From contig OX597818.1 in assembly GCA_951406725.2 (NCBI GenBank), positions 17,174,001 to 17,238,000 on the forward strand: 64,000 bases of DNA. Reading direction: 5' to 3'. The position numbers and the translations under genes are program-made. Origin of the DNA: Octopus vulgaris (taxonomy: Eukaryota). Shown in pieces: positions 1-64,000 of this stretch (positions within the stretch are counted from its first letter, which is position 1; each line of letters opens with the position of its first letter). The notes beneath the pieces were generated by a model. The model did not search any database. It saw only the letters and a list, made by a program, of their open reading frames with translations, and was not told the DNA's origin.

Positions 1-1259
1 TATATTAATATCCCACACGACTCATGACTTTTGGATTACAAAACACCCAGATTCCAATTCAGAGAGATTCCCGAAAGAGTTTATTTTGGAAGGGCTCTAA
101 TAAATATTGGAGAACAACCACTTCCACTTTGATAAAGAATTGTATTTACAAATAAAAGGAACAGCCATGGTCACCAAAGTAGTGCTAAGATATGCAACAT
201 TCGTCATGGATTACCTTGAAGCAAAACTATATTCCCAGCTGCAGGAAACGTTCATTCACGATTTCACCACCTATATTAATAACATCTGGAAACGTTACCT
301 AGACAATTGCTTCATCTTCTGGGATAGAAACGAAGAAGACCTGCAAAGATTCCATTCCATCATAAACAGGCTTCACAACGCAATACAATTTACCATGGCA
401 TGCAATAGAAAGGAACTACCGTTTCTGGATATCCTTATCATTAAAGAAGGGGAAAATATCAAAACAGACCTATTTTACAAACCAACAGGCACGCACCAAT
501 ACTTAAATTTTCGATCAGCACCCTCACCCCCACATAACAAAAGAATCATTCCCTTTAACATGACAAGACGTATCTACACCATAGTAATACACCCCACATT
601 ACAAGAAAAAGTTTATATAAACTAAAATGGTTCCTTAAAAGACAAGAATATCTGGTGAACCTCATTAATACAGCCATCTCTAAGGCCCAGCACATTCCAG
701 TGACAATACTAAGAAAAACAAACCAACAAAGTAAAAAGGGAAAACCAGTTATCTCTTTTGTCGTCACAAAAAGGATAACACTAACAACCCAATAATATAT
801 AGCAGACGCCAAGCACTCAAGCTGAAAAAACTGCTCACTAAGGCGAAATTTACGTCTAACATTGAAACAGTGTAAGTTAAGAAAATACGGGGACCCTTGA
901 TGCGGAACTTGAGAATACATTGAATTGAGTGGATAAATCTCATTTAAAAACAATGAGATTTTCAAAGTTAATGCAAACCTGAATTGCAAAGCAAAAGAAC
1001 TTGATTTACAGTGCAACTTGCTCACAATGTAAAGAAGACTACATTGGTGAAACCAGAACAGGCCTACATGATAGAGTTCGTGTACATTAACAACAAATTA
1101 AAGACCCCTCTGTCAGAAACACCACTTGCAGTGAACACTTTGCATCATGCGGAAATAGAAAATTCACAATCTCCCCCTTCTTTAAGTTATAGTCCTACAA
1201 CGAACATTTCTGGAAATATAAAGAAGAATTCTTCATTAGAAAGTACGAACCACAAGTGA
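1..1259 (+). mobile_element. Decayed Penelope-like retroelement (RT C-terminal half plus GIY-YIG region), frameshifted
   Basis: ORF 107-625 has PLE RT motifs: LYLQIKGTAM, WKRYLDNCFIFW (degenerate YxDD), LPFLDILI, TDLFYKPTGTHQYLNF. Downstream frames give DYIGETR and EHFASC, typical of the GIY-YIG domain. Confidence 0.85.
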
Positions 1260-1496
1260 ACACCAAAAAATGATATTCCACCCCACCCAATAACGGGATT
1301 CTCTCATTGTTTTATTTTTTGAAGATGCATATATCCAAATATAAATGGATGACACCCACACTTTTCAATCATTCGATCATTGAAGAGAAGAACAACTCTC
1401 GGAGGTATACTTCTATTTCACTAATTCCCCTCCCCACAATGTACTTGAGTAGTGTAGATACGTATACATATGTGTGTATGTACGTGTGCATGTGTA

Positions 1497-1544
<48 letters not shown>

Positions 1545-2299
1545 TACAGGTGTGAATGCATGTGCAAATATATGGGTACGTATGAACTAGAAAATATATG
1601 TATGCATGTATGTGTATGTATATGTGTACGTATATATGGGTATATGTGTGTACATATGTATGTGTATATGTATATATATGTGTATGTTTGTATATATGTG
1701 TATATATATATGTATACTTTTTGCTTGTTTATATGTAGTTAAGTAATACATCAGCTAGCATGATCTCCTCCTCCCTCTCCCAATATAAAAACATTTCTAT
1801 CAACAAACATTCAAAGACTAATCTTATTGTTCTTTTCTCTCTCTCTCTCTCTCTCTCTCTGCGTCATCCCCTTTTTATCAAAAGATATGCATCTTACACC
1901 TCATTCACCCCATCTCAGACACACCTAAACTCTTTAACATAGAAAATAACTGAAGCGTCTCTTTACGAAATAAAAAAAGTTGATTCGGCTATAAGAGAAT
2001 TTGAAAACATATGACCATTATATTTTTTACCAAAGGTCAACTATTCAAATGGAACCAGCAGGGGAACGACTTCACAAGCCCTTCATAAAACACTCTTTCA
2101 ACAACTCACCACCTCCCAACTGCACCCTCAATCAATTATCTTGTTTTTACCATTCACTATTTTCTTTCAGTCCTTGTTCATCAACACTCCTTCACCCCCA
2201 CAGTTATTAACAAACCCCAACCCCACCCCAGAGAAACCCAAATCCCTTATATATAGAATCACACAATACAACACAAACTGAAATCAGTTGGACAACTGC

Positions 2300-2820
2300 C
2301 ACCGACGAATGCAAGAAGGGGTCGACAGGAATGTCGATCAGACGCAGATGTACGGTCCACACACAACTTGATATCCTCCCCACAATATCGCCAGATATGT
2401 CTTAGTGAACACATTGACAGATGTGCAGAACAACTGCAACCACAATTCCTAATCTTCTCATTATATCATTTTGCTATTTGGATCTCAACACAAGTACGAC
2501 AAAATAAAGAGGCCTCATTTATGGAAAAATATGAGCCGGAATTAAATATAAACCCATACTGAAAATTAAAGATTTAACCCAACTGTTGTAAGAATCAAAT
2601 GTAAACCAATATAGAAAATTGCAGATTTACCTCTCCTTTACTGTAAAATACCATGGTTACTAATTATTCTCCCAAGCAAACAAAATGTCTAATTCAGAGA
2701 TTCATCCAAAACTCATAATTTGAAAAGCGATAACGAAACTGGTCATTATGATGGAAGAAAATCTTATTTTGTACAATATTATATAATACTTTTACTATTA
2801 TGATTCTAATATATTCTTTT
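2300..2820 (+). mobile_element. Penelope-like element 3' end (GIY-YIG C-terminus plus 3' UTR with hammerhead-like motif)
   Basis: ORF 2368-2562 (LSEHIDRC...RQNKEASFMEKYEPELN) matches the PLE endonuclease C-terminal pattern. Hammerhead-like motif at 2713-2751. Confidence 0.65.
2713..2751 (+). ncRNA. Minimal type I hammerhead-like motif, U3-A8 core variant, partly decayed
   Basis: Stem I TCATAAT/ATTATGA; core TTGAAAA; stem II GCGATAAC; GAAA; stem III CTGG; TC cleavage site. Confidence 0.5.
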
Positions 2821-2861
2821 GTCTATTAAAAAAAATCTGTTTTTCATCTTATTTCTTTCCG

Positions 2862-2945
<84 letters not shown>

Positions 2946-3345
2946 CGTGCGTGTTCGCGTGCATGCGTGTGTGTGTGTATGTATGTATGTATATATATAT
3001 ATTAGCAACTCAAACAGCAGCCTCTGTAACAAATATTAATTAGCTCATCATAATCAACTTGAATGCGTTGTTTACTGCGCTTAGGACTACAGTAAACTTC
3101 CCGAGGAATCTCGTATAGAAGACAAATGTTAAAAAACAGATATTAATTGGTGATATTTCGTCTGCAAGGCGGTTGACGCTGTTGTATCCCGTGATTTCAC
3201 TCTGCTGCGGATCGTCAGCAACAGTCAGCCAAACAACGAATGCGAGACCGAAAATCATCCTACATTTGAGCTCTAGCATTTGTCGTTTACTTACACTAGA
3301 TAAATTTACCACAGTACTAGTCTTAATAAATCATACATCTAGGTT

Positions 3346-3379
<34 letters not shown>

Positions 3380-4208
3380 CGATCGATAGATAGATAGATA
3401 GATAGATAGATAGCTAGATAGATAGATAGATAGATAGACATAGACATACAGATAGATAAATGTAAGTATATATACACACTCACATACAAGCGCAGGCATG
3501 CATACACACATTCGCACACACACACTCGCACACATACACATACACACACACTCACACACACACAAGCATGGAATTAAATCGAGTACCATTTGCATATGTG
3601 GCTTGCAAAATAATTGACAGATTGTTGAAAAATGTCGAGTCATAAATGTACGTATTTGTATCTCGTATGTATGCATGTGTGAATACATGTGATTCACTGC
3701 AGTTCAAGGTTGTTAGCTAGGTAAGTTTTATTTATTCTTGTACAGCAGTACAGTGTCATTGTTGTCAAAATGTAGCTGGGAAATTAATCTATATAATCAA
3801 GTTTCACAGAACAGTCAAGATAAATATACTTGTGAATGCAATGCAAGTCATTGTGAAAATACTGTCTGGTTAATAAGTACGTAGTGAAATTTTTGATACA
3901 TTCACGTACATAAAAATTTTCAGGTAGACATATATACGCGCAAATTTAAACAAGTAAAGAGATATATAGACACATACATACATACATACATGCCTGCATA
4001 CATACATACATACATACATACATACATACATACATACGTACACTAAAGTATGTATACACACAAAAACAGGTTTATATATAAACACAAGTTCATGCACACA
4101 CATGCATATAGATATACTCACAAGCACACGTACATATATACATACATATATACATACAGGCAAGCACACATACATACGCTCAGATAGACGTCTACACATA
4201 AACACACA

Positions 4209-4283
<75 letters not shown>

Positions 4284-4917
4284 GCACAGCATATATATGC
4301 CCCAGCATGGCCACAGCTCATGAGCTGAAACTGGAAAAATCAAAATCAAAATCATACTTACGTACATACATATATGCATAGATATACATACGTACAAAGA
4401 GTACATATGAACTTACACACATGCGCACATACTACACATACCTGCATAAATACATATATACAAACGTACATGCATACATACATATTTGCAAATATGCATG
4501 CATACATACATGCATGTATATATTCAGACACATATTCATATATACATACATACATACATACATACATACATACATACCTAAACACAGACATACACACACA
4601 TACATACATACAGACAGACAGACAGACAGAGAGGCAGACAGAGAGGCAGACAGAGAGGCAGACAGACAGACGCGTGCAAACACACACACACAGATTGACT
4701 TACAGAATGACAGACAGTCAAAGAAATAAAATACTTCTCATTCAGAATATCCAGATTTTTTTTACCATTCTCTTCTGGAGTAAGATTATATGAGGGCTGA
4801 ACAGATGAGAGGTGAGGCAGGTGATCCACTTGTCATGGGTTTATGAACTGGAAGGAACCCACTCCCCACCAATAAAAACAAAGGGAGGTCCCTTTTTGTA
4901 AAGAAGTACGTTTCTAT

Positions 4918-4958
<41 letters not shown>

Positions 4959-5006
4959 CAATAATAATTCTCTAAAAGGAGAGATATAGACAGTAACTGC
5001 TCGATA

Positions 5007-5407
<401 letters not shown>

Positions 5408-5945
5408 TACAACTTATAAATAAGGGCTAAAGAAAATTATTTCAATGCCAATATGCTGATAACAGACTTTTAAATCGTTAATTTCCACATATTATTTATA
5501 TATCGCTACAGAAAAAAACACGAAGAACTGAAATCGGATAAATTATTGTATTTGATTTATTTAGTATATTGTATTACATCAGGGGCATTACTTGTTCATG
5601 TATGTGCTTGCGAGCATATATATTTGCATATATATTTGCATATATATTTGCATATATAAAGAAGACAACAAACGTAAAACGTTAAGACAATGCAAATATC
5701 TCAAGTCTTATACATTATTATTATTGGAAAAAATTCAGTCTTACCGCTGTTTCTGTGATATCCCAGAGTATCAGATATACCTATTTGTCTCCGATGACGC
5801 AGTATCCCATACTCAGGGATATGCAATGGCTCCATAACAACCGTTTCGGCTATAACCTTGGAGCCCTAGTAATCCGTTACACCATTTACCAAGTGTCCCC
5901 AATTCGTTTAGATCACCTGTGTACTAGACCCCCCTTATTTTGTGA

Positions 5946-6006
<61 letters not shown>

Positions 6007-6236
6007 TGTATATGCAGAAACATATATCGTAATGCATTAATTAAATATAAATTTCAATGCATAGATAATATTCGTCAGTACTATATTTATACTAAGTTGT
6101 AAGGAGTTCCGCATCTATAAGCATCCCATATTAGTATTCTGGAATTGGGAATAACAGGCGGTAGCCGACAAGAAGAAGCATATGAGCATTTACTAGCGCA
6201 TTTAGAAGCATTTGCCCTAAACAAACTAAAATGATA

Positions 6237-6284
<48 letters not shown>

Positions 6285-6350
6285 TGTAAATATATATATT
6301 ATATGTAAATATAATATATATACGCATATATATATATATATATACATGTG

Positions 6351-6412
<62 letters not shown>

Positions 6413-6451
6413 CATACATATATAATGCATACATACACACACAAGCGTGGG

Positions 6452-6620
6452 TAGGCGCTGGCGTGGCTGTGGGGCAAGAATTTTGCTTCCCAACCACATG
6501 GTTCCGGGTTCAGTCCACTGCGTGGCACCTTGAGCAAGTGTTCCCTACTATATTCTCGGGCCGATCAAGGCCTTGTGTGTGGATTTAGGAGTGGGGCGGA
6601 AACTGAAAGAAGCCCATCAT
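6452..6620 (+). mobile_element. tRNA-derived SINE family A, 5' part (many copies in window)
   Basis: GGCGTGGCTGTGGGG...GGTTCAGTCC A/B-box-like head. Related copies at about 7230-7410, 11190-11400, 41200-41380, 42290-42840, 49772-49930, 50380-50590, 52300-52620 and 59820-59960. Confidence 0.7.
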
Positions 6621-7476
6621 ATAATATTTACATATTCGTTATTAGAGGCCGAAATAGTATTAGTTCAAAATAGCACTCTGTATGTCTTTTTTAATGTGGA
6701 TATACTGTTAAAGAAAGTCTTGAGAAAGCGTGCAGAAGAGTATCGATCACACGCTACACACCTTCCAAGCCATGCACTGCTGTAAACAGCGGAAGTGAGC
6801 TAGAATGTTAAAACATTGTGCACATGCACAGCAGAGCACAAGGTCAATCTGTGCCTAGCGGTTTTACACTGCGTGCTTTAGCTTCGTTACTATAGCAACA
6901 GTCCAGATACTTATTGATTAGATCCCGTATGTATAAATGTGTAGTATATGTATATATGTATACATGTACAGACATACAGACAGACTGCAGACAGACAGAC
7001 AGACAGACAGACAGACAGTGTTATATATGAAATTAAATGTTTGTAGATATTTATGTAGGAGTGGTAACTGTGGGTGGTGAAGTGAACATCACAGCGGCTA
7101 CAAACTGTACCCCTTGTAAGGTCAGGTAGGGTAGTGTTCACTTTTAGTATTTTTGCTTCGTTTTGTATGTTGTCTGGGAGCGTGATCTATGAGCAACCTG
7201 TTAAATATATACTTTAACATTTTTCATTTTTTGCTTGTTTCATTCATCAGACTGCGACCATTCTGGAGCATCGCTTTGAAGAATTTTAGTCTAATGAATC
7301 AGCACCAGGACTTATATCTTTTGAAAGCCTGGTACATATTCTAGCGGTCCATTTTGCCGAACCGCTAAGTTACGGGGACGTAAACACACCGATAGCGGTT
7401 GTTAACCGGAATCGGGTGACATAGATAGAAAGACACTCACACACACACACACACACACACTCATATATATACATAT

Positions 7477-7520
<44 letters not shown>

Positions 7521-7524
<4 letters not shown>

Positions 7525-7878
7525 CGGAGATGTACTTGCATAGCAAGTGATTTGATCTGAGATCGTGTGCTGAAACGAAAACAATTGCAGCGTGGAAGGT
7601 GTTTGTAAGCCATTTAAGAAACGACGGAAAGAAATTAGAAGGCGTCGACAGCGGAACAGAGCGTGACTGCCGAAGCCAACAGCGAGGTAGGAAGGAAGAG
7701 AGAAATATCATGGAGCCCGCAAAGCGTGCAAGCACCGTCGGCCGAGCGCCATGTATGTCGGGCCGGCGCCGGCAGGTCATTGCGCGGTCGGCAGTAGCAT
7801 TTAAATGTTGAAGTGAATCGAACGGCTTTTGTGTGTTTCTTAAATGGTTTATAAAGACCTTCCACGCTGTAATTGTTT
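7521..7878. mobile_element. Fold-back element with ~43-bp inverted ends and GC-rich interior; same family as 51100-51457
   Basis: 7521-7622 is near-identical to 51102-51203. Inverted arms 7580-7622 and 7835-7877. Flanked by (TA)n. Confidence 0.7.
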
Positions 7879-8640
7879 ATATATATATATATGTTACTCA
7901 CGTTTCCGTACCATCTCCATTTGCAAAGCCAGTTTATACGAAAATTCTAAAGCAAAACTTACGTAGCCTATGCGATTTTGGGCATTGGTGAGGTACTTCT
8001 TCAGACTTGCATCAAAGTCATACTCTTTCATTGTGTGTCTATCAAACCTTGTTATTATGAAAGTATCGGGAGGAAAGAAAAAGGGAAAAGATGAAGTGTT
8101 GTTGCGGGATCGGTCTGTGGGGAAGAAATTGTGTTGGTGGTGGGGGAATCAAGAGGGTAGATACGTATGAAAATAGAAGAAAGGGAAGGCGGGGAAGAAA
8201 ACGAATATAAGAAGACGAAAGAGAAGAAGAAGAAGAAGAAGAAGAAGAAGAAGAAGAAGAAGAAGAAGAAATAGTGTGTCAACTGGTACTGGCAGGGTCA
8301 TTGTTACCAAGATTCGTCCGATGGAATATTATGTATTTAACCACACAACTTAAAGTGAAAAGATCTATAACATAGATAACTAGACAATTGTCCGGAGTCA
8401 AAGGATGAGGGTGTAGGCTGGACCTGAAATATATAACTTTACAGTGTTTCGGTACTGGGAGTGAGGTACAAGTAGTAATAATAGAAGACGAACATACATA
8501 CAGAAATGCAGATACACCCTCCCACACACACAAACACACTCGCGTATACACAAACACACACACTCACATACGCACGCACACACACACACGGACTCACACA
8601 ACATATATATATACGAGTATATATATATATATATATATAT

Positions 8641-8920
8641 CACCGTGACCGACCAGGCTATCAGATGTTGCTACACATCGCTAGTCACAATGCGCTTCGC
8701 ATTGTTTTAGCCTTCAAATGACGCCACCCTGCTGGCTAAGCGAGTAGGCCAACAGAAGAAAGAGTGAGAGAAAGTTGTGGCGAAAGAGTACAGCAGGGAT
8801 CGCCACCACCCTCTGCCGGAGCCTCGTAGAGCTTTAGGTGTTTTCGCTCAATAAACACTCACAACGTGATCCTACGACCGCGCGTCCACTGCCCTAACCA
8901 CTGGGCCATTGCGCCTCCAC
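8641..8920 (-). mobile_element. tRNA-derived SINE family B
   Basis: Minus strand starts GGAGGCGCAATGGCCCAGTGGTTAGGGCAG (A-box-like). Near-identical copy at 45675-45976 keeps the B box GGTTTCGATTCC. Confidence 0.8.
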
Positions 8921-8984
<64 letters not shown>

Positions 8985-9641
8985 GCATATATATTTATAA
9001 TAAATCCATAAATGCATAGATACAAAGGGACTACCACACAATCGTATAGGTATATCAGTACATCCATATAGACACGTATACATGTACATACATACATACG
9101 AGCATACATTCTTACATACATACACATATACATGTGGACCGGTGCTATATAAGTATATGAGAGATTTTTTCGATCCGTTTGCCCGAATATTGTTGAATCT
9201 GTTATTTTCAGTGTTAAGTTTTGGTGGTCCAAATGAGTATTTTAACTCTCATCTCTAGCGGGTAGACACTTTAATGTGTCCTTATGGTGTAAGCCCTTTT
9301 TGTTGGTTCCCTGTCCTGTTATTCATTATTTGTACTGTTTTTTCTACTGTCTTTTCTTCATTTGTATTGCTTTTACGTCCTGTCCTTGTCACTTGTTTTA
9401 CCCCTCTGCAAAAGAATTTTATTTAATTCCTTTTGCAGGAAAGATTGCTTCGGCATGGCCGTGTTCTGTCCTTGCCTTCGAAACACACATAGAGCCGAAC
9501 CAGGGGCAGCTGATGAAGGGAAATTTTCCTTGTATTGTTTGTCCTGTACTCTGTTTTTTCGTTGTTAAAAAAAGTCCGTTTCCTTGTTTGATTTTGTTTT
9601 CGTTTCTCGTTGTGTTCTACGTGAATTTGTGGTGTCCTGTA

Positions 9642-9672
<31 letters not shown>

Positions 9673-9779
9673 GCTTGTATATATGCATGTAGATGTAAGT
9701 ATGTACATATATGTATGTATATATGCATATATTTCATTTATTTATTATATTGTTATATATATATATATATATATATACG

Positions 9780-10181
9780 AGCTAAATGCCCCCGTCCGAT
9801 GGACGGTGCTGAGTTGTCAAACATTTAAGCCAAATTTTCTCAAAACAACTTGTCCAACCATCCTATAGGCCTCCCCTTTGGGAAACACTGATTTAACCTA
9901 AATTTGAGACGCCAGCAAAAGAAGAAATAAAGATAGCCTTTTTCTCACGTACGCGTAGTATCGATCGCAGCAGCTGATGTACTTGCGTGTACAAATGCAC
10001 ATTCCCACGGCTTTATCGATCGCATTCTCACCTGGAATCGATTTTTGTAATTTTTTCAAGATTTATACACGCCCTGATACCGTCGGTATCTACATATCAA
10101 ATTTTGCGCAATCGGATGGAGGATGCCCGAGATCATAGAAGACACACACACAGACAGACAGAACGGATTTTATATAATAGA
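9780..10181 (-). mobile_element. Non-autonomous Helitron-like element
   Basis: Minus strand begins TC and has a subterminal hairpin CCGTCC-ATC-GGACGG. Second copy at about 43515-43883; related end at about 61550-61890. Confidence 0.55.
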
Positions 10182-10868
10182 TGAATTCTTGCGTATCAGT
10201 GTATGAGTGTGTACCCGAAGGCGTATGAAGTGTTTAAGATAGCTTTTATCTTCCATGTGAGACAATAAGTCAATGTTGAAGTAACGAAGGAGACATATAA
10301 CCTGAGAGTAAAGGTCTCGTATTCCGTCAAAGTTCATATACATTGCCTTATCAAAGCCGCTGTTGAAATTGTGGTTCGCACATCCGCTACAGTCACACAA
10401 TAACACACAGATATATACACACACGCACATATATCCGTTATATTTCTCCTTACTTTAGGCCTACATTTTCAAAATTGTTACGAGAATTCACGAGATTTCT
10501 AAATGCACCAATTTCCTTTTGTTTAGGTCAAGATAACATTCATGTGACACCACAATCGTAAGAGGCTTTTCCTCTTCTTTCCCCCGTTTTGTTCTTCGTT
10601 TGTATGTTGGTTGGTCTTACATGTCAGAAAACCATGTCTGGCATTGAATCAAAGTATAACGGTAATAACTAACTATTAGACTAATTGACACATTTTAACT
10701 AGTTTATCATAGCTGCCAATTTCAAAGCAGACGATTGTGCGAAAATTCTAATTTGATCAAAAATAAAACCTCAAATAAAAATAAGTTTCTTCTTTTTTTT
10801 CACTTTTCATTTCTTATCTCTGCAGTTCATATGTGTATATACATACATACATACATACATACATACAT

Positions 10869-10908
<40 letters not shown>

Positions 10909-10929
10909 ATATACATACATACACACACA

Positions 10930-10960
<31 letters not shown>

Positions 10961-11065
10961 CTGTATATGTGCATGTATATACACATATGTATATATATAT
11001 GCACGTATGTATATGTGTATATATGTGTATAATGTATATTTATTTATGTGTATATATATATACAC

Positions 11066-11115
<50 letters not shown>

Positions 11116-11789
11116 GCACACACATACATACACGCGCGCGGGCACACCCACACATACACATGCATACGTTTGTACGTGTCCTTGCATTTGTGTTTGCATC
11201 CCCATCATCGCTTGACAACCGGTGTTGGTTTAGTTACATACCTGTGTCTCAACGATTCAGTAAAAGAACAGACATCAGCCTTTGCCAAAAAGTAAGCGCT
11301 GGGACGATTTGTTCAACTAAACTCTTCAAGAAGTTACCCTAGCATAGTCGCAATCCAATGACCGGCAGAAATAAAAGAAAATAAAAAGATAAAAGATAAA
11401 GTATATAACAAAAATAAGCCAAGAAAAATAACTCCAAGTAACCAGCGACAAGAACAACAACAACAGCAACAAAAAAACATGAAATAGTCATGCTAAATAT
11501 TGCTTGGAGGGAAGACAGACAAACACCTAACGACAATGTCAACTGATTCCGAATGGGAAGTGGAGATAATCAAAAGCATTAATATCCCATGAAGGAAAAG
11601 ACCATCAGTTTTGTTGTTGGTTTTTATTCTGAAGAGTAAAGGAATGTTTTAAATGCGTTTCTGTCTCAAAAGGCGTCATCAACATGATATCACATATAGT
11701 ATGTATGTCTTTGACACACAACAATATTACTCAATATAAGATAATTTATAGGTAAAAATTAATTTGATTGAGAGTAATAGTTGAATAAA

Positions 11790-12130
11790 GTGTAAAGATC
11801 CCCTTCGGTCATGAATGACCAAATGATTGCATCTAGAAAGTTCCCTTCGAAGGCATAAATCCGGGTAAGGTGTGTATGGGAGACCAGCAGTTGCCCTTGC
11901 ATACAAGCCTCCCCTTTCCACGCCACCGATATTATCTCAAGAGAAAGGCAAAGGCCAATACAGCTTGGCACCAATGACGTCGCAATTCATTTCTACAGCT
12001 GAGTGAACTGGAGCAACGTAAAATAAAGTGTGTTGCACAACAACAAAGCACACAGCCCGACCCGGGAATCGAACTCACTACCTCATGATTTCGATCCCGA
12101 TACTTTAACCACTGAGCCATGTGCCTCCGC
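11790..12130 (-). mobile_element. tRNA-derived SINE family C
   Basis: Minus strand has TGGCTCAGTGG (A box) and GAGTTCGATTCC (B box), then a body. Related head at about 63728-63830. Confidence 0.75.
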
Positions 12131-13159
12131 ATAATAGTATATATGATAAATAAATAAAGCTTGTATCTCTTTCGGCTCTTTACATTCAGCAATCAAATCT
12201 TGCGAGATCAACTTTAACCGTCAAACACCGGCCTCGATGATATCAAATGCTAAGACAATTCCAACTGGAATATTTGAATTTGCCAGTGTGAACATGAAGC
12301 AACAACAATGGGTTGTCCACATTTTATCTCGATAGAGTGTTCATTAGAGGATAGAGATAATGCAAGGTGTTCATAATTGAAGTGGTTGGTTACATAGTCC
12401 ACAAATTTGTGATCTGTATAATCAACTTACATAGGACTCATAGACATGGACCTAGCTACTAGAAGCTGAATGCACCTTTGACGGCACGTAAAAAGCTACA
12501 GCGACTGGATTAATGATCTTGTCAAGCAGACGTCAAGAGGGTAATCGTTAACAACCGGTGGTGGGGCACTCTGAAGGGGGCGATTAAATATGAGTTGACT
12601 ACGTTTAGTAAATAGTTGATGATAGAGTAAGATAGATTACAGAAGGAGTTAGACTGCAAGTTGGAAGAAGTGGATAACAAACGCATCGCAACCGAACTAG
12701 ACCTCGTGCCTAAAAACAAGAAAGAACGAAAGACATCCGATGGTTATGACTGGTGGAGGCGCACGTTGCAACAAAGTCACAATTTTGTCTTTGATGTACA
12801 AAATGGTCACGTGCATTTCTGTTCCAACAGCTGTGTGCGACGTTCGAGCAACTTTTTGCTCGACTGTTCGGTGCCAGTGATAAGCCAGAGGCAGTTATGA
12901 ACCTCACTGTGTATCTCAACTGCTTGTCGCTGCTCTCAGCGGAAGACATAAGTCACCGCGAAAGACCAATAAGTTCAATTGCAATACTAGAGATTTGTGC
13001 AAGTGACAAATCGTACGATTTGGAATAGAAGATATTCCATAAGAGTTTTATGATTATATGTCTGATTGTTTGGTGATCTTTTAGCCAACGTCGACCGCAA
13101 CTGGCAGCACAAAGGGTGAATTCTCAATTCTGTAAGCCGTGATGTGTAACGCTACTGTG

Positions 13160-14313
13160 AATTGATGACGGTGAACTTTCTCTGACGGTGAACTTTCCCT
13201 GACGGTGAACTTTCCCTGACGGTGAACTTACCGGACATGGTTTCTATAATCTAAAGGTCCAACTTTGTCACACTTATAGGAAAGTTCAGCTCATAACCCT
13301 GCTAAATACAAAGATTAAGATTTCGGCCAAGGGGTAGTCAAATATGATGTTTCTCGTCGTTGAAGTGTAAATGTGTGCGATCTCTAACAGATACATCTAC
13401 AACAACCTCCAGCTCAATCGATATATCATAAAAGAGATGGCTTACAAATCAGGCTTTGATGGTGCTCTGATCAATTTAGATAGTCGAAAGAGATATGACG
13501 AACTGTAAAACTATCTAACAAAACTATCGGACAGAAAACTATCAAACGAAAAAAATATGATACGAGTTCCATAAGACGACAATTCATCAACGACAAATAT
13601 TTAAATCATTTAAAGTGAAGTAAAGAAGCTAAAATCTCAAATGGAAGCAATAAAAGAAAATGAAACCATTAGAAAATGGAGAAATAGGATCGTAGAAAAA
13701 GCAACAGATTTCTATCAAAAACATATAATCCGGTGAATTGTCCGATCATATTACTAATAGCCAAAAGACTTAGACTTATACAAAAAAGAGTAGGAAACAT
13801 TTATGGCCTCCGTAATTTGCAGAATTCAAACAAAAATTAACTAAGAAAAATAACTCAAAGTGACCAGTGACATATATTTGAACAACATAGACAAATACAA
13901 GCATGCCAAATAACAAACAACGAATACTCTTCATTTATTAAAATTATCTCCACCTCTAGAGGATGTGGCACAATTGCCAAACAGCACTTAAGACCAGCTC
14001 CATATGGGAAGGAGGGATAATCTCAAGAATCAAGGAATTTTCCTGTATTGACATGGTGGACTATTCCTATAGATTACAGGTAAGTTCACCACCAGTAATT
14101 CATCGCAGGGAAAGTTCGCCCCCATCAGTTCACCGTGAGGAAAGTTCACCGCGAGGAAAGTTTACCGAGAAAATATATCCACAGTATATCACCATTAACA
14201 ATTAAAATCTATATTATTGAAAAAAAAAAATGACCCAAAAACTGGTGAATTGACGACGGCGAACTTACCGGATATGATTCCTATAATTTAAAGGCCCAAC
14301 CTTATCACACTTA
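13160..14313. repeat. Element with short subterminal repeats (GACGGTGAACTT..) in inverted orientation and ~60-bp direct repeats
   Basis: Four GACGGTGAACTT units at 13167-13229. Inverted AAGTTCACC-type units at about 14080-14170. 13218-13277 repeated at 14255-14313. Confidence 0.5.
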
Positions 14314-14906
14314 TGTCAGTCTGAGAGTACATGAGACTTATGCTATAAGTACACGTGTGTGTATATGTGTGTATGTATGTATGTATGTATGTATGTATGT
14401 ATGTGTGTGTTGGAACATACAACTACTTTTCATGCCAATTCAACGATCAGGCTGTCCATTTAATCGTACACTAAACGTTTATACGTCAAAAAGTGAGATG
14501 AGAGTGCCTATTAAAATTGTTGTTGCTGTTGTAGTAATCGTTGTTCCTATTGTCAGTGTGCGCAACGAATGGTCAGCTTTACAGTTTCGTTGTTTACAAA
14601 GTATGTTTGTGTGGTTTGGGTATGAATGTGAGTGCGTGTTTGTGTCACTGTATCGGCGTGAGTGTGTGAAGGTGTAAGAAGAACTTGTGTTAATTAACTA
14701 GGTTCGCCGTAATTAAATCTAGTAATTTACTCAGACTTTTACGAAGTGAATTAAAATATAATGGATTATAAAATAAAAATTGCGTAGAAACGGCAATGAT
14801 GTGTTACCTCCACCCCACTATTATTAGGTTCTTCACCCTCTAATTTTCTTATTCCCAGACATATGCTTGCATACACACACACATATACACAGAGGGAGAG
14901 GAGAAA

Positions 14907-15009
<103 letters not shown>

Positions 15010-15423
15010 ATATATATATACATATATACATATAAACATATGGATACATACATACATAAATATTAATTTACTTGCCAGTAAAGCAAGACAGTCTTGGAAT
15101 ATAAGTAGACACGTTGGATTCTCTCTGAAATAACAACGCCAAACTTGTTCTGGGTCAAAGAGAAATGGACCCCAAACAAACAACTATAACAAAGGCAACA
15201 ACCACAACAACAAAGACAACAACCACAACAACAGTAACGACAATACCATCAACAACAATAAAATTACCAACAACAGAAGTACCAGCGAAGAAGACAATAG
15301 CCACCGCATTAGCTGAAGTAACACGGACAACGACGGCATATTACCACGTCCAGCACCAACAAAAATAACCATTGTAAAGAGAACAACAAGAAAACAAAAG
15401 AAGGCAACATTAATAAGACGATA

Positions 15424-15556
15424 ATGCCGACTTATAATTTGTTCTATTTTAATGGTCGCGGTCGTGCAGAAATTTGTCGAATTCTGTTTGCAGCCGCCGG
15501 TGTCCATTATACCGACCGAAGGATTAAAATCTCAGAATGGAACCGTTTCAAAAACA
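15424..15556 (+). CDS. S-crystallin (GST sigma-like) coding exon 1
   Basis: [27 protein letters not shown]...EWNRFKN with catalytic Tyr8, Arg14 and Trp39. Donor GTCAGT at 15557, phase 1. Confidence 0.95.
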
Positions 15557-15614
15557 GTCAGTGTTATTTACCTATCTTCACGCTTTCGCCTTCAACCATC
15601 CCTCTTTTTTCTCA

Positions 15615-15707
<93 letters not shown>

Positions 15708-15722
15708 TTTCTTTCTTCCTTC

Positions 15723-15797
<75 letters not shown>

Positions 15798-15899
15798 TCA
15801 TTCTTTCTTTTTTTTCTTTCTTTCTTTCTTTCTTTCTTGTGCACTGCAATCAATGCTGTTGTTAGTGTCGAAATAATATTTAGCATTACATTATCCACT

Positions 15900-15958
<59 letters not shown>

Positions 15959-15972
15959 TGTTGTTGTTGTTG
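15615..15972. repeat. (CTTT)n followed by (TAG)n/(TTG)n microsatellites in intron 1
   Basis: Directly visible. These generate the spurious FFLS/KKER/poly-V ORFs. Confidence 0.95.
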
Positions 15973-16183
15973 TAATGGTCGCAGCAGCACAAGCAGCAGT
16001 ATGGCCGACTGATTAAGCAGTTTGCTTTGTAATCATAAGGTCTTGGTTTTAATTCTGGTGCGCTCTATCCTGAGCAAGTCGTATACATATATACATACGT
16101 ACATACATACATACACACACATACATACATACATACATACATACATACACACACATACATACATACATACATACATACATACA

Positions 16184-16217
<34 letters not shown>

Positions 16218-16448
16218 CATACCTACATACACACACACATACATACATACATACATACATACATACATACATACATACATACGTACATACATACATACAT
16301 ATATGCATACATATATACATACATGCATACATACATACATACATACATACGTTCATACATACATACATACATACATACATACATTCACTCATTCATACAT
16401 ACATACATTCATACATACATACATTATATATACATACATACATTATAT

Positions 16449-16528
<80 letters not shown>

Positions 16529-16847
16529 CAAGGTTGCTAGTTAGAAAATCTTTATAAGAGACGAAAGTAGTAACTATACTAAGAAGTAATGTTTATCGTT
16601 ACATCAGTATGGCTATTCGACGTTACTACCGTTTTTAACCCTAAGAAAAGACTCCTGCAACTGGTTATCGATGCAATCTGCACCCGGTATATATCGCAAG
16701 TAGGGGAGTAAACCTCTACCCTCTTCTAGCAGACGATGGGATCACCAGACCGAACGGTTACAGATCATTTTTACAGTTCACAATATATAGAAAATCAAGC
16801 GACAATCAGTCACAGATCTTGCAACAAGCAAAGTAGCAGGGTGGCTA

Positions 16848-16889
<42 letters not shown>

Positions 16890-17587
16890 GAGAGAGAGAG
16901 AGAGAGAGCAAAGTGTACGTACGCCGCTATACGTTTTATATATAAAAAATACAAAACAAGCACGGAAAAAAACGGAGAATGTTACACAAATACAAATAAC
17001 AGGACATTACAACAGGTGTCTTATTTTCGTATACATTCGCTGCTTTCTTCCAAGGAATCTAATGCTCTTAGCTTAGTTTTTTCCTTGAGACTGGCCATAT
17101 TGGAGCCATCTCGAGTATAACAAGCCGAAATTGCAAAGATAATCTGGAACTCGACTGAAGAAAGAAAACTCCGAATGACTCGTCCTTGTTTTCTTTGTGT
17201 CGTCTATCTGGATGTTTTGTTGTCCCTTTTTTGTATCACCTAACTGTCAGGATGTTTTGAGTTCTAGTCCCATTTTGTATTTTTTATATAATATATATGT
17301 GTGTGTGTGTGTATCTGAACGATATATTTTTACTTCGTGTAATTGTGAAGGGAGCCTACTTTTCATTGACAACTGTGATTGTCACACGCCGATGACGGGT
17401 CAATACCCAGAAACTCGAGTCCGTGTGTATCATAAGTTGGAGACGGGAAGGATGACTTCCCTTTGCAAATACTGATAGGGCACAGAAAGTGTGTCTATAG
17501 CCAGCTGGAGGAGGTATCCTCCTGGGGCTACAAACTACAGTAGCATCCACCCCTAGGGGTTAGCTATATTTAAATGGCAGATATACG

Positions 17588-17626
<39 letters not shown>

Positions 17627-17900
17627 GCGTGTATGTATGCATGTCTGTATATGTATTTATACACATACACACCACGCACGCGCATATATATTTATGTGTG
17701 TGTGTGTGTGTGTATGTCTATGCAGGTATGTATGTATGCATATATAGCAAATACAAGGAATTATTAAATCCGTGACTGCGAGATGGATCCTGAGTCAGTA
17801 ATCCTGGCCAACAAAGAAGTGGACGATTTTCCTAAAGGAAACCATTCATAGAAACTGAAATTCTAAGAATAATAAATTAGTTGTGGAATGTAATATAATA

Positions 17901-19205
17901 TGAGGTGGTATCAAGAAGTTCATGGACTAGTTCTGTAGCATGTCAACAAATGACAGCACGCGTGCGGTTTCGTGCTTTCTGTAGCGTGCCAACAGATGGC
18001 AGCACACAGTTTCGTGCCCAGTGTGACCTTTATGAGTGATATCGCTGTGTTTACCTCACTAGCTGTGGAATTTGTGTTTTTTGTGATTACGTGTATGCTG
18101 TAGTCTGTGATGGGCAGGAAGCTGGAAAAAAGAGCCAACGTGAAATTTTGCGTTAAATTTGGGAATTCTGATACAGAGACATTGGGTATGCTTCGGCAAG
18201 CTTGCGGTGACGAGGTAATGAGTGTTTCGAGTGACACGGGAGCTTCAAAAGCGGAAGAACGTTTCTGGAAAACAACGAGCGATCTGGAAGACCTGCCACG
18301 AACGTCATCTCTGGTAATGTGGTGCAAATTCATCAGCTTAAGAATGAGGATAGTCGGTGGACTATTCACGACATTGCTGATGTTGTTGGTCTGTCGTATG
18401 TGTCTGTACAGGTAATCCTAACGTTTGAATTGAACATGCGGCATGTCTCTGTCAAGTTTGTCCCCAGCCTGCTGACCACTGAACAGAAAGAATAACGATC
18501 AGCGTGCCGCTGATGATCCATTCATCATGTCGAGGATCATCAGCGGTGACGAGAGTTGGGTCTACGGATACGACTCTGAGACGAAGCAACGGTCGTCACA
18601 ATGGAAGGGCCCTTCATCTGAACGACCGAAGAATAAGAATGCGCTACAGGGTGACAGCCCAATCAACAGCACGCTCATGTTTTTTTCTTTTTTTAACATC
18701 TGCGGTATTGTGCATCGAGGGTTCGTCCCCCAGGGTCAGGCTGTCTATCGAGAGTTCTACTGCAACGTTTTGAAACGTCTGAGGGAGGATATTCGGCGAA
18801 AACAACCGGATTCGTGGAACGCGGAGAACTGGGTTCTTCAAGATGACAATGCACCCTGTCACCGAGGTCTCCTCACTCGTGAGTTTCTCGCCAAAAACAA
18901 CATGGTATCGCTTTTGCCTCAGCTCTATTCGCCAGAATGTTCAGCCTCAGACTTTCATCTCTTTCCCAAGATGATATGGCAGCTCACAAGTCACTGTTTT
19001 AACACCGTTATCGAGATCCAGAACGAATCACAGTAAATTCTCGATTCGCTTGCGGGAACGCTGGGACCGGTGTATTGCTGCGCAAGGTGACTATCTCGAA
19101 GAAGATGATGTTAAAACTTAGTTAAATAAGTTATATTTTTTTTTTATTAAACTTCGGTAATTAATTTTTTCTTTTTAGCAAACATAACTAGTCAAGGAGC
19201 TTTTT
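17901..19205 (+). mobile_element. Decayed mariner (Tc1/mariner, DD34D-type) transposon
   Basis: N-terminal EKRANVKFCVKFG; catalytic IISGDESWVYGYDSETKQRSSQW, LQDDNAPCH and YSPECSASDFHLFPK; frameshifts. Left end follows TA; partial right TIR AACTAGTC at about 19186. Confidence 0.9.
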
Positions 19206-19327
19206 AGAATTTTGAGCAGTAAATTTATACTTCAGTTTCGTACATTCAATGAGCTAATAAATCCCTTTAAAATATTTGAAACTGAAATTCCAATTCCGTT
19301 TTTTATGAATATTTTATTATTTTTCAG

Positions 19328-19423
19328 AGATGAATTTCTCAATACTTCCCGTTCTACAGATTGATGGCGAGACACAAATTCCTCAAAGTATGGCTATTGC
19401 TAGGTACCTTGCTAAGGAATTCG
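19328..19423 (+). CDS. S-crystallin coding exon 2
   Basis: Acceptor TTTTCAG. Encodes (K)[31 protein letters not shown](G) with the LP and QS glutathione-binding motifs. Donor GTAAGT. Confidence 0.95.
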
Positions 19424-19745
19424 GTAAGTTGTTTACTAAACCTGAAAAGAGTAAGATGCATTCATATGCATGCAAGCATACATTCATACATACATACATA
19501 CATACATACATACATACATACATACATACATACATACATACATACATACATACATACACACACACATACATACATACATACATACATACATACATACATA
19601 CATACATACACACATATATACATACATACATACATACATACGTACATACATAAATGCACACAAACACTTAGATCAAGTGAGCATGTATATATTTCCACAT
19701 ACATATATTCAAGAAGTCTAGCATGTAGTATGTGTATATACAAAA

Positions 19746-19890
19746 GGTGGCGAGCTGGCAGAATCGTTAACACACCAGGCAAAACGCTTAGCGGCATTTC
19801 GTCCGTCTTTACGTTGTAAGTTCAGCCTTTCATCGATGTTATTGACTTATTCCCACCCCCGAACTTACTGGCCTTGTGCCAACATTTGAA
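19746..19890 (+). mobile_element. SINE-like family D (GGCGAGCTGGCAGAA...GAGTTCAAATTCCGCC)
   Basis: Copies at about 28192-28392, 28660-28780 (-), 31975-32290, 48810-48985 (-) and 49430-49630, plus a tandem run at 51482-52140. Confidence 0.7.
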
Positions 19891-19897
19891 ACTAATA

Positions 19898-20418
19898 CCG
19901 TAAATCTTCGAGTATAGTCCGCCATGAGATTAATACGCAGGTGATTTTTAGAGGGCTGTACCTCTGAAAAACCTAAACCTTGTGTATAATACGTCCCCCT
20001 TCTCTAACTTGAGTCGTGCGTAATTAAGCCAGCAGTACCTAGTCGAACAAATACTTCCGCGCATGCGTAATACAATAATGGTGATGTTCTTAACTGTTAT
20101 ATGGGAATATAAATATGTTTGCAAATTGTTTTTGTTACATGTTATTCTGTGTTCTGAATACTTTTATTTTAATAAATCTTGCTTACTGCAAGTTATGGAT
20201 GATTCTTTTATGACTTCATTGCTTTCAGGCTTAGCTTAAGGTATTTTTGCGCCCGACATCACAAAATGCGTCTGAATAAAAACTGCCGGACATCAAATAG
20301 AGACTCGGACATTGTTTAGAAAATATTTTTCATTTTTGACCTTGTATATAGTACACACTAGGGATTTTGACCTTTAAATCTTTGGAAAACAATACGGATT
20401 ATACTCGAGGATTTACGG
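19898..20418. mobile_element. TcMar/pogo-type MITE
   Basis: TIRs CCGTAAATCTTCGAGTATAGTCCG and CGGATTATACTCGAGGATTTACGG, flanked by TA on both sides. Confidence 0.85.
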
Positions 20419-20473
20419 TATGTGTGCGTATACACAAATATAGACATTTAGATATCTGTTTATGTGCTCTATA

Positions 20474-20656
20474 CCCTGCTCCGCAACCGGTATGCCACGG
20501 CACATTGGTGTACCACGAGACGATGCTAGTTATGCCACAGGGTAACCTGAATATAATTTTTCCCTATACTTTTAGTTATATTTTTAGTTCAGGTGTGCCG
20601 CCATATTTTGAAAAAAATATATGTGTGCCGTAAGTGAGAAAAGGTTGCGGAGCGCT
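20474..20656. mobile_element. Short hAT-like MITE
   Basis: Ends GCTCCGCAACC and GGTTGCGGAGCGCTG; internal GTGTGCCG repeats. Confidence 0.5.
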
Positions 20657-21618
20657 GCTCTATACAGAAATCAAAAGATACAGGTCCACTTATGTAATAA
20701 AATCCATGCAGGCACCTATGTATGCGTATGCGCCTACATATCTATATATATTGTTTCATATATGCGTACATGTGTATTTGCATACAAGTGTACATACATA
20801 CATCGTAATATATACATGCATACTACAAACGATCACAACTTTGCCGTTGGCCGATCAAAATTAACTTTAAATTAAAAAGAGAAAAGAACGTTTTTATATA
20901 TAAGATTACCCATATACAATACAATACAATACAATATAAGATTATGTTGCTTAAATTCCAACGAAAGAGTCTTATTTCTCGGCTGATAGTTGTTGACAAA
21001 CAACGGCAGTAATTTTATTTTGCTGAATACACGTCATTGATTGGTTGAAATTGCCGAAATACTACAACTTTAACGTGAAATAACTTCGTAAAAACGCTAA
21101 GAGTAAAAGATGTTTTATATGACACATTCTACCAGTTTCCGAAGTTTGAAAGTGTTTAGTTACAAAAAATTATTTTTAAAAATCTGTCGATCAAAAGGTA
21201 AAGACCCTTCGCGTGATTGCTGTATTGGTTGTACGTGTATGTTATACACACATTTTATATTGGATGTATGTATTTACAATGATAAAGTCGGGTTAAAATT
21301 AATAGTAATTAGGTAATTTATGTGTATGCGTGCAAGTGTGCGCTTGTGTATGCGTGTGTACGTATGTGTGTATGTGTGCGTGCGTATGCGTGTGTGTGTG
21401 TGTGCGAGTGCGAGTGTGTGAGTGTGTGTGTGTTTGTTTGTTTGTGTGTATGTTTGTGTGGTGTATTAAATGGAGATCGTGTGTATATGGGCGTTTTGTG
21501 AATGTGTTCTTGAAGTGTGTAATGCGTTTGTTTGTATGAGTGTGTGAATATGAACATGTTTGTATTTATTCATGAGTGTGCATACACCACTGGGAGAAGT
21601 TATGTCTGTGGAGAGATA

Positions 21619-21663
<45 letters not shown>

Positions 21664-22209
21664 AAGAAAGAGAGAGAATGGGTGTGGTTGTGTTGAGTGT
21701 TTGTGAAAGGTTTTTCTCGATATGATAGCCATAGTTGAGTCGATGTATTGTGTGGATTAATAGGTTAATTTGCCTTTTTCTTTTATTGTGTGCTGACAGC
21801 ATTGAGAGTACTCTGTACTATAAGCAACAATGTTGGGTGGTTGCATCTGCAATGGGTTATGGTATATGTGCAGGTACACAATAGGGCTGAATTACAGCTT
21901 AGCCACTGTAGCGTAAACCAGGTGGTCCTGTTCGTCTCGAGTGACGCTTTTATGGAATGGGGTGAATGGGTGAGGTGGAACTTTTAGGTCTGCTGTATAA
22001 ACATGTATAGGCTTAAGGACCAGGGAATAAGCCGCAAATACAATTGCTGGCCAAAGCGGCGCATACTATGCGCCGCATGGACCAGCACACCACAGCTTAA
22101 CCGCATATACATTCACTAGAAACCCATTGTCGCAATATTGGCCAAAACAAAGTGCACATGTACGCACATATTCTAACATACAAATAGCCTTTTACCAACA
22201 AGCAGAGCC

Positions 22210-22257
<48 letters not shown>

Positions 22258-22745
22258 CATACATTCAGACATACAAAGAAACACATGCACACTCGCGCGC
22301 ACACTCGCGCGCACACTCGCGCGCACACACACTCGCGCGCACACGCACACACACACACACACTCGCGCGCGCACACACACACACACATACGTGAACTATA
22401 AACTTTTATCATAAGCACACTTATAAAACTGTTAATTGACCTGAACCTTAAACTCTACTTCATATATTATCTTACTGCTTTATCGTTTAACAAGTCCCAA
22501 CACTCCTAAACCTGATATACATTACGCTATATACGCATTCAAATACATGCACGTATATATACACACATACATGTTAACGATATATTCCATATATATATTC
22601 TCAGATACGCATGCACATTATGCCTGCGCAGATTAGTAAATACTGAAGAGGTACACGGGCCATAATCGGACATACGCGTGTGCACCCTCCACACATACAT
22701 ACATACACACACACACATACATACATACATACATACATACATACA

Positions 22746-22778
<33 letters not shown>

Positions 22779-22939
22779 GCATACATACATCCATACATAC
22801 ATACATGCGTACGTACAGGAAATCACTAATAAGTATATTCATGAGTACTATGGATGGTCCGATTGAGTGAAACCGCCGAGTTGTCTGATAAAAATAGGCC
22901 CATTGCTTACTAAAACATAATCTACATACAGTACACAAA

Positions 22940-24960
22940 CTGTCTCAGCCAATTCCTCAAGAAGCATTGTGAATCCAACAACCTAGTTACCGATGAGCAG
23001 GCCTGTGGAAAGAAAGGAGTGTGGGGATGTATCGATAAGCAACACTGTACTCTCTGAGTTAAATAAAATAAAAAAAATATATGGTTTAATTCTGGGAAGG
23101 CATTCGACTCTATTCACCACTCATAGCTGCTGAAGTGTCTTCATTTAGCAAAAGAGGCTGCTACCTTAATTACAGCCATTTGGAGGCTCATAAAGATCTG
23201 AGCCACAATCCTCACACCTAGAACAGAGAGTAGAACGAGCGTCTCCTATACCATAAATATTCCAGGGAGATAGTCTATTTGTACTTCTGTTCATTTTGGC
23301 GTTAAACCCATTATTATTCCTGTTACAAAAAACAAACGGCTACATTCTATGGTCTGAAACTGAAAGAGATATTAATGTAACCCCTAATTTCTTTGTGGAT
23401 GGCCTCAAGATTAAAAATGTTAGCAATGGCAAAAACAACTGGAATTAATAACATTTTCAGCTGACATAGGAAATGAAATTTGGCCAGAAGAAATGTTCTT
23501 ATTTGGTTGTTGAACCGGAAAAATCAGTATCCCAGACAAAACCTTTGCATCAATGGTCTCACTATCTTCCCTGTCCCACACAAAGAGTGGTACAAGTAAC
23601 TAAGCATTGATGAAAATATATCATACTAAGATACTGTGAATAAAGACAGAGTAACCCAAGGAAATTATACCAGACCAAGACAATATCCCACGATGCATTT
23701 TCGGTACCAGTGCTGATTCCAACATTTGGGATACTTGACTGGTTTGTATAAGAAATCCACTCCATAGACATTAAAACCTGCAAGATTCTAACTTCAGCTG
23801 GAAATCTCTACAAAAATAGTGATATCGATAGGGTCTACCTAAAAAGAGATAAAGGAGGAGGGGCTTGAGATCAGTGCAAACAGCCTTTGAATGTCACATA
23901 GCCTCTCTCAGAAATACTTGCTAAACAACAGCAGCAAAATAAATACATTAACTTAGAGCTGAAAAGTGAAGAGAGCAGTATCCTACGTGTTGGAAGTGAG
24001 TTTCTTTGGAAGTAATCTCTTCTTGATCACCTCCCGTACAACCCTAAATCAGCTGGACCAGTATATCTCAAAGACCTGGAGGTGGAATGATCAGCATAGC
24101 AAAAGAAGATAATGCGTGGATATGTTTCTCGTAGACTTGAAGAAAATAGTAAGATTGTTGACATGAAGCGAGGCCTTTCTTGGACTCGTGACTGCTATAT
24201 CACATCACACTCCAAAGGCTATGCATTTGCAATCCAAGAACAGGCGATTGCTACTAAATACCAAATGAACAAAAGAGACGGTGAAGCCCTTGGAGTTCCA
24301 AGATGCAACCGTAAATGTAGATTATGTTATATTTTCATGTGAAAGACATCATACATGTGGTTAACAGCTGCCAAAAACTGTCATCAAAAACTTCCCTAAG
24401 CGACATGACGTTCTTCGGAAAAAGAGACTGTCCTGGAAAAATATAGAGAATCCTCCTGTTATAGGATATGTATACAAATATTAGTAGAAGAAATACTGGT
24501 GGAACATTCCCATCAAAACATCTGTCAAGTGTAAGCATAACAAACTGCTTAATATTGTTTGGGACATACAAGAAAAAGTATGTATTGTCAGAGAGGTCAA
24601 CTGTCCTGCTGATGTCAATTTCTCTTTGAAAACCAGAGAAAGAAGATAATTATGGACAACTACGTCGAAACCTCCAGCTTCTATATCTGGATTACAAATT
24701 TACATTTAACCAATAATAATTAAAACAATTGGTTTTGTAAGTAAATGCCTAAATGATAGTCTGGATGAGCTTGAATTTTCAGAAAAAGAAATCAACCAAT
24801 TGATTCACACATTACAAATCCAGTCTGTAAGCGGAAAAGTAAAACTATGCAAGACTTTTCTCAGGTTGAAAATGTGACATTGTTTTCGTTACCTACATTC
24901 CAAAGACGGTGCTTTGTTATCTTTGTTAGAAACTACCTCCTTCTTCAGAGGTAAAATATA
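22940..24960 (+). mobile_element. Decayed non-LTR retrotransposon with restriction-like endonuclease (R4/NeSL/CRE-like)
   Basis: Fragmentary frames give FQGDSL, NFFVDGLK, FGQKKC, VPVLIPTFGILDW, SDIDRVYLKRDKGG, a CRLC zinc knuckle, RHDV, YWWNIP and LQIQSVSGKVKLCKTFL. Confidence 0.8.
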
Positions 24961-25322
24961 AATGATTAAAAACAGAAGTGACAGATTCATATACCAACAA
25001 CGAAACAGACCTTAAGCCAAAACACATATATTACCCCGAAACAAACTACACCATGCCAAAATTATACTTACCCGGGCATAAACTTAAGAACATGCGTGCG
25101 CACACACTCACACAAACTATAATATGTGACGCTGGTCTCTCCTGGCTACCCATTGTATATATATATGTACTCAATACGCATGCGTACTCCATATGCATAG
25201 GAATTATTTTGCTCCCGCTGATGTGAATCCGGCGATGATCGCTGGACCCAGTCCAACTATCTTCATTGGATCTGTTTAATGGAAAGAACTTTTCATAGGG
25301 CCTTTTCCTAACAAATAAATAT

Positions 25323-25544
25323 ACACTAATCCCTCACCATATCGTGGTTCACCTATCGCGGTCTTTTATTTAAGCTTACGTCGATTCTTCTGTGGTGTTG
25401 TTTTGCATTTATGATAAAATAAATGTATATAAATTATAAAAATGATTTTAAAATATACAATACAGTACTGTTTTTCTTCGCGAATTTTCGCCTATCGCGA
25501 GGGGTTTTGAACTGTAACACCTGCGATGGTCGAGGGATTATTGT
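25323..25544. mobile_element. Tigger-like MITE
   Basis: Imperfect TIRs CACTAATCCCTCACCATATCG and CGATGGTCGAGGGATTATTG with TA flanks. Confidence 0.55.
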
Positions 25545-25687
25545 AATCATTCTACTTTCTCTCTCTTTCTTCTCTTCCCCGCTGTGTGTGTATGTATGGG
25601 TGTATGTAGGTGTGTATTTATGCATTTTATGTACATTTACACTCACACATACACACACATGATTATATGTTAATTTCTGCCACTCAG

Positions 25688-25803
25688 GTTTCCACGGCAA
25701 GAACAACGTCGATATGGCTAGAATAGAAAGCATCTGTGACTGTCTCAATGATATCTTGGACGATTACCTGCAGTTGTATTATGAGAAAAATTTCAGCAAA
25801 AAG
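25688..25803 (+). CDS. S-crystallin coding exon 3
   Basis: Acceptor CACTCAG. Encodes (G)[38 protein letters not shown]. Donor GTAACT, phase 0. Confidence 0.95.
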
Positions 25804-26042
25804 GTAACTGCTTTCTCGTTTCATTTTCTTCTGTTTAATATTTTAAAACCATTTATTCGTCCCTCAAAGAAACTCCAGTCAAACAAATTTCATCTGGTAG
25901 GTTTTATTTGACGGTTTGACATAAATAAATGTTGCTTGGTGTATGTATGTACGTACGTACATACACCAAGCAACATTTATTTATTTATATATGCACATAC
26001 GTACATACATATGCACATACGTACATACATACATGCATACAT

Positions 26043-26700
26043 ACGAAGACATTACGCATGTGATTAACAGTTGTCCTAAAATGTCATCACGGTACTACCT
26101 CCCTATGCGGCACGATGTTGTTGCTAAAACAATTTACAATGCCATCCGCAAAAAAAAAAAAGACTGTCCGGAAATAAACTTAGAAAATCCCCCTGCTATG
26201 GAATACATTCATAAACACCAACTCAAGGAATACTGGTGGAATATTCCCATCAAAACTTCTGTTAAATGTAAACATAACATGCTGGATATTTTTGATTGGG
26301 ACAGAGGGGCAAATGTATGTACCGTCATGGAGGACAGCTGCCCTGCAAATATAAATCTCTCTTTGAAAATCAAAGAAAAAGTGGATATCTATGGAAAACT
26401 GCTTCGAAACCTCCAGCTTCTGTATCCATACAATGAATTCATATTCATACCAACAATAATTGGGGCACTAGGTTTTATTAGTAAAAGCTTAAAGGAGAAT
26501 CTGGATAAACTGGGATATTTTAGCAAGAGAAATCGACCGGCTGATTCGTACATTACAAGTAAAATCTGTGAGTGGAACAGTAAAAATATGCAAGACTTTT
26601 CTCAAGTTCCAAATGTGAATTTGTATGTGTTAGCTACATCCCAAAGAAGGAGCCTTGTATCTTTGTTGGAAACCAGCTGCCTCCTCATTAAAAGAAATAA
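26043..26700 (+). mobile_element. 5'-truncated second copy of the RLE-type non-LTR retrotransposon
   Basis: EDITHVINSCPKMSSRYYLPMRHDVVAK...YWWNIPIKTSVKCKHN..DIFDWD...IPTIIGALG; homologous to 24340-24950. Confidence 0.85.
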
Positions 26701-26799
26701 TTAGAAAATGGGAGACATACATACATACATACACATATACATACATACATACATACATACATACATACATACATACATACATACATACATACATACATA

Positions 26800-27428
26800 C
26801 AGCTTAGTCAACAGGAGAAACATTCTTCGCAGTGCTTGAACCAAAGTAAAGTACCGAAAACCTTCCCTAAACCCGAGCTCTTCAAAAAGAAAGTTATGGT
26901 GACTGTTAGGTAGTATACTGCCGGACTCATTCACTATAACTTCTTAAATCTCGGAAAAACTGCAGAAACATATTGCGGTGAAATTGTCACGATAAACGAA
27001 AAGCCGCTACTCCTCCGTCCCAAAATGTTCAACAGAAGAGCGCCAATCATTCTTCATGACAATGCTCGACAACACGTTTCACTAATGACGCTCCAGAAGT
27101 TGAGGGAACTTGGCAACGAATTCTTCTCCTGCCAGCTTATACCCCAGACCTTTCTCCTACCAACTACCACTTTTTCAAGCACCTTGATGGTTTCCTGCGA
27201 GAGAAGGAGTTCAGAAATCAAGCCGATGCTTAAAGTGCGTTCAAAGAATTCAGCAGTTCCGGAACTCCAGATTTTTATGTTACTGGAATAAAGAAACTTG
27301 TAACTCGTTGGCAAAAATGTGTTGATTGTAATGGTACTTACTTTGATGAATAAAATTTCCACATTGTTGAAATAAAGTGTGATGAATTTCACGTTTCAAA
27401 ACGTTTCTTACTTTTTACTCAACCTGAT
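26800..27428 (+). mobile_element. Mariner transposon 3' fragment
   Basis: IILHDNARQH, YTPDLSPTNYHFFKHL, GIKKLVTRWQKCVDCNGTYFDE*; TIR-like end TTACTCAACCTGA. Confidence 0.85.
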
Positions 27429-27490
27429 ATATTATACATACATACATACACACACATATATATACATATATATGTATATGTATATATATG

Positions 27491-27559
<69 letters not shown>

Positions 27560-27830
27560 AACCGGTGTTAATAAGCTTTGCGTAAACCATGGTCCGTTTT
27601 GTTCTCTTATTTGTTCTCTTTATTATCATCTTATAATCATCTCATAATAATGACTTTTATGACTCGTATTACTACCTCAGTCAATCTAAATGTATATATT
27701 TGTCGTTACCTGGCATAAATAGCCTTTTTCTATTTGCAATATGCATTTTCGTTGATTTTTCATATTTTACCCTTACATTTCCACGTGTATTTTATATTTT
27801 CTTTTCGTAACATATTTCTACTATATATAT

Positions 27831-27910
<80 letters not shown>

Positions 27911-28506
27911 TTGTATATATAGGCGCAGGCGTGGCTGTGTGGTAAGAAGCATGGCCACAGTCAGATGACTGGAATAAATAAAAGAATAAAAGAAAAAAGA
28001 ATGTATTATATATATTACAACCCAACGTCAGTGTGTGTGTGTGTGTGTGTGTGTGTATGACTGACATTCGGTCACTCCGCTCGATTTAAAATACAACCCA
28101 ACATCTGTGCGTGTGTGTGTACGTATGTGTGTATGTGTGTGTGTGTGTGTGACTGTATTATGTATATATCAAGACTATATTAGGTATATATCAGAAACGT
28201 TAGCACGTCGGGCGAAATGCTTAGCGATATTTCGTCTGTCTTTACGTTCTGAGTTCAAATTCCGCCGAGGTCGACTTTGCCTTTCATCCTTTCGGGTGCG
28301 ATAAATTAAGTACCAGTTGCCTACTGGGGTAGATCCAATCGTCTGACCCCCCACTCCTCAAAAATTTCGGGCCTTGTAACTAGAGTAGAAAAGTATATTA
28401 TGTATTTATTGATTTTCCCTAAAGTTAGGAAGAAACAAATTTGGTGGGACACTATTCTGTAGGTATCCCATAAGTGTAATATATCGACACACACATTAAC
28501 GTGTCG

Positions 28507-28599
<93 letters not shown>

Positions 28600-28789
28600 T
28601 ATGTGTGTGTGTGTGTATAACTGTAATAATCTCTATTGATATTGCTATAAGTACTCTTTTCTGCTCTAGGTACAAGGCCCGAAAGTTTGGGGGAGGGACC
28701 AGTCGATTAGATCGACCCCAGTACGCAACTGGTACTTAAATTATTGACCTCGAAAGGCATGAAAGGCAAAGTCAACATCTGCTGTCCAA

Positions 28790-29550
28790 TGAAACAAGAC
28801 TTGTCAAGAAATTAATGAGAAATCCCATAGAGATCACAATAATTTCTGACTGCGGAAAAGGCGAAGATGTTTTTATTCCACGCTTTCCTTTAATACCTTC
28901 CAATATGCCCTTCGAATTCAAACGACTTCAATTTCCAATACGTCTGTCTTTTGCAATATCCATTAATAAGTCCCAAGGCCAGACTTTGAAAGTTACTGGT
29001 TTGAGATTAGAAGAGGACTGTTTCTCATACGGTCAGTTATATGTTAGGACATCCAAAGTGTGGTGCAAAAGTAATTGTTTCATTTTTGCACCTACTGGTA
29101 AAACCCTAAAGACGTTTTTACCATGAGATCAACAAACTAAAATTTGAAGAATGATTAATAAACTTGAAGTGATATTATTAACGTTACACTATATTCGTCT
29201 AAGAAAAGCTATTTGTATTTTTGTTTGTTGAAATACTTAAGTTCAATAAGTTATAGTACAAACTTTTTTATTTTTCTTCAAACTTTTATTTACTTATCTT
29301 GTATTAGTCACAAGCCAAAGTTTGTCCGATGTTTGCTTCATTTATAGACTGAAATACTATAGATCATAGATCAGAAGTTTATATGCACCCATGATAATTT
29401 TGGCCAGAAGAAAACAGCTCTATCGTCTACATGAAAGTTAACAACCATTTTTTATATATGTTCAATACAATCTAAGTGAATAGCTTTGAATATTCATAAT
29501 ACAATTTTGGAAGCTTTTTCAACCCAGTCAATGAAGGGTATTTCTGCTAG
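28790..29550 (+). mobile_element. Helitron 3' fragment (Pif1-like helicase C-terminus)
   Basis: GKGEDVFIPRFPLIPSNMPFEFKRLQFPIRLSFAISINKSQGQTL...CFSYGQLYV. Weak hairpin, then CTAG at 29547-29550. Confidence 0.85.
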
Positions 29551-29556
29551 AGTATA

Positions 29557-29604
<48 letters not shown>

Positions 29605-29690
29605 CGTGTGTGTGTGTGTGAGCGTGTGTGTGTGTATGTATGTATGAATATATACATATATATATATATATATATTTATTATATAGAAGG

Positions 29691-29741
29691 AGCTTCTACA
29701 GGACTAGTACTGTTTCATTCAAGAGAAATCTTCAGGAAGCT
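29691..29741 (-). ncRNA. Type I hammerhead ribozyme motif (antisense arm copy)
   Basis: Exact reverse complement of 31501-31551. Confidence 0.75.
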
Positions 29742-30176
29742 ATTTAACAAGAATTGTATTAGCATTTATACATTTAGGCAGGTTTAAAGGAGTGGTGGTG
29801 GGGGACTTTTTGGGGGTAGGCATAGCGCAAAATATCATACTTGGGGGAGTGGTCAAGGAGTCAGTGGTAAGTTAGATGAAAGAATAGATAAATAAAAAAA
29901 TAAAAAAATAAATAAAAAATAAAAAATAAAAAATAAAATATAAAAAAATAAAAAAATAAAAAAATAAAATAAAAAAATAAAAAAATAAAAATATAAAAAA
30001 TATATATATAAAAAATATATATATAAAATATATATATAAATATAAATATAAATATAAAAAAATATATATATAAAAAAAGGGGGGATAGAGTTATAGGTAA
30101 ATAAGGAGATTCTCACTTATACCTATACACACATGTATACGTATCTACACACACACACATACATACACATATATAT

Positions 30177-30218
<42 letters not shown>

Positions 30219-31016
30219 CACATACATACCTACACATACACACATACATACATACAAATATACATATACATATATATATATATACAATCCAATACAGGCC
30301 CATTCCCTAATTTTAATTTTATTATCTTCATTTATTACTTTTGTTATCTTTGATCGCTAGGGCTAAGAATCCTGGCAATGGCTGCATGTCCATTTGTCTG
30401 TCTACTAGAAGGCAAGTACTCATTCCCGCACGCACACTCATTAGCACGTACATTCACCCATTCGTACACTCATACACATACACGTACGCACGCGTTATAT
30501 TCATACATACAAACATCTACATACATTCACGTATATACACATACGTACTCGTACCTACAGATTCGTGTCTACACTTTAGGAGGCTAGTCTATACACATAC
30601 GTACTCGTACCTACAGATTCGTGTCTACACTTTAGGAGGCTAGTCTATATGTATAGACTAGCCTCCTAAAGTGTAGACACGAATCTGTAGGTACGAGTAC
30701 GTATGTGTATATACGTGAATGTATGTAGATGTTTGTATGTATGAATGTAACGCGTGCGTACGTGTATGTGTATGAGTGTACGAATGGGTGAATGTACGTG
30801 CTAATGAGTGTGCGTGCGGGAATGAGTACTTGCCTTCTAGTAGACAGACAAATGGACATGCAGCCATTGCCAGGATTCTTAGCCCTAGCGATCAAAGATA
30901 ACAAAAGTAATAAATGAAGATAATAAAATTAAAATTAGGGAATGGGCCTGTATTGGATTGTATATATATATATATGTATATGTATATTTGTATGTATGTA
31001 TGTGTGTATGTGTAGG

Positions 31017-31061
<45 letters not shown>

Positions 31062-31500
31062 ATATATATGTGTATGTATGTGTGTGTGTGTAGATACGTA
31101 TACATGTGTGTATAGGTATAAGTGAGAATCTCCTTATTTACCTATAACTCTATCCCCCCCTTTTTTTATATATATATTTTTTTATATTTATATTTATATT
31201 TATATATATTTTTTATATATATATTTTTTTTATATATATATTTTTTATATTTTTTATTTTTTAATTTTTTTATTTTATATTTTTTTATTTTTTTATTTTT
31301 TTATATTTTATTTTTTATTTTTTTATTTTTTTATTTTTTTATTTTTTTATTTATCTATTCTTTCATCTAACTTACCACTGACTCCTTGACCACTCCCCCA
31401 AGTATGATATTTTGCGCTATGCCTACCCCCAAAAAGTCCCCCACCACCACTCCTTTAAACCTGCCTAAATGTATAAATGCTAATACAATTCTTGTTAAAT

Positions 31501-31551
31501 AGCTTCCTGAAGATTTCTCTTGAATGAAACAGTACTAGTCCTGTAGAAGCT
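31501..31551 (+). ncRNA. Type I hammerhead ribozyme motif
   Basis: Stem I AGCTTC/GAAGCT; core CTGAAGA; stem II TTC-TCTT-GAA; GAAA; stem III CAG-TACTAGTC-CTG; GUA cleavage triplet (after 31545). Confidence 0.78.
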
Positions 31552-31634
31552 CCTTCTATATAATAAATTAATTTTACTCTGCTATGTATTGAGTACCTTA
31601 CTTACTGTGGTTAACCCCGAATCAACCCGGGACC

Positions 31635-31737
<103 letters not shown>

Positions 31738-31841
31738 CTGTAGATTAATATGTGACAATTATTCAATAGCCAAGATAAAACTCTGAGTTTCGGATGCCGA
31801 AGTGGAAATCCACAACACCATCGCTTCGGTTATCTGGCCAG

Positions 31842-32479
31842 ATATATCCATATATCCGGAACCGGAGTCACTGAGGCAGTTACTGAAGAAGTCTTTACCA
31901 ATCTATTGGCCGGCCACTCTTGCTGCGGGAGAGGTCACCATTCATAACGATCATTGTGCCGATGGACAATACACCAAAATACTTGCGGCATTTCGTTCAT
32001 CTTTACGTTCTGGGATCAAATTCCACCGAAGTCGACTTTGTTTTCATCCTTTCGAGGTCAATGAAATAAGTACCAGTTGAACTCTGGGGCCGATGTATAG
32101 TATAAGGCGGCGGACTGGCTGAATTGTTAGCACGTCAGAAAATAAAGGATGCTCTACGTCACCGAGATTGACTTTGTCGTTCATCGTGCGGGGTCAATAA
32201 AATAAGTAGCAGCTGAGCATTAAGATCGATGTAATCAGCTTACCCACACCCTCAAAATTTCTAACTTTGAGATAAAATTTTAAACCATTGCTATAGCTTA
32301 GTCTTCGGTTACTTTTCGCAGTTATTTTCGAATTGATTGTTATTTATTACAGGCTGCATTGCGTGATCATTACAATGACACGTGCCGCAGGATACTCCCT
32401 TTTCTGGAGAAGACGTTGGGGCAATACGACAATGGCACAAAGTATTTCTTTGGAGAACAGGTAAGCTTGTTTACATATA

Positions 32480-32545
<66 letters not shown>

Positions 32546-32734
32546 TAGATACATAGATACATAAATACATGCATGCACACATACACTCACACACACATAT
32601 ATCCATATATCCGGAACCGGAGTCACTGAGGCAGTTACTGAAGAAGACTTTACCAATCTATTGGCCGGCAACTCTTGCTGCTGGAGAGGTTACCATTTGT
32701 ATCGATCATTGTGCCAATGGACAATGCACCAAAA
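31842..32734 (+). repeat. ~138-bp direct repeats (31842-31979 and 32597-32734) flanking exon 4
   Basis: ATATATCCATATATCCGGAACCGGAGTCACTGAGGCAGTTACTGAAGAAG...CACCAAAA occurs twice with scattered substitutions. Confidence 0.9.
32353..32460 (+). CDS. S-crystallin coding exon 4
   Basis: Acceptor TTATTACAG. Encodes AALRDHYNDTCRRILPFLEKTLGQYDNGTKYFFGEQ. Donor GTAAGC. Confidence 0.95.
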
Positions 32735-33295
32735 CTTTCCTGCTATAATATTTTTGTGTTGTACACTCATCGACACCCCCCTTTTTTTTTCCAAATTACT
32801 GCAGCGATGGAAGAGCAGTAAAACGACAGATGGAAGAGTAACCCCTGAGTTGTAGCTGTAAACCTGTACATTTGTGACCCTTCACAGCGCAATCGTCTTT
32901 CTCGGATTCGAGAAAATAGCAAGATGAAAAAGGAAGAATATATATACCACGAATATCTTTTATATCTTATATATCTTTTAAATTTGTTAACGAGAAACAT
33001 TTTGAATATACAAATAAAGCTCCTATTCCACTATGCTGGCCATAGTCTACTTAATGCTGACTGGTGAACCAGTTTTTGGGATTGCATCGAGCTGTTCCGA
33101 CTAATGTAGGATAAATATAGTAATAATAACAATAATCATTGGATGGAATTTATAATCCATGGCTAAGCGCGTTTCCACAAATCATATGAGTCTTAAGATT
33201 ACAGTGCATATCACGGACTATGATCTTAAGAGACATGTCATTTGTGGAAACGCGCGTAGTGATGCATTAAATGTTTATAAATTAAATGCTTATAT

Positions 33296-33925
33296 ATAAC
33301 ATAGCTGATCTATAAAGAACTATATTATTACATTTTAACTTCATTTTAACCTCTTTTCCAGCTTGTTAACGACACACAATTTGTGTTCGATCTATTGTGA
33401 GTAAGTGAGCGAATTACTCCCCTCCAGCTTGGCAAGACAAGTATACCATGGTTTCTGGATCTTTACTCTTCATCGGTACTGAACGCCTGCCTGCTAGAGA
33501 TGGTAGTCACTCGCCCCTACCCACAATATATAAAAAGCGAAGCGGCAAACAATCGCTGATCTCGTAAGGGGCAAAATAGCTAGTTCTAAAATCTCTAACA
33601 AAAAAGTTTCCGCCTAGTATTGTTACTATCTCGTTTAGAGATTTTAGAACTAGCTATTTTGCCCCTTACGAGATCAGCGGCTGTCTGCCGCTTCGCTGTT
33701 TATATAAAGTGGGTTGGAGCAAGTGACTGCCATCTCTAACAGGCATGTGTCCAGGGAAATAGACCAGTAGACCATGGTCTACTGGTCTATTTGCCAAGCT
33801 AGAGGGAAATGATTTGCTCCCTTACAATATATCAGACACAGATTGTGTCGTTAACCAACTGGAAAAGACTTTTTCTTGGAGTTAAAAATGTAGTAACATA
33901 GTTCGTTTTAGAACAGCCATGTTAT
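33296..33925. mobile_element. Fold-back MITE with long diverged inverted arms (~630 bp)
   Basis: Arms pair throughout, e.g. GCTGATCTCGTAAGGGGCAAAATAGCTAGTTCTAAAATCTCTAA and its reverse complement around a ~35-nt loop. A smaller hairpin lies at about 33162-33259. Confidence 0.75.
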
Positions 33926-33943
33926 CGTGGCAAAAAAGCGTTA

Positions 33944-34001
<58 letters not shown>

Positions 34002-34219
34002 TATGTATCGTCTGTAAAAACGTTAATCCGAAAGAAGCACACTCTAAGATATAGAGCAGTATATATTAAAAATGGAGAAGGCCGGTTTATGTGATTACCT
34101 TAGGTTTCTCCGGCGCCAACAGGTTATGGGATTTGACGATACACCATAAAGCTAAACCTTTTATGGAGGGGAAACCTAAGGTATTCCCATAAACCGGCCT
34201 CCCCACTTTATATATATAT

Positions 34220-34286
<67 letters not shown>

Positions 34287-34725
34287 CATAATTTTTATAT
34301 ATATATACATATATATATATATACATGATTATGAGTAAGTGTGTGTGCATATGTGTGAGTTTGAAGGTATATTTCTACAACTAACAATGCAAATATAAAT
34401 CTCATAAAATATGCAAATCACAAGCTTCTCTTTAAACTAGATAATTATGTTCGTGAGTTCCGATGACATTGTTGTGCTAATTTTTTGTTTCACTCAACAA
34501 TAGCAATGTAAATAGCAGTTTAGTGACTAAAATTTGTTTTTATTTTTCAATAAATTCCTCAGTTGATTGTACAATTATATTAATTACATTTATTAACCAC
34601 ATTAGGAGGAATGTTACTTATTATATTCTAAATGTTCCTGTTGTGGACTACAGTCATCCCACTATTCTTATATTATTTTGTTTCTGTAATTGGAATGCGG
34701 CCATTTAGTACATATATTTACATAG

Positions 34726-34756
<31 letters not shown>

Positions 34757-34841
34757 TGTATGTATGTATGTATGTGTGTATGTATACATGCATGCATAAA
34801 TATCTATAAATTCCATTCAAGGATTATTGTTTATATATATA

Positions 34842-34872
<31 letters not shown>

Positions 34873-34873
34873 A

Positions 34874-34928
<55 letters not shown>

Positions 34929-36155
34929 TGTTGTATTTCGAGATGGTCATTTTTTGTGTCAAATGAAAACACGCACTATATGTTCCAGGGTCTGGTGCCC
35001 CCATAAAATCCCTGATCTCGTACGGAGAACAATTGTATTGTATTTAGGATGAACTCACAGGTTAATTGTAAGGTTAGGAATAAGATGTATTGCTTATGAT
35101 GTACTGAGGAACGGTGCAGAAGCATGACAACTACTTACAGTGGAAAGATAGCACGCAGCATATGGGAGCGTATAAGGGAACACTGGAGAGAGCTCAAAGA
35201 AGAGAAAGGCTTGTCAGTTCTTTACCAACACGCGCAAGCAGGGCATAGAGGCTCGGTTAATAGCATAGAGGTTAAGGTATTATCAACACAGAATTGATAC
35301 GACACTTTGGTAGATTACAGAGGCTACACACATAACAACAGGCAGACCGTGCCTCAACAGAAAACACGAATAGAACAATAACACGCACCACCACACCGCA
35401 CGATATGACGATTAAGACAGAAGAGAGAAAACATAGATGCAAATAGTGTAATATACACACAATAGACAAATAAGCACATACCTATGATAAATATAAGCAA
35501 TAGAGATAGATAATTTAAAAAAAACTGCATAAAGGGCACGGATACAAACAGCATAGGAAGCGAACCCATGTTCACACAAAAAACACACATACAGTAACTT
35601 CACAGACGGCCGTAACGATATCACCAACGCAACCAACAACGACAACAGCGACAGAGGTAACTATAACGGCAACAACAACAACAGCAACAACAACAACACT
35701 GAGGGCAGCAGCGTGGGTGAACACACAGATACAGAGAGATACAGGAATGATACCAAAAGTTCGGTTCAAGGGCGAGAGCAGCGGCAACGGGGGAGAGGAT
35801 TGGGCTGAGGGGAAGGTCATAGTACCACTAAGAATAATGCGCGCGCATGCACACATACACACATACAGATGCAAACGCGTGCGCATGAGGATACACATCA
35901 AAGAAGAACAAAATGGACTAAGCGAGGTAAAGCACATACGAAGACAGAAAGCGTCACTGGAAAGGTCACGGTTGTGTAACGAAAGATTTCCTGACAATGG
36001 GTATGAGTTAGAATATGAACAGTAATAAACGAGTGAAGAACGAATATATACTGCATATGTTTAATTGGCAAAAAATACTGTCCAGAAATAAAACAATATC
36101 TGTTTTAACACACGGTTTCACAACGGGAATCTTGCAACGCAAGTTCATAAATGTA

Positions 36156-36217
<62 letters not shown>

Positions 36218-36219
36218 GT

Positions 36220-36343
<124 letters not shown>

Positions 36344-36345
36344 GT

Positions 36346-36398
<53 letters not shown>

Positions 36399-36544
36399 GT
36401 GTTCAACGTTGGTTCTATGTCAGCGTGTGTATATATGAATTTTTTGTGTAATGAGATAAAAAAATGTCTATACAGCCGTGGTTTTTTTTAATCTCATTAC
36501 GCAGAAAACTCATATATGTATATACAGATATATATATATATATC

Positions 36545-36549
36545 ATCAT

Positions 36550-36592
<43 letters not shown>

Positions 36593-37545
36593 GGTTAACG
36601 TCCGCTTTCCATGCTAGCATGGGTTGGACGGTTCAACTGGGGTCTGGGAAGCCCGAAGGCTGCACCAGGCCAGTCAGATCTGGCAGTGTTTCTACAGCTG
36701 GATGCCCTTCCTAACGCCAACCACTCCGTGAGTGTAGTGGGTGCTTTTTATGTGCCACCGACACAGGTGCCAGACGAGGCTGGCGAACGGCCACGCTCGG
36801 ATGGTGCTTTTTATGTGCCACCGACACAGGTGCCAGACGAGGCTGGCGAACGGCCACGCTCGGATGGTGTTTTTTTATGTGCCACCGACACAGGTGCCAG
36901 ACGAGGCTGGCGAACGGCCACGCTCGGATGGTGTTTTTTACGTGCCACCGACATGGAGGCCAGGCGAGGCTGGCACGGCCACGATCGAATGGTGTTTGTT
37001 ACGTGCCCACAGCACGGAGGCCAGTCGATGCGGTACTGGCTACGGCCACGTTCGGATGGCTTTCGTATTGTGCCACCGGCACTGGTACCACAAAAATACA
37101 AATTCCATTGATGTTCTTCGATTTTGATTTGATTTGATTTTCACTTGCCTCAACAGGTCTTCACAAGTGTCCCAAGAACGGAGGTATGCACAGGTGGACT
37201 GACTACGTCCCAGGTAGGGGCCATGGGTTATGGCCTCACGTATCCTGCCGGGTCTTCTCGCGCACAGCATACTTCCAAAGGTCTCGGTCTCTGGGCATTT
37301 CCTCGGTGAGACCTAAAGCGCGAAGGTCGTTCTTCACCACCTCGTCCCAGGTTTTCTGGGTCTACCTCTTCCACAGGTTCCCTCAACCGCTAGGTGTGGC
37401 ACTTTTTCACACAACTATCTTCATCCATTCTTACTACGTGTCCATACCAGCGTAGACGCCTCTCTTGCACACCACATCTGATGCTTCTTAGGTCCAACTT
37501 TTTCTCTCAAGGCACTTACACTCTGTCGGGTATGAACACTGACAT
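36545..37545 (-). mobile_element. RTE-clade LINE 3' end with (GAT)n tail
   Basis: Minus strand gives RRLRWYGHVVRMDEDSCVKKCH, EGTCGRGRP and KTWDEVVKNDLRALGLTEEM (with frameshifts). (CAT)n at about 36545-36591. Confidence 0.85.
36740..37085. repeat. 63-bp GC-rich minisatellite (~5.5 units) in the RTE 3' UTR
   Basis: GGTGCTTTTTATGTGCCACCGACACAGGTGCCAGACGAGGCTGGCGAACGGCCACGCTCGGAT starts at 36740, 36803 and 36866, then diverged units follow. Confidence 0.9.
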
Positions 37546-37606
37546 ATGTATATGTATGTATATATATATATATATATGTATATGTGTATATATATATGTA
37601 TATGTA

Positions 37607-37647
<41 letters not shown>

Positions 37648-37723
37648 TAAGGGTAAACATTGATATTAGTCAATTAAAACCAGTGGTCTAGCACATTAAA
37701 AAGAATCCGAAGATTAAAATATT

Positions 37724-37996
37724 TATATATACCAATTAAGGACTGAGCACGAAAAGGTGGTCAGTCAACATGCTAGATATAGACGTCAAATCGCCATTTC
37801 CACAAAGATTTTGTTCTCAAATAAAAATAAAATTCAGCACGACCTAAAGCAATGGATATTTCTTTTGTCTTATCCATTGCTTTAGGTCGTGCTGAATTTT
37901 ATTTTTATTTGAGAACAAAATCTTTGTGGAGAATGGCGATTTGACGTCTATATCTAGCATGTTGACTGACCACCTTTTCGTGCTCAGTCCTTAATT

Positions 37997-38006
<10 letters not shown>
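37724..38006. repeat. ~135-bp-arm inverted repeat with 12-nt spacer, just upstream of exon 5
   Basis: Arms 37724-37858 and 37871-38006, nearly identical; embedded in (TA)n. Confidence 0.9.
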
Positions 38007-38038
<32 letters not shown>

Positions 38039-38194
38039 GGTTAGTTAAAATATGTTTGGGACATATTTCAACTAACCTAAATTTTGCTTATGTCTAAACA
38101 CTAATTGGCGCTAACATTTCGATATGTGTGTGTATGAACAGCCGTCGTATATGTATAAATGTATTTATGGTATATGTTATGGTTTATGTTGCAG

Positions 38195-38359
38195 ATAATG
38201 TTATGTGACATGATGTGCTATGCCGCTTTGGAAAGCCCCATCAATGACAACCAGACCATCTTGAAAGATTACCCGAAACTCAGGAATCTTAGACATCGTG
38301 TTGTTTGCCATCCCCAAATATCCGCTTATCTACTGAAACGTTCAGACACATCTTTTTAA
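38195..38359 (+). CDS. S-crystallin coding exon 5 (terminal)
   Basis: Acceptor TGTTGCAG. Encodes IMLCDMMCYAALESPINDNQTILKDYPKLRNLRHRVVCHPQISAYLLKRSDTSF*, the typical S-crystallin C-terminus. Confidence 0.95.
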   Translation: MMLCDMMCYAALESPINDNQTILKDYPKLRNLRHRVVCHPQISAYLLKRSDTSF

Positions 38360-38383
38360 AACGTTCTAAACAGAATCGAACAG

Positions 38384-38465
<82 letters not shown>

Positions 38466-38687
38466 CCTACCTACCTACCTGGCTGTCTAGGTCTCTCTCA
38501 CTCACTCTCCCTCATTCTCTCTTTTTTTCTCTTTCTCTCTCTCCCTCTTTCGCTGTGTATATGTATGTATGCGTGCATGCGCCTATCTTTCTCCTAGTTT
38601 ATCTACCGCTATATATAAGAATTAAAATACGAGACTTTTTCACACCAAAAAGGCTTGCAAATAAATAATTGTATACATTTCTACATA

Positions 38688-38718
<31 letters not shown>

Positions 38719-38938
38719 TGTATGTATGTATGTATGTATGTATGTATGTATGTATGTATGTATGTATGTATGTATGTATGTATGTATGTATGTATGTATG
38801 TATGTATGTATGAATTTGTATAAATGAAAAAACTGGAGTTAGCAAGGCGTACCATTGGAGAGTTAATTTTTAATCACTACAATTGTTTCCACCCAATGTA
38901 TCCACTATAGGTACATATATGAATACCAGCTAACTTCC

Positions 38939-39005
<67 letters not shown>

Positions 39006-39065
39006 TTATATATATATATACGCACACGCACAAATATATGTATATATACAGTTCTATATTTAAGA

Positions 39066-39248
39066 GGTGAGGAATTATTTACATTTGACGGATATTTGTA
39101 TCGAACTCGGAATCTTGGGGTTAGTAGCCCGCGCTCCTAACCACTACGCCATATGCCCATGTGCATATGGCGTAGTGGAGCATATGGCGTAGTGCTTAAA
39201 AGTGCGGGCTACTAACCCCAAAATTCCAAGTTCGATTCCAGGCATTGA

Positions 39249-39331
<83 letters not shown>

Positions 39332-39480
39332 TCGAAAAACACCTTAGGAACGAGAACCCAGGTTCCAAATTTCTCCAAGAAACCTAATGAAGGCTAGAGA
39401 GTTTATCACCCGTAACGTTGTTAACAAACAACAAACAAGATGAGGACAAATATCCGTCAAATGTAACTAATGTAAATAAT
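39066..39480 (+). mobile_element. tRNA-headed SINE-like element with (AAT)n linker, degenerate hammerhead tail and inverted 5' duplications
   Basis: Head 39180-39243 (TGGCGTAGTG, GTTCGATTCC); inverted head 39100-39158; CTAATGA..GTAACGTT at 39384-39419; terminal 21-mer 39446-39466 inverted at 39079-39099. Confidence 0.65.
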
Positions 39481-39487
39481 GGATATG

Positions 39488-39518
<31 letters not shown>

Positions 39519-39914
39519 TAGCTATTAGCGACAAAAGCAGCCTTTATACCGAATAATAATTATTACATCCAACTTAATCTGGATGGGTTGTAAGCTGCAG
39601 TGGACATCCTGCAAAAAACGAAAAATAAAAATCATTTTGTGTAGAAGAGAAATGCTTAAAGGAATCGAACTTGCACCCCGGTTGATTAAATTTCGTCAGC
39701 ACCAGCGGATATCACTACAATAACGTAATTTCACCGTATTGCGAACCATCAGCAGCAGGAAGCCAAATGCCGAACGTCAGAATGAAAATCAGTTAAACCC
39801 ACATAGAATAATACTGGCCAAAAAGCTAGAGGTATCGCAGGCTGTGTATAAATAAGTTATTAGCCACAAGGCAGCCTTCGTAATGAATATTAATCACCGC
39901 ATTCAACATAACCT

Positions 39915-40159
39915 GAACGTGTTGTTTATAACCCCGTAGGCTACAGTCAACGTATTTGTCGTCTAGACGAAACGTTTGTTCGAGGCGTTTACCGTAGCCT
40001 ACGGTGTTATAAGCAACACCGTGAAGAATATATATCTCTTATGGTAAAAAGGTGTCGCCATCTATTAGGAATCCCAGACATCGAAGCTTGAAACATCAAT
40101 GTCTGGGATTCTTAACAGATGGTGACACTTTTTTTTTACCATAAAAGAGATATATTCTC
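39915..40159. repeat. Two adjacent imperfect hairpin (MITE-like) elements
   Basis: About 39915-40022 and 40025-40159, each with reverse-complementary arms. Confidence 0.65.
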
Positions 40160-40286
40160 TACGGTAATTGCAGTATATTTCCCGTTCAGCAGTTGAAATC
40201 ACAAACATATTTCACAAACATATTTCAAGTAACCTAAATTTTGCTCATGCCTAAACATTGCTTACCACTAACATTTCGATTATCTA

Positions 40287-40342
<56 letters not shown>

Positions 40343-40395
40343 GCGCGCGTGCGTGTATGTGTGTGTGCGTGTATGTGTGTGTGTGCGTGTGTGTT

Positions 40396-40436
<41 letters not shown>

Positions 40437-40439
<3 letters not shown>

Positions 40440-40603
40440 AAATAAGAAAATGGAGAAATACACCTTAATCAATGATCAACTACCAGATAATACTCAATCA
40501 CATAATTTATTAATCCAGTAGTGGTTTAATAAATTATGTGATTGGGTAATTATCTGGTAGTTGATCATTGATTAAGATGTGTTTCTCCATTTTCTTATTT
40601 TGT
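40437..40603. repeat. Inverted repeat with ~77-bp arms
   Basis: ACAAAATAAGAAAATGGAGAAA...TTAA and TTAATAAATTATGTG...TTCTTATTTTGT with a few mismatches. Confidence 0.85.
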
Positions 40604-40771
40604 ATTATTAAAATGTGGTAAAACATTTTACCTTTGCCCATATAATACAGTAAATGAATTAATTGCATCACAATTCTTAACATTTATTTATTAACTTTGT
40701 TGGGTACTTTACTAGCAGTATATTGGATATATGTTATCCCATGGTGGGTTGCACTCACAACCCTTATCTCA

Positions 40772-40807
<36 letters not shown>

Positions 40808-41386
40808 TAGGTTTCGGGAGGGCTATTTTGCCTGTAAGAAACCCATGCACTAACTTTATTTCACTTTTTACCGTGATTTATAAAGTAAGATTGTTAGTCA
40901 ACCATTTGACCAAATAAGTAACCGATGGTTTAATTACTTGTTCGATCACTGAATCAGTCAGCTGGTTTGACAGTCTTTACGCAGTCATCTGCGACCTCAT
41001 TTGTAATGTGACCACTTTCTTTCCATGTGTGTCTCGCTTTCAATATTATTTGTTTCTATGGTATGCTTGGAATTTCTGGCTTGAAATAAATCTGAAGAGA
41101 AAAATATCAAACTTCATTGTTGTTGTTGTTTTTGTTGCTAGTTTTTTTTGTTGTCCTTGCGTTTATCTCTTACTGTTTACGTTTTTTCAATCAATGCACT
41201 AAGGCTATGCTGGGACACCGTCTTCAAGGGTTTAGTCGAGCAAATCGACCCCAGTACTTATTGTTAAAAGAAGTTCTGGTACTTATTCTGCCGGTCCCTT
41301 TTACTCAGCCACTAAGTAATGGGGACGTAAACAAACCAACACCGATTGTCATGCAGTGGCTGGGACATCAAACACAAACATACAGG

Positions 41387-41474
<88 letters not shown>

Positions 41475-41567
41475 TGTGTGTAGATATATAAAGAACATTA
41501 TTACTCATAAGAGACATCAATATTAGTGGCCGCAAGCTTAAAACCGTACAGGCAAAATTAATAGACA

Positions 41568-42083
41568 TGTATAAGAATCATATATAACAAGGGTACTAAG
41601 CACCAGCTTTGCTAAAAATAGGAGTAAAAACACTTCGAAGCCACAAGAATTAAATTTTTACAAGTATGGTTGGAAAAAAGAAAACTATGTTTAATAAGTA
41701 TTGCGTCTTACCTCTGCAAAATTTCAAGAAGGAATACCAGTTAACCTGGTAACATGATTTCCAATTTAGCCCCAAAATTACTTGATTCTCTTCAGTTCGT
41801 TTTTCCAATGCAGCTTTGGCCCTCGAACGAACACAGGCATTGGTTGAAGTCAATTATAAGTACTGTTATGAGTAGACTTGGCTGAAGAGAATCCAGTGTT
41901 TTGGGTGCTAAATCCGAAATCACGATACCAGGTTAACTGGCATTCCTTCTTGCAATTTGGCAGAGGTAAGACGCAATCCTTATTCACTTAGTTTTTTTTT
42001 CAAACATGCCTGTAAAAATTTGGGGATAATTCTTGAGGCTTCGGATGCTTCTTAGTGCCCTTGTCATATATAATTCTTGTATA
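41568..42083. mobile_element. Fold-back MITE with ~210-bp diverged arms
   Basis: For example TTGCGTCTTACCTCTGC / GCAGAGGTAAGACGCAA and CCAGTTAACCTGGTA / TACCAGGTTAACTGG. Confidence 0.75.
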
Positions 42084-42092
42084 TATATATTG

Positions 42093-42163
<71 letters not shown>

Positions 42164-42221
42164 ATATATATATATATATATACAATATATATATATATAT
42201 ATGTGTGTGTGTGTATGTATG

Positions 42222-42264
<43 letters not shown>

Positions 42265-43249
42265 GTTGTGTTTTATAGTATGTATGTATAGGCGCAGGAG
42301 TGGCTTGGTAACCAACCACAAGGTTGGTTCAGTCCCACTGCGTAGCACCTTGGTCGAGTGTCTTCTACTATAGCTTCGGGCCGACCAAAGCCTTGTGAGT
42401 GAATTTAGTAGATAGAAACTGAAAGAAGCCCGTCATATATATATATATGTGTATGTGTGTGTGTGTTTGTGTTTGAGTCTCCGTGTTTGTCCTCCCCACC
42501 ATCGCTTGATAATTGTTGCTGGTGTGTTTACACCCCCGTAACTTAGCGGTTCGGCAAAAGAGACCGACAGAATAAGTACTAGTCTTACAAAGATTAAGTC
42601 CTGGGATATATTTGCTCGACGAAAGGCGGTACTCCAGCACGGCCGCAATCAAATGACTGAAACAAGTAAAAGAATAAACTAATAAAAGAATAAAGACGGA
42701 CTTCAACACAGTTTACGTCTACGAAATTCGCTCACAAGATATCGGCCGGCCAGGGGTTATATTAGAAAATACTCGCCCAAGATTCTGTGTAGTGGGACTG
42801 AACCCGAAACCAAGTGGTTGCAAAGCAGCTTCTTAACTACATACTGCTTGTTATTGCTGCTGCTGTTGTGTAGATCTGTTCAGGTCCATACACCTGTTCG
42901 TAGATGGGTAAGACAAAAGGGCTTCGTACGACGAACCGAAAGGGATACGTCTCCCAGCTGGATGAAAGTCGCTACCACAAGGTGGAATGGTTTATTCCTG
43001 TAAACAGCAGAAGAATTGTAGAAATTGCCTTGTTCGGATTTTCCTGAAATTTTCAGTCGTAGGAAAATTTAACAATGAATTCTATTCCCATCCGTATTAC
43101 CATCACACTCTTCCACACCGCCACAGCCGCCACCATAACCGCCGCCACGTGTTTATACAAAATTATAATACATATAAAGAGAAGCGAGTGTGTGTATGTG
43201 CGTGCGTGTGTGTGTGTGTTTGTGTTTGTGTGTGTATGTGTGTGTGTGG

Positions 43250-43281
<32 letters not shown>

Positions 43282-43514
43282 AAGAGAGAGCAAGGGAGAG
43301 AGAGAGAGAGAGAGAGAGCGAAAGACACACAGATAATTTAATCGAAGCTGAAATTTCAAACCTTCACAAGTGCGATTTCCCCGTTATACAGTGATGGCGA
43401 CCTTCTTTATGCAAAGCAAATAACATGTTACGAGTAACTGACAGATTTAGAGAGGATTCACTTGAATTATTGAAAAAGTTAAGAAATCATAGTACTTGCA
43501 ATTATAGTTAACGA

Positions 43515-43883
43515 ACAAATCGCCCCCTGTCCAATGGACGGTGCTGAGTTGTCAAACATTTAAATAAATTTTTTTCAAAACAACTTGTCCGACCGTCCCA
43601 TAGGCCTCCCCTTCGAGAAACACTGATTTAACTTAAATTTGAGACGCCAGCAAAAGAAGAAATAAAGATAGGCTTTTTTTCTATTCCAAAGAAAAACGAT
43701 TTCCCACGGCTTTATCGATGGCATTCTCACCGGAATCGATTTTTGAAATTTTTTCAAGACTTATACACGCCCTGATACCGTCGGTATCTACATATCAAAT
43801 CTGAGCGCAATCGGATGGAGGATGCCCGAGATCCTAGAAGCCACACACACACGCACAGACAGACAGAACGTTTATATAAGAGA
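43515..43883 (-). mobile_element. Non-autonomous Helitron-like element (copy of 9780-10181)
   Basis: Near-identical sequence to 9780-10181. Confidence 0.55.
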
Positions 43884-45634
43884 TGTTCTTGACATAACAT
43901 TCTTCTTAGATATTAGCAAATACTACTCCTCCCTAGGAAAACTAAAATCAACTTTATAATATATTCACGAGGACGTAAATTATTGCACCCCTATCTTAAA
44001 AAACCTTGCCAAACAAACTCGATTAGGATTATGAAGGACAAATCTTTTAACAATGTGATAGATTATGACGAAGAAGCTCTATGAGGAAATAGTTTTAAGG
44101 AAAAGATAGAGGAATAATATCACCATGATACAAAGTACAGAAAGCATATAATCATCTTTCAATTTGGAAGTATCGCATCGTCTGAAAATTTTTAATTTCA
44201 AATTGGAAGTAATGTATCGCCGGAAAATTTTAAAACCCAGTAAACACACTTTACTCTAACACTGAAAAATTTCACCAAGTCTTTGACAAAAAGACGATTA
44301 AAGTCAGTTATTTTGTCTTCTCCGAAATCCCGATTATCGTCTCACTACCCTATTATATAAATCTGGATAGCAGATAAGTGCATCTTACTGTTTGTTGTAA
44401 TTACGTATTACCACTGAATATACCAATAGTCACATCAAGGGAGAAACATCATGTGCTACTATAACTTTTCTAGTCTTTCAGTGATAATCTATAATGATCT
44501 TTTTGGCTACCCCACATATATACTATAGTTATAGCCTTTCACCCACATCCTCTAAACATTTTGCTTTCCTCTTTCGAAACCGATCGTATTTCAACTCTAA
44601 TCAATTACTAACCCTCAACAAAACATACGTCCTCACAATAGAACACTACTCCCGCTTCTAGTACTTTGGTTTGGAGCAAAGTGTATAAATATGAAGAGCC
44701 CCAATAACTTCGTCCTTGATGTAATATAAAGTGAAAACAATTTTTGGTCTAATGTAAATAATGGTGAGTTTAATACTATTCTCAATTTAATTACAATAAA
44801 ATGAGAATTGAGCAACCTAGTCTATAACTTGAATACCAATCTACATGTCAGATTGCAGCATTGCACCACTGCAGCATGCACTGACATGACTGCCTGATTT
44901 ACACTCTAGCAACAGTGAAATACCTCTCTGTTCGGATACACATTCATACACACATACAACTCACTATCGAGTATATTCACCTTTACAGCTCTCTTTCTCC
45001 TTTCTCGTAAGGTGTAGTATCTCTCTGTTACGAGTCTTCAGTATAGACAAACACCATTATGGCTTTAGTTTCCAGGGCATCTAAAGCACTTCAACAAAGA
45101 ATTCAAGCGCTTGGGCAACCGGAAAATTCAAACCTAGGGTCAGTATAGGATCTAACTCCTAACAGTTTCTATACCTGTATCAGCTTTCCAAATCTTCCTC
45201 TCACATTCTTTGCACTCAAAAGCTATAATAAGCGAGCAAATATAATGCTAACTAAATCTACATGCCCTTAGCTTACTTCAGACCACGTGAGTGGATGACC
45301 CTGGAATAAAGTTGCATAGACAAATAACCAGTTGAAAGTAGCTGGATACAAATTCAATTACGAGGTACCTATGCAGCAGAAACGTGTGTTGGGCACATTT
45401 AAATAAAAAAAATGCTGAATAATTGACAGTCAAGAAAAAAAAATGTAGTTTCATTAATCGCCGTATTCATTGTAACTGTCTTGGATATACATTCAGTAGA
45501 ATATACTTCAGCGACGCGGACCCAGAGTTACTCATCCGATGAAATAGAGTGAGATTGGTTACTCCAATTAGTCGTAGGTGCACCTTATAACTCGATGCGG
45601 TTTGTTACGAAAGTTGGATGCTTTAGCTCTATTT

Positions 45635-45674
<40 letters not shown>

Positions 45675-45678
<4 letters not shown>

Positions 45679-45973
45679 CGTGATCACCGTGACCGACCAG
45701 GCCATCAGATGTTGTTACACATCGCTGGTCAAAATGCGCTTCGCATTGTTTTAGCCTTCAAATGACGCCCCCCCCCCGCTGGCCAACAGAAGAAAGAGTG
45801 AGAGGAAGTTGTGGCGAAAGAGTACAGCAGGGATCGCCACCACCCCCTGCCGGAGCCTCGTGGAGCTTTAGGTGTTTTCGCTCAATAAACACTCACAACG
45901 CCCGGTCTGGGAATCGAAACCGCGATCCTACGACCGCGAGTTCACTGCCCTTAACCACTAGGCCATTGCGCCT

Positions 45974-45976
<3 letters not shown>
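45675..45976 (-). mobile_element. tRNA-derived SINE family B
   Basis: A and B boxes on the minus strand; copy of 8641-8920. Confidence 0.8.
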
Positions 45977-46025
<49 letters not shown>

Positions 46026-46097
46026 TAGGGTGGCCTTTAGCAATAGGTAATTTTCCGAAAGTTAAAATTTTGCTGCTCCCACTCACCAATCCTGATC

Positions 46098-46141
<44 letters not shown>

Positions 46142-46261
46142 TAATAAATATTAGGGAATAAATCCAAACTTACAGGGAAAAATCAGATTTAGGATTGAAT
46201 CCAATTTTATAGTAAAATATTATATTATATTAAATTTTAAAACTCGCCAAGAAAATTTTGA

Positions 46262-46328
46262 AACCACCTGATGAATGTCTGCTACTCAAAAATTTGATGA
46301 CAGAAGACAGGAAACGATCGTAGTGGTT
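46262..46328 (+). ncRNA. Type I hammerhead ribozyme motif with palindromic stem III
   Basis: Stem I AACCAC/GTGGTT; core CTGATGA; stem II TGTCT...AGACA; GAAA; CGATCG; GUA triplet (cleavage after 46322). Confidence 0.78.
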
Positions 46329-46494
46329 ATTAATTATATTTTTTAATAATTGTTACATATCTAAATAATATAAATTAATTTATGTATTGGCTTAAGTCTT
46401 TCATTGTTTGATTTGCGTAATTTAATATAATATATATATATATATATATACACATGTGTATGTGTGTGTGACTGGGCGCGCGCGTATATATATA

Positions 46495-47535
46495 CACGAC
46501 GGGCTTCTTTCAGTTTCTACCTACCAAATCCACTCTCAAGGCTTTTCTCGACCCGAGGCCGTAATACACACTTGACCAAGATGCCACGCAGTGGGACTGA
46601 ACCTGGACCATGTGGTTGGTAAGCAAGCTTCTTACCACACACCCATGTCTGCACACACGCGCGCGCGCACACACACACACACACGTATACTCCCTCTCTT
46701 TACTCTTTTACTTGTTTCAGTCATTTGACGGTGGCCATGCTGGAGCACCGCCTTTAATCGAGCAACTCGACCCCGGGACTTATTCGTTTGTAAGCCCAGT
46801 ACTTATTCTATCGGTGTCTTTTGCCGAACCGCTAAGTAACGGGGACATAAACACACCAGCATCGGTTGTCAAGCAATGCTAGGGGGAAAAACACAGACAC
46901 ACAAACACATACACGCATATATATATATATACATATATACGACGGGCTTCTTTTCAGTTTCCGTCTACCAAATCCACTCACAAGGCTTCGGTCGGCCCGA
47001 GGCTATAGTAGAAGACACTTGCCCAAGGTGCCACGCAGTGGGACTGAACCCGGAACCATGTGGCTGGTAAGCAAGCTACTTACCACACAGCTACTATGTG
47101 TGGATATATGCATGCGTATATATATATATATGCATGTATATATATATATATGTAGATTGATAGATATATACATATATACTTACTTTTACTTTTACTTGTT
47201 TCAGCAAATCGACCCCAGGACTTATTCTTTGGAAGCCTAGTACTTATTGTATCGGTCTCTTTTGCTGAACCGCTAAGTTACGGGAACGTAAACACACCAC
47301 CATCGGTTTTCAAGCGATGTTGGGGGACAAACACAGACACACATATACACACACATACATATATACATATACACATATACGACGGGCTTCTTTAGTTTCC
47401 GTCTACCAAATCCACTTACAAGGCCCGAGGCAATAGTAGAAGACACTTGCCCAAGGTGCCACGCAATGGGACTGAACCCGGAACCATGTGGTTGGTAAGC
47501 AAGCTACTTACCACACAGTCACTCCTGCGCCTATA
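46495..47535 (-). mobile_element. Tandem array of ~2.5 SINE family A units
   Basis: The blocks GACGGGCTTC...CCAAATCCACT...GGGACTGAACC recur at about 46498, 46941 and 47381. Confidence 0.8.
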
Positions 47536-47716
47536 TATATATATATATATATATATACATACATAAACATATATCCATACATGTATATATGCATGTGTAT
47601 GTGTATGAGGCATTTATGCCCTTAATATAAATAAAAATGTATATACACACACACACACATATATAATATATATATATATATATACAGACATATATTACCT
47701 ATACTTCGTGTACAAG

Positions 47717-47855
<139 letters not shown>

Positions 47856-49927
47856 AACAAATATATATACATGTATATACACAAGTGTGAGTGTGTGCAT
47901 ACGTGTGCGTATGTGTGGGGGGTTGCTGGGTGCGTCTGTGCATGTATTCCATGTAGCCAACGAACAGTACCAACTAAAGAACAGTATTAATTAAATGTTG
48001 CATTTAACAAGAAAGTCCTTTGTCTTTTAATAAGTTTAAATAATCCTGGCTAGACTTTTGGAATGAATCACTCTCAGATTAACAGAATTTCTCAACTATA
48101 TATATAGATAGGAGCTGTTTTGAGTTCAGAAAATAGTCACTGAAACCGAGTGACGAGTTAAATCGTAAAAAACAAACAATAAATTTTTTTAACAATCCAT
48201 TTATATATATACATATATATATATATATATACATATATACTTAAAACACCACAGCATATAAATAAGCAGTGATTTGTCTTTACGTTGTCTTCTAGCCACA
48301 AGAAGAGTTCCTTGTGTGTCTTTAATCAACCAATCAATCCAACCTTGTTACGATGCCTTCCTACACTCTGTACTATTTCAACGGTCGTGGCAGAGCCGAG
48401 ATCTGTCGATTTCTTTTCACTATAGCTGATATTCAATATAGCGACAAGAGGATCGAATATTCAGAATGGACCCAAATGAAATGCAGTCAGTAATTTTTTA
48501 ATATATTTTTTGCTCATGTTTTCTTTCTTCTTGCTTTATATTGTCTTCAGCTTTTTATTAAAAAAAAATTCAAGAGAGAATTTACCATGGAGTACTGCAG
48601 GTTCATTTTTGATATTTTAGGAAGGAGTTCATTAAAAATATCTAGCCTGAGATACAATATGCCTGAAAATAGCCGAAATGGTCATGGATGCAACGCTTTT
48701 GACCAAAGCTTACGCGGTGTGGGTGCTCTTAACAGAACTACCATAATTTCTTATTTCTTTATGGCCCACAAGGGGCTAAACATAGAGGGGACAAACAATG
48801 ACAGACAAACGGATTAAGTCGATTACATCAATCCCAGTGCGTAACTGGTACTTAATTTATCGACCTCGAAAGGATGAAAGGCAAAGTCGACCTCGGCGGA
48901 ATTTGAACTCAGAACATAACGGCAGACGAATTACTGCTAAGCATTTCGCCCGGCGTGCTAACGTTTCTGCCAGCTCACCGCCTTAGAACTACCATAGTTT
49001 CTAGGAATGTTTATATTTTGTCAGATGCTTTGCTTCTTCATATGCAAATAATGCCAAGAATATATACAGACAGATTGGTTAATTTATATCGGTTTATGCT
49101 TTTGAGGAAACCGTGTCCTACCAGTTAGAAACACAAGGAGGATCCCTTGATAAGGAATCGGTATTTCGTTATAAATTGTTCTTGATCTTTTATTCTATGC
49201 TTTTACTTGTGACCCATACATAAATTGTGGGTACTTAGTATTGTTTAGTAGGATATTTGATAAGCAGTTTAAATTGAAGCCGACATTTCTTTTCTGGCCC
49301 ATGTCTAGTTCATTGTAGCTGAAGTGGTGCATATCTATGATATCTGGCCTGGATTTGTAAACAGCTTTACGCGGATCTGAGTATTTATCTTTAATAAGTA
49401 AATTTTTAAATATTTATTACTCACTAAGTAGCCGAGTTGGCAGCGTCGTTACCACGCCGCGCAAAATGCTTAGCAGCATTTCGTCCGTCTTTATGTTCTG
49501 AGTTTAAATTCCGCTAAGGTCGACGTTGCCTTTCATCATTCGGGTTCGTTAAAATAAGTACTCATAGAGCACTGGGGTGGATGTAATCTCCTCTCCAGAA
49601 ATTGTTGGCCTTATGCCATAATTTGAAAACAAAATTTTATACACCCACTATCTCATTAATTAAATGCACAGTTAACTATATATCTCATAAAAGACTGTTT
49701 TATCATAAAGTCGCCAAGCATTAGTAAACATTATTTAAAAATAGTGACGACAATAAGAAATAAAATTGGGTGTAGGCGTGGCTGTATGGTAAGAAGTTTG
49801 CTTCCCAATCACATGCCTCCTGGTTTTGTCCCGTTGTGTGGCATCTTCGGCAAGTGTCTTCTACTATAGCCTCGGGCCGACTAAAATCTTGTGAGGAGAT
49901 TTGGTAGATGGAAAGTGAAAGAAGCCC

Positions 49928-49963
<36 letters not shown>

Positions 49964-50077
49964 GTAGCAACAGAAAAGAGGAATTTCGATTATCCCCACG
50001 TGGTGAGTTGTAATGTATATAAGAAATTAAAAAAAGGAAAATACGCACACTTACATAGTTTTAATATAATTTTTAAT

Positions 50078-50112
50078 ATATCGACCGGTTTCGCTATCGC
50101 TATTCATGATAT
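50078..50112 (-). ncRNA. Minimal hammerhead motif, A3-U8 core variant
   Basis: Minus strand reads ATATC ATGAATA GC-GATA-GC GAAA CCGG TC GATAT. Confidence 0.62.
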
Positions 50113-50332
50113 TATGTTTTACTTATTTGAATATGTATTTTTTCTTGAGAGGAAATTTTGTCCGTGTTGTTTGTGGTGAAATTCACGAGTGAATGACTTC
50201 ACAAGTAGATAAATAAAAGGGGAGTAATTGGTTATCGTTATTATTGTTGGTAAGGGAGATAACTGTTCAGCTTTCGGTAATGGGAGGGGAATATATATGT
50301 ACAACGACAAGTTTCGAAAACTTTGTTTAGTG

Positions 50333-50377
<45 letters not shown>

Positions 50378-51159
50378 TGTCTATGTTTGTACCTCCACCA
50401 TCGCTTGACAACCGATGTTGGTGTGTTTACGTCCCGTAACTTAACGGTTCGGCAAAAAACCCAATACACCGAAGTACTAGGATTACAAAGAATAAGTCCC
50501 GGGGGCGATTTCATCGGCTAAAACCCACTCTTAAAGGCGGTGCTCCAGCATGGCTGCAGTCAAATGTCTGAAACAAGCCAAAGAATAAAAGTAATTCTAT
50601 TGTGAATAGCAAAAGTATCAAGGAAAAAATATGGACGCATAAGATCAGGGATTCTCATCGTGGGCGGTACCCCCAACCCAAGGTGGTGCAGGGGCATTTT
50701 AGGGGCATTAAATTTTTGGGAGTGAAGAGGACGTGGTGAGGTAACATAATTAACATACTAAATTTTTATCTTAAGTAGTAACAATATTATACGTGATAAA
50801 ACTAGTAATGGTTATTAAAAGAAAATGAGATCTCGCCAAGCTCAGGAAAGTCATTAACTCTTACTATATAGAAGGTGACACTGCCTTGTGGAAAACACAA
50901 TTGTTGTGTATATTAATACAGCAACGTTTGGTCTGTTATGGGAAAGGATGTTGTACAATATTACCACATAAGAATCAGAATTTATTGTTAATGCATGTCC
51001 ATTAACAATTTCTGTTTCTGGCACTGTTTCACTAGTCAAGTCATTTCCTGACTAATTGTTCCTTTTAATAACAGTGGCCAATACAATTAAACATTATTGT
51101 TATTACGGAGATGTACTTGAATAGCAAGTGATTTGATCTGAGATCATGTGCTGAAACGA

Positions 51160-51456
51160 AAACATTTGCAGCGTGGAAGATGTTTGTAAGCCATTTAAGA
51201 AACACACAAAAGCTGTTCGATTCACTTCAACATTTAAGTTAAATTTGTCAAAAAATTTTTTTTTTTCGTCGCTTTAAGACCGCGACCTGTTCACTGACAA
51301 AAATCCATGCTGCATGGATTTTTGTCAGTGAACAGGTCGCGGTCTTAAAGCGACGAAAATATTTTGACAAATTAAACTTAAATGTTGAAGTGAATCGAAC
51401 GGCTTTTGTGTGTTTCTTAAATGGCTTACAAACACCTTCCACGCTGCAATTGTTTT
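51160..51456. repeat. ~297-bp palindrome centred at 51311 carrying hammerhead motifs in both arms
   Basis: AAAAATCCATGC-T-GCATGGATTTTT centre; arms reverse complementary apart from a poly-T expansion and a few substitutions. Confidence 0.92.
51321..51371 (+). ncRNA. Minimal hammerhead motif, G3-C8 core variant
   Basis: Stem I TTTGTCA/TGACAAA; core GTGAACA; extra G; stem II GTCGC/GCGAC; GAAA; palindromic ATAT; TT site. Confidence 0.68.
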
Positions 51457-51481
51457 TGATTATTGTTATTGTGTTCCTAAA

Positions 51482-52140
51482 AGGTGGCAAGTTGACAGAA
51501 TCGTTAGCAAACCGGGCAAAATGCATTATTGCATTTCGTCTGTTTTTACGTTCTGAGTTCGGATTTTGCCTCTCGTCCTTTCATGGTTGATCAAATAAGT
51601 ACCAGTCAAGTACTGGGGTCGATGTAACTGGCTAGTATTCTGCTCCAAAATTTTGGGCCTTGTGTCTATAATAGAAAGAAATATCATTGCGTTTCTTAAA
51701 GGCCGCGAGCTGGCAGAAACGTAAGCACTTCGGGCAAAATGCTTAGCGGCATTTCGTATATCTTTACTTTCTGAGTTCAATTTCCGCCGAGATTGACTTT
51801 TGCTTCTACCCTCACGAAGTCGATAAAATAAGTATCAGTTGACTGGGATCGATGTAATCGACTTACATCACTTCCTGAAAATGCTATCCTTGTGCCAAAC
51901 TTTGAAACAATTTTTATTGTGTTCCTAAAAGGCAACGAGCTGGCAAAAGTCGTTAGCCCCTCGTACGAAATACTTAGCATTTCTTCCGGCTCTTCACGCC
52001 CTGCGTTCAAATAGCGCCAAGGTCGGGTTTGCTTTTTATACTTTCGGGGTCGATTAAAATAAATACCAGCTGATCATTGATGTCCAGGTAATCGACATAA
52101 CCTGCTCCAAAATATTGCTTATTTGTACCAAAATTTTAAA
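51482..52140 (+). mobile_element. Head-to-tail tandem of three SINE family D units
   Basis: Units start at about 51482, 51700 and 51930, each preceded by a TTCCTAAAAGG-like junction. Confidence 0.75.
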
Positions 52141-53097
52141 CTGATATCATCGATCTGCGGGGTAAGTCCTGAATAAGACTGAATAAATAAATATCGTGAG
52201 TGCACTACTCTTAACAGGCTATCCCAGTAGAACAGTACTTTTATGAATTGTAAGTCAAGTGTCTGCAGGGATATCTAATAGTTTTTAAAGGAGCACAATA
52301 CGGGGAATCACAACCACGTGGCTTTGTGTTTATTTCCACTGTGTGGCATCTTCTACTAGTCTCCAACTGACCAATGCTTTGTAAGTAAGTTTGGTCGACA
52401 GAAACTATGCTGAAGCCCGTATATATGTCTCTATGTGTCTGTGCATGTTTGTGTTTGTCTCTCATTGCTTGAGAACTAGCGCTCGTTTGTTTACATCTCC
52501 GGAACTTAACGATTCGACAAAATAGAAATGGAATCGATAGAATATGTACCAGGCTCAAACAAATGCTGAGGTCGATTTCATTGATTAAACCCTTCGCGGC
52601 GGTTCTCCAACATGACTGCAATTCTTGTTGGCCTCGTTAGGTTAGCTACTACCGAGATGATTTTTCGCTTTCCTCGTATATATTGTTTTTAACACTGCAC
52701 GTACAGAAGAGATTTTATCTCGGACGACAACTGCAGCAACTTGTCTGTCAACAGTGTATAAACATTAAATATGATACATAGATGACTATTTTAATTTAAT
52801 ACTTCTTCAGTTGCAGTACCAGCGAATATATTGTTTACTGTCTCTTATACCAGAGGCGACAAATCTCGTCTAGGAATGTGGTTGGCTGCGAGTACACGAT
52901 GTTGATAAGGCTCATAAAGGCCGAAATACATGTGGCGTTCTTGTTAGCCGCTGCCGAGGCGATTTTTCGTCTCCTTCTAATATGTAATGAGATTTTAACA
53001 CAGTACACCCATAAGATATTTTATCTGGGATGAAAACCACAGTAACTTGCCTGTCAAAAGTGTGTATACATTGAATATGATACATAGATGGATAGTT

Positions 53098-53400
53098 TAT
53101 CATCATCATCATCAGCAGCAGCAGCAGCAGCCGTAGCATCATCATCATCGTCATCACCAGGCTAGTACATGTAAATTTAATTATCAGGAACGTTATATTG
53201 ATGTATGGTGACAACAAGTCTCCTCAAATCTCAAGTATCCTTCTTAGAGATTCTTGCAGAATATAAGATGACACTTTTCTGCAGTTCGACAATGCGAGTC
53301 TCAATTCCAATATCTTTCAGTCTCTTACGTAGCAGTTCAGGTGTTGTGCCAAGTGCATGCCACAAGACTAGTTGTTGTCTTAGTCTTCCACAGTCTCTTC
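53098..53400 (-). mobile_element. RLE-type non-LTR retrotransposon 3' end
   Basis: Minus strand gives ALGTTPELLRKRLKDIGIETRIVELQKSVILYSARI, followed by a (GAT)n/(GCT)n tail. Confidence 0.65.
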
Positions 53401-53414
53401 AGCTCTCTGGTTAG

Positions 53415-53600
53415 ATCCTTTCAGATATGCCCACAAAAAAAAGTCTGGGGTAGCCAAGTTTGGAGAACGTGAAGGCCTGTTGACATTGCCGTAGCGGGAG
53501 ATTATTCTCTCTCCAAAGCACTGCCGTAGCAATTATATTGTTTCTCTTGCGGTATGAGCAGTTGCCCCATCTTGCTGGAACCATGTGTGAGGCCTACTTT
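53415..53600 (-). mobile_element. Tc1/mariner-superfamily transposase fragment
   Basis: WFQQDGATAHTARETI and PSRSPNLATPDFFLWAYLK. Confidence 0.75.
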
Positions 53601-53629
53601 GAATGGTCGGGCGCAAAAAGGTCTCACTC

Positions 53630-53964
53630 ATGGCTACCTGAAAGAGAGGGTTTACGTCAACAAACAGGAGACCTTGGTGCAGCTGAAGGAGAACATCAAT
53701 TGAGTAATCAGAGAAGTGGGGTCTGAAACTCTTGAGGGTGTTATGGTGCAAATTTTGGAAAGAGCCCGTGTTTGCGAAGTCGAAAATGGCTACCATTTAA
53801 GTGATGTAATTTTTCATATGTGATATAGTGGTGTTGCAAAATTTGACATGTGCATATTAATTTCTATTATGTCCTTTATATTGTTTCAAAATTTCATGCA
53901 TTATTTGTAAAATTAAGGAAGTTATTAAAGATTGAAACCCATCAGTGACTTTTTGGACACCCTG
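53630..53964 (+). mobile_element. Tc1/mariner-superfamily transposon 3' end with TIR
   Basis: GYLKERVYVNKQETLVQLKENI...CEVENGYHLSDVIFHM*; ends TTTTGGACACCCTG followed by TA. Confidence 0.7.
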
Positions 53965-54804
53965 TATAACAAACATCACGAATTAAGGCTACTGATTTAA
54001 TTAATAGCAATAGCAAAAAAAAAAAAAACAACTTAAAATAAACTAAACAAACAATTCAATGCTTAAGTTTCTTTACGAAGTTTTGAATTTTCATTTGCTC
54101 ACCTTTATCTGAAATTGATATTTTAACACTCTTTGTCATTGAATCTTGCAAGTCATCGTTGCTGAGTAACTCGTAAGATAGAGGTGTTTTAACAAAGGTT
54201 GATATAAAAAGGAAAAAGAGAGAGAGAAGAAAGAAAGAGAGAGAGACAGAGAGAGACAGAGAGAGACAGACAGACAGACAGAGAGGCGGATAAATACAGA
54301 GACAAAAAAGAAAATTTCGATACATTTGTTGTTGCTGTTTCCTTTGTATTTTTCTAGAACATATCATAAATACATTAACGAATCAACCATTATATGGCTT
54401 TGTCACACATTTTGTCATTCAGATGGGGTGAGAAAAGGAAAGGCTTTGTTTCCTTTGTATTTTACATATACATACATACATACATACATACATACATACA
54501 TACATACATACATACATACATACATACATGTGTGTGTGTGTGTGTGTGCGTTTGTGTGTGTGTTAACATGGCTATCAATGGTTTCAGGTAAAGAGAGGTC
54601 TCTTCACATGAAACCATTGCGAGCATTGTTAACCTACAATTAAAGAACATTTATCCACCAACATGATGTTGAACACCCATTCTCACTTTTCGATATTAGC
54701 GCACGTACGTGTCGATGCAAAGGCAAACATACTTGTATGTTCGCATCAATGTATGTATATTTGTGCATGCTTATACATATACATACAAATATATATATAT
54801 ATAT

Positions 54805-54992
54805 ATATAATGGTTGTATACTGTCAATCTAACGCCTCCTGACAGCTTCGACACATTTTATCCTGTGTCCTGACACAGGATAAAATGTGTCGAAGCTGTC
54901 AGGAGGCGTTCGATGCCTCCTAGGGCTATATAACGGTGGTGTACCCCCTACTGTCACGTTCTTGTTAGATTGACAGTATACAGCCATTATAT
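54805..54992. repeat. Nested inverted repeats (39-bp inner hairpin, 29-bp outer arms)
   Basis: Inner 54831-54869 / 54872-54910; outer 54805-54833 / 54964-54992. Confidence 0.9.
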
Positions 54993-55068
54993 CGCTCCAC
55001 CACCGTACACCTCTCTACGAGAGATTTAGAAACTCAATATTTCTTATATATATATATATATATATATA

Positions 55069-56340
55069 TATGTTAATAAAATATATGCATATATATAAAC
55101 ATATATGTACGTACCTACCTCTACATGTACATATACACGCATATATGTGTACAGGACACCAAAAGGACGTCGAACACATAGAGAGACGAAAAACATAGAC
55201 ACAAACCACGGAACAAGACAAGCAAAAAAAGGAGATACAGGACAATAAGCACAACGAAAAATCCCCTTCTTCAGTCGCTAAAGTTTCATCTACTAAACGT
55301 TTCGAAGGATAAAAGCGAGACGTATACTTCGAATGAAAAATTCCTTCCTGCGAAAAGCAAATCAATTAAAATTCTGAGATCTTGTCGCAGAGGGGTAAAA
55401 AAGCAAGACGGTAACGACAGTACAAACATATAAACAGTAAAAAATATATATATAAACAGTGGAAAAATAAATATATAACAGTGAGAGACAAGACAAGGAG
55501 AACAAGATAAGAAGGGCTGTTAACGCCAGACGAAAAAAGTATTGCAAACGCTGGATTATAGTGGACGACGAGAGAGGAAGATGTCGACCAGTGGCCTTAG
55601 AAGGCAGGTGAGAAAGGACGGGATAGCAGTTACGACGGAAGTACGTCGCAGATGGACGACGGGAATGGGGGAGGAGGAGCAAGAGGAAGAGAGAGAAGAA
55701 GGGGAATGGTGCGAGGAGACCATGAAGAACAGTGAGGGGGAGAGAGAGAGGAAGAGACAAGTTAAGTGAGGGAAAAAAGACGAAAAAGGGAATGGGAGAG
55801 AAAGAAAGAAAGGTGCAGAGTCGCGTGAGAGTTAATATCAAGGCGAACTTGATAAACAGAACAATCTTACTTAATAGGGTGCGTGCGTTTAGTCGTATAA
55901 TATGTTAATAAAATATATGCATATATATAAACATATATGTACGTACCTACCTCTACATGTACATATACACGCATATATGTGTACAGGACACCAAAAGGAC
56001 GTCGAACACATAGAGAGACGAAAAACATAGACACAAACCACGGAACAAGACAAGCAAAAAAAAGGAGATACAGGACAATAAGCACAACGAAAAATCCCCT
56101 TCTTCAGTCGCTAAAGTTTCATCTACTAAACGTTTCGAAGGATAAAAGCGAGACGTATACTTCGAATGAAAAATTCCTTCCTGCGAAAAGCAAATCAATT
56201 AAAATTCTGAGATCTTGTCGCAGAGGGGTAAAAAAAGCAAGACGGTAACGACAGTACAAACATATAAACAGTAAAAAATATATATATAAACAGTGGAAAA
56301 ATAAATATATAACAGTGAGAGACAAGACAAGGAGAACAAG

Positions 56341-56343
<3 letters not shown>
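55069..56343 (-). mobile_element. Penelope-like partial tandem: ~440-bp direct repeats (pseudo-LTRs) flanking a short body
   Basis: 55069-55510 is nearly identical to 55900-56343. The body ends on the minus strand in IIQRLQ/..SGVNS, resembling a PLE C-terminus. The repeats contain GAAACGTT and CTGAAGA. Confidence 0.7.
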
Positions 56344-56421
<78 letters not shown>

Positions 56422-57289
56422 TATCCTTATAAAAAGCAAAGTTTTCTTGTTTGTACGTTGATCGCTGAAAACACTAAATGAAATTGATAATATTTATCGT
56501 ATCATTTAAATTGATTTGACCATTCCGCAGATAACTGTGCACTTATTTTCCGCAGTCGGATTGGTGGTGTATTGGCTCCTATTTCTAGCAATCCACGTAC
56601 TGTTTATTTCACCGTAGTACTTTTTACATAGTGAAAAAATACTCCACCTCACCTCAACTTCCAACTTTCTCTAACTTTTTACATTACATTTTTACATTGA
56701 TGTGGACCCTCATGGGCCATATGGATACCGGTTGAGAACCACTGCCCTGCAGTGTTTCAGAGTACGATACAAACTCTCTCATCATAAACTATACTACGTT
56801 AATTTTAATCCAGTGAAGTGGTCAAGAAGCTCTCTCTCTGCATCCATGTATTCCTTTGAAGTCGCTGCAGGGCATCTGCCTTTTCTCTGTCTATACGTCC
56901 CTCCCTATGTCTCAATCTCTCTCACGATCTCCCTCCCCCCTCTCTCTCTCTCTCTCTCTGGATGTATATGTGTGTGTGTCTCTGTCCCACTACCTCTACC
57001 TCCTTTTCTCTTTAGAGAAAGAACACACGAGAGACAGACAGAGAAAGGGGGTTGACGCCAGACCTCTGCTTTCTCTCTGTCTATATGTCCCTTTCTATGT
57101 CTCTATCTGTCTCACTATCTGCCCCCTCTCTCTCTCTGTTTGTATATGTGTCTCTCACACTATCTCTACCTATCTGTCGCAAATAGAAAGGGGGTTAGGA
57201 AGAAAAAACAAGTGAGACAGCGGGAGGATAGAGGCAGACACATCTTTATATCTATCGACAAAGTTGTCGACGAGGCGATGCTGTTCATT

Positions 57290-58120
57290 ATCCTGTTGAA
57301 TCCCTCAACAGTCTGCAACCGTCTGCTATGCCACCACACAACCTTGAATTGAAGAAGAGCACAGTCATGTTTCGCAGAAACCTGGATCGGACAAGATTGT
57401 GCAATGGTAGACGTATGGTTGCGACTGAAATAGTCTCACATTATCGAACCAAAATCCCTCACTACATGTGGTAAGGGAGACATTGTATCTCTCTATATAT
57501 AAACGGCAAAATGTCTGTGTGTGTATCCTTTATACAAATCCACAATTTTTCAGTTAGAGGGCTCGCACTTTCTATGGTCATTCAAAACCGTCCAAGGGTG
57601 GTCGTGCACATCTTTACATTTCCCCAGACACCCCGCAAAGCCATTAAAAAAATCAAAAGAAGTGACTTTTTTGTGAATTTTCTATCCAAAACCCAATCAA
57701 AATGTCCGAAACTTGATACGCCAATTGAATGCCAGCTAGCTGTACGTGATTGGTCGGAGATTTAGACAGTACTCGCGTGTATGTGCGCACGCACGCAGCT
57801 GTATATGTATGCACTAGCACTATGACTCGGCGTTGCAGGGTCATAGTGCTAGTTTATATCTAAAATACTACTAATACCAACAGATGTCCCCTTTTGTTTC
57901 AAACGATTGCAATTCTCAGTGAGTGTCAGTTACGCATTGACCATTAACATGTCCTAAGGTCAAACACTGCAGGTTGTCGGTCTCCATCTAGAAGAGGGTT
58001 GTTTCTCATATGGTCAATTGTGTCTAGGTTGTACTAGTGTAGGAAGCCCACAGAAACTCTTCATATATGCTCCAACGAAAAAACTTAAAACCATTGTATA
58101 AACTGAAGTTCTGTAAATGT
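57290..58120 (+). mobile_element. Helitron helicase relic, interrupted by a nested insertion
   Basis: LNSLQPSAMPPHNLELK...RLCNG...CGKGDIV | FISKILLIPTDVPFCFKRLQF...GQTLQVVGLHLEEGCFSYGQL. Confidence 0.85.
57488..57852 (+). mobile_element. Non-autonomous Helitron inserted between A and T with no TSD
   Basis: 5' TC, 3' hairpin CTAGCACTATGAC...GTCATAGTGCTAG ending CTAG. Removing it restores the host frame DIV|FIS. Confidence 0.85.
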
Positions 58121-58316
58121 TTTATAATTTTCGTACAGTACATTTCTCTATTATTATCTATGTTACTTTCTGCATTTAGATGTTCTAAATAAATTTGTAA
58201 AATTATGTTATGCAATATTTAGATTCCTTTCAACAATTTTTATTGTAAGAAAAATGGGCATTACGACAAAAGCTAATATGTGCTTTATGAATAGATCTCA
58301 ATACCGCACACACAGA

Positions 58317-58396
<80 letters not shown>

Positions 58397-58399
58397 TCT

Positions 58400-58658
58400 T
58401 TCACTCTTTTACTTGTTTCAGTCGTTTGACTGTGGCCAAGCTGGAGCACCGACTTTAGTCGAGCAAATCAACTCCAGGACTTATTCTTTGCAAGCCTAGT
58501 ACTTATTCTATCGGTTTCTGTTGCCGAACCGCTAATTTACGGGAACGTAAACACACCAGCAACGGTTGTCAAGCGATGTTGGGTGAGTGGGTGGACAAGG
58601 ACAGACACATAAATATATACACATAAACATACATACATACACATATATATATATATAT

Positions 58659-58705
<47 letters not shown>

Positions 58706-58880
58706 TATATACGGCGGGCTTCTTTCAGTTTCCGTCTACCAAATCCACTCGCAAGGCTTTGGTCGGCCCGAGGCTATAGTAAAAGACACTTGCCCAAGGT
58801 GCCACGCAGTGGGACTGAATCCGGAACCATGTGATTCGTAAGCAAGCTACTTACCACACAGCCACACCTACGACTATATG

Positions 58881-58913
<33 letters not shown>

Positions 58914-59281
58914 CTCCTTACTCTTACTCTTTTACTTGTTTCAGTCATTTGACTACGGCCATGCTGGAGCACCGCCTTTAGTCGAGCAAGTCGACCCCGG
59001 GACTTATTCTTTGTAAGCCCAGTACTTCTCTTTTGCCGAACCGCTAAGTGACGGGGACGTAAACACACCAGCATCGGTTGTCAAGCAATGCTTGGGGGAC
59101 AAACACACACACACACACACATATATATATACATATACACGACAGGCTTCATTCAGTTTCTGTCTACCAAATCCACTCACAAGGCATTGGTCGGCCCGGG
59201 GCTATAGCAGAAGACACTTGCCCAAGATGCCACGCAGTGGGACTGAACTCGGAACCATGTGGTTGGTTAGCAACTCCTACG

Positions 59282-59285
<4 letters not shown>
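58400..59285 (-). mobile_element. Two tandem SINE family A copies
   Basis: Both show TTTTACTTGTTTCAGTC...CCGAACCGCTAA...GGGACTGAA blocks. Confidence 0.8.
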
Positions 59286-59321
<36 letters not shown>

Positions 59322-59406
59322 CGAATAACCAATACGCCGCACTCACTGGGCAGTCTATGATGGCTGACGCGTCCAAACATTGTCTGCACTATTCAAGTCT
59401 TTACAG

Positions 59407-59743
59407 CAGAGGTTCTCAACCATTTTTTATCTACGGACCCTCTTTGATTGCTGTTTTGTTCTGGTGGTGCCCTGTACCTATTAGATGTTTAAAAATTAGT
59501 TTTATAGAATGTTATTTATTAATATTTTCACCCATTTACTTGTGTAGGTTGAACTATGTAAAATGTTAGAGAAATAAATCTAGCTGTTTCTTGCAATACA
59601 TACCGATAGCTATGTCTAAAGCAGAATTTTTCAGGGGCCGTTAAATTACTATTGTGGGTCCCCAATTTCCTATTTTGTTGTGTGGATTCCAAAAACTGAT
59701 GTGGACCCACATGGGCCATATGGATACCGGTTGAGAACCACTG
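59407..59743. mobile_element. hAT-like MITE
   Basis: TIRs CAGAGGTTCTCAACC and GGTTGAGAACCACTG. Confidence 0.7.
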
Positions 59744-59960
59744 CTCTGCAGTGTTTCAGAGTACGATACAAACTCTCTCATCATAAACTATACTACGTTA
59801 ATTTTAATCCAATGAAGTGGTCAAGAAGCTCTCTCTGCATCCATGTAGCTTCGTGTTCAGTCCCACTGTGCCCCACTTTGGACAAAAATCTTTAACTATG
59901 ACCGCGGTTCGACTAATGTCTTGTGAATGAATTTGGTTGACAAAGCCTGCGTGGAAACCC

Positions 59961-60287
<327 letters not shown>

Positions 60288-60356
60288 CATATTACTCTAC
60301 CACTGGTATTTGAGTACTCTTTTTTCCACCTTGTTTCACATTTATGTGTTTACTCC

Positions 60357-60424
<68 letters not shown>

Positions 60425-60899
60425 GAAAAGGAATAGAAAAAGTATTTTACGTTTCGAGCTTACGCTCTTCTACAGAAAGGTACACAGAAAAAACAAGGAG
60501 AGAAAAAAATATATATATATATTTATGCATACATGCATGAATGTATGTCGTTATTCAGTTTTATTTGAAGCTTTCTTGCCAATAGAGAAAGAGACGGTTT
60601 CTAACCTAGATTCAAGTTTCCTTCATTGGAATTTCAACAACATCAACGTAGTGATGGGCATTACGACAAAAGCCAATGTGTGACTTATGAATAGATCTCA
60701 ATAGCGCACACGCTACTATATATATATACTAGCATTATGACCCGTCGTTACCGAGTCATAGTGCTAGTGCATGTATATATGTGTATATATATGTGTACAT
60801 ATTACATATATATCTATATATATACATCTACACATAAAATACAAAATACAAAGTTATATCTTGATATCGCTAGTGATAACAATACTCAAAATATATAAC

Positions 60900-61380
60900 A
60901 GACTGGAATTGTAAGCCCGTCTCTTGCAATTTCGATCAATTGTATCTTGTCCTCCCTCTTGTATAGAAGTGTGGCTACAATCCAGCCTACCTCTACTTCT
61001 GGTGGGGGGAGAGGACATTTTTAATTTTTTATCCCGGACGTCCTACGTCCCAGATATAAAGGTAAAAATAAAATATTTCCACTTTGCAAGCTCGAGTCGA
61101 GTACTCCCTTGCTCGCTCCGTTGACTCGAACCTTGCTTCTATTGTGGCGAATTTACCGCCTCTGGTTAGATATCTTTCATAGTCGCACCAAGGCACTTTT
61201 CAAAGGTGCTTTCCTCCAGGTGTTCAAATCTTTTTTCTCTACATTGTATACTTTATAGACAATAGTCTTTTCTTTAATTTAATTTTTATTATCCATCTGG
61301 ACTATTCCATTTCTGCACACTAATTTTATTTTTAATTTATTCCCATTCATGTGAAACCACTTATTCAAGTTCAAGTCATT
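60900..61380 (-). mobile_element. Possible LINE ORF1-like relic
   Basis: Frameshifted minus-strand peptides KEKTIVYKVYN, ATIEARFESTERAREYSTRA and LFLPLYLGRRTSG look like decayed coding sequence. Family assignment is tentative. Confidence 0.3.
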
Positions 61381-62589
61381 GATGCAATTTTATACCAATG
61401 GCTATTTTTACTATTGTTATGTTACGATTATATTATACTTTAGTTTGATTTTAATTATTACTTACTACAATTGTTATTATTATCTCTAAATTTTATTGTT
61501 AAAGTGAAATATCTGACATAAAATAGAGAAATGTTTTTCATCTAATACTGAAATAGTGGAGAAGATATAATATTGCTATGGGCTTGCCCTAGGCAAGAAG
61601 CTGAACATTTTTTTTAGCCCATGAAACTACATGGACCCTAAGTAAAGCATGCGTAAAAATTTGAATGAAATTGGTTGTGTAGTTCTCAAGTTTTATGGAA
61701 TCGTAGTGGAGAAGATATGATATTGCTGTGGGCTCGCCCTAGGCAAAAAGTAAAAATGTTTTGCCGATGACACCTCCCGGACCCTAAGTAAGGCATGTGT
61801 AAAATTTGAATGAAATTGGTTGTGTAGTTCTCAAGTTTTAGGGAAACACACAGACAGACACACATTCTCAGTTTTATATATAGAGAGAGATATATGAGCG
61901 AATAACCAATACGCCGCACACACTGGACAGTCTAAGATAAGCCGATGCATCCAGACATTGTCTGCACTAATCAGGTCTTTACAGCAGAGGTCCTCTGCCA
62001 ATTTTTATCTACGGACTCCCTTTGATTGCTATTTTATTGTGGTGGAGCCCTGTAGCCATTTGATGTTTAAAAATATAACTAGTCAACAGTGTCTTGCAAG
62101 CATTACGTGACTGAAATTGCATAGTCACGTTTATTGAGAGACAGTAATACAAGACAGTGTATGTAGGTTAAGGGAAAAATTGGTTTGTCATAGGTTAAAG
62201 TCAAGCGTCACAGGCAGAAACAAAGAAGAAAAACACTGTGGCATAAAGGAATAAATAAATTCAAATATTGAAACCATTTTCAACTGAACAACAATACACT
62301 GAGTCTCACACACCCACGCACACACACACACTCACACACTCACACACACACACACACATGCACATACATACACACACACACGCATACGCATATAGATATA
62401 CACATGTATGTGTGTATGTGTGTGTGTGTCTGTGTATACAGACATAGACACTCACCCATATATACACAAATATATTCGTGGAAAGTCATGCATATACAGG
62501 AATGTGTAATCTAAACATACATATATTTTAAATATACCTACATACATATTTGTATGTGTGTGTGCGCACGTGCGCGTGTATGAGTATAT

Positions 62590-62649
<60 letters not shown>

Positions 62650-63074
62650 GCTTGTCCATGTGTGTGTGTGTATATGTATACACTCAGAGGGTTTCCGTAA
62701 GTTACCTTTAGAGTTTGGCGCAATTATTGCTGAAGCTGTAAACTAATTCATGAATAGACTGCCTATAATATAAATATAATATATATATATATATGTATAC
62801 ACATACCCCCTCACATATATATGTATTTATATATATATACACATATATGTATGTATATATATATATATATATATATATACGCACATAGTGTGTATATGCA
62901 TATATATATATATATATATATATAGAACACATGGATAGGTTTTTAGTACAATCGTTAACGATTGTACTATATATATATATCACCCCACATTACTGTATTG
63001 TTAAAACAGTATAGGTTTTTTGTGCATCTGTATATTCAAGTAAATTCATTTAAATTAACTTGAATCTTTATTAC

Positions 63075-63121
<47 letters not shown>

Positions 63122-64000
63122 ATATATATGTATGTATGTTTGTATGTATGTGATATGCATACATGCGTGTGTGTGGGAGAGAGTGTATGTGTGTGTCTGT
63201 GTCAGTGCGCGTGCCTGGTGTCGATGTATTCGTGTAAAGTAATGTTTAAGAGTTTCAAGCGCTTTCGGACGTATCACGACCTATCGCTGTTGAAATATTC
63301 CGGAGGCAAAATTCTCGACTTACGCCTGTGTGAAAGCACATACTACTTCTGGGATTATGAGTGACGTTACTGTACCGTAGGATGTATGCGTTCAGTTTCA
63401 TCTACTACTGAAACCAACTTAGTCGCTCACATCAGGGAAGAATAGAATTTATTTGCATAAGCACTGCCAACAGAATATGGAACCAATGCGTAACCTAATG
63501 GGTGCTGAGACACGTAAATAACACTAGTCGTCCTACTGAAAATCTCTAGTTTTCTCGGCCCCTCGTGCGACTTATCCAAGACGTCAGGTACAAAACATTG
63601 ACGCTTGTCGTCTAGTATATATGGCCCTTAATTTAATACAAATCTGGTGTATGTCAGAACGCAAACTTTCTGGAATCGCAAACACACGGTGGACCTTTCG
63701 TTGCGGTATCACACATATGTGTATATGTGGCCTAGTGTGTAGATGTTCGGCTCACGATCACAGAGCCATGTGTTTATTCCCTGATCCGGGTATCATGTTG
63801 TACCCTTGAGCAAGGTACTTCAACTCACATTATTTCTGTTTGTTGAAAACGAGTACCATCCCAATCCCGGAGCATCTCTGCCTGTCTGTGTGTTTTTCTC
63901 TCTGCGACAATGAAACACTACTATTTTTATTGTTCTCTCGCTCGGGATCGTATGAAAGGTGTAGCGTTGTAGTACAGACGGGAGTTTCGTGTTTCTACAG

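What the first reader, a model, noticed from the sequence alone, without database searches (positions are those of the whole stretch)
29674..31568. 1.9-kb palindrome in crystallin intron 3 puts a sense-strand hammerhead in the pre-mRNA with its own antisense lock
Seen: the well-formed hammerhead at 31501-31551 is on the transcribed strand about 800 nt upstream of exon 4. Its exact complement (29691-29741) is transcribed earlier in the same intron. The arms differ in microsatellite length, at least one substitution (GTTATATTC vs GTTACATTC) and a 56-bp duplication near the centre, which argues against a simple read fold-back artefact. Inference: the pre-mRNA can self-cleave or form ~0.9 kb of dsRNA that masks the ribozyme. 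That dsRNA would be a strong ADAR substrate, and coleoids are known for heavy A-to-I editing.
Basis: partly seen in the sequence, partly recalled or inferred. Interest (0 to 1): 0.75.

Follow-up and report, generated by a model that had tools for sequence, protein, structure and literature searches.

The report
Young Penelope retrotransposon inverted insertion
This mirror-image stretch in a crystallin-like gene's intron is one copy of a jumping gene with hundreds of near-identical copies that routinely insert as mirror images, so its predicted self-cutting RNA motif and the antisense copy that would mask it are likely by-products of insertion, not a host control switch.

Summary
The palindrome and the hammerhead-like motif are real, but not special to this gene. 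They are one insertion (about 29674-31639) of a young Hydra-clade Penelope-like retrotransposon. The 44-nt ribozyme core occurs 1,726 times exactly in this genome, and 64 of the first 100 listed copies sit in head-to-head pairs. Inverted copies and tails are published Penelope features, and this scan has met the layout before on other DNA of this genome. The hammerhead has a full core but a weak helix II. The antisense arm would mask it in any host transcript, whichever way the element inserts. Cleavage, editing and splicing effects could not be tested. Added here: the two arms of one insertion share variants (32 shared; 3.6 expected), and either arm can be the longer one (14 versus 13). That argues against simple fold-back copying and for two cDNAs primed from the two target strands. 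Verdict: new member of a known kind; modest mechanistic interest.

The parts
29674..31639 (.). Whole insertion: two 5'-truncated 3' ends of a Hydra-clade Penelope-like element joined head to head (ends uncertain by 2-4 nt because they merge with (TA)n)
   Evidence: segments match other copies at 99-100%
29674..30645 (-). Left arm: element 3' UTR/pLTR in antisense to the host gene; short end (stops 17 nt past the hammerhead); includes the 56-bp duplication
29691..29741 (-). Hammerhead copy on the - strand (its complement is what the host pre-mRNA carries)
29891..29989 (+). A-rich tract of the left arm with 13 AATAAA hexamers on the host sense strand
30534..30645 (+). 56-bp tandem duplication; TATACA occurs at both ends of the unit in family copies, so a template slip at joining is inferred
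30642..30649 (.). Arm-to-arm junction with a 4-nt self-complementary TATA overlap
   Evidence: (gap -4)
30646..31568 (+). Right arm: element 3' UTR/pLTR in the sense of the host gene
31501..31551 (+). Type I hammerhead motif: helix I 6 bp, weak helix II, helix III 4 bp with 8-nt loop containing ACUAGU; predicted cut 31545/31546
   Evidence: 1,726 exact copies of the 44-nt core
31569..31639 (+). ~70-nt Penelope 'tail' on one end only; in full-length copies it continues into the ORF start
29648..29675 (.). Left (TA)n target flank
31638..31737 (.). Right (TA)n target flank
25689..25803 (+). Host coding exon 3 (S-crystallin/GST-like gene)
32353..32460 (+). Host coding exon 4

Best explanation
The palindrome is one insertion of a high-copy, near-identical Hydra-clade Penelope-like retrotransposon family into a (TA)n tract of coding intron 3, made of two 5'-truncated 3' ends joined head to head, and it was likely built when the element's enzyme primed two cDNAs, one from each target strand. 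Shown: family identity, copy number, the one-short-end/one-tail-end layout, the (TA)n target, shared variants between arms, and that either arm can be the longer. Inferred: the endonuclease cuts both strands of (TA)n; two reverse transcriptases start at two fixed sites ~70 nt apart just 3' of the hammerhead, on the same RNA or RNAs of one source copy; both stop early (here after ~0.9-1 kb); the two cDNA ends are joined through a short self-complementary overlap (TATA), with a 56-nt template slip. The hammerhead belongs to the element's pLTR. In the host pre-mRNA it is predicted to be masked, because the antisense arm is made first and the hairpin zips up from the centre; this would be true of every such insertion in either orientation. 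The expected host effect is small: an intronic hairpin that may be A-to-I edited but contains no exon or annotated splice site.
For: Arm segments: top 40 of 936 candidates 100% identical over 211 bp; 40 scored of 1,354 candidates 99-100% over 321 bp. 1,726 exact hammerhead cores, 0 in the reversed control. Of the first 100 listed, 64 are in 32 adjacent -/+ pairs within 11 kb; 3 -/- neighbours; none +/+ or +/-. Longer copies continue into an ORF with Hydra motifs RWR, DKT, YRDD, CxCx5C, VY..YIG, CxxC, CxH (definition in PMC8557442 section 11). 45 of 59 stretches hold an inverted pair and all 45 are long/short. Arms share 32 variants and differ at 10 over a 311-bp segment in 26 two-arm insertions; permutation means 3.6 (max 14) and 66.8 (min 46) in 10,000 shuffles. 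In 38 simple insertions the tail arm is longer in 14, the short-end arm in 13, about equal in 11. Short-read contigs of independent runs show both end types running into (TA)n and the antisense-to-sense hammerhead junction (table 7). In vitro, a Poseidon element nicks and extends both strands and starts at two sites that bound the tail (PMC11167929).
Against: No contig bridges this insertion's own central junctions, so this copy was not confirmed outside the assembly. 14 of 59 stretches show no inverted partner within ~10 kb. Most stretches were picked by a tail-bearing query (40 so labelled by the script, two of them wrongly), which forces one long end; only 13 pairs plus the window are free of that bias. 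Shared variants between arms could also come from gene conversion after insertion or from assembly consensus. Pfam gives only a weak RT match (E 0.011) and no GIY-YIG match for the family ORF; no tree was built. The family unit (5.1 kb) and tail (~70 nt) are longer than published values (<3 kb; 30-40 nt).
Confidence: 0.88

Rival explanations
1. Host-adapted switch: the crystallin pre-mRNA chooses between self-cleavage and a protective, edited duplex.
For: Sense hammerhead with complete core in the intron and an exact antisense copy upstream. Intronic repeats are edited in coleoids (PMC9068888).
Against: Arms differ from the family majority at only 1 and 2 of 311 positions and 0 of 211 at the hammerhead end, so the insertion is very young. 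The layout is family-wide. Nothing in it is gene-specific except the junction. Duplex beats hammerhead fold by ~85 kcal/mol.
Confidence: 0.04
2. Passive side effect (compatible with the best explanation): the insertion does alter this gene's RNA, by hyper-editing or small RNAs from the hairpin, premature polyadenylation at the AATAAA run of the first-made arm, or transcription from the right-arm pLTR towards exon 4.
For: 13 AATAAA in 29891-29989 versus 11 in the other 4,582 nt of the intron. ~0.9-kb predicted duplex. Palindromic Penelope copies give small RNAs in a rotifer (PMC3846280, passages).
Against: No RNA data for this locus. The insert ends 713 nt from the 3' splice site and holds no exon. 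No A>G excess among family singleton changes in element sense (1 A>G, 7 T>C of 36), though this tests templates and not host transcripts.
Confidence: 0.25
3. Same element, but the palindrome arises by fold-back self-priming of one strand (as proposed for rotifer Penelope copies, on an antisense template).
For: Self-complementary overlaps at junctions (window TATA; L066 AGGCCT centre). Arms share variants. 11 of 38 insertions have near-equal arms. Proposed in PMC3846280.
Against: A copied-back arm can hold nothing its template lacks. The template would have to be the tail arm and the longer arm, yet in 13 of 38 insertions the short-end arm is longer by >150 nt, up to ~2.9 kb.
Confidence: 0.15
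4. Assembly artefact from fold-back long reads.
For: The assembly seems to miscall homopolymers. No contig bridges this junction.
Against: The mirror stops at an element-defined point and the two flanks differ; exon order continues across it. The same asymmetric ends recur in 45 of 45 pairs. Independent short-read contigs show both end types and a head-to-head junction.
Confidence: 0.03

Closest known systems
Hydra-clade endonuclease-positive Penelope-like elements (Craig et al. 2021, PMC8557442), including Hydra-1_Obim from Octopus bimaculoides
   Same: Single ORF, RT then C-terminal GIY-YIG-type region; DKT, RW[K/R], CxCx5C, CxxC and CxH motifs, no CCHH; hammerhead in the pLTR; (TA)n target; partial tandems, inverted 5'-truncated copy, tail at one end.
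   Different: A separate family: hammerhead sequence differs from the Hydra-1_Obim entry and the protein is only distantly alike (by eye). Unit is 5.1 kb because of a ~3-kb microsatellite-rich 3' region; tail ~70 nt rather than 30-40; currently expanding.
Poseidon element PAc of Anolis (Frangieh et al. 2024, PMC11167929)
   Same: Two start sites bounding a tail; both target strands nicked and extended in vitro; AT-rich target; hammerhead beside the ORF start.
   Different: Different clade; there the hammerhead overlaps the start codon, here the ATG lies ~130 nt past the hammerhead. The two of four parts that I read report no rule pairing the two starts with the two ends of one insertion.
Minimal type I hammerheads of metazoan Penelope elements (Cervera and de la Pena 2014, PMC4209133)
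   Same: Type I core in pLTRs; pairs on opposite strands 100-700 bp apart already noted there.
   Different: Here helix III is a 4-bp stem with an 8-nt loop and helix II is short with U.U in place of the usual G10.1-C11.1; monomer activity cannot be ruled out.
Non-LTR retrozymes (PMC7229834; bioRxiv 10.64898/2026.07.22.740005)
   Same: Type I hammerhead in a dispersed animal repeat related to Penelope pLTRs.
   Different: No tandem 150-450-nt monomers; this is the truncated end of a protein-coding element.
LINE-1 twin priming
   Same: Second target strand primes a second cDNA; inverted segment; short overlap at the junction.
   Different: In LINE-1 the inverted part is the adjacent upstream segment; here both arms start at fixed sites at the same 3' region, giving a long palindrome.

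Membership tests
Hydra-clade Penelope-like element | Single ORF with RT followed by C-terminal GIY-YIG endonuclease | tested here: met
   713-aa ORF in L110; YRDD at 347, VY..YIG at 587; RVT_1 E 0.011 on the RT part; Atlas neighbours at 0.96-0.99 include GIY-YIG and RVT_1 clusters; 21% identity over 464 aa to a Neptune-type ORF. Pfam GIY-YIG itself not matched.
Hydra-clade Penelope-like element | DKT in place of DKG; RWK motif | tested here: met
   DKT at 116; RWR (conservative variant) at 38
Hydra-clade Penelope-like element | CxCx5C linker, CxxC and CxH near the C-terminus, no CCHH in the endonuclease | tested here: met
   CNCPDKTTC at 567, the only CxxC at 667, CMH at 695
Hydra-clade Penelope-like element | Hammerhead in pLTR and (TA)n insertion bias | tested here: met
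   Hammerhead upstream of the ORF and at the 3' end in L141, L143; ends run into (TA)n
Hydra-clade Penelope-like element | Generally short (<3 kb); a tendency, not a strict criterion | tested here: not met
   Unit 5,104 bp between hammerheads in L141
Hydra-clade Penelope-like element | Placement in the clade on an RT/EN tree | not tested
   Reference proteins were seen only as paper supplement text
EN+ Penelope inverted insertion | Inverted 5'-truncated copy with a tail at one end only | tested here: met
   45 of 45 inverted pairs long/short; tail ~70 nt, longer than the 30-40 nt reported
Type I hammerhead ribozyme | Conserved core and helices I and III | tested here: met
   CUGAaGA, GAAA, GUA; helix I 6 bp (p 0.72-1.0), helix III 4 bp (p 0.67-0.74)
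Type I hammerhead ribozyme | Stable helix II with G10.1-C11.1 | tested here: not met
   U.U then 3 bp, p 0.09-0.11; no Rfam match at gathering score. An axolotl motif with U.U at this place cleaved weakly (PMC7229834).
Type I hammerhead ribozyme | Self-cleavage at the predicted site | not testable with these tools
   Only contigs were available; they cannot show RNA ends
Non-LTR retrozyme | Tandem non-coding monomers of 150-450 nt, each with a hammerhead | tested here: not met
   No such array; arms are 3' ends of a coding element
S-crystallin (host gene) | Sequence closest to S-crystallin among GST-fold proteins | tested here: met
   Exon 1: best PDB hit S-crystallin OctvuS4, E 1.3e-17; next 1.6e-10
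S-crystallin (host gene) | Lens expression | not tested
   Gene lies outside the main cluster and its last exon is 42-58% identical to 26 paralogs

The most novel reading that the evidence does not exclude
Penelope inverted insertions are made by paired priming on one template: a dimeric enzyme cuts both strands of (TA)n, each subunit starts at one of two fixed sites on the same RNA, and the two cDNAs are joined by microhomology. This would explain tail, inversion and truncation in one step and replace the antisense self-priming model. As a by-product every such insertion masks its own ribozyme in any host transcript, which may let an active ribozyme-bearing element colonise introns.
Probability: 0.45. 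Interest if true: 0.55.

Novelty: new member of a known kind. Interest (0 to 1): 0.27.

Why it matters
For the crystallin gene it probably matters little: this is a recent transposon insertion. For transposon biology, how Penelope elements form inverted repeats and tails is stated to be unresolved (PMC8557442). A young family with hundreds of near-identical insertions and an apparently intact 713-aa enzyme makes the question testable by genome census and in vitro. It also warns that hammerhead-plus-antisense palindromes in this genome are common transposon footprints.

Tried and rejected
Rfam scan of the window at gathering thresholds: no match. Sequencing-run search: no holder on record as RNA, all contigs, so no test of expression, cleavage ends or editing. 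Laying DNA contigs of 4 runs on the central junction: none bridges it, which shows nothing either way. Search for a duplicate or empty allele with the left flank: only an older repeat family at 77-90%, no second copy of the locus. ADAR marks in templates: no A>G excess (1 A>G, 7 T>C among 36 singleton events in 39 insertions, microsatellites and homopolymers masked). Programmed frameshift in the family ORF: 73 of the first 100 listed copies (171 in all) are one base short in a C run, 22 in frame, 5 other, but contigs of all 4 runs laid carry the extra C, so assembly miscalling is likelier; not settled. Naiad membership rejected (endonuclease is C-terminal). The Neptune-type ORF in L072/L139 first looked like the family's ORF but is a nested insertion. 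Retrozyme rejected. Look-ups of earlier notes near the window and by sequence found nothing. A target-site duplication cannot be read inside (TA)n.

Full report
Observation. The inverted repeat is real: arms from 29674 and 31568 align with 912 matches, 4 mismatches and 17 gap columns, with a 56-bp duplication at the centre. The motif at 31501-31551 has a complete type I hammerhead core and a predicted cut at 31545/31546; 29691-29741 is its exact complement. The host gene is S-crystallin-like on the + strand, and the insert lies in coding intron 3, 25804-32352.

It is a transposon copy. The hammerhead end matches the top 40 of 936 candidates at 100% over 211 bp, and an inner segment matches the 40 scored of 1,354 candidates at 99-100%. 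The 44-nt core occurs exactly 870 + 856 times, the reversed control 0 times. Among the first 100 places listed (all on one contig), 64 form 32 adjacent -/+ pairs within 11 kb; there are 3 -/- neighbours and no +/+ or +/-. Longer copies continue into an ORF. One copy gives 713 aa without a break and carries RWR, DKT, YRDD, CxCx5C, VY..YIG, CxxC and CxH, the features given for the Hydra clade (PMC8557442, section 11 read whole). That paper's supplement lists a Hydra family from Octopus bimaculoides with a different hammerhead (supplement passages). Pfam support is weak (RVT_1 E 0.011, no GIY-YIG); the Atlas places the protein next to clusters with these domains. No tree was built.

Layout. I examined 59 distinct stretches (61 less two duplicates, window included). 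45 hold an outer inverted pair, and all 45 have one short end (about 17 nt past the hammerhead) and one long end (about 85-90 nt past it); 14 show no partner within the stretch. Most were picked by a tail-bearing query, so the unbiased part is 13 pairs plus the window, and the fact that the partner was never long. Short-read contigs from four runs of four studies show, between them, both end types running into (TA)n, and two runs show the antisense-to-sense hammerhead junction. No contig bridges this copy's own centre. An unrelated family made the same layout at 60096-60360. Inverted 5'-truncated copies with a one-sided tail are published Penelope features (PMC8557442 passages; PMC3846280 passages), and opposite-strand hammerhead pairs were noted in 2014 (PMC4209133, parts 1-2 of 4). 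Earlier notes of this scan report the same layout and the short/long rule on other DNA of this genome; I had seen the rule and count those notes as leads, not support.

Mechanism. Two tests go beyond the layout. First, over a 311-bp segment in the 26 insertions with both arms covering it, arms share 32 variants and differ at 10; shuffling arms between insertions gives 3.6 shared (max 14) and 66.8 discordant (min 46) in 10,000 rounds. So both arms come from one source, unless conversion or assembly made them alike. Second, in 38 simple two-arm insertions (L139 with its nested element, and stretches with three hammerheads or no partner, left out) the tail arm is longer in 14, the short-end arm in 13, and 11 are within 150 nt. 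A copied-back strand cannot hold sequence that its template lacks, so one-strand fold-back, proposed in PMC3846280, fails for the 13. Two cDNAs primed from the two target strands fit all cases. This agrees with in vitro work in which a Poseidon protein nicked and extended both strands and started at two sites bounding the tail (PMC11167929, parts 1-2 of 4). Junctions often show short overlaps or templated inserts; in the window a TATA overlap and a 56-nt slip. These joining steps are inferred.

The ribozyme in the host RNA. Helices I and III are predicted; helix II is U.U plus 3 bp with probability about 0.1, and Rfam does not call it. Metazoan Penelope hammerheads showed no or low cleavage alone, the Anolis one needed the element's protein and was dispensable for insertion in vitro, and an axolotl motif with U.U at the base of helix II cleaved weakly (PMC7229834 passages). 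The larger helix III here means monomer activity is not excluded. The whole insert is predicted to fold as one hairpin with all 51 hammerhead nucleotides paired. By symmetry any host transcript meets the antisense arm first, so the lock is automatic and not a choice. Editing of the hairpin is plausible, since ubiquitous coleoid editing falls on repeats in introns and 3' UTRs (PMC9068888 passages), but no exon is in the duplex, so recoding is not expected. No raw RNA reads were available. Family copies show no A>G excess. Vertebrate retrozymes are reported to avoid introns (bioRxiv 10.64898/2026.07.22.740005, abstract and part 1 of 5), which suggests the test of solo versus palindromic copies proposed above.

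Against my reading. This copy is unconfirmed outside the assembly; its presence in other animals is unknown; the assembly seems to miscall homopolymers; samples were not random; a passive effect on the gene (13 AATAAA in the first arm) remains open. The species label 'octopus' rests on the best structural hit, the genome size and earlier notes, not on a record name.

Verdict. Observation confirmed; interpretation partly supported as a physical prediction, not as a host device. New member of a known kind. Interest 0.27; the paired-priming reading has probability about 0.45 and would merit about 0.55.

Noticed in passing
window 60096-60360: A second, unrelated mini-palindrome: two opposite-strand hammerhead motifs of another family (arms match at 84 of 85 nt), a ~70-nt extension on one side, (TA)n on both sides; probably in an intron of the next crystallin-like gene.
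   Followed up: partly
window 29891-29989: 13 AATAAA hexamers on the host sense strand in the first-transcribed arm; a possible intronic polyadenylation signal.
   Followed up: partly
L141 position 4006 and 171 genomic sites: Most assembled copies are one C short in the family ORF, while contigs of four independent runs carry the extra C; likely homopolymer miscalling in the assembly, or a frameshifted sublineage.
   Followed up: partly
G000:C1, first 100 hits: 10 of 32 head-to-head pairs are back-to-back hammerheads only 48-67 nt apart: a recurrent mini-palindrome product; the junction is also seen in short-read contigs.
   Followed up: partly
L072:5752-8061 (-): A Neptune-type Penelope element with a 770-aa stop-free RT/GIY-YIG frame is nested in a (TA)n tract of one arm of this family.
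   Followed up: partly
window 15424-38359 and 48353-48487: The host gene and its neighbour lie in a small group of three hits at C5:17.0-17.25 Mb, far from the main cluster of 24 hits at C5:90.6-92.0 Mb.
   Followed up: partly
L061 versus L063: The family has two 3'-UTR length variants differing by roughly 430 bp; the window carries the short one.
   Followed up: no
L115, L136, L145 junctions: Short locally templated insertions at arm junctions, resembling microhomology-mediated end joining scars.
   Followed up: no
window 36740-37007: A 63-bp GC-rich tandem repeat (4.3 copies) in the next intron.
   Followed up: no
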